Positions 1 to 64,000 are shown, counted from the stretch's first letter. The stretch is 64,000 bases of DNA from Octopus bimaculoides (GCF_001194135.2 NC_068989.1:3788789-3852788), one strand, 5' to 3'. The notes: a model not told the origin generated them from the sequence alone. Program-made: numbers and translations.

Positions 1-19
1 TTTTTACTCATTTAGTCTC

Positions 20-87
20 GAGTTCAGTCCCACTGCGAGCCACCTTGAGCAAGTGTGTTCCACAGAAACTGTATGTAAGCCCGTCGC

Positions 88-90
<3 letters not shown>
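20..90 (+). mobile_element. SINE family B, 5' fragment (B-box region)
   Basis: GAGTTCAGTCCCACTGCGAGCCACCTTGAGCAAGTGT matches the head of the family B copies at 45392 and 15985. Confidence 0.55.
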
Positions 91-121
<31 letters not shown>

Positions 122-140
122 AGGTACCACAGAACCGATC

Positions 141-362
141 AAACCAGACGAGACGAGACGAGACCGGACCAGACCAGACCATCAGATACCGTTGTACATC
201 GCTGGTCACAATGTTCTTCCAATTCCGTTTTAATTGCACCATTCTTTTCCATTTTCACCCAAATTGTTTCACTTGATCGTCTTCCCATCGTCGCTGAAGC
301 CTTCCAAGTGGCCTATGGCGATATCCTGAATATCCCTCGGCTACAGCACAAGTCCACCTGTT
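141..362 (-). mobile_element. RTE-clade LINE 3' end, decayed, with (GGTCT/CGTCT)n tail
   Basis: Minus strand reads NRWTCAVAEGYSGYRHRPLGRLQRRWEDDQVKQFG*KWKRMVQLKRNWKNIV, matching the RTE ORF C-terminal pattern RWT..V.EW.PR..KRP.GRP..RW.DD; a pentanucleotide tandem tail follows at 141-185. Confidence 0.7.
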
Positions 363-877
363 ATGTATATATATGAAGCTTGACATGTCTGATCTAGCGG
401 AACCTGTGCTTTCGTCACTCTGCCATCGACTCCCTTCTCTAGTTATCTCATTTCGAATGCGTTCTTGTAATGATACTCGTGATATGCAGTTTTGCAGTTT
501 TGAGAGGTGGGGGTTAGTCCATTACATCGATCCCTCTTTTTAAATGGTACTTTATGTTATGAAACGTAGAAGGATGAAAGTTAGAATTGGCATTGATAGG
601 ATTTGCTCACTGAATGTAAAGGGTTGGAGAAAAATGCCTGCAAGCGCTTTTTCTGGCACTCTTATGATTCTACATAACATAGGCGTAAAACCTGAAATAT
701 GCCGGGGAGTATCATTCGAATACATCAACTTCTGTACCTGACTGGCTTTCATTTTTTATCGACCCCTAAGGGTCGAAATTTGACTGCAACACATAATTAA
801 AATAATCTCTTATTTATTAGGAACAGCTACAAAAGAGACAGCATATTAAGATTTGTGAGGAATATTATGAAAGAGTT

Positions 878-949
878 GATGACGACGACGACGACGACGA
901 TGACAACTACAATGACGATGTTTCTGCTCCTCACCGTCTTAATAATGAA

Positions 950-1038
<89 letters not shown>

Positions 1039-1102
1039 CGACGATGATGATGATGATGATGATGATGATGACGATGATGATGATGATGACAATGATGATG
1101 AC
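878..1102. repeat. (GAT/GAC)n trinucleotide microsatellite
   Basis: Directly visible. Confidence 0.98.
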
Positions 1103-1369
1103 TGTGGAATACAGGTCGGTTAAAGACAAATTCGTAGAAACAAATCAAAATGAATGACTGAAGGAAGGAAGGAAGGAATGAAAGAAGGAAGGAAAAGGAT
1201 GACGTAGGAAGCAAGGCAGAAGGAAAGAAGAGTAGAAATACCATAAAAGGGACATAAATAAGGAGGAAGCAGAAATACGGAGACAAATCATGTTTTATGG
1301 AGAGAATAAAGGAGAAAGATTGAGGAGAGAATATGAGTGAATGAGAGAGTGTGATGCGCCATACATACA

Positions 1370-1445
<76 letters not shown>

Positions 1446-2025
1446 NNNNNNNNNNNNNNNNNNNNNNNNNNNNNNNNNNNNNNNNNNNNNNNNNNNNNNN
1501 NNNNNNNNNNNNNNNNNNNNNNNNNNNNNNNNNNNNNNNNNNNNNNNNNNNNNNNNNNNNNNNNNNNNNNNNNNNNNNNNNNNNNNNNNNNNNNNNNNNN
1601 NNNNNNNNNNNNNNNNNNNNNNNNNNNNNNNNNNNNNNNNNNNNNNNNNNNNNNNNNNNNNNNNNNNNNNNNNNNNNNNNNNNNNNNNNNNNNNNNNNNN
1701 NNNNNNNNNNNNNNNNNNNNNNNNNNNNNNNNNNNNNNNNNNNNNNNNNNNNNNNNNNNNNNNNNNNNNNNNNNNNNNNNNNNNNNNNNNNNNNNNNNNN
1801 NNNNNNNNNNNNNNNNNNNNNNNNNNNNNNNNNNNNNNNNNNNNNNNNNNNNNNNNNNNNNNNNNNNNNNNNNNNNNNNNNNNNNNNNNNNNNNNNNNNN
1901 NNNNNNNNNNNNNNNNNNNNNNNNNNNNNNNNNNNNNNNNNNNNNNNNNTATATATATATATATTATATATATATATTATATATATATAGTCCTATATAT
2001 ATATAGGACTATTAGGCTATAAGAA

Positions 2026-2643
2026 TTACCAAGATATAAATAAAAAATTCATAGAGGGTTGGACCTTAAACAAAGACGGTTGAAGACGGTGAGAAAGTGA
2101 GAGAGGTGGTTCTGCGACTATGGCATAAACCGTGGATGCTGTGAGCAGCGTGGGAGAAGTGGAACGCAGGCGAATGAGCTGGCAAATTTTACGGTTATTT
2201 TTCGAGACCAATAAGTTCGTAAAGTTTACTTTTGTGGTGTCGTGTCTCAAAATATATTGACTGAAATTGTTTGGAAGGGAAAAAGGCAGGAAGTAGCTGG
2301 TGAGTTCTTGTGTCAGATGGTCGCGGTTGACGTATAACGAGCGGTTGGTGGCTCACGTATGTTGTTTCGGAGTAGAAAAGAAGATATTGAAAATATTATG
2401 AGGTTACTCTGAGGAGTGAATCGGCTTGGCGGATGAATGAAAATTCAGTTTGAAACCGCGTGGGATGACGGCGAGGCGAAGACAGCGTTCAAGAAAGTTT
2501 AAATGGCCGCAGAAGTGGTTTTTAAATGCTTGATTTGAATATCCTAATGCGATATTAACGGTTGGAAAAGAAGGAAAAAAAAATTGGAGAGATCTTTTCA
2601 TTGTGTGGTACAATTCTCGGTTGAGACATTTGAAGTTGCGCAT
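2026..2643 (-). mobile_element. Penelope-like element ORF N-terminal region, decayed
   Basis: HLNFLERCLRLAVIPRGFKLNFH matches the PLE N-terminal H..FL..C....IPKG..L motif; after in-frame stops it continues ...NFTNLLVSKNNRKICQL (the PLE K..KL..L region). Confidence 0.65.
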
Positions 2644-2676
2644 TGTAAAGGAGGTGGTTCAGAGAATTTAGCAGGT

Positions 2677-2710
2677 ATGATGGTGATGATGATGATGATG
2701 ATAATGATGG

Positions 2711-2791
<81 letters not shown>

Positions 2792-3212
2792 GGATGGTAG
2801 AGTTAGTGGGGGATGGATGTAATTTCCTGATGTTTGGAAACTACATAGAGTGAGATAAATTGAGCTGGAACAACAAGAAGCGGATGAAGAGAAAAAGTAC
2901 AGGAAGAAGAGGATTTCAGGAATGTGGAGTCTGTTTGTGGTTGTTTTTGTCGTTGTTGTTGTTGTTGTTGGCTTTTAGGAGTAGCGTGAGGAGGTGGATT
3001 GCGCTAGGGTTGTCAGAATAAGTTAAGCGGAAGAGAGGAAGGACGAGGAGAATAAGGAGAAAAAGAAGATTATCTTTATGAAGAGGATGATGATGATGAT
3101 GATGCTGACGAAGAGGAGGATGACGAGGAAGAGGTGGAGGAGGAGGAGAGGGCATGGGGACAATGATGGTGGTGAGGATCTTGGTGATTACGGTGATGGT
3201 AATGTTGATGAC

Positions 3213-3245
<33 letters not shown>

Positions 3246-3428
3246 AATGTTGGTGATAATGATGATGAAGTTGATGTTATGAAGATGCTGCTGCATATTG
3301 ATGATGACGGCGACGACCATGATGATGACGATGATGATGACGACGATGATGATGATGACGATGATGATGATGATGATGTCGGCAACGATGCCAACGCCGA
3401 CGCTGAGGATAATGATGGTTATGATGAT
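2677..3428. repeat. Compound (GAT)n/(GTT)n/(GAG)n low-complexity tract
   Basis: Directly visible; it generates the poly-D, poly-M and poly-I ORFs in the track. Confidence 0.9.
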
Positions 3429-3773
3429 AAAATTGCTAAATTTCCACATCGTCAGACGTCAATAGACTTCAGAAAAATTCTTTCTTTCACATCCAACAAC
3501 TTAATCCCTCTGGTATTTGTCTGGTTTAAAATGAATTATCTGAGAATTAGCATACTTTCTTCGCTGCTGCTGCTGTTGCCACTGCTGCTGTTTTTGTCGC
3601 TTGTTTTTATTGTTGTTGTTTCTTGCTTCGATATTTCGTTTCGTTTCAAACTGTGGATTAAATTTTGTCAAGTATCGTACGAATTGGATTATCATTTATG
3701 CGGTTAATTTCTGCAGAATTAGTTTTCAAGGAGATGCGTGCTTGTATTTAAACATCTGTTCAGTCGTATGTTT

Positions 3774-3777
<4 letters not shown>

Positions 3778-3856
<79 letters not shown>

Positions 3857-3858
3857 GT
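3778..3858. repeat. (GT)n microsatellite
   Basis: Directly visible. Confidence 0.98.
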
Positions 3859-4249
3859 GCATTCGTGGGTGGTGGGTGATGGACATTTGAAAATATTTTC
3901 TTCACTAGACGACATTCAATACATTCAATGTCGATCATTCCAGAACGAACCTCCTCAACGACCAAAAACACTCTTGCACAGACGATATATTATCAAAAAT
4001 GATTAAACAAGAAAATTCTGGGATTAAGAATATAATGACGTAGCTCAAGTTTCTCCCACAAGGTGGTGTTGTTTGTATACTCGCACAATTATAGCAAACA
4101 CAAAGGCAGCAATTTCAAGAAACAGCTTTCACACACACATTCGCGAGCGAAAAGCGACGAAAGCAATGCTGCTAAACAGCCTGTTCAACCGGTCAGCGTT
4201 GCCTCAGCAACAATAATTACAATTATTATTATTATTTATTGTATAAGCA

Positions 4250-4380
4250 TAAGGCCTGAAATTTGAGGGAGGTGTCTAGTTTACTTCATCGACCTCAGAA
4301 CTGAACTCATTCTTATTTTATCAACATCGAAGCAATGATAAGCAAAGTTGTCTCAAATTTGAACTCGGAACGTCAAGATG
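4250..4380 (-). mobile_element. SINE family A, degraded copy
   Basis: Similar to the adjacent copy at 4547-4766 (AGGCCTGAAATTT...CATCGAC...TTTGAACTCGGAACGT). Confidence 0.55.
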
Positions 4381-4546
4381 GAGGATGAATTCTGCCCACT
4401 ACACATGCAAGAGTCCAGATATATACAGATATATCTACGTATACGATGGGCCTCCATACAGTTGCCGTCTACCAAATTCACTTCTGTGGTCGATAAAATC
4501 GACCACAGAAATTGCTGCCCTTGTTCCAAAATCTAATCTGAAACTA

Positions 4547-4766
4547 TTATTCTTTTCTACTGTAGGCACAAGACCTGAAATTTTGGAGGAGGGAGCCAGT
4601 AGATTAGATCGACCCCAGTACGCAGCTGGTACTTAATTCATCGACCCCGAAAGGATGAAAGGCAAAAGTCGACCTCGGCGGAATTCGAACTCAGAACGTA
4701 CAGACAGACGAAATACCCCATAAGCATTTCGCCCGGCGTGCTAACGTTTCTCCCAGTTCGCCGCCT
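4547..4766 (-). mobile_element. SINE family A, full length, tail type 2, 13-bp TSD
   Basis: tRNA-like head GGCGGCGAACTGGGAGAAACGTTAGCACG with B-box GAGTTCGAATTCC; central GCCTTTCATCCTTTCGGGGTCGAT domain; TAATCTGAAACTA duplicated at 4534-4546 and 4767-4779. Confidence 0.9.
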
Positions 4767-5266
4767 TAATCTGAAACTACAACTATTCATTCATGGTAGG
4801 TTATGATTTTACAGAGATTTGACTGCTACGTCTAGCACAGAAAACATCTATGTAAATATTCCCTCGTTGAGTGAAAGCGACCGGCCTTAATTGAGGATTA
4901 TAGCGCTTAGCGTACGATAACTCGCATACTGATCATCTGCGCTTTATCGACTTCAATGTAAACCTAAAAGCAGTCTTGACAGTAAGCCCAATTATGTTCA
5001 CACAAACAAATGGATTGTGCAACATAATGTGTGGTGTAACGTATAATTAAATTCTTGTATACATCATCTCTACACATAAAGCATGGTATATTGGAGATTA
5101 TGCAGTTTCAGTTGTTAAAGGCGACATTTTCCTCTGCCAGATATATGATCCAAGGTTATCGCTACATTTGCTCATGGTTGCGGAGTGTGAATTGAGTAGC
5201 GCCATTGAACGAATCGTTCGATAATTGTACATTGACGAAGCTATTAGAAAGTAAAACAACTCTTCT

Positions 5267-5347
5267 CATACAGTTCTTGATTTGAGAGACGAGCAATGTT
5301 CGTAAATTATTTTACATTTGACGGATTTTTGTCCTCATCTTGTTGTT
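5267..5347 (-). mobile_element. Solo 3' tail of SINE family H (hammerhead SINE)
   Basis: ACAGTTCT...TTTACATTTGACGGATTTTTGTCCTCATCTTGTT aligns with 29449-29525. Confidence 0.7.
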
Positions 5348-5516
5348 ATTATTATCATTAATAACACACACACACTCGTATATTATTGTTGACGCTAAAT
5401 TGGATTATTTCCTCATTCCTAAAATTCCATTGCAACAAAAGTTAATCGAGCATTCGATCACCTTCATTAGTGGATGTATGGCTGTTAGAGTATTAAAACG
5501 TGTTGGACACCTTTTG

Positions 5517-5820
5517 ATCGGTCATTTGACTGGTGACGTGATTAGTCGGTCATTTGACTGGTGACGTGATTAGTCGGTCATTTGACTGGTCACGTGATTA
5601 GTCGGTCATTTGACTGGTCACGTGATTAGTCGGTCATTTGACTGGTGACGTCATTAGNNNNNNNNNNNNNNNNNNNNGTCGGTCATTTGACTGGTGACGT
5701 GATTAGTCGGTCATTTGACTGGTCACGTGATTAGTCGGTCATTTGACTGGTCACGTGATTAGTCGGTCATTTGACTGGTGACGTCATTAGTCGGTCATTT
5801 GACTGGTCACGTGATTAGTC
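5517..5820. repeat. 28-bp minisatellite, at least 10 units, with a 20-N gap inside
   Basis: Unit GTCGGTCATTTGACTGGT(G/C)ACGT(G/C)ATTA starts at 5517, 5545, 5573, 5601, 5629, 5678, 5706, 5734, 5762 and 5790. Confidence 0.97.
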
Positions 5821-6738
5821 GCGGCGTTTTATATGATTGCAATTCTTTACCAAGTCCTGTTTTAGAAGTTAATCACGTGGTTAATGACGTTGGCTGTTTT
5901 GTCTGTGAAATTGGTTGTTTTTGACAGCAACCTTTGCAGGTGGTTCTATTTCAAATTTGATCACGTGGATATAGGCGTAATTAGTGGTGTGTTTGGGCAT
6001 AGAACAGGTAACGTGGCTGCTCGTATTTTTTTTTCTGTTTGATATTTGTTCTTTCGCCAGGTATACAAAGTCAGACTTCCATTGAAGATGCATAGGTGCA
6101 AAATAATTTCGTGTCGCAAATCAAGATGAGTTGGGATTTTCTATGGTAACGGTTGATATGAAAATTTCCGGTATAGAATGAGTACGAATGGCGAGCATGG
6201 CCTTGTTCAATATGGATCTATTCCGAAGGCATGGACGAACTTGTGAGAGTTTGCCTGCCTTTTGTAGTCGGGCAGTCTCTGCTACCCCATTGATTCTCGA
6301 GTCTGCATTTGACATACGCGTGTGCGATCGCGCCCATACAGATATATACACTTACTCAAGGCAATGCAGGCATATACACACACATACATGTGCACGCATG
6401 TGTGTATATGCATGTGTATCATCCTGTTCGGCGGTTTCTTTGTCTTGTCTCGACTAATCGATGCAAACGCCACACCCATTTTGTGATTTGATTTCACACT
6501 GCCTTCCATTTAGCGTCTGTTTGATTATCAAATAGCAATAATGATAATAATAATAATAATAGCAGATATATATACACATACACATATGCAAACACTTATG
6601 TGTGTGTATGTATATATATATATATATATGCATAAGCATGTATATATATATATATTGTATATACATATATATGCATATTTATATATATATATGTATGTGT
6701 ATGTGTATATATATATACTGTGATAGACAGAGAGAGAA

Positions 6739-6797
<59 letters not shown>

Positions 6798-7147
6798 CAG
6801 ACAGAGAAAGGGATAGATATACAGATAGTGAGGCTTGGTTGGCGTTGGGGCAGGAGTGGCGCATGCTGAACGTCACACTGATATGATTTACTAGATTAAA
6901 TTAAATCTTGTGATTCTGAAATTAAAATCTTTTCTCGTTCGATCTTCACCGTTGTTACCTACAGTTATAAAATAAATAACGAATAACAAGCAAGCGAACA
7001 CCAATACACCATACGCACACTGATACAAAATATCTATTATACGCACACACACACACACACACACTCACACACATACACACATAAACACACACACATACAC
7101 ATAGATTCACACGTGGTACCGCACACGCATACATGCATATGTATGTA

Positions 7148-7255
7148 TTCTTTTATTCTTTTACTTGTTTCAGTCATTTGACTACGACTACGCTGGAGCA
7201 CCGCCTTTAGTCGAGCAAATCGACCCCAGCACTTATTCTTTGAAATCCTAGTACA
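7148..7255 (-). mobile_element. SINE family B, 3' end
   Basis: Minus strand GGGGTCGATTTGCTCGACTAAAGGCGGTGCTCCAGC...GACTGAAACAAGTAAAAGAATAAAAGAA matches the 3' ends at 55671 and 63535. Confidence 0.8.
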
Positions 7256-7285
7256 ATACACACGCACACAAACGCACACACACAT

Positions 7286-7323
<38 letters not shown>

Positions 7324-7374
7324 AAATAATAAATGAGTATATGCATATATACGTACAGGTATGTGCATACCTAC

Positions 7375-7427
<53 letters not shown>

Positions 7428-8206
7428 ATTTTGTACCATGTTCTCCGTTTTTTATCATTGTTGCCTGTATATACATTCATCGTTACACGTCAATTTTTGA
7501 CGTTATTCGTAAGAGAGTACATACTTCTTTTGTCACTGAGTATCAGGTAAGCCAATGTTAACGTGTCTTAGGAAGGAAGAAGCTATTCAAAATGATCGCC
7601 ACAATAATTTGAAGAATTTTCCGAGCTCTATCCACGTCTTACATCTTCATATTAATATATATTAATATGTTTATAACAATCGTATTTGATTGCCATATTC
7701 TACTTTGTCCATTAGCGCTGGTAGGTCTTTATGTATTTGTCTAACTGTGCAGTGTGAGCGTGTCTGTGTGTCTACGTGTCAGCATTAGCATGTGTGTATA
7801 TATGTATGAATGTATATATGAATGTATGCATTTGTGATATATGCGATGTGTGTGTGTGTGTATGTGTGTCAATGTATATGCCTGTGTATGGTACATTTGT
7901 ATTGTTTGTGAGTAGAGATATTGGTTTGTGATCTTGTATGTGTTCAGAGAATATAAATTGAAAATTTCCACCTAATTTACTTCGATAAGAACAAATTTTG
8001 CGGAAACGTTATACATTACCAGGAAATGAATTTGATGATATAATAAATAATGGCCTGTTTAATAGACATACAACGAAAGCTGCATCACCAACAACAAGAA
8101 CAACAAATATTCCGGCAGCTACAACATCAAGAACAACGTAAATACCAGTAGTTATAATAAAAGTCAATACTCCTATATTATTGCTGTTTATATAGTAATT
8201 GATATC

Positions 8207-8259
<53 letters not shown>

Positions 8260-8265
8260 TAATAA

Positions 8266-8460
8266 TGTCTATGTAATCTCAAATTTTAAAACAAACTCAT
8301 AATTTTCTTAAACATTCTCTGGAACAATACTATCTACAAAACCAAATATATGATACCCTAGGCATAACACCAACATGAACTTCTAGCTTGTTGTCTCTTG
8401 AGGTTTCTGGGTGAGACTTGAAGCCAACTTGTACAAATACAAAGCAAAAGTCAAACATAA
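8266..8460 (+). mobile_element. Probable R4/Dong-clade non-LTR retrotransposon 3' UTR inserted in (TAA)n
   Basis: Unique 195-bp segment between two (AAT)n tracts; begins TCT ATG TAA (putative ORF end) and ends GGGTGAGACTTGAAGCC...AAAGCAAAAGTCAAACATA. The clade call is from memory of similar elements. Confidence 0.5.
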
Positions 8461-8461
8461 C

Positions 8462-8531
<70 letters not shown>

Positions 8532-9060
8532 TCTACTATATAGCTTTGGTGCAATACCAAAAATGTTTGTTGGTATTGTTTAGCCCTTATTATGCCCTTA
8601 TGGACATAACGTACTTAAGCTGTTTGCGCCCTATTCAGCACAAACCATCGAATTTTTTCAACAGTTCTTAATTCTTCCTCCTTTGTCTCTTCTAGGTCAA
8701 GGCCTGACGTATTTTCCTAATGGAAGGTCTTCCCTTACTAAGTGTTGTTGGTTTTGAATTGTCATCGACACTTCTGTAGTTTGCTTTCTTCTAGGTAGGT
8801 TTGTTGGCTCTATGCAGAAGAAGAAGATGAAGAGGGAAGAAATGTAGGAGTAGGCAAAGAAGAGGAATAAGGAGGAAGAAAAGAACAAGACAGAAGTTGG
8901 GTGACACAGTAGATTGTTTGTAGGGGCCTCTTTAATGGTCAAATGACCTCAAAGTGACTTGTTGTGGTCGTAGCGGCTGTAATTGTTCTAAATTCTTGCA
9001 GTAATTTCTTGTAGTAGTTTCTAAATTCTGTGTTTAGCCCTGTGTGGCCAATAAAGAAAG

Positions 9061-9130
<70 letters not shown>

Positions 9131-9179
9131 GTCCATGTGTATGAATGTGTGTACGTGTGTATGTGTGTGTATGTGTGTT

Positions 9180-9247
<68 letters not shown>

Positions 9248-9307
9248 TGTGTGTGCATGCGTGTATGTGTATTTGTGTGTGTGTGTGCATGTGTGTATGT
9301 GTATTTG

Positions 9308-9338
<31 letters not shown>

Positions 9339-9340
9339 GT
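9061..9340. repeat. (CTAT)n followed by a (GT)n-rich compound microsatellite
   Basis: Directly visible. Confidence 0.95.
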
Positions 9341-9829
9341 GGAACTTTGAGCGCGAATGTTTATGTGCTTGCATTTATAAACGTGTGAGTATATATGCTT
9401 GTTTTCCGTTTTATGTAATGTTTACCTATGTGTAAGATATGGTGTACACAAAAGTATGTCTAGACAACTATTCGGCCAGTTTATCTAAAATAGGAAACCA
9501 CCGCCATTATCTTTAGTAATTTTCATGTAGTTTGATATGTTTATAGCATTATATATCACAATTTGATATCAATCGTATATCGGGCACCACAAGCTATAGA
9601 TTTTTATGTACAGCAATCAGGTATAAATAATACATTCTACATTAATACTATTCCATTAGTCTTATTGCTACTGCGTGTTTTCGAGGCAATAATCGACCAC
9701 TGTACAGGGTATTGTGTTGCCTTTCCTGTAATTTTGTTGTGGCTTTGTTGGTTAATTTTAAAGAGATAGTGTTATATGAGTTGTTGGCGTTGTTGCGGTC
9801 GTAGTCGATTAGCCCTTGGTCAATTTTGA

Positions 9830-9918
9830 TTACGTAAATGGTCAAAGAGAGAATGCCTCTTGAGCATTCTCGCTCTGATCATCCAATCTTTTGTTCTTTT
9901 TCTGTACATAGTGTATTT
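9830..9918. repeat. Approximately 88-bp dispersed duplicate of 12497-12584
   Basis: TACGTAAATGGTCAAA..GAGAA(T/C)GCCTCTTGAGCATTCTCGCTCTGATC..CCAATC.TTTGTTCTTTTTCTGTAC is present at both sites. Confidence 0.9.
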
Positions 9919-12059
9919 TGGATTCCATTATTCAATGTGTTCTTTTATTTAAAATGGTAGTGTGTGATGAGAAACAGAACTGTCTACTATTTCTAGGAAG
10001 TTATTTGACCATGTAGAGGTAATATAGTGATTAATCAGTGCTATTTTCAGTTACTTTTTATACGTCTAAAATATCTGGCCTTTTGTTTATCTATTTGCTT
10101 GCATCACTTTTTATCCTTCCCAGGGCATTTTGTTTTTATTTTTATTATGGCGCTGGGTCAGTTTTCAAGCCTGTCATTGTCGATATCTATTTCTAGAAAT
10201 GTGTATTTGGATAGTATCTGCGTTTATTTCAGTGTAGTTCTTTTAAACATAATATCGGACGCTGGAATTGATACATCGATTAAAAGATATTTATATTTCC
10301 TACCAATCCTCTGCTATGATATCTGCAAAATGTTTCCGTTCATTGCCGCAGTAAAAATAACAACATGGATGTCGACGAAACAAAGTCGTGTCTCATCGTC
10401 GTACTCTTACTCTTATTTCTGGCGTATTTCAATTTCTTTTTCTACGTAATCTGTAGACTGGGAGTGTATATAACATGCAAAACTTTTAATGTAAACAAAC
10501 ACAAACACACGCAAAAATAAACACCACACACACACACACTTACACACACACAAACAAACAAACAAACAAACACGAAGAGTGGAATGAACGAATAAGCGTG
10601 AAAGGCCTGATTGAAAGAAAGAGTACAGTCGTACAAGATTTAGATAAATATATACTTATATATAAGAGACCAAAATGTACGTACACCGTGATATATATAT
10701 ATATATAGATAGACGATACAAAGAACACAAGGACGGGTCATTCGAAGTTTTCTTTCCTCAGTCGAGTTCCAGATTATCTTTGCAATTTCGGCTGGTTATA
10801 CTCGAGATTGCTCCAATCTGGCCAGCCCCAAGGAAAAAACTAAGCTATATATATATATACATACATACATGCATATATATATNNNNNNNNNNNNNNNNNN
10901 NNNNNNNNNNNNNNNNNNNNNNNNNNNNNNNNNNNNNNNNNNNNNNNNNNNNNNNNNNNNNNNNNNNNNNNNNNNNNNNNNNNNNNNNNNNNNNNNNNNN
11001 NNNNNNNNNNNNNNNNNNNNNNNNNNNNNNNNNNNNNNNNNNNNNNNNNNNNNNNNNNNNNNNNNNNNNNNNNNNNNNNNNNNNNNNNNNNNNNNNNNNN
11101 NNNNNNNNNNNNNNNNNNNNNNNNNNNNNNNNNNNNNNNNNNNNNNNNNNNNNNNNNNNNNNNNNNNNNNNNNNNNNNNNNNNNNNNNNNNNNNNNNNNN
11201 NNNNNNNNNNNNNNNNNNNNNNNNNNNNNNNNNNNNNNNNNNNNNNNNNNNNNNNNNNNNNNNNNNNNNNNNNNNNNNNNNNNNNNNNNNNNNNNNNNNN
11301 NNNNNNNATATATATATATATATGTGTATATGTGTGTGTATATATATATAAATTATACATATACATATATATATATACACACATATATAAATACACCCAC
11401 ACGCACACACACAAACACACACACAAACACACATATATATGTATACATACAAATATGTGTAGGTGCTGTATATACGTGTATGTGTATGTATACACAGTCT
11501 AGTTGAGAGTGTAGACTTTCTACCCAATAAGCTGTAGGCGTGGATATACATATTTAGTCCTCAATATATACACATATGCATACATACATATGCACACACA
11601 ATCACACACACATATATATATATCTATATATATATAAACATACACATGCATGCACAAACACACAGACATATTGGCATATTTGTCTTCACAACTAATTAAC
11701 TAGTATCAGAGGAATGTGTTTCCATGTTACCCATGCGTATGCAAGCCATTATAATTCTTTGTACAAATTGGCAATTGGGATGAAAAGATTTAAAATGTAC
11801 AGAAAACAATTAAATTAATCTTATATTGTAATTTAATTACAGCTATTTATAATTTACGTTTATTGCAACTTTGAAGAGAAAAATTCATGCATTTTTGCGT
11901 TCATATTAAAGAATGTATTTTTTTGTATTTATATTATAGTTATTTGATTTTACAGCATATCACTTCGCTGCATTCTGTAGAAATTGTCAACAACATTCAC
12001 AGTAGTATTTCAAATTCGATCTTTTCCCTACAGTAACTAATGAGATAATACCTCTGTGT

Positions 12060-12590
12060 TTGTTATGAGTAGCGTTTGTCTCAGTCTAGTTTTAGTTCTT
12101 CCGTGTAGCTGGCCTATTCACCGAATAGCAAGACGTCTCCAATCATCCTACATTTAGAACGGTCATCTTACCGGGTGGTCAGTTGCTTCAGATCTTTCTA
12201 CATAGTGCTCCGTATCTTTTCGGGTCTCCTTCACTTATTTCGTTCATCTGGTTGTAGCTACTGTAAAGTTCTCTTGTGTATTCGTTCTTTTGGCAGTCGG
12301 AAAATGTGATCTGCAACTTTCACTCTTTCAACAACAACCGCAGGCAAACTGCGCAGATTGGTTCTTGTCTGGAATTCAAAATTTGTGATTCTATTCCTGT
12401 AAGTAATCTTCAGTATTCTATATAAACACCATTTTAGCAGAGAGCATTCATTTCGTGTTATGCGAAGAGGTATTCGTAAATGATACGATGGTACATTACG
12501 TAAATGGTCAAAAAGAGAACGCCTCTTGAGCATTCTCGCTCTGATCTTCCAATCCTTTGTTCTTTTTCTGTACGTAGTATATTTTAAAAC
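12060..12590 (-). mobile_element. RTE-clade LINE ORF C-terminal fragment, decayed
   Basis: CLYRILKITYRNRITNFEFQTRTNLRSL...KVADHIFRLPKERIHKRTLQ*...RRPEKIRSTM*KDLKQL matches the RTE pattern CLRRIL.I.W.D.ITN.EV..R...GH..R....R.PK....GRP.K.W...DL. Confidence 0.7.
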
Positions 12591-12611
12591 AGTGACTAAA
12601 GGCGAAAACAG

Positions 12612-12792
12612 AAATTGCTTGGCGGCATTCCTTCCGAATTTACGCCCTGAGTTCAAATTCTGTTGAGATCGGCGTTGTTTTTCATCTTCTCAGGATCGAT
12701 AAAATAAGTACCGTCTGAAGACTGGGGTTGATGTAATTAAGTTCTCTCCTCCTCCTCCGAAATTTCTAGCCTTTTACCAACATTTGAAACCA
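12612..12792 (+). mobile_element. SINE family A, degraded, tail type 2
   Basis: CTGAGTTCAAATTC...TTTCATCTTCTCAGGATCGATAAAATAAGTACC...GAAATTTCTAGCCTTTTACCAACATTTGAAACC. Confidence 0.75.
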
Positions 12793-12794
12793 AA

Positions 12795-13100
12795 ATTACG
12801 GAGATTTGTTCTGATGTGGCATCGGCCATGACTGGTATGCGTGCTTTTCAATTTTTCTAAAGGAAGAAGTTACTAATGTATGCAACGTGTATTGTGCTTT
12901 ACGCAAAGAAAAAAAAATGCAGAATGGAATTTCACAATGCTTTGAAAGCATAAAAATCTCTCTTGACAAGATAACAGCAAATTCGGTCTGTTGTTGACAT
13001 TTTGCAAAATATGATTGGATATCAATGAAGAACGACTCAAACAAATGGTTTTATAATTGAAGTAAGGTTGTTATCTCGAGGAGATAGCTTGTAAAGGTTA
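12795..13100 (+). mobile_element. hAT (Buster/Charlie, ZBED5/SCAND3-type) transposase remnant
   Basis: ITEICSDVASAMTG (CTDGA.AM.G motif), VYCALRKE (HC.IHR) and EVRLLSRGDSL*R (EVRWLSRG.VL.R) occur in the correct order, with frameshifts and stops. Confidence 0.75.
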
Positions 13101-13362
13101 GCATCTGTTTTTTTTTAATCTAATTCATCCGTGGAATACCTTACTGCTGTGAATTCATAAATAGAATTGTCTCATACAAATCTTCTTTAAATTGCAGGAA
13201 TTTTCTTCGTTTCTGCAAATTATCAGGATTTGAACAGAAAGCAGATGAAAACATTTCAAATAATGACCTCCTCTTCTATATATATACGGCCGTTGTCCTA
13301 TTCTGTTAGGCTTTAGTCACCAAATTTTATAAGTGCATTCATGCTTTGCATTATACGGTGGG

Positions 13363-13508
13363 TTTCACATTTTGGCACAAGGTCAGTACTTATTTTACCG
13401 ATCCTTACAGGATGAAAAGCAAAGTCGACCACGGCGGAATTTGAACTCAGAACGTAAAGCCTAACGAAGTGCCGCGAAGCGTTTTGCACGGTGTGCTAAC
13501 AATTCAGC
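13363..13508 (-). mobile_element. SINE family A, internally deleted
   Basis: GGATGAAAAGCAAAGTCGACCACGGCGGAATTTGAACTCAGAACGT. Confidence 0.8.
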
Positions 13509-13621
13509 TTATCTATTATATTATGTTGCAGTACGTTTCTTGCCCCCCTCCACCCCGACTCCTCTTTATTATCGGATCATTTGTAGTGTATGTTGTGGGG
13601 CCCTTAATGTAATGAAGGGAA

Positions 13622-14011
<390 letters not shown>

Positions 14012-14786
14012 AACGATAGATTTTCTTAGCCGTCGTAGAAATCGTTTTGAAGCATCGCCACAAATATTCGTGTCAAATCCGAACACGAGCAGGTAGTTCG
14101 AAATCTATTTGTTAAGGGAGATATTAACGCTGGATACCAATGTCAGTCAACTGCATAAGCCTTTCCCTTGCACAATAAATTTATGGTGTAAAATCCGGAA
14201 ACTTTCTGATAACACCTCGCAAACATAAAAGGAAGTTGATAATATGGAAAATTATAAACCTAAAGGACTCAATTTGATTTCTACTGCAGAACCGATTAAT
14301 GTTTAATTTCTCATAAATTTGCAATTTGTTCAGCATATTTGGCTAATGATATGAATATTCATAACTGTACAACAATAACGCTTATTTTGTTCATCTTCAA
14401 TCATTTAAAAATTTGTAGAGAATTCAAATATTGCAATTTTTTCTTAATTGAAATGATTGTATAATATAGCGGAAGTCGTCGACAAAAACTACACCGGAAA
14501 TTGGAGGATATCAAGAAGAAAATTTGAAAAAAATATTTTATCGTTCTGTAGAAATAAAGAAAAGTGGTGGAAACTATCAACAAATGACGGAAATCAATGA
14601 AAAATTATTGAAAAGCCACGGAATGAAGCAAATATTGTAGAAATGACAGAAATGTAAGGAAATATTTTTTGTAAAGATTTATGACAAAATTTTGGCAATT
14701 AATTTTAAAATGCCTTCATGTAAATATTTTATTATTTGTGAATGTCATTACTGAAGAACTTTATGCCCATAGTTGTAATTGTTGTA

Positions 14787-14837
<51 letters not shown>

Positions 14838-15160
14838 TTGTCTTCTTTTCACTACACTACCGAGCGCAGCTCTGTGCGCCTTGGGTATGTGCTGTGGTTT
14901 GTTGTGATGCTCTTATTGTTACTGTATTGAAAGTGGTTTATGTAGGATGTGTGCGGTGCCTAGTAGTGCTATTTTCTGTATGTTGTATATACTTGTTAGT
15001 CCTGGTGTTTTTGCTATGTATTTGTCTGAATATTTTTCATCATACTTAATGTGCCTACTATAATAGGAATTGTTTCTGTTTTTAGGCTCCACATTCGAAT
15101 TACCTCTACTTCCAGATCTTTGTATTTTGAAAGTTTCTCCGTTTCTTTAAGAGAAACATT

Positions 15161-15284
<124 letters not shown>

Positions 15285-15467
15285 GAAGCTTATACTTTCT
15301 ATACAGAAAAGCGGAAGAATTATGAATTTTAACATTTTCCCAAGGAGATCACTAATTTTCGTATTGGATTCCACTAGATTTAGTATTACGGAAATCATAC
15401 TGACGACCGTTAAGGAGAGAGATTGAAGGCATTACAGAACTTCTTTGTTAACGAATGTCTACATCAC

Positions 15468-15691
15468 CAGCGGCGAGCTGGCAGAAACGTTAGCACGTTG
15501 GGCGAAATGCTTAGCGGTATTTTGTCTGCTTCTACGTTCTGAGTTCAAACTCCGCCGAGGTCGACTTAGCCTTTCATCCTTTCGGGGTCGATAAATAAAG
15601 CACCAGTTACGCACTGGGGTCGATGTAATCGACTTAATTTGTTTGTCCCCTCTATGTTTAGCCCCCTGTGGGCAATAAAGAATATGAATAT
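15468..15691 (+). mobile_element. SINE family A, full length, tail type 1, 15-bp TSD
   Basis: Head CGGCGAGCTGGCAGAAACGTTAGCACG; tail GCCCCCTGTGGGCAATAAAGAATATGAATAT; GAATGTCTACATCAC duplicated at 15453-15467 and 15692-15706. Confidence 0.93.
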
Positions 15692-15984
15692 GAATGTCTA
15701 CATCACTTTAAAGATATTAGAGTGAGTGCGACTGGACTATAGTGGACAAGGCTAGAGCGGTTACTTTTATGTGAATGGGACTACATCATATTGCATCATA
15801 CTTCCCTAAAATAATAGGGAAATCTAGAAAAAATTAAATCCTCACGGTTAGACAAGATTACAAAACAAAACTATAGTAACTTGAGACACACGAAACCCTT
15901 GCACTCACTACCTTCAACTACTTATACCAATGCTAAAATTCCTAGAAACTGGAACTGGCCAAAACAACAATTCTAAAATCTGAC

Positions 15985-16285
<301 letters not shown>

Positions 16286-17007
16286 CCAACTAAATTAATA
16301 GGTAAAGAGAAAAGATAAAATCCAATAGTGACGCCTCGTCGTTCGGCCGACAGCTTATGTTCGGTAGGATTGCTTCACCAAAGCTGACCTTAGCAGAGAT
16401 ACAGAGAGCAACAAGCACTTCAAAGTTTGAATAATGATTAGGAAAAGAAATATCCTTATTCTATCAGAATTTGAACTCTCACTTCGTTTCAGCAATCCTC
16501 AAAGATGGAAGTTAAATCTGAAGAGGTAAAAATGTTAGTGCAATTATGTCTTCATCCTTCTACATCTTCCATTTTTTTTTCTATCTTCCTTTTCAATTTG
16601 GACATTACATTGAACAGACTTGTGAACATATCAATTAAATTGCAAACAAAATATAACAAAAACAAAATAACAAAATATAATAAAATATTATAATGAAGCA
16701 TCGTTTCTATTTTTCGCCATTTTGCAAGTGAAAATAGTAAAAAAAGGAAAGCAAATTAAATTCTGTGATGTCGACTAAACGTTATTCATTAATTGTCAAC
16801 AGAGGCAAAAATGAACTGTCTGTTGATTGCTTCATTACTAATTATAGAGAACGCAAATGAATTCACCCGCAGAATATGTATGTATGCATGCACGTATATA
16901 TGTGTGTTTATGCATGTGTTTATGCATGTGTGTATGTGTGTGTATGTAGTAGGTATACACGCATTTGTATATGTATGTACACACATATATATATATGTAT
17001 GTGTATG

Positions 17008-17044
<37 letters not shown>

Positions 17045-17268
17045 NNNNNNNNNNNNNNNNNNNNNNNNNNNNNNNNNNNNNNNNNNNNNNNNNNNNNNNN
17101 NNNNNNNNNNNNNNNNNNNNNNNNNNNNNNNNNNNNNNNNNNNNNNNNNNNNNNNNNNNNNNNNNNNNNNNNNNNNNNNNNNNNNNNNNNNNNNNNNNNN
17201 NNNNNNNNNNNNNNNNNNNNNNNNNNNNNNNNNNNNNNNNNNNNNNNNNNNNNNNNNNNNNNNNNNNN

Positions 17269-17299
<31 letters not shown>

Positions 17300-17308
17300 G
17301 TGTGTGTG

Positions 17309-17354
<46 letters not shown>

Positions 17355-18072
17355 TATATGTATATATACGTGCGTGTGTGTGTGTAAATGTGTGCATGTA
17401 TGTGTGTATTTATGTACTTGCACGTTACTCACATATACATATATCTATAGATTTATAGGTACTACATATGTATATGTGTATGCGTGTATCTATGTATCAA
17501 TGTATATGTATATACTCTCTTGCACAAAGGCATACACACACGCGCGCCCATGCGCACACATGTATTTATGTATGTATGTATTTATGGATGGATGAATGGA
17601 TGGATGGACGGATGTATGTAACGAACAGAAAAAAAAGAAGCGAAATCATCACTCGTGAAATATCTTTCACACATAAATGTTTCCTTTTTAACTTTTTGGT
17701 TTTTGTTCTTCTTATTCCCCTGCGGAATAATTATCATAGCATCAAGTAATTTGAGGATGTTACCGTATTTATTAGCCGCTGCTGTCATTGATGACTAACT
17801 TTGACCAACACTATTAGAGAGAAGACCAGTGCCAAGGTGGAAGTTAATCAAATAACGCCTCTGGCTATCGACAAAAGTCAAGTCCTTTTATCTCTATTTT
17901 TGAGGAAATTACTACATGCTGCCATTATCACGAAACGAAACTTAGTGCGAACCTTCACCCGTTATTATGTTTCCCCAAGTCATGTCTGATGGAGCACGCA
18001 AGGTGTCAACCGAACGACGGAATATGGTACACTGTTATTTCATGTCTTCGCAAAACCGAGAGCTAGATTTTC

Positions 18073-18290
18073 TTTTCTTTTCTATTATAAGTACACTGCC
18101 TGAAATTTGGTGGATGGTGTTAGTCGATTACATTAATCATAGTACTCGACTGGTATTTATTTTATCGATCCCGAAAGGATGAAAGGCAAAGTCGACCTCG
18201 ACAGTATTTCAACTAAGAACGTAAAAAGCCAGAAAAACACTGATTCGCATTTTGTCAGGCGTGCTAATGATTCTGCAAACTCGCTGCCAT
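18073..18290 (-). mobile_element. SINE family A, tail type 2
   Basis: TATCGATCCCGAAAGGATGAAAGGCAAAGTCGACCTCG...GCGTGCTAATGATTCTGC. Confidence 0.85.
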
Positions 18291-19167
18291 TAGATGAAGA
18301 TTATATTGCTCATATTAGACCATCTTGAAATAGCAGCTGAATATCTTAGATAACCGTCTGGCCAAGAAGGAAGGGCACTTGGGTTATGTGTCCCTGAAAG
18401 TCGAATATCTGAAATGTTGGAGAGATTAAACTCTATAATAGGTTAAAGCTAATCTGGGAATAAGCAACAGTGACTATTTCTACCGTTTCTCTGCGACTGT
18501 AGTGACTCCGTGTCAATGAGATGTCCATATATACATTCCTTTCAAAATGGAAGTACACTTTGGATAAAGTTATTCGGATATTTAGGGATAAATGAAGATG
18601 GTGAAAGCTACAATGCCTTTGACTATAGATATGTGAGATTTTATCTGGTCTGGGACAACTAAACCACAACAACGACGACGGGAACAACGGAAACCGCCTG
18701 TACACATATATGTGAATATATATATATATATATATATATATANNNNNNNNNNNNNNNNNNNNNNNNNNNNNNNNNNNNNNNNNNNNNNNNNNNNNNNNNN
18801 NNNNNNNNNNNNNNNNNNNNNNNNNNNNNNNNNNNNNNNNNNNNNNNNNNNNNNNNNNNNNNNNNNNNNNNNNNNNNNNNNNNNNNNNNNNNATATATAA
18901 GAGTACAAAAAATACGAGAAGACAACAGGCGACAATAAAACATCCAGATAGTTGCAATGCAACTTTCCGTTTTGTAGAAAGAAAAGCAGCCAGACGGAGG
19001 AACTATCTTCATTTATATGGAAGATCAAAAATAAAATCACAAATGACAAAAGGAGAAACGAACACGCAATCAAGCGAGAAAAGTATCTAAATATGAAGAG
19101 AAAGAGAGAGAGGGAGATAGAGAAAGGAATAGAAAGAGTGGGGAAGACACATTGAAAGAGAGTTAAG

Positions 19168-19219
<52 letters not shown>

Positions 19220-20153
19220 AAGCTAAATTGCTAATACACCAATACACATCTTTATAAATTCAAAGCCGCGCAGATAAAGAGTCAGTGTGTTATGCAACTC
19301 CGACCTTTTTTTTTCGTGTACGTAATGGTAGCCGACAACACTAGAGTTATCTTGAACTTAACTGTAGCCAATCTTCCTTTACTGTTTCGCCTCTCTCTGT
19401 TGCAAGGTCAGCAGCTTCATTAAATCTTGACTTTTGTAATTCAAAAGAATGGCCTGTAGTATATTTGAGCTTCTCAAAGAATGTTCAATTAAATTACTCT
19501 TTGAAACGTAAAACGCTCTCAGCTAACAACGACTCAGTTCGTGAAATTAACTGTCTATTACTTATTATTTGTGAAAAACGAACTCTAAATACAAGAGTAA
19601 TGTTTGTTCATAATCTGAAACATTCAATCATATTATCCACCCCCGAGAACTCGACTTTCTATAGTTGCCGACATTTGTTATTTTCGATTTGACCTAGCAG
19701 ACGACAGTAGAAATTGTTTCAGACAAAGACGTCAATTATCTTGGCTAATGGCACGTAAACTTTATTGTACTTGGAATTGTTCTGTGAATGGTAGAATTAA
19801 AACACCACCTTTGAAAGGTTTCATTAAGCGAATTCGGTATTATGGTAATGAAGCACTGAGAATAACAGGAACACTAGCAGAAGAGATATAAACACGGCAT
19901 CGCTCCCTTTTTACGATTTGATCTTGTAATTGCACTTTACGAATGCACTTTTCGTGCAAAATGCAATGTAGTTATCGATATCCAATGAGAAAATGGATTC
20001 TAACATACTTAAGCAGAAAGCCCCCAAAATTATAAGTGACCCGAAATTACACTGGTTATTTTGAGAAGAAATTACTAATTAATTCCAGTCAAATAACGAC
20101 AGAAGAGAAAAACCCCAAATTTGAATTATTAAAAATGTATTCAGTATGAAATG

Positions 20154-20206
<53 letters not shown>

Positions 20207-20216
20207 CATCTATCTA

Positions 20217-20268
<52 letters not shown>

Positions 20269-20391
20269 CGTGTATGTATGTACGACTTTCAGCCTACCTG
20301 CCTGTCTTTCTGTCTGTGCTTGTATTAATCACTCAATCAATCTATCTATCTATCTACCTGCCTCTCTCTCTCTGTATCTATCTATATAATC

Positions 20392-20447
<56 letters not shown>

Positions 20448-20458
20448 GAGAGATATAT

Positions 20459-20493
<35 letters not shown>

Positions 20494-20625
20494 TATAGAT
20501 AGATAGATAGATGGGTATATAAAATAATACGAAGAGAGAAATATAGATAGATTTGGGTAAGTAGTAAGTAGCTAGCTTGCTAGCTAACTAGAAATACATA
20601 GACAGACAGATAGACAGACAGACAA

Positions 20626-20672
<47 letters not shown>

Positions 20673-20673
20673 G
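20154..20673. repeat. Compound tetranucleotide microsatellite (CTAT)(CTGT)...(AGAT)(AGAC)
   Basis: Directly visible; the two halves are reverse complements in motif order. Confidence 0.9.
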
Positions 20674-21240
20674 TCACAAGCATATGAGAAAACCCGGGCC
20701 ATTAGGCAGTGATAGTGAAAGCGAAACTAAGTTGAGCTATGTTAAGCCAGGTCACCCGTCAGCCTAAAATTAATAAGACGAACAGCATAAAAAATAACAA
20801 CGCCTACACACTACCATTCATCACTACTTCCACCCAGTAACCCCACCCGTATGTCAGCCACCCAGCCATTAAATTTCTGTCTGTGTAGCAAGAATTATAA
20901 CAGGCAGCCGCCTAATGAAATAGTCATTATATTGAGGAGATATTAGGAAAAGAACATAGAAGAAATCAATAATCGCTTCGTGCCAGGAGGCACAGGTATA
21001 GGTTATGGTTGGTAAACTGCAAACTGCAAAACCCAGTTGTCAGCGAATCATCCAAGACCGAACCACAAGTGCTGCTGTCTGATGTTGCATATACAGACAC
21101 AGAAATATAATTACGCACATTTAAGCAGAAACACATTTAGAAAGTAAATCGTATACACATTATGCATGTGCTCACATAGAATTAGATAGAAAGAGAGTAG
21201 AAAGATGTAAGATTGGAAAAGAGTGAGAGACAGGCAGAGT

Positions 21241-21281
<41 letters not shown>

Positions 21282-21725
21282 AGAGAGAGAGAGAAAGTGA
21301 GAGAGAGCGTGTGTGTGTGAGAGAGAAGGGAGGGGTGGAATGGAGGTGGAAAGGAGAATGAAAGTAAGAACTTTGGTTAAATGTTGCGAAATGTGGTTCA
21401 AAGAATGCTGAGATACTACTTACTTATAGCGTCTATGCATTCTCATACAAAGAGCCTCATAAATAAAGTACATATACATATACACAGAGGAACGTAAATA
21501 TACATACATAGACACACACACAAGCATATACACAAACATATATGCATGCATTTACAGATATACACATGCACACAAACTCGCAAACACATATTTCTTTATT
21601 CCTTTATGCGTTCCAAGCAAATTCCTGTGGCCATGCTGGAGTACTGCCATATATATTCTCACTCTTTGTTTTATACACATATACTCTCTCTCTCACACAC
21701 CTACACAAGCACACACGCAAACATA

Positions 21726-21870
21726 GAGGCGTAGGAGTGGCTCTATGATATGAATCTTGCTTCTCATGTATGCAGGTCTTGGGTCGGTACCACTGCGTGG
21801 TACCTCGGCCAAGTATCTTCTGTTATAGCGTCGGCCAATAAAAGTCTCGTCAGTTGATATTTGGTAATGT
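21726..21870 (+). mobile_element. SINE family B, 5' half
   Basis: GGCGTAGGAGTGGCTCTATG...CCACTGCGTGGTACCTCGGCCAAGTATCTTC. Confidence 0.7.
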
Positions 21871-21887
21871 ATTTATATATATACATA

Positions 21888-21918
<31 letters not shown>

Positions 21919-22053
21919 TTGTATGATGTGTCATATGTATATNNNNNNNNNNNNNNNNNNNNNNNNNNNNNNNNNNNNNNNNNNNNNNNNNNNNNNNNNN
22001 NNNNNNNNNNNNNNNNNNNNNNNNNNNNNNNNNNNNNNNNNNNNNNNNNNNNN

Positions 22054-22087
<34 letters not shown>

Positions 22088-23088
22088 GATAGATAGATAT
22101 ACACATACAACAGTCATAGACATGTATATATGTATATATATCATGCATTCACACTCACACACATAATCACATTCGCACACACACACACGTACACACATTT
22201 GCACACACACACTGAGATGTATACAGAGTGCTGTTAATTTAAAAACATGAGTATACTCATGGTTAAACGTTAATTATTTCCGTGTATTCAATTACATGCA
22301 ATCTATTTCTCTCTTTAAAATGGTGTAAGTTTAAATACAAACATTTAAATTTAGCCTAATGCAATTATTGACAGTATCAATAATGCCACGAAAATGAACA
22401 GAATCAATTCTAAGAATATTTATATCTAATTTACTCCGCAAGCGAAGGTATGGCCATGTAGTTAAAAGCTTGAATCACGTCGCTGAAATTAATGTTGTTG
22501 CACTTCGTGTCTGCTGAGCGTTTGTCTCTGACTGTCATGTGAATCTTTAACTATCCTACTCGCTTATAAGCTTCATTAGTTCAGTGTCTTCATTAGATGA
22601 TTCTGTCATCAATGACGGCTTCATTACACTGCATCTTGTTGTCGTTATTCTTACTTCACTTAACAACTCTGCTGGGTGTCCTATACTCCGAGGTAGGTTT
22701 AGTTTCCGCGCACTCTTTTAGTTCTACATTGACGACAACTGGCTTTCAATTATAACATCGCTGATGACAGCACAGAAAATTCTATTTTAAATTACTAATT
22801 CGCCCAGCCATTTCCTAGATATGCTTTCAATCCCTTCAACATGCAACATGCAAACTGCCGTTTGCAAGACTCCTGTCCAGCCAACAACAAACCTATTTTA
22901 AATCTTACAGCAAAAGAAGCAACGATGTCTTCTTTAAATCCTAAACAATGCACCCCATCTCACATTGTCAAAGCATCTATAACAGCTCTTGCCTATGAAT
23001 CCCTTTGTGCTTCCCATACCTAGCAACTTTCCCTGTTTGGTATGTTGTTCTACAACTTAGAACCTGACAAAACATAATCGCACATTTT

Positions 23089-23307
23089 TTATTTATTTCT
23101 TTATTGCCCCTAAATATCTAAACATAGCGGGGACAAACAAGGGGATTAAGTCGATTACAGTGCGTAACTGGTACTTAATTTATTGACTCCGAAAGGATGA
23201 AAGGCAAAGTCGACCTCGGTGGAATTTGAACTCAGGACGTAGCAGCAGGTGAAATACCGTTAAGCATTTCGTCCGGCGTGCTAACAATTCTGCCGGCTCA
23301 CCGCCTT
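23089..23307 (-). mobile_element. SINE family A, tail type 1, degenerate 13-bp TSD
   Basis: Full head to tail; TAATCGCACATTT (23076) versus TAATCTCATATTT (23308). Confidence 0.88.
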
Positions 23308-23789
23308 TAATCTCATATTTATTGAGAAAGTAAAAATAGTTTTACAAATGTGAAAAAAAAAAAGGTAAAAAAAAAGGCGTAATGGTGCAAATGTTATCAA
23401 GACACAAACTATGTTTTTCAGAAATCAACAACACCGCAGTCATCAAAATGGCAAAATAATTATAGACGGAAAATTACGAAATAATTACAGACGCATCTAA
23501 AATATATATTGGAGAAGCTAACATAAAAAAGATACAAGCCGAATTACACATCAGAAATAGCCAACTTCATAAAAACGGGAGACAACATCAGACATAGTAT
23601 ACTAAAACCACGTAGAGCCGAAATAAAATTCGGCATCAAACAGCTTAATAAAGAAATAGATATAAAAAATAAAGTAAATAAACCATGGAAAACCAGACAA
23701 CTGGTCATCGTTTGTATCTAGGATAAAACATCCAATTAACTGAAGAATACTGTGTAGAGAAATTTGCAGTAGCTTCAACAAGAGTGGTC

Positions 23790-24270
23790 ACACCACATAC
23801 CCATGTCACGGTGAAAACCATCAGGTGGTAAGAAACCCCTATTTTGCCCTGCATATAAATCTCCTGGAAACTGTTCAAAAACGTGCAACCAAACGAATAC
23901 CAGCGGTCAGACATCTGCCATACTCTGATCGTCTTGCTTCCCTGGGCATGGATACATTGATGGTCAGACGTCTGCCAACTGACTTGGTAGACACCCACAA
24001 GATTATCCACCATCTTTCCAACAACAACCTTGGACACGTTTTTGAATTCCATATGACAAACACTCGCGGACATGCTTATAAAATCAAAGACCAACACAGC
24101 ACCCATGACTTTCGGAAACATTTTTTCACGCTCAGAATTGGTGAAGCATGGAATAAGCTACCAGCATCAGTTTTTAGCTGTTGAGATATTAAATCCTTCA
24201 AAACTTCCATGCATCCTAAAATCCACCAACAGTACACCTGATGGGTGTAATCCATACATGGTCTGTTTGT
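23790..24270 (+). mobile_element. CR1-clade LINE 3' end
   Basis: NPYFALHINLLETVQKRATKRI...LPYSDRLASLG...TRGHAYKI...RKHFFTLRIGEAWNKLP, the canonical CR1 ORF2 C-terminus. Confidence 0.9.
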
Positions 24271-24359
24271 TTTTTGTTCGAAATCACAGCGCAGTTTCAG
24301 ACTCAGCCACTACACTATTCAGGATCCTAAATGCGCTTTGTATTGTTTTAGCTTTCGAA

Positions 24360-24580
24360 AGACGCCATCCCACTAGTTAGGCGGGCAAGCGAATAACCCC
24401 ACTGGTCGGAAGGCTATTCCGACACAAGGTTACCCATTTACTGCTGAATGTACCGGAACAACGCGAAATGAAGTGTTTTGATCAAGAACTCAATGTGCCA
24501 CCCGGTCCACGAATCGAACCCATGATCTAGCGATTGCGATTGCGAGTGCCCTCACCACTCGGCCACGCACAATCGCGCAT
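24360..24580 (-). mobile_element. tRNA-headed SINE related to family C, with a different tail
   Basis: Minus strand: A-box TGGCCGAGTGG, B-box GGTTCGATTCG, then TTGATCAAAACACTTCATTTCGCGTTGTTCC, similar to 50140-50195. Confidence 0.7.
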
Positions 24581-25069
24581 CGATAATAGGCTACATTATT
24601 TCAGCTCCACTTTCGGATACAACGACTCTGTGGCTTTTACATAAAGACATGAACATATGGCAACCTTATTTGATTGCGATTTTTCTAAAAAGTCGGAAAG
24701 ATTCACGTCTCACTGGAGTACTTTGATGTAAAAAAAAGATAAAAAATATTCTGAATAATTCAATTAATTTGGTAAATTCTGACGTGTTCGTCTTCAGTGA
24801 AAACTCTGAAGTTGTCTTGAATAATGCACTTTGATAAAGACTTTATCAAATAAACATCAGTTGCATATGTTCCTGCAATAATAGGACGGATGGATGTCGC
24901 CGTGTACATCACATGTTTGACAATAACACAACTGTACTTGCAGTGTTAATGATAATGGAAATATACGAGATGTTTACATGTATGTGTGTACGAGTGTCCA
25001 CGTGCGTCCACGTGTGCCAGTTCCTGCGTTTTTGTGTTTACGCGTTCCTACGTATGTATAAATAGTGAT

Positions 25070-25262
25070 TTCAAATATTTTAGCACCAGACATGCAATTT
25101 CGAGGAAGTATTAAGTTGATTACATGGACCCCAGTACCTCAACTGGTACTTATTTTACAGACTCTAAAAAGATGTAAGACAATATCAACCTTGGCTGAAT
25201 TTGAATTCAGAACGTAGAGACGAAGGAAATGCCGCTAACAGCTTTGTCCGGCTCGCCTCCTT
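25070..25262 (-). mobile_element. SINE family A, degraded
   Basis: GATTACATGGACCCCAGTACCTCAACTGGTACTTATTTT...TTTGAATTCAGAACGT. Confidence 0.75.
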
Positions 25263-25317
<55 letters not shown>

Positions 25318-25318
25318 C

Positions 25319-25371
<53 letters not shown>

Positions 25372-25375
<4 letters not shown>

Positions 25376-25748
25376 TTATTCATTTATTAGCCGCAAGGGC
25401 TCACATAAAAAACATTAATTGACATACAGCATGAAAGACAAAAACAGGACAATACAATGAGTTTTCCTCGTGTACACAATATAATAATAAAAACTGAACA
25501 AATTAAAACTCCCAATAGGGGAGGCGCTTTAAGGTCCGCGCGGAAAACACCACAAAACTCTATCTTTTTACAGGTGCACACTCAGAATTGGTCCTTTCAC
25601 AGTGGCCATTTTTCCAACATTTACCCACCTTTCAAAAAACTTGCTACAAGGCAACACTTTCTTCTCCATCCTCAACTTCCTGTTCAAGTGAAATTTGTAA
25701 AAGTTGATGACGGCTTGGCCAAAGAGGAAAGAGTCTGTATTTAGCTCT
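25372..25748 (-). mobile_element. L1/Tx1-like LINE 3' end (ORF2 C-terminus plus 3' UTR)
   Basis: Minus strand TDSFLFGQAVINFYKFHLNRKLRMEKKVLPCSKFFERWVNVGKMATVKGPILSVHL* (stop at 25568-25570), then a T-rich UTR ending AATAAATGAATAAA into (TTA)n; resembles the Tx1 ORF2 end F..RW. Confidence 0.65.
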
Positions 25749-25807
<59 letters not shown>

Positions 25808-26563
25808 ATAATAATAATAATAATAATAATAACAATAACAATAATAATAAGTCAAACATAATATATCGACTCCTATGTTTTAATGGTAATTATCCAGTCG
25901 CCCCACAAGGGTGAAAGGAAGAAATAGTGAATTGAAAATTAAGTGTACATCTAACGTAATTTACGCTGGGTTCAGTATGGAATATTGTGCCGTAATTTTA
26001 ATCACAATTTTCCCGCATCATCTTAAGGATCTACCAGTGAGTATTTATAGAGATTACAGTGGAATCAAATTCGGAAGAGCATCTGTGATCTCCGAGATGA
26101 ATCTTCTATCGATAATTTCTCTCAACAGTTACTGGATCAAAAAGAACAAAATTATCGTGCAATGTGTGACGATGTTAGTGTTAGAATAAGATACAAGAAA
26201 ACCCAGTAGAACACCGATTTATGGGAGCCTTTGCTTCCAAAGCCTTTCTGGATTTTTCCGAACCAAGGGAGGTAACCTTGGTTACACATTCTAAATGAAA
26301 CAAATATTAAATTTCCTTAAATTATCAAATGACATATAGATACCTGTACATTAGTGTTAATTAGTGTGAATTACAAAAACTCCAGGCAATCAGTACAATA
26401 GCTATGTAGTATATTGTGTCTGTTGTTTATATCATCAAGTGCATGCCAGAAATAATGCATATGATCACACGTAAACAGACTACAACAGACTACAATTTGT
26501 CATATTGCTAATATAAAACCTCGTAAATATTAAGTGTTTACGTTGTTCAATCCGTACATATAC

Positions 26564-26595
<32 letters not shown>

Positions 26596-27001
26596 CATAC
26601 ATACGTATATACATACGTTAAAAAATAACCACTGTCAGTTATATTGAAACATAATGCAACTCCGAATATAGCCACAAGTTCACTAATATGACTGACTAGG
26701 AATTGATAAACATTTTTATAAAGCATACAGAAAATTTTTTTAGAAATTGTCATGAATATAAAGTACGTGTTCTCCAAACAGTTTTTTTCTAAATATATCT
26801 AGATGCACAGAATTTGAGAAACTAATGTTAATGTATTTTATTTCTCTAAACATTAAAGCTTTCAAAAGTAAATAGAAAACCCACACCAAAAAGAGACGTA
26901 TAAAACAAAACAAAACATAATATCAAATACGAAATGTACAATGTTTGGAATTGCTACTAAGGTTCATAATAAGTATACTAGTAATAATAATAATAATAAT
27001 G

Positions 27002-27078
<77 letters not shown>

Positions 27079-27411
27079 CAGATTTATTGTTATAATAAAT
27101 GGAAGGAAAATAGAAAAAAGTGAGGGTTGTGATAATAACGTTGCTGATGATGATAGGAGAAAAAATATAATATGCGTGTTAATGAGCCATAGAAAAATAT
27201 CTAGATGAAGAGGAAAAGAAATTCAGCTAATAGATAAATAAGAATCGATTTCTTCGAAAGTGTACATTGGAATGGTTGGTAAGAAAATTTAATAGACTTT
27301 CGGATTTCGGCTTTGTAGTAGAAATTACATCCGCCGCAGTAAATGATAATATTAGGGAACTGTGATACAAAATGAAAATGTATGAGAATATTATATATAT
27401 ACATATACAAT

Positions 27412-27460
<49 letters not shown>

Positions 27461-27567
27461 GCGTGCGTGCGTGCGTGTGTGTATATGCATATATATATAT
27501 ATATGTGCATATGTATATGTATGTGTGTGTATATATATTTGGATATATGACTATACATATACATATG

Positions 27568-27692
<125 letters not shown>

Positions 27693-29448
27693 TTATAGAC
27701 GTAGACATACATATACATGTATATATGAGAGAGAATAGATAATTATACAATTATTGGATGCGTTCATAATTATATAGAAACATTCGCATATCAATAAGTG
27801 TTTCGGAATTATGCGAGTATCGGAAATATAGTAAATAAAGATGCAAAGCTAATAAAACTACGAAATACAAGAAATAATAAGACAGAAAACCAGGTGAAGA
27901 GTGAGAAATTATATGAATAATTTAGAAGAGAAAATATATTCATCAATAAATAAATATACAGTAAGATACGGATAACGTGGTGCATAGTAAGAGTAAGATT
28001 GTACACAATCACTACTGTTACATGGGAAATCGTTGTATATGAAGTATATTAAACACAAATGTATACTTGGGGTGATTAGAAAAATTATTGTTTCAGAATG
28101 TGTGTTTAGTAAGGCATTCATAATATACAGAATTTTATTGACTTCTATATTACAAAATATGATATTTAGTCTGTTGTGTTTCCACCTTAAAATTTACTGG
28201 TGATGAGAATTTTCCAGTTTAACTCACAGGTTTCTATTCTTTGAGTGCCAAATATATATTGAATGTGATGTGGCATTGTAGTAAACTTCTCAGTGACAAG
28301 CGTAATATAGATGTCCGATGAGCGTGGTTCCAGACGGTCCAAACCTCGAATGGGATTATCCATGATCGTTTATTTTTTTAGTCCATAAAGAATAAGCAAA
28401 AATTATTTTTCATTTGTTTCATGGTAAAGCTTCACAAGTTTAAGCTACTTTGACTAAGATTTGTCTCACCCGATAAATGCACAACGTTGTTTATAATTAG
28501 TTGAACTCCCGGCGAACGAAAAAACTATCGTACAAATTAAACTGAAACTTTCAATTTTCTGAAAGTACATATTCGGTGTTCTTATACCACCGTTAATAGT
28601 CTATCACTCTCTATTAGTGAAGGAGTACCAAAAATGGCGGTAAATGTTTACATTTATCTGTATAAATTTTCACACACACAGTACACGCATTTTTCATGAA
28701 ATCTTGTTTCAATACATACATGCACACATACATGCATACATACATACATACATACATACATACATACATACATACATACATACATACATAAATTTGCGTG
28801 TGTGCGTGGGTGTGGGTGTAAATCAGATTAAAGTGGATTCAGAAATCGTAGTAGTTTCCTCTATCAGCATTGCTGCAAACACCGGCTAACANNNNNNNNN
28901 NNNNNNNNNNNNNNNNNNNNNNNNNNNNNNNNNNNNNNNNNNNNNNNNNNNNNNNNNNNNNNNNNNNNNNNNNNNNNNNNNNNNNNNNNNNNNNNNNNNN
29001 NNNNNNNNNNNNNNNNNNNNNNNNNNNNNNNNNNNNNNNNNNNNNNNNNNNNNNNNNNNNNNNNNNNNNNNNNNNNNNNNNNNNNNNNNNNNNNNNNNNN
29101 NNNNNNNNNNNNNNNNNNNNNNNNNNNNNNNNNNNNNNNNNNNNNNNNNNNNNNNNNNNNNNNNNNNNNNNNNNNNNNNNNNNNNNNNNNNNNNNNNNNN
29201 NNNNNNNNNNNNNNNNNNNNNNNNNNNNNNNNNNNNNNNNNNNNNNNNNNNNNNNNNNNNNNNNNNNNNNNNNNNNNNNNNNNNNNNNNNNNNNNNNNNT
29301 ATATATATATGAAGGCATTCTGCATGTCATTGACAGCTGCCCGAAATACCGTCTTAAACAGATGAAATTTTGCTCTGCGTTTTGTCGAGTACAAAATCGA
29401 TTTATTCGAACGAGGGAAAAAGCAACACTGCAAATCTTCACTGTCACC

Positions 29449-29621
29449 ACAGTTCTATATCTAACAGGAGAGGAATTATGTACATTGTTTACATTTGACG
29501 GATATTTGTCCTCATCTTGTTTGTTGTTAACACCTCGTTTCGGCTGATATACCCTCCAGCCTTCATCAGGTGTCTTGGGGAAATTTCAAACTTGGTTTCT
29601 CACTCCTAAGTTATTTTTCGA

Positions 29622-29700
<79 letters not shown>

Positions 29701-29765
29701 ATCACTGCCTGGGATCGTAAAGGAGTCTTAGGGTTAGTAGCCCACGCTCTTAACCACTACGCCAT
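29449..29765 (-). mobile_element. SINE family H: tRNA-like head, (TAA)n, body with hammerhead fold, tail
   Basis: Head ATGGCGTAGTGGTTAAGAGCGTGGGCTACTAACCCTAAG...ACGATCCCAGG has an A-box TGGCGTAGTGG, a GGG-CTACTAA-CCC anticodon-like loop and a degenerate B-box; the tail also occurs at 5267-5347 and 29766-29812. Confidence 0.75.
29529..29574 (-). ncRNA. Minimal type-I hammerhead ribozyme fold; this copy has a broken cleavage triplet
   Basis: GACAC-CUGAUGA-A-GGCUG-gaggguauau-CAGCC-GAAA-CG-AG-GUGUU: stem I GACAC/GUGUU, stem II 5 bp, both conserved core boxes present; AG stands where U16.1-H17 is required. Confidence 0.7.
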
Positions 29766-29812
29766 ATGAGGACAAATATCCGTCAAATGTAAATAATATA
29801 AATAATGTTCAT
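29766..29812 (+). repeat. Inverted copy of the family H 3' tail abutting the SINE 5' end
   Basis: 29766-29797 is the reverse complement of 29484-29515 at 31/32 nt. Confidence 0.9.
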
Positions 29813-30394
29813 TGTCACCAATTTGAACGTGTCAGTCATCAACCCTTCGGTAAAAGTAGAAAGGAAAAAAGAGCTCTAGTCAACTGAAAGGGAGACAACT
29901 TGGATTATGATAATTCAATCACATTCTGAAAAGATAAGACAAGGGAAGATAAATTCATTGGAATGGCAGCTTTGCCATGCTCTCTTCACTCACTGGACAT
30001 AACACAACCAGATTTCGATTTATTGACGTCTTTTGAACAATTTACACTAAAAAAAAAATAGTCAGAAATAGGGACAGTGTTGAAACGGTAATAAAAAACA
30101 TTTTTCTTTTCTAAAAAGCTTGCTTTTTTCTTTTTAATGAGGAAGCAGAAAACTGGTTTCGAGGAGGAGAAAATGCTATCACTAATGATGGTAGTTCTAT
30201 TATGAATATGCTTTATACTGATTCCGATTCGTTACCTGAAATACGAGATTAGTTTTCGATACCACATACTCGCATACATGCGCGTACAAACACACACACA
30301 CAAAATGTCATAAGAAAAAATACAAATCTTGTTAATTGCAGCTACCCTGGGTTTCGTTGTCTGCTCTAATCCAGCTATCAAACCGTCTTGTTCT

Positions 30395-30690
30395 CAGCTC
30401 GAAAACCAGCGAAATATGTGGAAAGCCTAATATGTGGCTGCAAGATTCGGCTCTATAAAGAGTCAGAATTGGTCTCATACCTCCTCGATTGTAATCCAAT
30501 GTATTAATATGTGTGGGACACGCCGAGAAGGATACAAACCGCTCCGCCTGCAACAGCAAGGCCGAGTTCGCGGCTAAGATCAAGATGTTAGAAGATCTTC
30601 TCCAGTACACAGTGGAAAACTTATGCGCCAGGTTCCCGAACCGTGTTGAGGCCGTGGTGGAAGCTGAGGGCGGCCACGTTGAGTACACCG
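30395..30690 (+). mobile_element. Tc1/mariner (Tc1 or maT-like) transposase C-terminal remnant
   Basis: PNMWLQDSA (W.QD.AP), DCNPMY*YVWG (SPD.NP.D..VW) and LCARFPNRVEAVVEAEGGHVE (C..F..R..AV..A.GG..E). Confidence 0.8.
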
Positions 30691-32029
30691 TTATTTCACA
30701 GTCATAATCTAGTTGATCCTTTAAAAAAAAAAAAAAATTGTAAGATTTCTAATTTGAGATGAGAGATACTTTTTTGTATTCTTTGTATGCAAACTGTCAG
30801 CTTTAGCCCGAACACGCTGCAACGCACACACACACCAATACAAAAATATATGTATGTATGTTTGTGTATATGTATATATATGTNNNNNNNNNNNNNNNNN
30901 NNNNNNNNNNNNNNNNNNNNNNNNNNNNNNNNNNNNNNNNNNNNNNNNNNNNNNNNNNNNNNNNNNNNNNNNNNNNNNNNNNNNNNNNNNNNNNNNNNNN
31001 NNNNNNNNNNNNNNNNNNNNNNNNNNNNNNNNNNNNNNNNNNNNNNNNNNNNNNNNNNNNNNNNNNNNNNNNNNNNNNNNNNNNNNNNNNNNNNNNNNNN
31101 NNNNNNNNNNNNNNNNNNNNNNNNNNNNNNNNNNNNNNNNNNNNNNNNNNNNNNNNNNNNNNNNNNNNNNNNNNNNNNNNNNNNNNNNNNNNNNNNNNNN
31201 NNNNNNNNNNNNNNNNNNNNNNNNNNNNNNNNNNNNNNNNNNNNNNNNNNNNNNNNNNNNNNNNNNNNNNNNNNNNNNNNNNNNNNNNNNNNNNNNNNNN
31301 NNNNNNNNNNNNNNNNNNNNNNNNNNNNNNNNNNNNNNNNNNNNNNNNNNNNNNNNNNNNNNNNNNNNNNNNNNNNNNNNNNNNNNNNNNNNNNNNNNNN
31401 NNNNNNNNNNNNNNNNNNNNNNNNNNNNNNNNNNNNNNNNNNNNNNNNNNNNNNNNTATATATATAAGTTTGTGTGTGTCTATGTATATACGGCAAGCAA
31501 AAAATATGTATATTAAATAAAAAACAGTGATATATTAGAATAAATAAAATATTAATTATTTATCTGGAATATTCCACAAAATCTATATTGACGTTCTTCA
31601 ATACATATTTTTCGTATTACTTTTATATTTGTATCTATATTTTTTTGTCGAAATGATTTTTTTCCTGTGAATATTCTAAGCTGGGAAACTTCTCAAATTG
31701 ATTATGATTATCACATCACACTGTCTGGAAAATGTTGCTGCATCCTTTTGAACAGTGGCGGTGGCAGCGATTGCGGTGGTGTTGGTGATTGTGGTGGTAG
31801 TTACACCGCTGTGGTATGGTGGTGTGATAGTAATGGGTAAAATGTTAGCGTTTTGTGTAGGATTTGTGATTTGTTGTGAGAGAATATTTCTGCTTTAATG
31901 TCGATCATTTCTGTGATAATTCAGAAAGAATTATTGTTTGATGGTGTGGAAATGCCGTGAGGGTTGCGACAGCTGGTGGCATATTATTGGTGCTTGTTTA
32001 TGACATGTATAACAGACAATTCATATACT

Positions 32030-32222
32030 GGCTTAAAATTTTGGCACAGGGCCAACAATTTCAGAAACGTTGATTTCACTGATCCCAGTATCCAACTGGT
32101 GCTTATTATATTGATCGAGAAAGATGAAAGGCTTCGACGGTATTTGAAATCAGAACGTATGGATGGATGACATACCGCTAAGCATTTTGCTCAGCGTGCT
32201 AACGATTCTGCCACCACGCTAT
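32030..32222 (-). mobile_element. SINE family A, degraded
   Basis: AAATTTTGGCACAGGGCC...AAAGATGAAAGGC...CCGCTAAGCATTTTGCTCAGCGTGCTAACGATTCTGCC. Confidence 0.8.
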
Positions 32223-32969
32223 CTTTTGTAACATATATAGTAATATTTGTTTTGTATCGAGTTATGAAACAATTTAACATGAAACTGAAGAATTAGAAGA
32301 AACTTTTGGTAGTGTATTCATTTTGGGGAGTAGTGAGTGATGGGAGTGACTTGGAAGTTTCGGCCTTCTAACTATCCTCAGGCTGTCATCGGAATCTCAT
32401 AATTGTTCTTCTAAAAGCTTTAACATGTCCATATATATATATATATGTCTATATGAGTTAGTGGTTAAACAACCTTCTAAGGGATAATGAATATCCAATA
32501 TACTACTGGATGTATACCTATGTATTTATATCCAAATGCTTACTATTGTAGGGCAATGTCGCAATTGAATAATAGGTATGAGTGGAGATAAAGCAGAAAT
32601 TTACCTAGGATTTATAAGGCAAAGAAGAAAATGGAGAGGATAAACAAACGACAAACATCGATTATTTGTTTTGATTACTTATACATATGATTGTAATTAA
32701 TTAATAAATAGATCCAAATTAATGTTTACGGACTAATGCTTGTCGACTGATTATCTTCTCCATTTTTTCATTGCCTTAGAAGATAGGAATATTAGTAACA
32801 TACAGGAGCCTGAGCGGCCACTATCACTTTCTACCGGTTGCCGTCGAAACCTCAGCTGTTCTCGGACTCCGCACTACTGATCTCTTTTCTTTTGCAAAAT
32901 CAGTGAAATCGAGGCCCGTTAGAGAAAGGAGACCTGTGGATTGATGTGAATGTTGTAGCGAGTGTCGGT

Positions 32970-33108
32970 TGGCAAAAATGGGTTGTAATTCAGAGGCCCA
33001 AACTGTCTGTGATGTGCTCAGCCACTTGCATGTTAATTTCACGAGGAGGCTGTTTTCGTTGAATCGGTTCAACTGAGACCCTCGTCGTCGCAACCGACGA
33101 AGTTCCAG
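32970..33108 (+). mobile_element. SINE family C, 3' part
   Basis: GTGCTCAGCCACTTGCATGTTAATTTCACGAG...ACCCTCGTCGTCGCAACCGACG matches 50300-50380. Confidence 0.8.
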
Positions 33109-33778
33109 TTTTCGTTTTATTTTTTATTTTTATGTGGTGATAAGAAATAATGGTGATGGTTGCGGCAGAATGTTGTAGCTTAGGTTAGTGACCGGTAACT
33201 GTGGAGGAGATTGTGGAGGTACCAGAAGTGAGAAACGAGAGAGAGATAGGGAGAGAAAGGGAGAGAAAGAGATAGGGAGAGAAAGAGAGAGAACTATAGA
33301 GAAAGAAATATATGTAAATATAGTGGGAGAGAGAGAAAAAGTGTGTGTGTGTGTGTGTGAGAGAGAGAGATGAAGTTAAATTTTCTGTTTCCTTCTCAGC
33401 TAAACCCACTTCCTACCTGTCTACATCAAATCCACCTTTCAGCAAATTCGGAAAACAATAACTAAAATAATAACGACAGCGTTAACAAAAACCTGTAACA
33501 ACTATAACGACAATAAACAATAAACAAAAAACAAACAAAAAACACACCAAACAAACAAATTATTTATGAATAAATATATAAATAATGTAAAAATAAATAA
33601 ATATATAACATAAAATATTGTAAGAAATCAATTTTTCGCCTGACCGAAATAAAATGGCGTTTATTATAATTTAAATGGAAAATCAAGTGAGATATAGGAT
33701 AACGTGAGAGCTGATATCTAATAGAGTTATACCCTGGGGACATATTTAAAACTGCAGCAAGATCAATGGTTGGTGGCA

Positions 33779-33873
<95 letters not shown>

Positions 33874-34151
33874 TGTGTGTGCGCGCGTGTGTGTATACAT
33901 ACATACATACATATATAAGCAAATATATATATATACATATACGTATGTATATGTATAAAAACCTATATGTATATTCTTGTGTATATGAGTGTGTCTATGC
34001 ATGCATACACATATGCACACTCATATACATGTCCGTGTGTGTAGGTATGTATGTAAATATATGCATATACCCATATCCATATACATATGATATATAGATG
34101 CATATACGTTTACTCATGTATATACACATACACATTGTCGTATACACACAA

Positions 34152-34194
<43 letters not shown>

Positions 34195-34262
34195 CAGTTG
34201 CATACATATATAAATTTATATATGTATCAATTAGTGTGTACGTACGTTCTTACGTACATGTT

Positions 34263-34294
<32 letters not shown>

Positions 34295-34485
34295 GAGAGA
34301 TAGAGAGAGAGGTGGGTTTAACATACATGTATATATATATCTGTGTATATAGCCATTCATTCATGCACATCTACATACATGCACATAAAGTGAATTTTAT
34401 ACAATGAGGAACAAAAATTGGAGAGTGATATATAAATAAACAAATTTTTGACAGCTAATAATCATCGTTTCTCTCTGCTCTGCGC

Positions 34486-34543
<58 letters not shown>

Positions 34544-35309
34544 AATTTTCTATGCTGTTATGCAAGAATTTCATCGTTGAATTCGGTTATGAAGTTCATT
34601 GTTCTTAATGTGATTTATCATTATTCTTACAGACCTAGCAATCTCACATAATAGTTAATAACAGTGCCGACGATGATAATAATAATAATTCTTTCTAATT
34701 TTGTTACAAGACAATCAATTTTTGAGGAAGTGGGTGTGTCGTCTACATCGGATTCAGCACTTCAAACTTGAAAACATAAAAGTTAGCTACAGCCCCGCTG
34801 TTATTTGAACTTAGACCGTAAAACCCGCAACAAATATCCAAACTACTTACTTTGGCGCGCTAACGATTCTGCCAGCTCTGCACCTTTAATAATTTCTTCT
34901 AGTTTAGGCACAAACCCAGTAATTGTCACGGGGATGTGTCTAGTAGTTCCATTCACCTCTGTGCTTGAATGCCACTTGACTTTATTTTCCTCGGAAACGT
35001 GAATGATAAAATTGGTCCGAGGGTGATTTGACTGTAGAACCTAAGGAGCACGTAGAAATATCTCGAATTTTTTGTTTGTTTGTCTCTTATTTTCTGACCA
35101 CCTAGAACGCCAGAAACTTTGCGTCGGTATCAATGAATTAAATCGATCTGAGTACCTGATTGATTTTTTTTGTGTGGATTAGAAAGATAAATTCGATTTT
35201 TCTGTGAGTTGAACTAAGGACATTCACGGATGGAACACAATTGTACCAATGTTAACATGCAATAGGAGCTGCAAATATCTTCTACAATTCTTTATATTTT
35301 AACTTAATA

Positions 35310-35515
35310 ATTAGTTTCAAATTTTGGCACAAGGCCAGCTATTTCGGCGGAGGGGATAAGTAGATTACACCGACTCCAATACGCAACTGGTTCGTATTTG
35401 ATCGACTTGGAAAGAATGAAAGGTAAAGCCGACCTTGGAAGCCTTTGAACTCAGAAGGTTTAGGCGGGAGAAATACCGCTAAGCATTTTGCTAACGATTC
35501 TGCCCGTTCTTCGCC
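35310..35515 (-). mobile_element. SINE family A, tail type 2
   Basis: GTTTCAAATTTTGGCACAAGGCCAGC...GAACTCAGAAG...CCGCTAAGCATTTTGCTAACGATTCTGCC. Confidence 0.82.
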
Positions 35516-36400
35516 ATATAAATACTTTATATGTGTACACTGTGTTCACTCAAAACAAAAACTAAATACGGCAAAGTGAAAAAATGAGTGTTAGTTGGTG
35601 GTCAAGATATTATGAGTGCGTTATCGGAGAGAGATCGGAAGTGTATTTATATATATATATATATATATATANNNNNNNNNNNNNNNNNNNNNNNNNNNNN
35701 NNNNNNNNNNNNNNNNNNNNNNNNNNNNNNNNNNNNNNNNNNNNNNNNNNNNNNNNNNNNNNNNNNNNNNNNNNNNNNNNNNNNNNNNNNNNNNNNNNNN
35801 NNNNNNGTGTGTGTGTGTGTGTGTGTGTGACTATATTTATCTATCCATTTATCTCTCTATCAATCTATCTATCAATATATATATATATATATATATACAT
35901 ATACGCATATCTATATACATATATATACACACACATACACACACACATACACACATATATATACACACAAACACATATATATTCATTCACATATATATAA
36001 TTATGCATATGCATATGCCGTTGTCCTTTTCCAAAACGCCCTATTCTGATAACTAGTTCGATTCCCACTTAAATAATCTATTCCCTCATACGATCTTTCT
36101 AGTTACTCCCATCTCCTCGGGAATATATTAATCTTTTATTCTGCAATTCTCTCCCGCATTTACTCTCAATATTTTCTTTTACATTAGAATCAGTCATATT
36201 CCCTTGCACTGTTTTCTACGTTTCCTTCGATTTTTTTTCTCTTAGAATATATCTTCTTCTCATGTTATATGTTTTTATTTTTGTTATTAGTACAGCTGAG
36301 GAAAAGCTGTTGTGTAACATAAAATCTATTGAAATGCTACAAGTCCAGAGGCTGTAAGCTATATTCCTGATGTAATTATCGCAAAATATAGACACACACA

Positions 36401-36473
<73 letters not shown>

Positions 36474-36554
36474 TGACACGTACACATACCTATGTGCATC
36501 GATAGCATTACGTTTCATATATATATGTAATGATATGCGTGTATATGTATACGC

Positions 36555-36594
<40 letters not shown>

Positions 36595-36791
36595 ACAGAT
36601 GCATATATGCATGGATACATATATGTACATGTGTGTGTGTATTTATATATATATATATATGTGCATGTGTCCCTCTATATATATTTCATATGTATATAGA
36701 CATAAATGAATATTTATGTATATGTACGTTTATGTACATATATATTATACATATAGATGCATATGTACGTATACTGTGTAATATTTATATG

Positions 36792-36828
<37 letters not shown>

Positions 36829-36846
36829 AATATTTATACATATATG

Positions 36847-36918
<72 letters not shown>

Positions 36919-36922
36919 CATG

Positions 36923-36954
<32 letters not shown>

Positions 36955-37965
36955 AAGCCGCAAACAAAATAATTGAAAAAAATATCCAACAAGTACGAAG
37001 AATATAAGTTGAAAATAAAATGGAAGCACATTTGTTGTGACAAAATCGCAACATGAATTATACGGCTGAACTATGAAACTAGGCTACAGATTCTATTTCC
37101 GTCAATGATTTGTTCAGTGGTGAGCACTCTAAAGCAGGAAATATATTCCAGCTGAGTCCACTCGCAGACACATTTTATATTTCTCGTTGCAGCAATATCA
37201 TTTTAATTATGTCTCTTATGGATTGATTTAGAACGGTTGAACACGTAGCAGTAACGTTGTCTTGTTTTGTTCGCAGACCGGCGATAGTATATCGCAATAA
37301 TATACGCTACAGTTGTTATATGGCTGAAGAAAAAAAACTGTGAAATCGAAGAAGCTCAGATTTAAATAGACAAATAAATGTGATTAAATAATAAAAAAAT
37401 ATATACTGCAGTAAAATACAACCAGCTGTTTCTCGCGAACTAGTATTGCTTAATAACATGCAGTGTGTTTTAACTAATTGTTTCAGCTGCCTAGGTAGTC
37501 GTGGGTAGGCATAGATACTCGCGCGGGTGACTAGTACTTTATTTTATCGACCACCAAATTGCGGGGAGCTGACAGAGTTACTGGCACGTCGAACAAAACA
37601 GCGGTATTTCGTCTGACTCTGAGTTCCCACTTAACTTTTTATCCACTCGGGGTCCACATTAGTGCCTTTAAGGTGTTAGATTTCCAGTTTCAAATCAATG
37701 CGATCTTAGAAAGTGTGTGGGCGGTTCTGTTTCTCTATGGCACTTGACCCCTTGCTGTTTCACTTAGTTTTCCTGAAAATAAAGGGCAATCTGTTCTGGT
37801 AGATGAAGAACTGAATTAGGCCGTTGTTGTTGTTGTTGTTGTTATTGATGGTGGTGATGATGATAATGATGATGACATACTAAAGTAACAAACCAATGTA
37901 ATCGATGTAATCAGTTTTCCCCTCCGTTCAACATTAGCGATGTTTGTCAAAATTTCAAACAATAT

Positions 37966-38084
37966 TCTTTTCTACTCTTGGCACATTGCCCGAAATTTAG
38001 GGGGAGTTGGCCAGTCGATTAGATCGATCCCAGTACGCAACTGGTACCTAATTTATCGACGCCAAAACATGAAAGACAAAGTCG
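37966..38084 (-). mobile_element. SINE family A, 3' half, tail type 2
   Basis: TTCTACTCTTGGCACATTGCCCGAAATTT...GATCGATCCCAGTACGCAACTGGTAC. Confidence 0.8.
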
Positions 38085-38373
38085 TTAGCGAATGCAATTG
38101 TTAACGTACCTGTTATTTTTGACGTTGTTGTCGCTGTTGTAGTTGTTATTGCCGTTTCGTTTCTTGTCACTTTTGTTTCTCTTGATTTTTTTAGTTATTG
38201 TTTAATTATTTCACAAACATGACCATCTCATCTTTTACTTATTCCCATTCATGATACGTCTAGTAATACAATTTCTGATGTATCTTGCTTTATGACAGAA
38301 GGATCTGCTTGCTATTTCTAGCAAGGTGATCGACTGTGTAAAGATACCTTGGGCTGCACACTGCTGCTGTTGT

Positions 38374-38691
38374 CCGCGGACAGGATGCCGAATGCACTTT
38401 TGCCGAGGGACAAGAAACCGAAGCCAAGAAGCCGAACGGACACAATGCCGAACGGACATAAAGCGAAACGGAAACAATAATTAAAAGAAAAAATTCCTAC
38501 CTACATAATTTAATGATCAATTCACCAATTTGGCACTTAAGATTTAACGAGATTAAATTTTAATGTTTGTATATCCATCCAGCATCTTGTCCGTTCGGCA
38601 TTGTGTCCGTTCGGCATTGTGTCCGTTCGGCTTCTTGGCTTCGGCTTCTTGTCCTTCGGCAAAAGTCTATTCGGCATCCCCTCCGTGTACC
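38374..38691. mobile_element. Foldback-type MITE with internally repetitive inverted arms
   Basis: Left arm 38383-38459 and right arm 38588-38679 are reverse complements built from 16-bp GCCGAACGGACACAAT subunits; AT-rich spacer; candidate 8-bp TSD GCTGTTGT at 38366-38373 and 38692-38699. Confidence 0.8.
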
Positions 38692-39964
38692 GCTGTTGTT
38701 AATTTTTTTTCGTTCATGACGTTGTCCTAGTTTCTTTTCATTCTGATGACAGGAGGTGGGGATTTGAGGAGAATTTTTAAAGCGACTGGCAAAACAGAGT
38801 CCTTTTCACTTTCTGCTGTTGCTAGTGGCGGTCATGGTGACGATGACGAAGATGAGGATAACGACATTGATTGTAATGTTAAGGATAGTGATGATAGTAG
38901 TGTTGTTTCTGTTCTAATTATTTTATGAATTTACGATTTCAAAAGCAAACAAATAAATTAAATGTAAAAAAAAAATGATAAAAATTAGATAAAAAATTAC
39001 AAGAAGCAGAACACCAAAATTATATAAAAAAAGGTTCATACATGTTTTTTATTGTTTTTGTTGGTTTCTTTATTATGTATTTCATCAAATAATTAATGAT
39101 GGTGAATTATCAAAAAAAAAATGGTTTCAGAAACACCCCTCCACCATCCAGACGCACACTACACACGCAAGCAAAGAACGAGAAAAAGAGAACAAAATAA
39201 GAGTACAATACCCTGTATTATTATTATATGTTTTCTGTCATTTTACTGTTTTTAGTTTTGTTCTTTTGAAGGGGGAATAATTCATTAGAGTACACTGACG
39301 CAGTCCTCCGGATTGCTCTTGGATTTAATCAATGATAATAATAATGTTGTTCTTATTATGTGTTCGCCTTTTTATCATCATTGATGTCGCTAATCGAAGT
39401 CTGTATTGTTATTAAAAAAAAAAAGAAAACAAAACCATTGTTGTTGTTGCTACTGCTGTTGTTGTTGTTGTTGTTGCTGCTGCTGCTGTGACTGTCACTA
39501 TTATTTGAAAAAAAACAACAAAAAAAACATCAATACTTTTGTGACTGCTCGGATTCCTATTGTTTTTTGTTATTGTCGTCATTCATGTTGTTGTTATTAC
39601 TGCAGTTGTTTTCAATATTGTGATTATAGTTGTATCTGGTATCGTGGTTTTTGTTGTTGTTTTTATTTGATCGTTTCGTTGGCTTTTTCAATTTGTCATT
39701 ATAGTTGTTATTGTTGTTGTTGTTGTTGTTCTCCATGTTAAGATTATATGCTATTAGTAATGTTTGTTGTCGATGCAGTTTTTGCCCCGTTAATGATGTT
39801 GATGGTATTAATGCTGTTTTTCAATTTTGGAGTATTGAATTTTCTGATATTAATGTTCTTGTAAGGCGGATTGTATTAGCGGAATTGATATTGTCGGACA
39901 CACACTTTACACGTTATGAGTTCGAATAATACCAAAGGCAAGATTACGTTTCATCATCCTAGGC

Positions 39965-40150
39965 CTGGCACTCGGTCGGTTACGACATCAAGGGTTCCAG
40001 TTGATCCGATCGACGGAACAGTTTGCTCGAAAAGTTAATGTGCAAGTGGCTGAGCATTTCACAGACACGCCTAATCCTAACATAGTTCTCAGGAAGATTG
40101 TGTGTGACACAGGGTGTGACAAGACTGGCCCTTTGAGAAAGAAGTATTAC
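39965..40150 (-). mobile_element. SINE family C 3' tail, joined to an unrelated GC-rich 5' segment
   Basis: Minus strand AAAGGGCCAGTCTTGTCACACCCTGTGTCAC...GCTCAGCCACTTGCACATTAAC...ATCGGATCAACTGGAACCC. Confidence 0.8.
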
Positions 40151-40591
40151 TCGCAGCCGGTCCCGGTTTTTACAGTGGAGGGTACCATCTCGACAGGTCG
40201 GTGAGGTCTTGACGGAATCTGGGGCCCGAATCGAGTGAAGGCTGACTGGAACTGTCCGCCTTCCTGGGTCTGTCACCGAGCACCCGACCGGTACCATTCA
40301 TCGGGGAGCTAAGCTTCCCGNNNNNNNNNNNNNNNNNNNNNNNNNNNNNNNNNNNNNNNNNNNNNNNNNNNNNNNNNNNNNNNNNNNNNNNNNNNNNNNN
40401 NNNNNNNNNNNNNNNNNNNNNNNNNNNNNNNNNNNNNNNNNNNNNNNNNNNNNNNNNNNNNNNNNNNNNNNNNNNNNNNNNNNNNNNNNNNNNNNNNNNN
40501 NNNNNNNNNNNNNNNNNNNNNNNNNNNNNNNNNNNNNNNNNNNNNNNNNNNNNNGTATAGATGTAAGTATGTACATATACGTATGTATATA

Positions 40592-40628
<37 letters not shown>

Positions 40629-40646
40629 TATATATATATATATATA

Positions 40647-40677
<31 letters not shown>

Positions 40678-40682
40678 GTGGC

Positions 40683-40765
40683 ATCGATTCGTTCGACTTA
40701 TTCATCTTCAAGGCGGTGCCCCAGCATGGCTGCCGTCTAATGACGGAAACAAGAAAAGTTAAACG
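40683..40765 (+). mobile_element. SINE family B, 3' end
   Basis: CTTCAAGGCGGTGCCCCAGCATGGCTGCCGTCTAATGACGGAAACAAG matches 55613-55665. Confidence 0.75.
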
Positions 40766-41486
40766 TTAAATACTGGTAAAAGATCTCCAGACACCCATCT
40801 ACACCAAGGAATACACTTTGATATTCCTGGGCTCTGTTCTCTATTTTCTCTTTGGTGCAATAAGAAGTTGATAGTCCGTTGCATTGTTATGTGGATTTAT
40901 TGTGTTGTGATCTGTGTTATTTTAGTGTCGGCCATCTTCGCTGTTATATATTTTACAGCGGCGATTGTGTGGAATAATCATTATACGAGCTTTGCTATTG
41001 AATTGAGGTTCTCTTACATATAATATCTGGCGTACTTACATAGGAAACTAATTTTGGTTTCTGTAATGCAGTAAGCGCCCATATTATGCTCTTGCATTTA
41101 TTTATTGCTTTACTCATTTCCCGAGCGCCATATTTTATTGTTAGCGTCTCCACTCTTATGTCTCACGTCTTCTGTATTTATTGCTTCAAAGTTCTTTTAT
41201 TTTGATAGCTCATCAAGTTGTTTAAGTTCCTTCTTGGCTATGCTTTGATCGTAAAAGATTTAACTATTTATCGTAGGACACCATTTGTGATCAGACATTG
41301 CTTGCAAAATCGTAGTGGCCGCCACTAACATCATATACCAGCGTTTCTAGTATTTCCATTTAACTTTTATCTATTAATTATTTCAGTCACTGGATTGCGG
41401 CCGTGCTAGAGCATCATTTTGGAAAGTTTAGACTAATAAATCTACCTCAGTAGATATGTTTTTTTTCTTTTATGACGTTTTACGCA

Positions 41487-41635
41487 CACGACGGGCTTTC
41501 ACATTGTCTCTGCCTACCATATTCTCTTACAAGGCACTGGTCGGAGAGGGGCTATTGCAGAACACACTCGCTAGCGGTGCCGTGCAGTGGAACGGAACCT
41601 GGCACCACATAATAACCAAGTGAGCTCCTTATCAA
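41487..41635 (-). mobile_element. SINE family B, 5' half, degraded
   Basis: Minus strand CCAGGTTCCGTTCCACTGCACGGCACC...CCGACCAGTGCCTTG...GGTAGGCAGAGAC...GAAAGCCCGTCGTG. Confidence 0.65.
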
Positions 41636-42213
41636 TTTTAATGTACAAATACCCCTATTTTCTCTATGTACAAATACCGCTAACTTTCGCTCTCTCTCCT
41701 CACTTTCTTTCTCCCTCTCTTCTCTCTTTCCTTCTCTCTCTCTCGCTCTCTCTCTCTCTGTCTCTCTCTCTGTGTCTCTCTCTCTCTGTGTCTCTCTCTC
41801 TCTGTCTATCTATCTGTTTCTATTCAGTGGATCTAGCTAACTACTCGGTCGTGTCTCTGCTTATATTCTGTTTGGGAAGACTGGCCATCCGAAAATGATT
41901 TGGCCTCATGATTTTTTCTATTTATTACATCGTCCGTTATTTGGCGTCAGACACTTATTTTTATCATTTTACTTTGTCACTATTATTTTATTTATAATTT
42001 TCTTGATGTTTTTTTTTTCTGGTTCATCTTTGATCATGTGTAGCTAAAATCAGAACGTTCCTTTTTGCTTTTAATCTGTCCAGGAAGAGATTTATCTCTT
42101 CATTTTCTCTTTGATATTATATTTGCAGTTCAAATTTTTAGATGTATTTTTTTTTCAGATTTTCTGTTGTTTTTATGTTCATCTATTTAGACGGTGTAAA
42201 AGCTAACTGTCTA

Positions 42214-42270
<57 letters not shown>

Positions 42271-42845
42271 CATATCATCTCTATCTAATTATTTATCTAT
42301 CACCATGTATCTAAATCTCTCTCTCTCTCTCTCTCTCNNNNNNNNNNNNNNNNNNNNNNNNNNNNNNNNNNNNNNNNNNNNNNNNNNNNNNNNNNNNNNN
42401 NNNNNNNNNNNNNNNNNNNNNNNNNNNNNNNNNNNNNNNNNNNNNNNNNNNNNNNNNNNNNNNNNNNNNNNNNNNNNNNNNNNNNNNNNNNNNNNNNNNN
42501 NNNNNNNNNNNNNNNNNNNNNNNNNNNNNNNNNNNNNNNNNNNNNNNNNNNNNNNNNNNNNNNNNNNNNNNNNNNNNNNNNNNNNNNNNNNNNNNNNNNN
42601 NNNNNNNNNNNNNNNNNNNNNNNNNNNNNNNNNNNNNNNNNNNNNNNNNNNNNNNNNNNNNNNNNNNNNNNNNNNNNNNNNNNNNNNNNNNNNNNNNNNN
42701 NNNNNNNNNNNNNNNNNNNNNNNNNNNNNNNNNNNNNNNNNNNNNNNNNNNNNNNNNNNNNNNNNNNNNNNNNNNNNNNNNNNNNNNNNNNNNNNNNNNN
42801 NNNNNNNNNNNNNNNNNNNNNNNNNNNNNNNNNNNNNNNNNNNNN

Positions 42846-42890
<45 letters not shown>

Positions 42891-43230
42891 CATAGATCTC
42901 TTTCATTGTGTATAATGTTATTCGTTGTTGTTTCGTTTTTACTACTCTCCTGTCTTGCCTCATTAAACTAATCAACGTAGCTTACTCGTTGCTAAATAGT
43001 TTTTCTCCACCAATTCTGCCCAGTCTATCTTGCTTCTCTAATAGATCTCCATTTTATTTTCAACTTTTCACTCTCCTCATGCTCGGCTCAGCTGTATCCT
43101 TCCTGTGTATTGCCTTTAGGATGTGGGGCGGACATGCAGCGAGTAGTTTTCTGACTTGGTGTTTTTTGATTCTCAGTTTCTCAACACTCTTCAGATCCAA
43201 TGCATTATATCGTCTAATAATAATGATGAT

Positions 43231-43231
<1 letters not shown>

Positions 43232-43327
<96 letters not shown>

Positions 43328-43633
43328 AATAAGAAGAAGAAGAAGAAGAAAAAGAAGAATGTTAATAATAATAATAAATAATAATAATGATAATGATAAT
43401 AATAATAATAGTGCACTAATAGTAGTGGTAGTAGTAGGAACAGCAACATTAAAATAGTAGTAGCGGTGATCGTGTTGGTAGTTGATTAATACTAGTTCCT
43501 GTAGTGGTCGTGTGGTGTTGGTAGTGACAGTAATAGTCGTGATAGTGGTGGTTGCAGTAACATCAGCTATATCAGTAGTAGTAGTAGTAGTAGTAGTTGT
43601 AGTAGTAATAGTAGTAGTAGTAGTAGTAGTAGT
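43232..43633. repeat. Compound trinucleotide tract (CTA)n(TAA)n(GAA)n...(TAG)n
   Basis: Directly visible. Confidence 0.9.
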
Positions 43634-44047
43634 AACAGGGAGAACGATAATGAATGGATGAAAATAGTTGTCTTCTTGAAAGTGACAGATGAAACATTGG
43701 AAAGGAAAAACGAAAAACCTGCTTCCAAAACCTAATCTCAAACACCTCAAGCAATCCATGTGAATTTAGAAGAGATAATAAAGAAAAGTCAGCCATGTTT
43801 GAGAAAAGTACAGACTGAAAGAAACAAAACGGATAAAAAGAAAAAGAAACGACAGTATAAGACAGAAAGGGAGACTTTATAACATTCCTGTCAAATACAC
43901 ACACACACACACACACACATACAAAAACATATACATACAAACATACACGCATACATACACATAGCTACCTGTATAAGTAAAAGTGCTGACATTGCTGTGT
44001 GTTTAAGAAACATGTTTTGCTGGATAATGACTTGTATCAGCGCGCCA

Positions 44048-44311
44048 GAATTTGAACTTAGAACGTAAAGACAGACGAAATACCTATTTCTTTACTGCCC
44101 ACAAGGGGCTACACACAGAGGGGACAAACAAGGACAGACAAACGGATTAAGTCGATTATATCGACCCCAGTGCGTAACTGGTACTTAATTTATCGACCCC
44201 GAAAGGATGAAAGCCAAAGTCGACCTCGGCGGAATTTGAACTCAGAACGCAAACGAAATACCGGTAAGCATTTCGCCCGGCATGCTAACGTTTCTGCCAG
44301 CTCGCTGCCTT
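44048..44311 (-). mobile_element. SINE family A, tail type 1, fused at its 3' end to a second head-internal fragment
   Basis: Minus strand ...GTGGGCAGTAAAGAAATA|GGTATTTCGTCTGTCTTTACGTTCTAAGTTCAAATTC; junction at 44084/44085. Confidence 0.9.
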
Positions 44312-44342
44312 GAGCTCAATGAATATATATACATATATATAC

Positions 44343-44373
<31 letters not shown>

Positions 44374-45391
44374 CATATNNNNNNNNNNNNNNNNNNNNNN
44401 NNNNNNNNNNNNNNNNNNNNNNNNNNNNNNNNNNNNNNNNNNNNNNNNNNNNNNNNNNNNNNNNNNNNNNNNNNNNNNNNNNNNNNNNNNNNNNNNNNNN
44501 NNNTATATATATATATATATATGTATATGTATGTGTGTGTATTTATCTGTACACATAAGTACACACACGTACACAAAAATGTTTTTCCTATTCACTCGAG
44601 ATTTAAAATATCATAAACATACATATATGGCGACAATCTTATGTATGTATGTATGTATGCATGCATGTATGTATGTATGTGTGCGTGCGTATGCATGCAT
44701 GTATGTATGTATATATGTACCTATATAAGTATGTATGTTCCTATGTATGCATATACGTATGTACGTATCTATGTATGTATGTATGTAGGTGGGTAGGTAG
44801 GTAGGTAGGTAGGTAGGCAGATTGATATTTAGGTATCTATATAAAATATGTATATATATACATATATATATTATATTACATATTACACGCGCGCACACGC
44901 ACGCACACACACACACACACGCTTATGTATGAACAAAGAAATACAAAAACACAAATCTATGAGTGTAAAACCTCCAAATATGCCAGTGCACGATAGCATC
45001 CAGTACAAACGTTGGAGTTCTGAAAACCATTTACGTGCTTAATTGCAATGCAAATATGTAAAAAGTTATTTTATTTGTTTAAAGATTTGTTAAAATTTAT
45101 TTAAATTTACATTTAAATGGATACCTTGCATCATAATTTCCTGTAAGAACCATTTAGTTAAATTACATTATAAAAACTATCTTAATAATAAATAAGTTAT
45201 TTTATTCTATCACTTGAAATATTTGTTATTTTCAAAATACGGTGAATCATGGGATGCTATTAAACTAGATATCTGTTAGTGAGGGTTTGAAAGACGTGTG
45301 TTGAAAGTTGTGTGTGTGTGTGTGTGTGTGTGATAATACATTCATGCACCCATACAAACACAAATGCATGTATATAAACATACATATATAT

Positions 45392-45540
45392 AAGCGTAGG
45401 AGTGGCTGTGTGGTAAGTAGCTTGCCTACGAACCATATGGTTCCGGGTGCAGTTCCACTGCGTGGCACCTTGGGCGAGTGTTTTCTACTATATCCTCCGG
45501 CCGACCAAAGACTTGTGAGTGGATTTGGTAGACGGAAAAC

Positions 45541-45572
<32 letters not shown>

Positions 45573-45744
45573 GTGTGTGTGTGTGTGTGTGTGTCTGTAT
45601 ATATGTTTGTGTCTGTCTTTGATCCCCGACATCGCTTGACAACCGATACTGGTGTGTTTACGTCCCCGTAACTTTAGCGGTTCGGCAAAAGAAACCGATA
45701 GAATAAGTACTAGGCTTACAAAGAATAAGTCCTGGGGTCGGTTT
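45392..45744 (+). mobile_element. SINE family B, near full length
   Basis: CGTAGGAGTGGCTGTGTGGTAAG head, internal (AT)n(GT)n, then GCTTGACAACCGATACTGGTGTGTTTACGTCCCCGTAAC...AAGAATAAGTCCTGGGGTCG. Confidence 0.9.
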
Positions 45745-45776
<32 letters not shown>

Positions 45777-45789
45777 TAGAGAGAGAGAA

Positions 45790-45863
<74 letters not shown>

Positions 45864-46588
45864 CTGCGTCTGTTTATATGTGTAAAATAGAAGGAAGAAA
45901 GAAAGCAATAAAGAGAGCAAGAGATGAAGTGAGAGTTGAGATCAGTTCAGCTGTTTTACTTTTATTTATGCTTCTGAGATTCGCTCGCAAGATGACGACG
46001 CCTGACTGAATAAGAAGCAAGTTTTTAAATTGAGTTAGTTTGGGAATAGAATATGTGAGTGTTGATGGTCTTCCTTACATTACCTTGTAAGTAATCAGTC
46101 TAATAATGTAATTAGTAAGAGACCAGGGATGATGTTACGGAACGAAATTACTATCGTAACCTCCACGTAAACTGGGGAATTACAGAGATGTAAGATTTTC
46201 CAACTCAAATTCTACACTCGATACAAAGCTAATTACGTGACTGTTGACAGACGTGAATGCTCTGCTATAGAAACGATTATAACGACGAGGTGGGTAGTTA
46301 TTTCACTGCACTTCAAATTGTGCCGTATCAAATTGCTTTACAGTTTGACAACGACTCGAGCATAATGACACTAATTTTCACCTCACTCGAGAGGGTCAAC
46401 AAATGCGCCATCTATGTGGCTATATGTTCGGCTAGAAATAGCAACCAGATCTCATTCAATTCATATCATGTCTTTGTAAAAATAAAAAAGCTTCTTTTTC
46501 TCACGATCTGTAAAATACAAAGTTACTTCCAGAAATTCTGAGACTCCTTCGGCAGAGATATTTCTTCATTTCAGAGAAGTATTAAACC

Positions 46589-46995
46589 CTAATCTCTTTC
46601 AAACTTGGACCCTCTGACTTCAATGCATTTATTGAAGTGCTCCAGCAACTTCAAGACTGTCCGGCGAAGTTCTCCAAAGTGTCCGCGACGCTGGTCACAG
46701 CTTCCTTAATCTTCAAAATAACTTCTCCTCAGGCTCTTTTCTAGTTTGGAAACAGCCAAAAGTCACAAGGAAGCTGTAGGAAGGCTGAAGGACAGTTTTG
46801 ATGCCAATCTCAGTCAAGTAAATGGTTACCAGGATGGAATTGTGGAGCATCGTCCTGGATCAGGTGCCTCCGACGGCAATGGAAGAGCTCTGGTTTTTTA
46901 CAACGAAATCACTTCTTGAATTCGTCTCAAAACCTCCACAAACGACTGCTTCTTGACCACCTGGCTAGAGGAAACCCAGTGGATGTAGGTGTAGA
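46589..46995 (-). mobile_element. mariner transposase C-terminal remnant
   Basis: YIHWV..., IQDDAP (HQDNAP), NSILVTIYLTEIGIKTVLQPSYS..PCDFWLFP (decayed YSPDLAP.D.WLF) and KLLEHFNKCIEVRGSKFERD*. Confidence 0.85.
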
Positions 46996-47856
46996 TATAT
47001 ACAGCACTAAATAATAGTTTTAAGGGCGAGTTTCTTTTATAGATGCAGCAGCCGTTTTAACACCAATTTTAAGGCAGTAAGTATTATGTAAGCAAAGTAG
47101 ACCTAGTAAACGATGATGATTTATAATGAATTTCAACTTTTGAGAGAAACAGACCAAATATTAATTGATTTTTAGGATTTCGAATTATATATCTTTAATA
47201 TATAATATGTTTTTAAGTTTTGATATTTGATAGTTAAGTAGAAAATGATATTGTAGATTGGAATTGATGTTTACCTTATCTCTCCACATCAATTTCTATA
47301 ATGTACATGCATTAATACAATTATAACTTCTACATAAACTAATGTTATTTTATAAAATATTAAAAGGTTATAATTATGGGTAACATGTATAATTTAAAAA
47401 GTTAGAAAAACTGAAATGAAGCTAATGGTGGAATAGTTTTGATGATGAAAAGGGATTTCAAGAATAATGGAAAATTATATACGGTGAGTTAAATGATGTA
47501 AAAGGTAAATAATTTAAGCATAAAAAGTAAAAATATAATTATAGCAATAATATAAATTATATGATATAGAAGTAGTGATCCAAAATGTGAATATTATGCA
47601 CGGGATGATGTACTGCTATGAGATTATAAGTGGGTGATTACACCTATAACAATATGCTTCTACCTCATTCACCTTTAACGAACGAAGTCGCAATCAGAAG
47701 GAATTTATCATAAAAAATCTATGGATGATTTAGCGGAATGTTAATGCGTATTTAATTCTTCCAGCAACGCCTGATGAATTCCAATTCCAGCTGTTTATAT
47801 TACTTTTTTTGTATACACATTACCATTCCGATAAATCATCCATAGGTTTTCATGGT

Positions 47857-48594
47857 AAGTACATACCCAGTTTCATCCAGGATGACATCGACTTACTGTC
47901 ACATTTTCCCAAAACAACTGAAACAAATTCACTTTTACTTAGTTTTGATGTGGTAAGCCTTTACACCAATATTTCACATGATTTAGAAATAAAAGAGATT
48001 AGATACTGGGTAGAAAAACATAGAGAAGTGACCCCAACAGACTCACAGTACCATTTATATTAGACACAGTCAAACTTATTCTGGAAAACAACACATTCTT
48101 CTTCAATGGAAAAAATTTAATCCAAATTAAAGGCACGGCGATAGGAACGAGGTTTGCCCCCGTTTATGCGAACTGAATTGGGATATCTAGAACAACAACT
48201 CTACCAAGAAGTAGAGGAAAACTATAGCACTGAATTTAGAAATTATATTGAAAAGGCATGGAAGAGATACCTTGCCGATTGTTTCATAATATTGTCAGAA
48301 GCTGTAAATAATCTGGAAGAGTTCAATATCCTCCTGAACAACCTATCCTCATCTCTCCAATTTACAAAGGAGATGAGTAGTACCAAATTACCATTCCTAG
48401 ATATAATGGTAATTAAAAACGACACCACCATTACCACAGATATATACTACAAACACACGGACACACATCAATACCTGAATCATAAGTCGTGCCATTCACC
48501 ACATTCAAAACGCAACATCCCATACTACCCAGCCAGAAGTGTTTGTACCATTGTAGAAGATGCAAATATCAGGAACAGGCATTTCCTGAACGTC
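47857..48594 (+). mobile_element. Penelope-like element reverse transcriptase core, decayed
   Basis: IPSFIQD...LLSFDVVSLYTNI; QIKGTAIGTRFAP; KRYLADCF (decayed RYLDD); LPFLDI; TDIYYKHTDTHQYL..KSCHSPHSKRNIPY, the PLE RT and thumb signature, with frameshifts. Confidence 0.9.
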
Positions 48595-48628
48595 TGAGCT
48601 TTCCTGCAAGTGTTTCGAGTACTTTTTG

Positions 48629-48959
48629 CCATTAAAAAACTGGGTTATCTCCCCACTAAAAAGTTGAGTTTATGTGGCGACAAAAGATTGGATTAAAAGA
48701 GTTAGAAGATCCTTTTGACTCAATACTTCAACACATTGTTAAGTTTTGGCCCCCTCAATAGACATGGTATGATTTGTTATAAAAATACTTAATCTTTTCA
48801 GGTTTCCTTTTTATTATTTTTTTCTGTTTTCATGTTTATTATTTTTTTCATTTTTTTCTTTTTTTTTATTGAGGTTAAACAATTTTTTTAGTTGGGGGAG
48901 ATAACCAACAGTACCGATATTTTTCATAAAACTGGGGAGATAACCCAATTTTTTAATGG
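48629..48959. mobile_element. MITE-like element with 27-bp inverted repeats
   Basis: CCATTAAAAAACTGGGTTATCTCCCCA (48629-48655) and TGGGGAGATAACCCAATTTTTTAATGG (48933-48959) match at 26/27; extra partial copy at 48893-48906; no clear TSD. Confidence 0.7.
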
Positions 48960-49417
48960 GGTTGTGATAAACAACAATTACTTGTTTCAACACTAAGTAA
49001 CCACGACGGTTTTTATCCTAATATACATAGAATAAATATCATCTCCTTCTTTCCATTATTGTGAACACCGATGACGTGGGCTATAACTTAAAATAGAAGA
49101 TATCAACCTTCACATTTCTGTTAGTTTGTAATATCTATTATTAAATAAACCTGTCAACTTAGCAGAGCTGAAAGTTTTGAAAACTTATGGAAAAAACACT
49201 CCTTCTTAACCTATAATCGGAACAGGCATCATCATGTCTACATAAAATATTTAAATATTTTAGACATTTTGATATCCAATAACAGACAAATTCATCAACG
49301 GTGTAGTTATATATAAACGGCAAACTGTTAAATTATTTTAACTTCTGTCAGCTTGGTTTGCCAATCACTGTCATTTCCGTTAATACCCAGACTGTTACGA
49401 ATACTTATGCATACATG

Positions 49418-49488
<71 letters not shown>

Positions 49489-50086
49489 CTCTGCTTATCT
49501 ATTTATCAATCTACGCACACACACACACACACACACAAGCACACATACACACACATACACGCATATATCTTTGGGAGACTCTATTTGTTTCCTTGTGTTT
49601 ATTATCTTGGTTAATAATAAATTGGGTGAGTTATATTAGCTAGTATTCGCAATAAGCAGAGCATATGTTTGTATCTTATATTTTTCATTATACTTTTGGA
49701 GTTCTTTTCCACTTGTATACCAACAATTCTTTTGAGGTTCAACGTTTCAATTATCCATCAACGTTAGACATTGTGCTTACTGGATTAAAAAAAAAACAAA
49801 AAAAACACTCACATTCCAATGTACAATTGGTATAACAACGCTATTTCGATTTAACGGCAGTGCCTACATACTTGCTTGTATGAACAGACAATAACAATTG
49901 CCACGTAGCGTGATTGTTTATTTGTCAATACGCGTCGTCTGGTAAGGAGTTGCAAAAAAAAGAATTTAATTTCAAATAAATACAAAAATTGACACAGTTA
50001 CGTTGTCCCACACGTAAGTGGAGGGTGGTTTTTGTGTGGGTGTTTGAGTGTGTATGTATGAGGGTGCTATAGTTGATAAACATAAA

Positions 50087-50380
50087 GGCACGTGGCTTAG
50101 TGGTTAGAGTATCGGCTTCGCGTGAGTTCGATTCCCGGTGGCGCGGTGTTTTTTTAACATAACACTTTATTTCATGTTGCTCCAGTCCACTCAACTGACA
50201 AAACTGAGCAACCTCAGTATTTGAAAAGAGCCAGATTTTCCACACTCTGTGTCACGCTGAATCACTCTGAGAACTACGTCAAGAGTGTGCGTATCTGTGG
50301 AGCTCTTAGCCACTTGCACACGAATCTTAGGAGCAGGCTTTTCCGTTCACCGTATCAGATGGAACCCTCGTTGTCGTGAA
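50087..50380 (+). mobile_element. SINE family C, near full length
   Basis: A-box TGGCTTAGTGG, B-box GAGTTCGATTCCC, body ACACTTTATTTCATGTTGCTCCAGTCCACTCAACTG, tail GGAACCCTCGTTGTCGT. Confidence 0.88.
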
Positions 50381-52195
50381 GATAAGTTTCTCTTGATAAC
50401 TAGAGTTATGGTTTAACATCTGCAGTAATCTTGTGGCACGTAAAAGATCTCCTTTTTGTTATTCATCTTGGGCCCAAAAGTTTGAGAAAATCTACGCACT
50501 GGAAGAGAAACGGGTTACCTGTTTAAATGCCTTGATAGAGGGTACTTGCCCACTAGAACCGAAAGTGAAAAAACGGAGCATATGCTATTTATTTTTGCAA
50601 AGGGTAAATTTGAAAAAGGTCAAGAAATAAAAGAAGAGGGGGGGATGAGACAGAGAAAAAGAAGAAGAAGAAGAAGAAGAAGAAGAAGAAGAAGAAGAAG
50701 AAGAAGAAGAAGAAGAAGGAGGAGGAGGAGGAGGAGAAAATAATAAGAGCAACAACACAGGATAAATGTCAAAATAGGTTAAACTATGAGTGATGAATTT
50801 ATTCAATAAATTATGTAAAAACTGTAAATAAACGGAGCATAAATTAATGAATATAGAAAACAATAGTAGCCAAAGATGAAAGAAGAGGTAAGTAGAAGAG
50901 GGCTAACAAATTAGAACTTTATTGGAACGATTTTATATACTTTAAATATAATTGATGAGAAACAAATTTATAAAGCATGAAGGCGCATGCCCACACACAC
51001 GAATACATATGTGTATAAACACCCTCGTACATACCCATCCACACACAGCCATCTACTTACTCAACCATCTACGCAGATATATAAAACCTGAATGTAAATG
51101 GAAATATATTTTTTCGTCTATGTTACGTACGTTTCAATGGAATGGACATTTATTTGGTTATTAATATACCACATCATAAATCAACATAACCAGATCACTT
51201 CAACAGCCATCTTTGGACAGTTGACATGTATATTGATAGTGAGAACCATTGGCATTCCTCCGGAATACCATTTTAGAAAGAATCGTATTGTACCAGGACC
51301 TTATAGATCTCTGCTATTTGATAAATAAATATGTTTATGTGTATGTATAATATTTGTATGCATTTGTAAGTGTCTGTCTGTGTGTGTAATTCTATATATA
51401 TGTATACGTATATATGAAACGGGAATAATACTTAAAAGATCATGAAGAATAATTTTACAAATAGTATCTTGTAAATATTATTAACACAAATAAATGAAAT
51501 ATAATTCTGGCGAGTTTACAAAAGTTACAAAAGGACGGAATAAANNNNNNNNNNNNNNNNNNNNNNNNNNNNNNNNNNNNNNNNNNNNNNNNNNNNNNNN
51601 NNNNNNNNNNNNNNNNNNNNNNNNNNNNNNNNNNNNNNNNNNNNNNNNNNNNNNNNNNNNNNNNNNNNNNNNNNNNNNNNNNNNNNNNNNNNNNNNNNNN
51701 NNNNNNNNNNNNNNNNNNNNNNNNNNNNNNNNNNNNNNNNNNNNNNNNNNNNNNNNNNNNNNNNNNNNNNNNNNNNNNNNNNNNNNNNNNNNNNNNNNNN
51801 NNNNNNNNNNNNNNNNNNNNNNNNNNNNNNNNNNNNNNNNNNNNNNNNNNNNNNNNNNNNNNNNNNNNNNNNNNNNNNNNNNNNNNNNNNNNNNNNNNNN
51901 NNNNNNNTATAAATATATATATATACACATATACTTACATATATATGTATGTCTATATACGCACATAAACACACACATATATACGTATGTGTACATATAA
52001 ATATTTATGTATACACACATATAGACAAACCGTTATAAATCAATAGATGAACAAAAGAGCAGATATACGCACTTCGTGCTTCTGTGAACTATATATGGGA
52101 ATGTAAATATGCCTGTTATAATGCCTCTTTATATACATACATGCCCACCCATATATATGTGCGTGTATATAAATGGATACATAAGCACACATGCT

Positions 52196-52289
<94 letters not shown>

Positions 52290-53570
52290 CATGTTTATGT
52301 GTTTGTGTGTATGCACACCTGAATGGAAGCGAAATAATGGCGGGTAGACGAGACACGTGATACCGAAGAAATTTTTCCAATGTAAAATGCGTTAACACTT
52401 TTAAGAAATTCATTGTGGGTAATATTAGACGTTGTATGTCGCAGAGATTCGTTTTTGCATGTATTTCTTTCTTATTCCACTACCGATGCTATACGTATAT
52501 GTGTCTCATGTTCATTTCTTAATGCCATTAATTCATTTATTTAAAGATTGATTAAACGTATGTTTTGTTTTATTTTTTAACAATTTATTTCATGTCACAT
52601 TTTTTTTTAATTGTTCGCCTTCGTTTCTTTCCATTGTTCACGTGAATCTATTCTCTTTGCTCCAAAAATCAGATGTCTCCTCAGCTTCCTGTTAAGTTGC
52701 AACGAAAGAAGCCAGTCAGTTTGATTGGCTGAAAAACTCTGTTACTACAATTCTAAATTCTCAACAACCATTCACCGCCATTGTATCGTCTGCTTCTATC
52801 AATAGTCTTATTATCTCGTTTATGACATTGTATTATTATTTATGTGATTGTTGTTGACTTGAAGGCTTTGTTTTATACTTCTAATTTCATTTCTTTTTTA
52901 TTTATCTTTCCCCAAAATTTTCTGTTTCAAAAATATCACTTAGAACTTGCTGAAACTCTTAACTGTTTTCTTTTCTGAGCAATGAATGCATCACATTACA
53001 GTGAATATTTTCTTTTATTTAGATTTGTGTTTGTTATCTTAGTTTGTTATTTTCAGTTTCTGCTTAACATTATTTCTTCTTCCTTAACCACCATTTTCGA
53101 TTTCTTGTTGTTTTTATTCGTTGCCATTATATTTTCTAGTTTCTATTCACATCTTATTTCTAAGCGTTCATTCATGTTTCTTCTTCTTTCTTCATACCTC
53201 TTTTCCATTATACCTCATTCGAGAAATACCTATCACTTATTCCTCGGCTTACACTTTCTCTTACTATAGCAAGAAGACTTTTACAATTTTAGTCAGAATA
53301 AAAGAAGAAAAACTGAAAAATACCAATAAATTTCCAACGATTTCGTTATTTCTTCTACTCCTTTTACCACCTCGCCGCCGCCGCCGCCGCCGCCGCCTCC
53401 ACCACCACCACCACCACCACCACTACTACTACTGCTGTTGCTGCTGTTTCTTTTATCTTCTGAGTTGTTACTTTAATGGGGAAACCAGAAGGTATTTTCC
53501 AAAAAACACATTAATTGCCGTTTACACGCACACAACAATCTCCTCCCCCTCCTCTTCCTCCTCTTCCACG

Positions 53571-53607
<37 letters not shown>

Positions 53608-53926
53608 GCTACTGCTGCTACTGCTGCTGCTGCTGCCGCTGCTGCCGCTACACACGAACACGCACAAATATGTGTGTGTGAGTGAGTGAGCGAGTGTGTG
53701 TATGTGTACGTAGATGTTGTTTATAGCGTGTGCGTGTATGTGGATCCTGAGTTTGTGTTTACTGATTCGGTGTCGCGTGTAGAACGTGCCTTGATCCTTT
53801 AGGTGTTTGTAGGTTTTCCAGCAATCCAACTGCGATGGAAATTAACGAATCTGTTGCGTTATGTAATCGAACAAAAGGTAGCTCTACTCATTTTTACCAG
53901 GTTTCAAACAACAGAGGAAGAGGGAG

Positions 53927-54006
<80 letters not shown>

Positions 54007-54374
54007 AGAGAGAGAGAGAGAGAGTGTATTCAAATTTGAAGCATGAAACCTTATTCCACGATTTCGCCATTTATATGAAGGAATGGGTTGTAAGTTATGT
54101 TGAGTTTGAATGAAGTCTGAGGTGACTTTAATTTTCAGCCTTCGGGTGCCAATTAAATGCAAAAGCTATCGTGTTCTGAGTTCGATTTTCATCATTCTTT
54201 CCTCCCAGGATATTTGTGGCCGTTTTATTATGTCAAACATCATCATAAACATTATGTGTTCTTTTCTGTTTTTACTGACAATGTATTCTTTTTGAAATAT
54301 ATGTAACAAAAAGGCTGAGTGCCAGACAAAATGTTTCGCGGGATCTCTTCGGAGAATACGAAGGTCTGAGGTCA

Positions 54375-54900
54375 AATGGCATCAGCGTTGGTTTTGCCTT
54401 TCATCATTCTGGTGTCGATAAAATACATGCCACATAAGGACTGGGGTCAATGTAATGGACTTTCCTCCTCCCCCGAAATTGTGCTAAAATGTGAAGCCAA
54501 AATTATTTGTAACAAAAAAAAGCGGCGAACAGGCAGAATCTTTAGCACGTCGATGAAAATGCTTAGCGGCATTTCGTCCGTCGTTACGTTCTGAGTTCAA
54601 ATTCCAGCGTGGTCAACTTTGCCTTTCATCCCTTCGAGATCGATAAAATAAGTATCAGTGAAACACTAGGGTCGATGTATACGATTTTACCTCTCCTCCG
54701 AAATTGCAGGCCTAGTCTCAAAATTTGAAAGCAATAGTATACGTAAGATAGATAGGACTGATGATTGTCAGAATGGTAACAACGTCGAACAAAACCTTTT
54801 GCATTATATAGTTATGGGCCTTTCTGTTCCAAGTTCAAATATTGCTAAACTTGATTTCAGCTATCGTTCTTCCAGGGTCGATAAAATCGAGGACCAATCT
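54375..54900 (+). mobile_element. Head-to-tail cluster of three family A SINE copies
   Basis: The GCCTTTCATC..CGATAAAAT domain recurs near 54395, 54625 and 54860; best copy is 54521-54735. Confidence 0.78.
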
Positions 54901-55265
54901 TAATCATAAACTACGAACTATTGTTTCCTCTCAGCTATATTGATTATACTGATAACCTGCTGATGGATACATTCGATTACCTAAAGGTCAAAAAATTGAT
55001 TCTATACATGTGCATTATAGCATGAGATGAATAAATAGGAATAAGAGAAAAAGACAGAAATGAGAACCTGTCAACCTTCAAATTACTATTGATTTTTTTC
55101 TTCTATTTTCTTCCATTTCCATCCAATGCAGTCGTCAACTTCAATTACGTTTCACATTTTTCTTTATTTCTCTCAGCCAAACCACCACGTCAAACATTTT
55201 ATCGGTCACTGGTATATTAGTTTGTTGACCTTCCAGAAGCAGCAGCCGGTTCCTTATCAAATAGT

Positions 55266-55671
55266 ATTGGTGTGGCTATGTGGCAAGAAGTTTGCGTTCC
55301 TACCACATTGCTTTCTTATCACGGGTTCAGTTCCACGAGATGGCACATTGAGCAAGTGTCTTCTGCTGTAGCCTTTGTCCAACCAAAGCCTTCTGGGTGA
55401 ATTTGGTTGACGGAAACTGAAAAGAACCCACTCGCATATATATGTGTGTGTGTGTGCATGTGTGTGTTTGTCCTTTACCACCTCTTGACAACCGGTGTTG
55501 GTGTGTTTATGTTACGGCAACTTAGCAGTTCGGAAAAAAACAACAACAATAGAATAGGTACCAGGATTTAAAATGTAAAAATCTGGGTTCGATTCATTCG
55601 ACACAAAACTCTTCAAGGCGGTGCCCCAGCATGGCCACAGTCAACTGGCTGAAACAAGTAAAAGATAAAAC
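55266..55671 (+). mobile_element. SINE family B, full length
   Basis: Head, internal (GT)n and the 3' end CTTCAAGGCGGTGCCCCAGCATGGCCACAGTC...GAAACAAGTAAAAGATAAAA are all present. Confidence 0.87.
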
Positions 55672-55957
55672 ATAAATGATATCTTTTAAAATAGGATGAA
55701 CGCGTTGGATATCATAAGTTTAGAGATGATATATCCTGTGAAAATGTATCGCGATGGCCCTGGTGGGGTGTCTTGATCATAGGTACACACGAACAGAGCT
55801 GATCTAAAGCTAAACAAGTTCTACTGTTCTAAGGCAATCATTAGACGTAAGATGTTGACGACTTAAGGATTCAGAAACTTCGAGAGAGTGTGAAATAATT
55901 CTTTTTTTGTAACGGTGAAACTCGAAGCAGATACAACTATAGATATTTACATGCTAT

Positions 55958-56063
55958 AAGGCGGCGGGTGAAATACTTAGCTGCATTTCGTCCATCCTTA
56001 CGTTCGGAGTTCAAATTCGGTCGAGGTCTGGAATGCTGATCTTCTGCCAAAATTTGAAAGCAA
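55958..56063 (+). mobile_element. SINE family A, internally deleted
   Basis: AAGGCGGCGGGTGAAATACTTAGCTGCATTTCGTCC...GGAGTTCAAATTCGG...GCCAAAATTTGAAAGCAAT. Confidence 0.7.
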
Positions 56064-57454
56064 TATTTCCATGCTATCATTTATAGCTGCATCTTCGAGT
56101 TTCACTTCTCCAGAAAAGAATTCTGTGTAAAAATATTTGCAGAAAATATATCATTGAAGAAGTAATCATTACCTAGCGTTGGCATTTAATAAGATATTGT
56201 TTTTCTGAAGTCAATGACTGGCGTTTGCCAGTTGGTGTGTTTCGTGGTGGTTAGCATAATTTTAACTTTATATGAACATGTTTATGATTCAACGCATTTC
56301 CCACTATGATCATTCTTCTTATTTCTTTTTCAGACACATAGTATTTAGGAACACACTATGTAATGTATGCGTCTGTTCACTTTTTAATGGAAGTATGATT
56401 TGAAGACATCTATGACTTGTGTATCACCTGATGGCTAGTATGAAAGAGACAAGCCAAAGGACAATTTGTAGCTGGCATTTCAAGACAACTTGAAGACAGA
56501 CAAAACAACGAATGAATAAATGGATGCACTAGTGAAGCAGCCGGTGGAACCCGGTACAGAAAGCTGCTGAGCAGTGCAGGATGACCTGCATCTAAAGCCT
56601 GAAATGATTTGAAAATATCGCTGTTATTTCTAGCAGCTCGAGAGATCAAAGATAACCATAGGTATTATAAATATTTTAAAAAGAATAAAAGGGCTGCTAC
56701 AATTATTTCTGTGATTCCGTCAGCAGAACGTCGAAGAGAAAAGTTATCTTCTAAATAGTGACCTGACCCTAAAACTGGCGGCAGAATAGAATCTGCCAAG
56801 TAGCATCAAAGGGGCAGCTGCGGTATTAAACCGGGAGACGTATTAACTAATGCACGCGTAGTGAGATCGAACCTGAAAGCACGAAGTGCCGAAGCATGAA
56901 GAATTTTATCTGCTCGTCTGTATACGGCGCTAAATACCTAAACCTTTCAGGCAAAGATAATCCAAGAAATGTCACTACTAGGTTGTATTTGCATTTAACG
57001 AATGAATATTGGTTTGAAACCATCCATGTGTACAATGACGTTGTCTAATACTAAAAAAGATAATGCCTTATTTAGTATCACATTTAACAATCCTGTACAT
57101 TTACTTAGCGGTCATCTGCCTACAGACGACAGCAAGTATTGTAAAAATTAATCCTAAGGGATTATGTGTATTCAAGCAAGAAATTTGTCTGAATTGACGA
57201 AAAATAACATTAATCTTGACTGACATTGCTTTGCTACACTGCGTTATCACTCGTGCTTTGTTTATTAAGCATCTTCACACATAATAAGTTAGTATTAACT
57301 TAATTATCAGCGATAGTTAATATTTTGATCCATTTCCAGAAGAATAAAACTGAACACTGCAAGCCAAGAAACATTTGTCACTGCACAGCAAAACTTGTAT
57401 CACTGACAGTAGTTATGTAGTATTAGGTGGAGTAATCCATTATAACGGACAATT

Positions 57455-57758
57455 CGTCAGTTATGACCATGGCCGTTCCAGCAGATCCAGCTTGCTCGTA
57501 AAGTTAAGGCGCAAGTGGCCGAGCACTCCACAGACACATGTACCTTTAAAGTTTTTCTCGGGGATATTGAGCGCTTGACAGAGAATGCGGCAAGACTGAC
57601 CATTTGAATTACAAGTACCACTCATTTTTGCCGGATGAGAAGATTGGAGTGACTTGAAAGAAATTGCCTTGCTCAGGAACGCAACGCGCTGCAGAGAATC
57701 GAACTCATGACCTCACAATCGTGAGTCAGTTACTCTAAACACTAAGTCACACGGCTTC
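57455..57758 (-). mobile_element. SINE family C, degraded full length
   Basis: Minus strand GTGTGACTTAGTGTTTAGAG...GAGTTCGATTCTC...GGCAAAAATGAGTGGTAC...GTGTCTGTGGAGTGCTCGGCCACTTGC. Confidence 0.8.
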
Positions 57759-58373
57759 ACGGATTATCCCATTAAAAACAAGACCAGTACTTTGGCAGGA
57801 AATGAACCACTGACATCCATCTCCACCATTTGGGAAATCAGTGTTCATTTGGTACGTGATGGACTTGTCTGCCTGCAGTTCTCTGGAATTAACAGCAAAA
57901 GGAATACAGTCTGTGGATTTCGGTTCATTCCATGAAGTGAACCAAGACTGCATCTGTCAAAAGGTTAATATTGTAATTACGTATCTTTCCTATAATCGAC
58001 TTATAATGATAAATGAATTTCCTACTGATAAAGAGTGAATGACTTGTATACAAAGCTCTCTAAATTGGTCACCTACTTGGATATTATTCAATTATAATAT
58101 TGATTCTTGCTATTTCAATGGAAAGATTCTCATCAATTGAGAGTATTTCCATCGCCATAATTACCATCAAACACATTATCACTGTGACCCACTAAAATTG
58201 AAAATAAAACAACGAAAACAAATATAGTAGTTACAACAAACATAACAACAATTGTAATGACAATAAGAGAAGCACCAACTTCAGAAACAACACAATAATA
58301 ACAATTACAATAAAAGTACATTCGACTATTCTCAGTGCCAAAGCACTATCACTATTGCTACTACTGCTACTAT

Positions 58374-58490
58374 TGCAACCGTTTACCTCTCAGCCAAATC
58401 GAGGTATTCCTTAACGTATTCGTCGAGGGGCGTAAGCCCTGATATTTCCAGTGTGGCCAGCTGGGCCATATAAAATAAAAAAAAAACACT
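58374..58490 (+). mobile_element. Possible poly(A)-tailed LINE 3' terminus
   Basis: GC-richer segment ending CCAGTGTGGCCAGCTGGGCCATATAAAATAAAAAAAAA; assignment is from memory only. Confidence 0.3.
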
Positions 58491-58537
58491 GTACAGACGG
58501 CGAGGAAGAATCCGATGGTGAGGAGGAGGAGGAGGAG

Positions 58538-58590
<53 letters not shown>

Positions 58591-58939
58591 GAAGAAAAGA
58601 AAGCAACAANNNNNNNNNNCAACAAGAGAAAAATGGAAAGCTCAAATCAACAAAAACAGGTCGAACTAAGACCTCCCCCCCAAAAAAAAGAAAAAACTGC
58701 GAAAAGAGACAAACCCCAAATAGTAAGACAGAGGGATAGGCGGGTTATACAGCACAAATGAAGATTTAACGAGAGAAATAAAATCGAAAAAATCAACCAC
58801 TAGGAATGCAGAACGTTCTGATAAATATAAGAACTACGAGTTCTACGAAATGGATAAAAAGGCTCATAATGTATTACTTAACACGTATAGAAAGTCGGTG
58901 TCGATGATGAGATTGAATTTTAATCAAGCCATTTTTCAG

Positions 58940-59012
58940 GACTTGCCACCTCCGACCCTATATCAAGAAAAGGAGGAGAGTCCCTCTCCACAGGACATCC
59001 CGGATTAAACAT
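58940..59012 (+). other. Candidate 73-nt spliced exon of an unidentified gene
   Basis: TTTTTCAG acceptor and GTAAGT donor; two of three frames are open; GC above background; no recognisable protein. Confidence 0.25.
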
Positions 59013-59403
59013 GTAAGTAATGTCTATTCACATTGGTCGTGGCCTGATGTCTAGCTGGAAGCAAGGGCGCTTCCTAAATGACATCAGGTCACCACCGCCA
59101 TCCTCTAGCACCTCCTCCTATTCCTTCTCGTATCATCGCCATCGTCACCACCATTATCACTACCCCCGCCTCACTGCCATCCCGCAATAACAAAAACAAA
59201 CCCGGTGGAACCAAAACTTCACTGCTTCCAGCGTCACATTGCTAAACTTCCAAAGGCATCACTACATCTAAATCCTCACGAGAATAAAGATGGAAAACCT
59301 GACTCATCACTAATGATCGACTGGAGTACGCTTATGGTGTCAATCGTCCGTGAGCTCTGCTAGAAAATGCAGCCAAACACCTTAAGCAAAATATGCTCTT
59401 AGA

Positions 59404-60185
59404 TATTGGTTCCAAATCTTGGCGCCAGGTCAGCAGGTTTCGGGGAGGGGGCAAGTCGATTACATCGACCCCCAATGACTAACTGGTACTTATTTTATAG
59501 ACATCGAAAGGATGAAAGGCAAAATGGATGTCGGCGGCAGTTAAACTAACACCATAAAGCCGTAAGAAATGCTGCTAAGCATTTTGTCCGACGCATTAAC
59601 GATTCTGCCAGATCGCCACTTTACTTACCGCCTCAATAATGGTTTGAAATTTTAGTAGAGGAGCCACAAGTTTAGGGTTGGGATAAGTCAATTACATCGA
59701 TCCCAGAGCTTAACTGGAGCCTATTTTATCGATCCTGAAAAGCAAAGATCATCACAGCGAAATTTGAACTCAGAACGTATAGGCGGACGAAATGTTGATA
59801 AGCGTTTCGTCCGGTGCGTTAACGATTCTGCTAATTCGCCGTCTTATTGAACACCTTAATAATCCTTTATACAATTAAAACAAAGGCCAAAATTTTGTAG
59901 GAGGGGATCAGTCGATAACATCAGCTCCAGTCCTCAAATGTTACTTATTTTATCAACTGCTATAAGATGAATGGGAAAGTCGACGGAGTAGGGATTTGAA
60001 CTCAGAACATAAAGACAGACGAAATACCGCTAAGCATTTCGCTCGGCGTGCTAACGATTCTGCCAGCTCGCTGCCTTTGTAGATATCGTTTTCTACTCTA
60101 GGCACAAGGCCCGAATTTTTTAAGGACAGAATACGACAAACTAATTTGCCTGGCATATTAACGATGCTGCGAGCTCGCTGACTTA
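59404..60185 (-). mobile_element. Head-to-tail array of three family A SINEs plus fragments
   Basis: Copies at about 59404-59620, 59634-59845 and 59858-60076, plus tail and head fragments at 60085-60185, all on the minus strand. Confidence 0.85.
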
Positions 60186-60567
60186 GTAATAGCAACGTTA
60201 ATAGATTGTCTGTATCACCTCCATCAACTTTACACCATCACCACCACCATAACTCGACTAATAACAATTATTTATCAACAGGAACAATTTATTTCAAGAA
60301 CGCTAAAACGTCAACCACAACCAACCGTACCATCACCATTGCAAACATCAGCGCCACCACAACCACTAACGTGATTATCATCGCCAACTAAAGCAACAAC
60401 AACATCAACACTAATCCCAACTACACCGAGGTAATACAACTTAAATCCTCATTTAAATCCTATTTCTGACACTTCGGCTTAAAGTTGAAGAAATGCATTA
60501 TCAACGTGATAAGATTTAGAATATATGTCTTGTGTGAGTTGCAGACACAAACTATGGAAGCTATATA

Positions 60568-61078
60568 TTCTTTTCTACTCTAGGCACAACGCCCGAAATT
60601 TTGGGAGAGAGAGCCAGTCGATTAGTTGACTCCAGTACACAATTGACACTTAATGTATCGACTCCGAAAGGATGAAAGGTGAAGTCGACCTCGGTGGTAT
60701 TTGAATTCAGAACGTAAAGATAGACGAAATACCTATTTCTTTACTGCCCACAAGGGGCTACACACAGAGGGGACAAACAAGGACAGACAAACGGATTAAG
60801 TCGATTATATCGACCCCAGTGCGTAACTGGTACTTAATTTATCAACTCCGAATTTGAACGTGCTAACGTTTTTATTTCTTTATTGCCCACAAGAGGGGAT
60901 AAACATAGAGGGGATAAAAAAGGACAGACAAAGGGATTAAGTCGATTACATCGACCCCAGTGCGTAATTGGTACTTAATTTATCGACCTCGAGAGGATGA
61001 AAGACAAAGTCGACCTCAGCGGAATTTGAACTCAGAACGTAACGGCAGACGAAACACCACTAAGCGCGCTGCCTTACA
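60568..61078 (-). mobile_element. Trimeric family A SINE concatemer within one 14-bp TSD
   Basis: ATGGAAGCTATATA at 60554-60567 and 61079-61092; units 60872-61078 (tail 1), 60734-60871 (tail 1) and 60568-60733 (tail 2). Confidence 0.88.
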
Positions 61079-61460
61079 ATGGAAGCTATATAACAATTAA
61101 TATCATCCAAGTTACTGCCCTTCTTTCATATATTCTGCCATATTGTCTCTCACACATTTATGCGAAATTGTCACACTAATGACTTTCATTTCATATAGTG
61201 TGGTGCAATGCATGCGGAATAATATCTTTGTAAATCTGTAAACCCATCAGTTGCATCTTCAGACCTGAAGTGCAGCAATAGTTTCCGACAACTACACAAC
61301 TCTAAGTCATCAGATGTCGTTAGTGCTGAGAAGGGCGGCTACACCAAAGTGCCACCTTAAACATCGTGGCCTGACGAAACTTGTAACGCCAGAGATTTCG
61401 CCGGCGGTACAAGTGCACTAAATATACGCAGAGATAACACACACACACTAACTCTTTCTT

Positions 61461-61504
<44 letters not shown>

Positions 61505-62193
61505 TCTCTCCCTCTCTCTCTCTCTCCATCTCTCTCCATCTCTCTTTCTTCCTCATATTTATATATGAGAAATAGCTCTAAGTTAAAATCAATACATACA
61601 TATGCCATACATTTTCCTTGGACATAAATCATTGCTTTTAGTATACGTACACACACACACACACATATACATATATAAATCTGCAGATACATATATGTGT
61701 ATGTATATGTATATTTGCGAATAAACGTACACACACGCACGCACGCGCACACACACACACTCATATTTTATAAAAGGATTTCTGGTATCATGATCGCAGG
61801 TAGAAACTTAGACAAAGATATATGGAAATCGATTCAAGAAAGTAATGTCATATCAAATATGTGTTTATCTTCGAAATTTAATGATGAAAACAATATTTTC
61901 GAAAGGGCATGTTTTGATAGCAGTTGGAATCAATTATTCTAAATATATCGAAAATATTTATCTATACACAGAAGATTGGCAAACGGCAGGATAAAAGATA
62001 AATGTATACATAAATACATGCATACATATATACATACATACAAACAAAATTAATCTGTTGTTGATGTTGAAATTCCAATGAAGGAGCCTTGGATCTAGGT
62101 TAGAAACCGGTTCTTTCTCTATTGGTAAGAAATCTTGAAATAAAACTGAACAATGACTTACATATATGCAGAAGTAAATGTATATGTATACAG

Positions 62194-62231
<38 letters not shown>

Positions 62232-62257
62232 TTATATATATATATATATATATACAT

Positions 62258-62482
62258 AAAATTTCGGCGTTGTGCCTAGAATAGAAAAAAAAATCGTTAG
62301 CCCGCCGGGCAAAATGTTTAGCCGTATTTCGTCTGCCGTTACGTTCAGAGTTCAAATTCCGCCGAGGTCGACTTTGCCTTTCATCCTTTCGGGGTCGATA
62401 CGCACTGGTGTCGATGTAATCGATTTAATCCCTTTGTCCTTGTTTGTGCCCTCCGCTATGTTTACCCTACTGTGGGCAATTA
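62258..62482 (+). mobile_element. SINE family A composite: tail-2 remnant joined to a head-truncated tail-1 copy
   Basis: AAATTTCGGCGTTGTGCCTAGAATAGAAAAAAAA|ATCGTTAGCCCGCCGGGC...GCCTTTCATCCTTTCGGGGTCGAT...GTGGGCAAT. Confidence 0.85.
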
Positions 62483-63124
62483 ACAACTAAATATACAAGT
62501 TACTAGAACTGTGTTTAATTTGTAAATAAATATTTAAATATATTTATATCAATTCCAGTTCAGCGTTTATCAGTCAATTTAAGCAACGGCCTGAATGACC
62601 TCAAGGCATCCTTGATTCACCCTCGACCGAATACTGCCTCTGTTCACGCTACATTTTCTCTCATTCTTAAGCGAACCTCAACTTATAACGATCCGTCGGT
62701 TGAAATTTATACCTAATCAATAATTTGAACTTTAAGCTATTTTATTATGTTCTCTGGCACAAATAAAATAGAAATTCTTTCCATTGTAATTTCTTACGAA
62801 ACCGTAAATCACTAAACGCATGCTCGGTCGTTTGATGACACTGGCTCATTGTTATCATGTGTAAATACAAACGTGCAAATTTCTTCAGTGGGTGGGGGTG
62901 GGGGTATTAGTCGAAAGTTGAAGTCCCATTCAACTCTCTAAATTTACATATGTGGAAATGTGTGTTCGTATTTATATGGTACATACATCTACGTTGTTAA
63001 TGGAGAAGTATAAATAATGTAATTTAAACTATAGCATTAGGAAAAGAGTCGGCAGCAAAATAACCATAAAATACTAATAAGATGTAATCACAAACATGAA
63101 AGAGGAAAAATTGCAGCAATTAAA

Positions 63125-63160
<36 letters not shown>

Positions 63161-63448
63161 AGACACACGCACTCACAGACGCGCGCGCGCCCACACACAC
63201 AGTATCTACACCAGTATGTGTATGTGAGTATGTGTGTGTATATGTATATATATATATATATACATACATACAGAGAGGAGACACACATACGCATATATTT
63301 ACATATATATATATATTTGTATGTATATACATACAAATACACACACACACACATACGCGCGCGCAAGCAAAAGTTGTAATCACGAACATGAAAGACAAAA
63401 GGTGTCAGCAATTTATATATTTGTATATATATATATATATATATATAC

Positions 63449-63515
<67 letters not shown>

Positions 63516-63534
63516 CATGTGTGTGTGTATATGT

Positions 63535-63928
63535 TTTTCTTTTTCTTTTATTTGTTTGTCATTTGACCGCGGTCATGCTGGAACATCGCCTTTAGTCTGA
63601 AAAATCGAACCCAGGACTTATCCTATTGGTCGCTTTTGCTGAACTGCTACGTTATGGGGACATAAACAGACCAACATCGATTGTCAAGCGATGGTTGGGG
63701 GACAAGCACAGACAGACAAACATATATACACACACACATGCACACACACACACACACGCATATATATATACGACGAAGTTCTTTCAGTTTCCATCTACCA
63801 AATCCACTTATAAGGCTTGGTTGGCCCGAGACTATAGAAGAAGACACTTTCCCAAGGTTCCACGCAGTGGGATTGAACCTGGAACCATGTTGTTAGTAAG
63901 CTACTTACCACAGAACCACTCCTGTGCC
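63535..63928 (-). mobile_element. SINE family B, full length
   Basis: Minus strand head CACAGGAGTGGTTCTGTGGTAAGTAGC, B-box GGTTCAATCCC, internal microsatellite, 3' end AAAGGCGATGTTCCAGCATGACCGCGGTCAAATGAC. Confidence 0.88.
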
Positions 63929-63932
63929 TACA

Positions 63933-63987
<55 letters not shown>

Positions 63988-64000
63988 ATATATATATATA

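What the first reader, a model, noticed from the sequence alone, without database searches (positions are those of the whole stretch)
29449..29765. tRNA-headed SINE carrying a hammerhead ribozyme fold: candidate Penelope-mobilised SINE or retrozyme hybrid
Seen: a Pol III-type tRNA-like head (A-box TGGCGTAGTGG, 7-nt CTACTAA loop, degenerate B-box), a (TAA)n spacer, then GACAC-CUGAUGA-A-GGCUG[loop]CAGCC-GAAA-CG-AG-GUGUU with intact stems I and II. No run of four or more T occurs on this strand until 29417-29421, so a Pol III transcript of about 350 nt would include the ribozyme. Known: minimal type-I hammerheads with a vestigial, palindromic stem III (acting as dimers) are typical of Penelope-like element pLTRs; an extra A between A9 and G10.1 is tolerated in some natural hammerheads; schistosome SM-alpha repeats are a precedent for tRNA-like head plus hammerhead. 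Inference: this is a SINE family whose 3' module was captured from a PLE and whose RNA is self-processed. This copy has AG instead of U-H at the cleavage site and is predicted inactive.
Basis: partly seen in the sequence, partly recalled or inferred. Interest (0 to 1): 0.85.

Follow-up and report, generated by a model that had tools for sequence, protein, structure and literature searches.

The report
tRNA-headed octopus retroposon with dead hammerhead
A single 354-bp mobile-element insertion in an octopus genome joins a tRNA-like promoter head to a tail whose hammerhead-ribozyme-like fold cannot cut. The way it inserted looks like the work of Penelope-like retroelements, but only this one full copy could be examined.

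Summary
The locus is a bounded insertion (29450-29803) with a 17-bp target-site duplication (15/17).

The insert contains:
- a tRNA-like head with a perfect A box, an anticodon-like loop and a degenerate B box at correct tRNA positions;
- a (TAA)25 run and a 47-nt spacer;
- a hammerhead-like hairpin;
- an 80-nt 3' module ("X") without poly(A). X also occurs as a solo 5'-truncated copy at 5270-5351.

The inverted copy, the one-sided tail, the lack of poly(A) and the hammerhead idiosyncrasies (extra base between A9 and G10.1, 6-bp helix II, 5-bp helix I) match published Penelope-like element (PLE) insertion anatomy.

The motif fails two defining hammerhead features: A instead of U16.1, and G instead of H17. 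G17 pairs with C3 in the predicted fold. The low divergence of the arms and duplication suggests the transposed RNA already carried these changes, so self-cleavage was probably not part of how this copy moved.

No further octopus copies could be retrieved, so family consensus, head-tail linkage and the autonomous partner remain untested. Verdict: partly supported. Interest is moderate.

The parts
29433..29449 (.). Left copy of the target-site duplication, AATCTTCACTGTCACCA
   Evidence: This is the only direct-repeat family found in 29300-29900 (15/17). The core is 12/13, p about 0.002 by shuffling the flanks. The boundary coincides with the end of homology to the solo copy at 5270.
29450..29474 (-). 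25-nt 3' terminal 'tail' (...TCCTCTCCTGTTAGATATAGAACTG). It is present at this end of the insert only. There is no poly(A) or simple-repeat terminus.
   Evidence: It is shared with the solo copy (distal alignment p = 0.0005) and absent from the inverted arm. Compare the one-sided 30-40-bp tail reported for PLE insertions (PMC8557442).
29475..29515 (-). Core of the 3' module 'X' (ATGAGGACAAATATCCGTCAAATGTAAACAATGTACATAAT), arm A of the inverted repeat
   Evidence: Inverted repeat of 41 nt, 38/41, with 250 nt between the arms. The 28-mer has 3 matches in the window against 0 expected.
29516..29528 (-). Linker AACAACAAACAAG between the hammerhead-like fold and X
   Evidence: Shared with the solo copy at 5339-5351.
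29529..29574 (-). Hammerhead-like hairpin. Helix I GACAC/GUGUU; CUGAUGA 29569-29563; extra A 29562; helix II 29561-29556 / 29547-29542; GAAA 29541-29538; C15.2-G16.2 at 29537-29536; A (where U16.1 belongs) at 29535; G (where H17 belongs) at 29534.
   Evidence: In the minimum-free-energy fold, G29534 pairs with C3 and A29535 with U4, giving a 7-bp outer stem.
29575..29621 (-). 47-nt unique spacer between (TAA)n and the hammerhead-like fold
   Evidence: No relative in the window or in the loci fetched.
29622..29697 (-). Internal (TAA)25 microsatellite
   Evidence: TRF: 25.3 copies, 100% matches. It lies inside the target-site duplication. Another octopus SINE in the window (45391-45745) also carries an internal microsatellite, and the alignment to O. 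vulgaris copies spans it.
29698..29765 (-). tRNA-like Pol III head: A box 29764-29754, anticodon-like stem-loop 29743-29731, B-like box 29721-29711
   Evidence: Read directly from the sequence. The geometry fits tRNA numbering. It is not called by ARAGORN or the Rfam tRNA model. It is single-copy in the window.
29766..29803 (+). Inverted, 5'- and 3'-truncated copy of X (arm B). It abuts the head on one side and the right target-site duplication on the other.
   Evidence: 38/41 to arm A; the inner 28 nt are identical. The distal part is not homologous to the X tail (p = 0.83).
29804..29820 (.). Right copy of the target-site duplication, AATGTTCATTGTCACCA
29417..29421 (-). First T5 run downstream of the head, in flanking DNA. 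It is the likely Pol III terminator for a read-through transcript of about 350 nt.
5270..5351 (-). Solo, 5'-truncated copy of linker + X + tail, embedded among microsatellites. It has no head and no hammerhead-like fold.
   Evidence: (79.5% over 83 nt). There is no homology upstream of the linker (p = 0.9).

Best explanation
The locus is one retrotransposition event in an Octopus genome: a 354-bp non-autonomous retroposon (29450-29803, minus strand) flanked by a 17-bp target-site duplication.

Reading 5' to 3', the element has:
- a tRNA-derived head with an internal Pol III promoter;
- an internal (TAA)n;
- a short unique spacer;
- a stable two-helix hairpin that is a hammerhead derivative of the Penelope-like-element (PLE) 'minimal' type;
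- an 80-nt terminal module (linker + X + tail) with no poly(A).

Proposed mechanism (inferred):
1. Pol III starts at the head, reads through the element (no internal T4) and stops at a flanking T5.
2. The 3' hairpin and X module are used in trans by a PLE reverse transcriptase/GIY-YIG endonuclease for target-primed reverse transcription at a staggered break.
3. Priming from the second DNA end on another X 3' region leaves the inverted partial X copy at the 5' end. This is the pattern typical of PLE insertions.

The hammerhead-like fold is catalytically dead. A replaces U16.1, and G replaces H17 and pairs with C3. It was most likely already dead in the RNA that was copied. Self-cleavage is therefore not part of how this copy moved. 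A dead ribozyme is in fact what a head-plus-tail SINE needs, because cleavage would separate the promoter from the priming end.

Shown: the anatomy, the boundaries, the fold and the failed cleavage site. Inferred: Pol III transcription, PLE dependence and the timing of ribozyme loss.
For: Single event:
- The only direct repeat in 29300-29900 brackets the whole composite. The 12/13 core has p about 0.002.
- The left boundary is fixed independently by the end of homology with the solo copy.
- There is no duplication around the head plus (TAA)n (p 0.8-0.9).

PLE-style anatomy:
- An inverted partial copy abuts the 5' end.
- A 25-nt tail is present at one end only.
- There is no poly(A).
- A 5'-truncated solo copy lies next to microsatellites.
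- All of these are described for PLEs in PMC8557442.

Hammerhead traits specific to PLE minimal hammerheads (PMC4209133):
- a G10.1-C11.1 pair;
- helix II of 6 bp and helix I of 5 bp;
- C15.2-G16.2.

The same CUGAUGA-N-GGCUG...CAGCC-GAAAC frame is used by at least 124 hammerhead-type motifs in metagenome contigs. Two of these read GAAACGUU.

PLEs are present in this genome. An RT remnant lies at 47.8-48.6 kb, 74% identical to an O. sinensis protein, and its relatives carry GIY-YIG. PLE relatives in L004 and L005 carry intact minimal hammerheads; in L004 it lies about 190 nt after the ORF.

The chance rate of the motif is about 0.006 per window, and the fold has z = -3.3.

Ribozyme dead before insertion: arms 38/41 and duplication 15/17 give about 4% change per lineage. 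Two hits on the two critical adjacent bases would then be expected with probability of about 0.002.
Against: - There is only one full-length copy. The head and the hammerhead-like fold are single-copy in the window and absent from 40 kb of O. sinensis and O. vulgaris, so no family, consensus or covariation exists yet.
- X has no detectable similarity to the PLE remnant in the window or to any PLE locus fetched.
- The tail is 25 nt, not the published 30-40 nt.
- The copy starts 1 nt before the A box, so the 7-10 nt expected upstream of the A box in a Pol III transcript are missing or overlap the inverted arm.
- ARAGORN and Rfam do not call the head a tRNA.
- The B box is only 8/11.
- Across a whole genome, a few hundred hammerhead-like motifs of this looseness are expected by chance.
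Confidence: 0.5

Rival explanations
1. Nested or adjacent independent elements. A head-to-head pair of truncated retroelement 3' fragments (X, with a decayed hammerhead) inserted first and made the 17-bp duplication. An unrelated short tRNA-SINE with a (TAA)n tail later landed exactly at their junction.
For: The head has no relative elsewhere in the window, while X does. A (TAA)n run is a common SINE 3' tail. The solo X copy shows that X can move without the head.
Against: There is no target-site duplication around head + (TAA)n. The SINE would be only about 66 nt plus tail. It would also have had to hit the exact junction with the inverted arm, since the A box starts 1 nt from arm B. Octopus SINEs can carry internal microsatellites.
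Confidence: 0.17
2. An ordinary tRNA-derived SINE with a LINE-derived tail. The hammerhead-like hairpin is either a chance match or an RT-recognition stem-loop. The inverted arm is a by-product of template switching or an unrelated truncated neighbour.
For: SINE/LINE pairs with a conserved 3' stem-loop are the norm. No PLE homology was found for X. The cleavage-site triplet is absent. Loose hammerhead-like motifs are expected by chance at genome scale.
Against: The 3' end has no poly(A) or short tandem repeats. The inverted arm duplicates the same 3' region as the direct copy, which L1-type twin priming does not produce. The motif has several independent PLE-type traits (extra base, G10.1-C11.1, helix lengths, C15.2-G16.2). 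X does not match the LINE fragments in the window at 12.3-12.7 and 23.8-24.2 kb.
Confidence: 0.17
3. This is a decayed copy of an active SINE/retrozyme hybrid family whose consensus carries an intact minimal hammerhead (GAAACGUH). The hammerhead cleaves as a dimer and processes the RNA.
For: Intact motifs with the same frame and GAAACGUU exist in other organisms (L022 and L064). Homology of the solo X copy starts 4-5 nt 3' of the predicted cleavage site, next to a GTGTTA that could be the helix I strand. SMalpha is a precedent (PMC8490949).
Against: Both critical bases differ, at least one by transversion, in a copy whose arms and duplication are only about 9% diverged from each other. Cleavage of a monomeric Pol III transcript would detach the head from the priming end. 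There is no tandem arrangement. The GTGTTA at the solo copy sits at the end of a (GT)n run and is ambiguous. There is no homology upstream of the linker.
Confidence: 0.12
4. A foldback/MITE-type DNA transposon, or an assembly artefact producing a false palindrome near the gap at 28892-29299.
For: There is a 41-nt inverted repeat flanking a 250-bp core with a direct duplication outside. An assembly gap lies 150 bp away.
Against: The inverted repeats are sub-terminal on one side (25 nt in) and the actual termini are not inverted. A 17-bp duplication is too long for cut-and-paste families. A solo arm with the same precise terminus exists at 5270. The arms differ at 3 positions, unlike an assembly fold-back.
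Confidence: 0.04

Closest known systems
Minimal (min-) hammerheads of Penelope-like element pLTRs (Cervera & de la Pena 2014, PMC4209133)
   Same: The CUGAUGA and GAAA boxes are present. There is an unpaired nucleotide between A9 and G10.1, a G10.1-C11.1 pair, a long helix II (6 bp), a short helix I (5 bp) and C15.2-G16.2 as the start of a palindromic helix III. The motif sits near the 3' end of a retroelement that lacks poly(A).
   Different: Position 16.1 is A, not U, and position 17 is G, not H, so there is no A15.1-U16.1 pair and no cleavable site. No second copy nearby could form a dimer. It is not located in a repeat flanking an RT/EN ORF.
PLE insertion architecture (Craig et al. 2021, PMC8557442)
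   Same: An inverted truncated copy lies immediately adjacent to the 5' end, giving inverted repeats that flank the unit. There is an extra tail at one end only, heavy 5' truncation (the solo copy), and a microsatellite neighbourhood.
   Different: There is no ORF, no pLTR or tandem partial copy, and the tail is 25 rather than 30-40 bp. The inverted copy also lacks the terminal 25 nt. No sequence link to a coding PLE was found.
Schistosome SMalpha / Sjalpha SINE-like elements with a type I hammerhead (Ferbeyre et al. 1998, as cited in PMC8490949)
   Same: A unit of about 330-350 bp combines Pol III-type promoter boxes with a hammerhead motif and is dispersed as a retroposon.
   Different: The SMalpha hammerhead is canonical and active, and the elements occur in tandem or dispersed in thousands of copies. 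Here the motif is non-cleaving and only one full copy was seen. Sequence similarity was not tested because no SMalpha sequence was available.
Metazoan non-LTR retrozymes (Cervera & de la Pena 2020, PMC7229834; Li et al. 2026 bioRxiv 10.64898/2026.07.22.740005)
   Same: These are small non-autonomous elements of about 300 bp, AT-rich, with a type I hammerhead and a proposed derivation from PLE pLTRs.
   Different: Retrozymes are tandem repeats with a hammerhead in each unit and make circular RNAs. This locus is a single unit with target-site duplication, a tRNA-like head and a dead motif.
Conventional tRNA-derived SINEs with LINE-derived tails (including octopus OR1/OR2/OK; Ohshima & Okada 1994, cited in PMC4824008)
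   Same: The layout is tRNA-related head, body and a 3' module shared with other copies. There is a target-site duplication, and an internal microsatellite as in another octopus SINE in this window.
   Different: The 3' end has no A-rich or short-repeat terminus. An inverted copy of the tail sits at the 5' end. The tail carries a hammerhead-like fold, and no LINE partner was found.

Membership tests
Hammerhead ribozyme (type I / PLE minimal) | Conserved core boxes C3-U-G-A-N-G-A9 and G12-A-A14 | tested here: met
   CUGAUGA at 29569-29563 and GAAA at 29541-29538.
Hammerhead ribozyme (type I / PLE minimal) | Helix II closed by G10.1-C11.1 between the two boxes, and helix I formed by the flanks | tested here: met
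   Helix II is 6 bp (GGCUGG/UCAGCC) and helix I is 5 bp (GACAC/GUGUU).
Hammerhead ribozyme (type I / PLE minimal) | A15.1-U16.1 base pair opening helix III | tested here: not met
   Position 16.1 is A (29535). My descriptor finds no valid arrangement, and alternative registers examined by hand also fail.
Hammerhead ribozyme (type I / PLE minimal) | Cleavage-site nucleotide H17 (not G) | tested here: not met
   Position 17 is G (29534). It pairs with C3 in the minimum-free-energy and centroid structures.
Hammerhead ribozyme (type I / PLE minimal) | Match to a curated covariance model | tested here: inconclusive
   No Rfam hammerhead hit at E<=10. However, the same search misses a canonical hammerhead with the extra base and scores an intact PLE minimal hammerhead at only 14 bits.
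Hammerhead ribozyme (type I / PLE minimal) | Covariation in helices across family members; self-cleavage | not testable with these tools
   No other copy of the motif was found in the window or the fetched loci. No eukaryotic genome search was available.
tRNA-derived SINE | Internal Pol III A box and B box at tRNA-like spacing | tested here: inconclusive
   The A box is 11/11. The B-like box is 8/11 and starts 43 nt after the A box. The anticodon-like loop falls on positions 32-38. About one A-box match per window is expected by chance (my calculation).
tRNA-derived SINE | Recognisable tRNA-related fold or sequence | tested here: not met
   ARAGORN finds nothing at default or relaxed thresholds, and there is no Rfam tRNA hit. 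The resemblance to tRNA-Ser(GCU) rests on memory only.
tRNA-derived SINE | Flanking target-site duplication | tested here: met
   A 17-bp duplication, 15/17. It also encloses the inverted arm.
tRNA-derived SINE | Multi-copy family with constant head-body-tail linkage; tail shared with an autonomous partner | tested here: inconclusive
   Only the tail recurs, as the solo copy at 5270-5351. The head and body are single-copy in 64 kb plus 40 kb of congeners. A genome-wide test was not possible.
Penelope-like element insertion / non-autonomous PLE derivative | Inverted 5'-truncated copy immediately adjacent to the 5' end | tested here: met
   Arms 29475-29515 and 29766-29806, 38/41. Criterion from PMC8557442.
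Penelope-like element insertion / non-autonomous PLE derivative | Short extension (tail) at one end only; no poly(A) | tested here: met
   A 25-nt tail lies on the arm-A side only. The published length is 30-40 bp, so the match is approximate.
Penelope-like element insertion / non-autonomous PLE derivative | Sequence identity of the terminal region with an RT/GIY-YIG-encoding PLE | tested here: not met
   There is no similarity to the window's PLE remnant (47.8-48.6 kb) or to L001-L005. The sample was tiny, so this is not decisive.
Penelope-like element insertion / non-autonomous PLE derivative | Partial tandem (pLTR) organisation | tested here: not met
   There is no direct repeat of element sequence.
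Non-LTR retrozyme | Tandem repeats of about 170-400 bp, each with a type I hammerhead | tested here: not met
   TRF finds only (TAA)n and a 9-mer. There is a single hammerhead-like motif in 64 kb.

The most novel reading that the evidence does not exclude
This is the first glimpse of a SINE family that is driven by a tRNA-type Pol III promoter but is copied by Penelope-like-element machinery rather than by a LINE. Its captured pLTR hammerhead has been disabled and retained as a structured RT-recognition hairpin, because an active ribozyme would sever promoter from tail. Head-less tail copies would come from 5' truncation, or from cleavage in relatives that are still active.
Probability: 0.3. 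Interest if true: 0.75.

Novelty: new variant of a known kind. Interest (0 to 1): 0.5.

Why it matters
SINEs are defined by their dependence on LINEs. I found no description of a tRNA-headed SINE that uses a Penelope-like element as its partner in the papers searched. Short non-autonomous Penelope elements and hammerhead-bearing SMalpha/retrozymes are the nearest precedents.

If a family exists, it would offer three things:
- a compact natural substrate for asking which 3' RNA features a PLE reverse transcriptase recognises;
- a natural experiment on whether PLE hammerheads are needed for mobility, since here a non-cleaving version apparently transposed;
- a marker for PLE activity in cephalopod genomes.

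If it turns out to be a one-off chimera, it is an ordinary decayed repeat.

Tried and rejected
- Exact-pattern scans for the X core found 0 hits in metagenome, viral and prokaryote genome collections.
- A chimeric six-frame peptide of the element searched against 5.8 billion proteins, hoping for spurious ORFs on octopus contigs, gave no hit at E<=10.
- A search for element k-mers in paper full text found nothing relevant.
- I fetched O. sinensis (L001) and O. vulgaris (L003) loci around PLE-like genes. They share other SINEs with the window at 80-90% identity but contain no head, hairpin or X.
- I fetched further PLE loci (L002, L004, L005). They are not cephalopod and have no X homology. They were useful only as hammerhead controls.
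- Pfam gave no hits on four window ORFs.
- Extended homology between the solo copy and the hammerhead region was tested and rejected (p = 0.9).
- Arm B as a full-length X reaching about 29835, as MAFFT suggested, was rejected. Its distal part is not significantly similar to X.
- Type III or alternative hammerhead registers, and other Rfam ribozyme classes, found nothing.
- An hAT-type 8-bp duplication with terminal inverted repeats was rejected because the termini are not inverted.

Full report
**Source and setting**

The window is a microsatellite-rich draft assembly with 14 N gaps. A PLE-like ORF at 48154-48597 is 74% identical to an Octopus sinensis protein. Several window repeats match O. 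sinensis and O. vulgaris chromosomes at 80-90% identity. The source is therefore an Octopus, probably O. bimaculoides (an inference).

On the minus strand the locus reads as follows.

- A box: TGGCGTAGTGG, 29764-29754.
- 7-nt loop: CTACTAA, 29740-29734, closed by GGG/CCC.
- B-like box: TTTACGATCCC, 29721-29711, 8/11.
- (TAA)n: 25.3 perfect copies, 29697-29622.
- Spacer: 47 nt.
- Hammerhead-like stretch: GACAC-CUGAUGA-A-GGCUGG[AGGGUAUA]UCAGCC-GAAA-CG-AG-GUGUU, 29574-29529.

If the A-box T is tRNA position 8, the loop falls exactly on positions 32-38 and the B-like box starts 43 nt after the A box. The head therefore has tRNA geometry. ARAGORN does not call it, even relaxed, and neither does Rfam.

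**Is the hammerhead-like motif more than chance?**

- It is the only one of 31 CTGANGA sites in the window with an adjacent helix II plus GAAA.
- A relaxed descriptor hit once in 20 Mb of simulated sequence, about 0.006 per window.
- The fold is unusually stable: -19 kcal/mol, z = -3.3.
- At genome scale a few hundred such loose motifs are expected, so context matters.

- The repeat finder on 29300-29900 returns exactly one inverted repeat. It joins 29475-29515 and 29766-29806 (41 nt, 38/41, 250 nt apart).
- It also returns exactly one direct repeat: AATCTTCACTGTCACCA at 29433-29449 and AATGTTCATTGTCACCA at 29804-29820. The 12/13 core has p about 0.002 against shuffled flanks.
- The left boundary is confirmed independently. 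A third, solo copy of the 3' module at 5270-5351 ends at the same ...AGAACTG terminus. Its distal 40 nt align significantly with this locus (p = 0.0005).
- The locus is therefore a 354-bp insertion (29450-29803) inside a 17-bp target-site duplication.

Read on the minus strand, the insert contains, in order:

1. an inverted partial copy of module X;
2. the tRNA-like head;
3. (TAA)25;
4. the spacer;
5. the hammerhead-like hairpin;
6. the AACAACAAACAAG linker;
7. X;
8. a 25-nt tail.

The inverted arm lacks the tail. No duplication flanks the head plus (TAA)n alone. Another octopus SINE in the window (45391-45745) also carries an internal microsatellite, and the alignment to O. vulgaris copies spans it. 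The (TAA)n therefore need not mark an element end.

**What kind of insertion is it?**

The terminus has no poly(A) or short-repeat tail. The 5' inverted piece duplicates the same 3' region as the direct copy, which L1-type twin priming does not do.

Craig et al. 2021 (PMC8557442) describe PLE insertions with these features:

- heavy 5' truncation;
- a 30-40-bp tail often at one end only;
- a bias towards microsatellites.

The locus matches each point, with a tail of 25 nt.

Cervera & de la Pena 2014 (PMC4209133) list traits of PLE minimal hammerheads that were not imposed by their search:

- a G10.1-C11.1 pair;
- a long helix II and a 4-5-bp helix I;
- palindromic 15.2-16.2.

The motif here has all of them.

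PLEs are present in the genome. An RT remnant lies at 47.8-48.6 kb, and its relatives carry GIY-YIG domains.

Two PLE loci fetched through those relatives carry intact minimal hammerheads:

- L004: CUGAAGA...GAAA-ACGUU-A, about 190 nt after the ORF.
- L005: a 3.69-kb tandem array with the U3-A8 covariant core and AGUACU-A.

**Is it a hammerhead?**

By definition it is not. Position 16.1 is A and position 17 is G. In the predicted structure these pair with U4 and C3. That turns the junction into a 7-bp stem, a 6x6 internal loop and a 6-bp stem.

They fall into three groups:

- gut-metagenome motifs with a helix III hairpin and GUC;
- a large termite-gut-metagenome family with palindromic ACAUGU followed by H;

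My descriptor accepts 78 of the 124 and rejects the octopus motif in every register.

The Rfam negatives are not informative. Rfam misses a canonical comparator that has the extra base, and it gives only 14 bits to the intact L004 motif.

**When did the ribozyme die?**

- The two arms and the two duplication copies were identical at insertion and now differ at 5 of 58 positions. That is about 4% change per lineage.
- Two substitutions on exactly the two critical neighbouring bases, at least one a transversion, have a probability of about 0.002.
- The transposed RNA most likely already read AG.
- There is also a mechanistic reason (an inference). In a monomeric Pol III transcript, cleavage between 29534 and 29533 would detach the promoter-bearing head from the 84-nt 3' end that primes reverse transcription. 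A head-plus-tail element can therefore only propagate with a weak or dead ribozyme.
- Craig et al. note that PLE clades lacking canonical hammerheads proliferate well.

**An unresolved lead**

Homology of the solo copy begins 4-5 nt 3' of the would-be cleavage site, next to a GTGTTA at the end of a (GT)n run. This could mean a ribozyme-defined 5' end, or it could be coincidence. Homology further upstream was tested and rejected.

**Limits**

None of the available collections holds the source genome. These routes all failed to yield further copies:

- X-core scans of metagenome, viral and prokaryote collections;
- a six-frame peptide search;
- literature k-mer searches;
- 40 kb of congeneric sequence.

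The family consensus, the head-tail linkage in other copies, helix covariation and the identity of the autonomous partner are therefore all untested. X shows no similarity to any PLE locus examined.

**Comparison and verdict**

- In architecture, the closest known thing is schistosome SMalpha, a SINE-like element with an active type I hammerhead (PMC8490949).
- For the motif, the closest are PLE minimal hammerheads.
- For the integration pattern, the closest are PLE insertions.
- It is not a retrozyme, because there are no tandem units.
- Short non-autonomous Penelope elements are known (PMC6685494). I found no report of a tRNA-headed, PLE-dependent SINE.

I rate the single-event, SINE-like, PLE-style reading at about 0.5. 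The active self-processing family reading rates about 0.12. If confirmed, this would be a new variant of a known kind. Interest is 0.5.

Noticed in passing
window 47809-48597 (+): Degenerate Penelope-like element RT remnant. ORFs at 47809-48063 and 48154-48597 contain the HTH_animal (PF26215) region. It is 74% identical in protein, and 88% in DNA over 223 bp, to O. sinensis LOC115230173. Relatives carry RVT_1 and GIY-YIG domains. No hammerhead and no X module lie downstream.
   Followed up: partly
window 45391-45745 (+); also 63610-63923, 13639-14009, 16009-16116, 55484-55565, 7216-7254: An abundant octopus SINE-like repeat of about 355 bp with an internal (TA)n/(CA)n microsatellite. At least 6 copies occur in 20 kb of O. 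vulgaris (L003), and copies occur in O. sinensis (L001), at 80-90% identity.
   Followed up: partly
window 5518-5821: A 28-bp minisatellite (TCGGTCATTTGACTGGTCACGTGATTAG, about 11 copies, spanning a 20-N gap) lies about 170 bp from the solo X copy. Each unit contains a near-palindromic GTCACGTGAT.
   Followed up: no
window 23825-24184 (+) and 12258-12656 (-): C-terminal fragments of LINE-type reverse transcriptases, identified by motifs recognised from memory. Pfam found nothing. Neither shares sequence with the X module.
   Followed up: partly
L006-L125 (metagenome contigs): The frame CUGAUGA-N-GGCUG...CAGCC-GAAAC recurs in more than 120 metagenome contigs. One class, from gut metagenomes, has a helix III hairpin and GUC. 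A larger, clearly repetitive family, whose contig names look like termite-gut JGI projects (my recollection, unchecked), has a palindromic ACAUGU helix III. It may be host or protist DNA. The extra base is U in 107 of 124 motifs.
   Followed up: partly
L069 1067-1191 and 1870-1994 (same contig as L120): Two of the ACAUGU-type (presumed termite-gut) hammerhead repeats sit head-to-head as a 125-nt inverted repeat (72%) 678 nt apart. This is the same 3'-ends-outward arrangement as at the octopus locus.
   Followed up: no
L005 (ENA ERZ25067879 contig, 15 kb): A tandem array of a complete-looking PLE with a 3.69-kb period. Each unit has one minimal hammerhead with the U3-A8 covariant core (UUGAUAA...GAAAGUACUA). 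L004 carries a CUGAAGA...GAAAACGUUA motif about 190 nt after its GIY-YIG ORF.
   Followed up: partly
Rfam controls: L010 695-785, L004 11335-11420, window 29515-29590: The Rfam hammerhead models do not detect a canonical type I hammerhead that has one extra base between A9 and G10.1. Both that control and the octopus motif instead give the same spurious C/D-box (sR22) hit through UGAUGA.
   Followed up: yes
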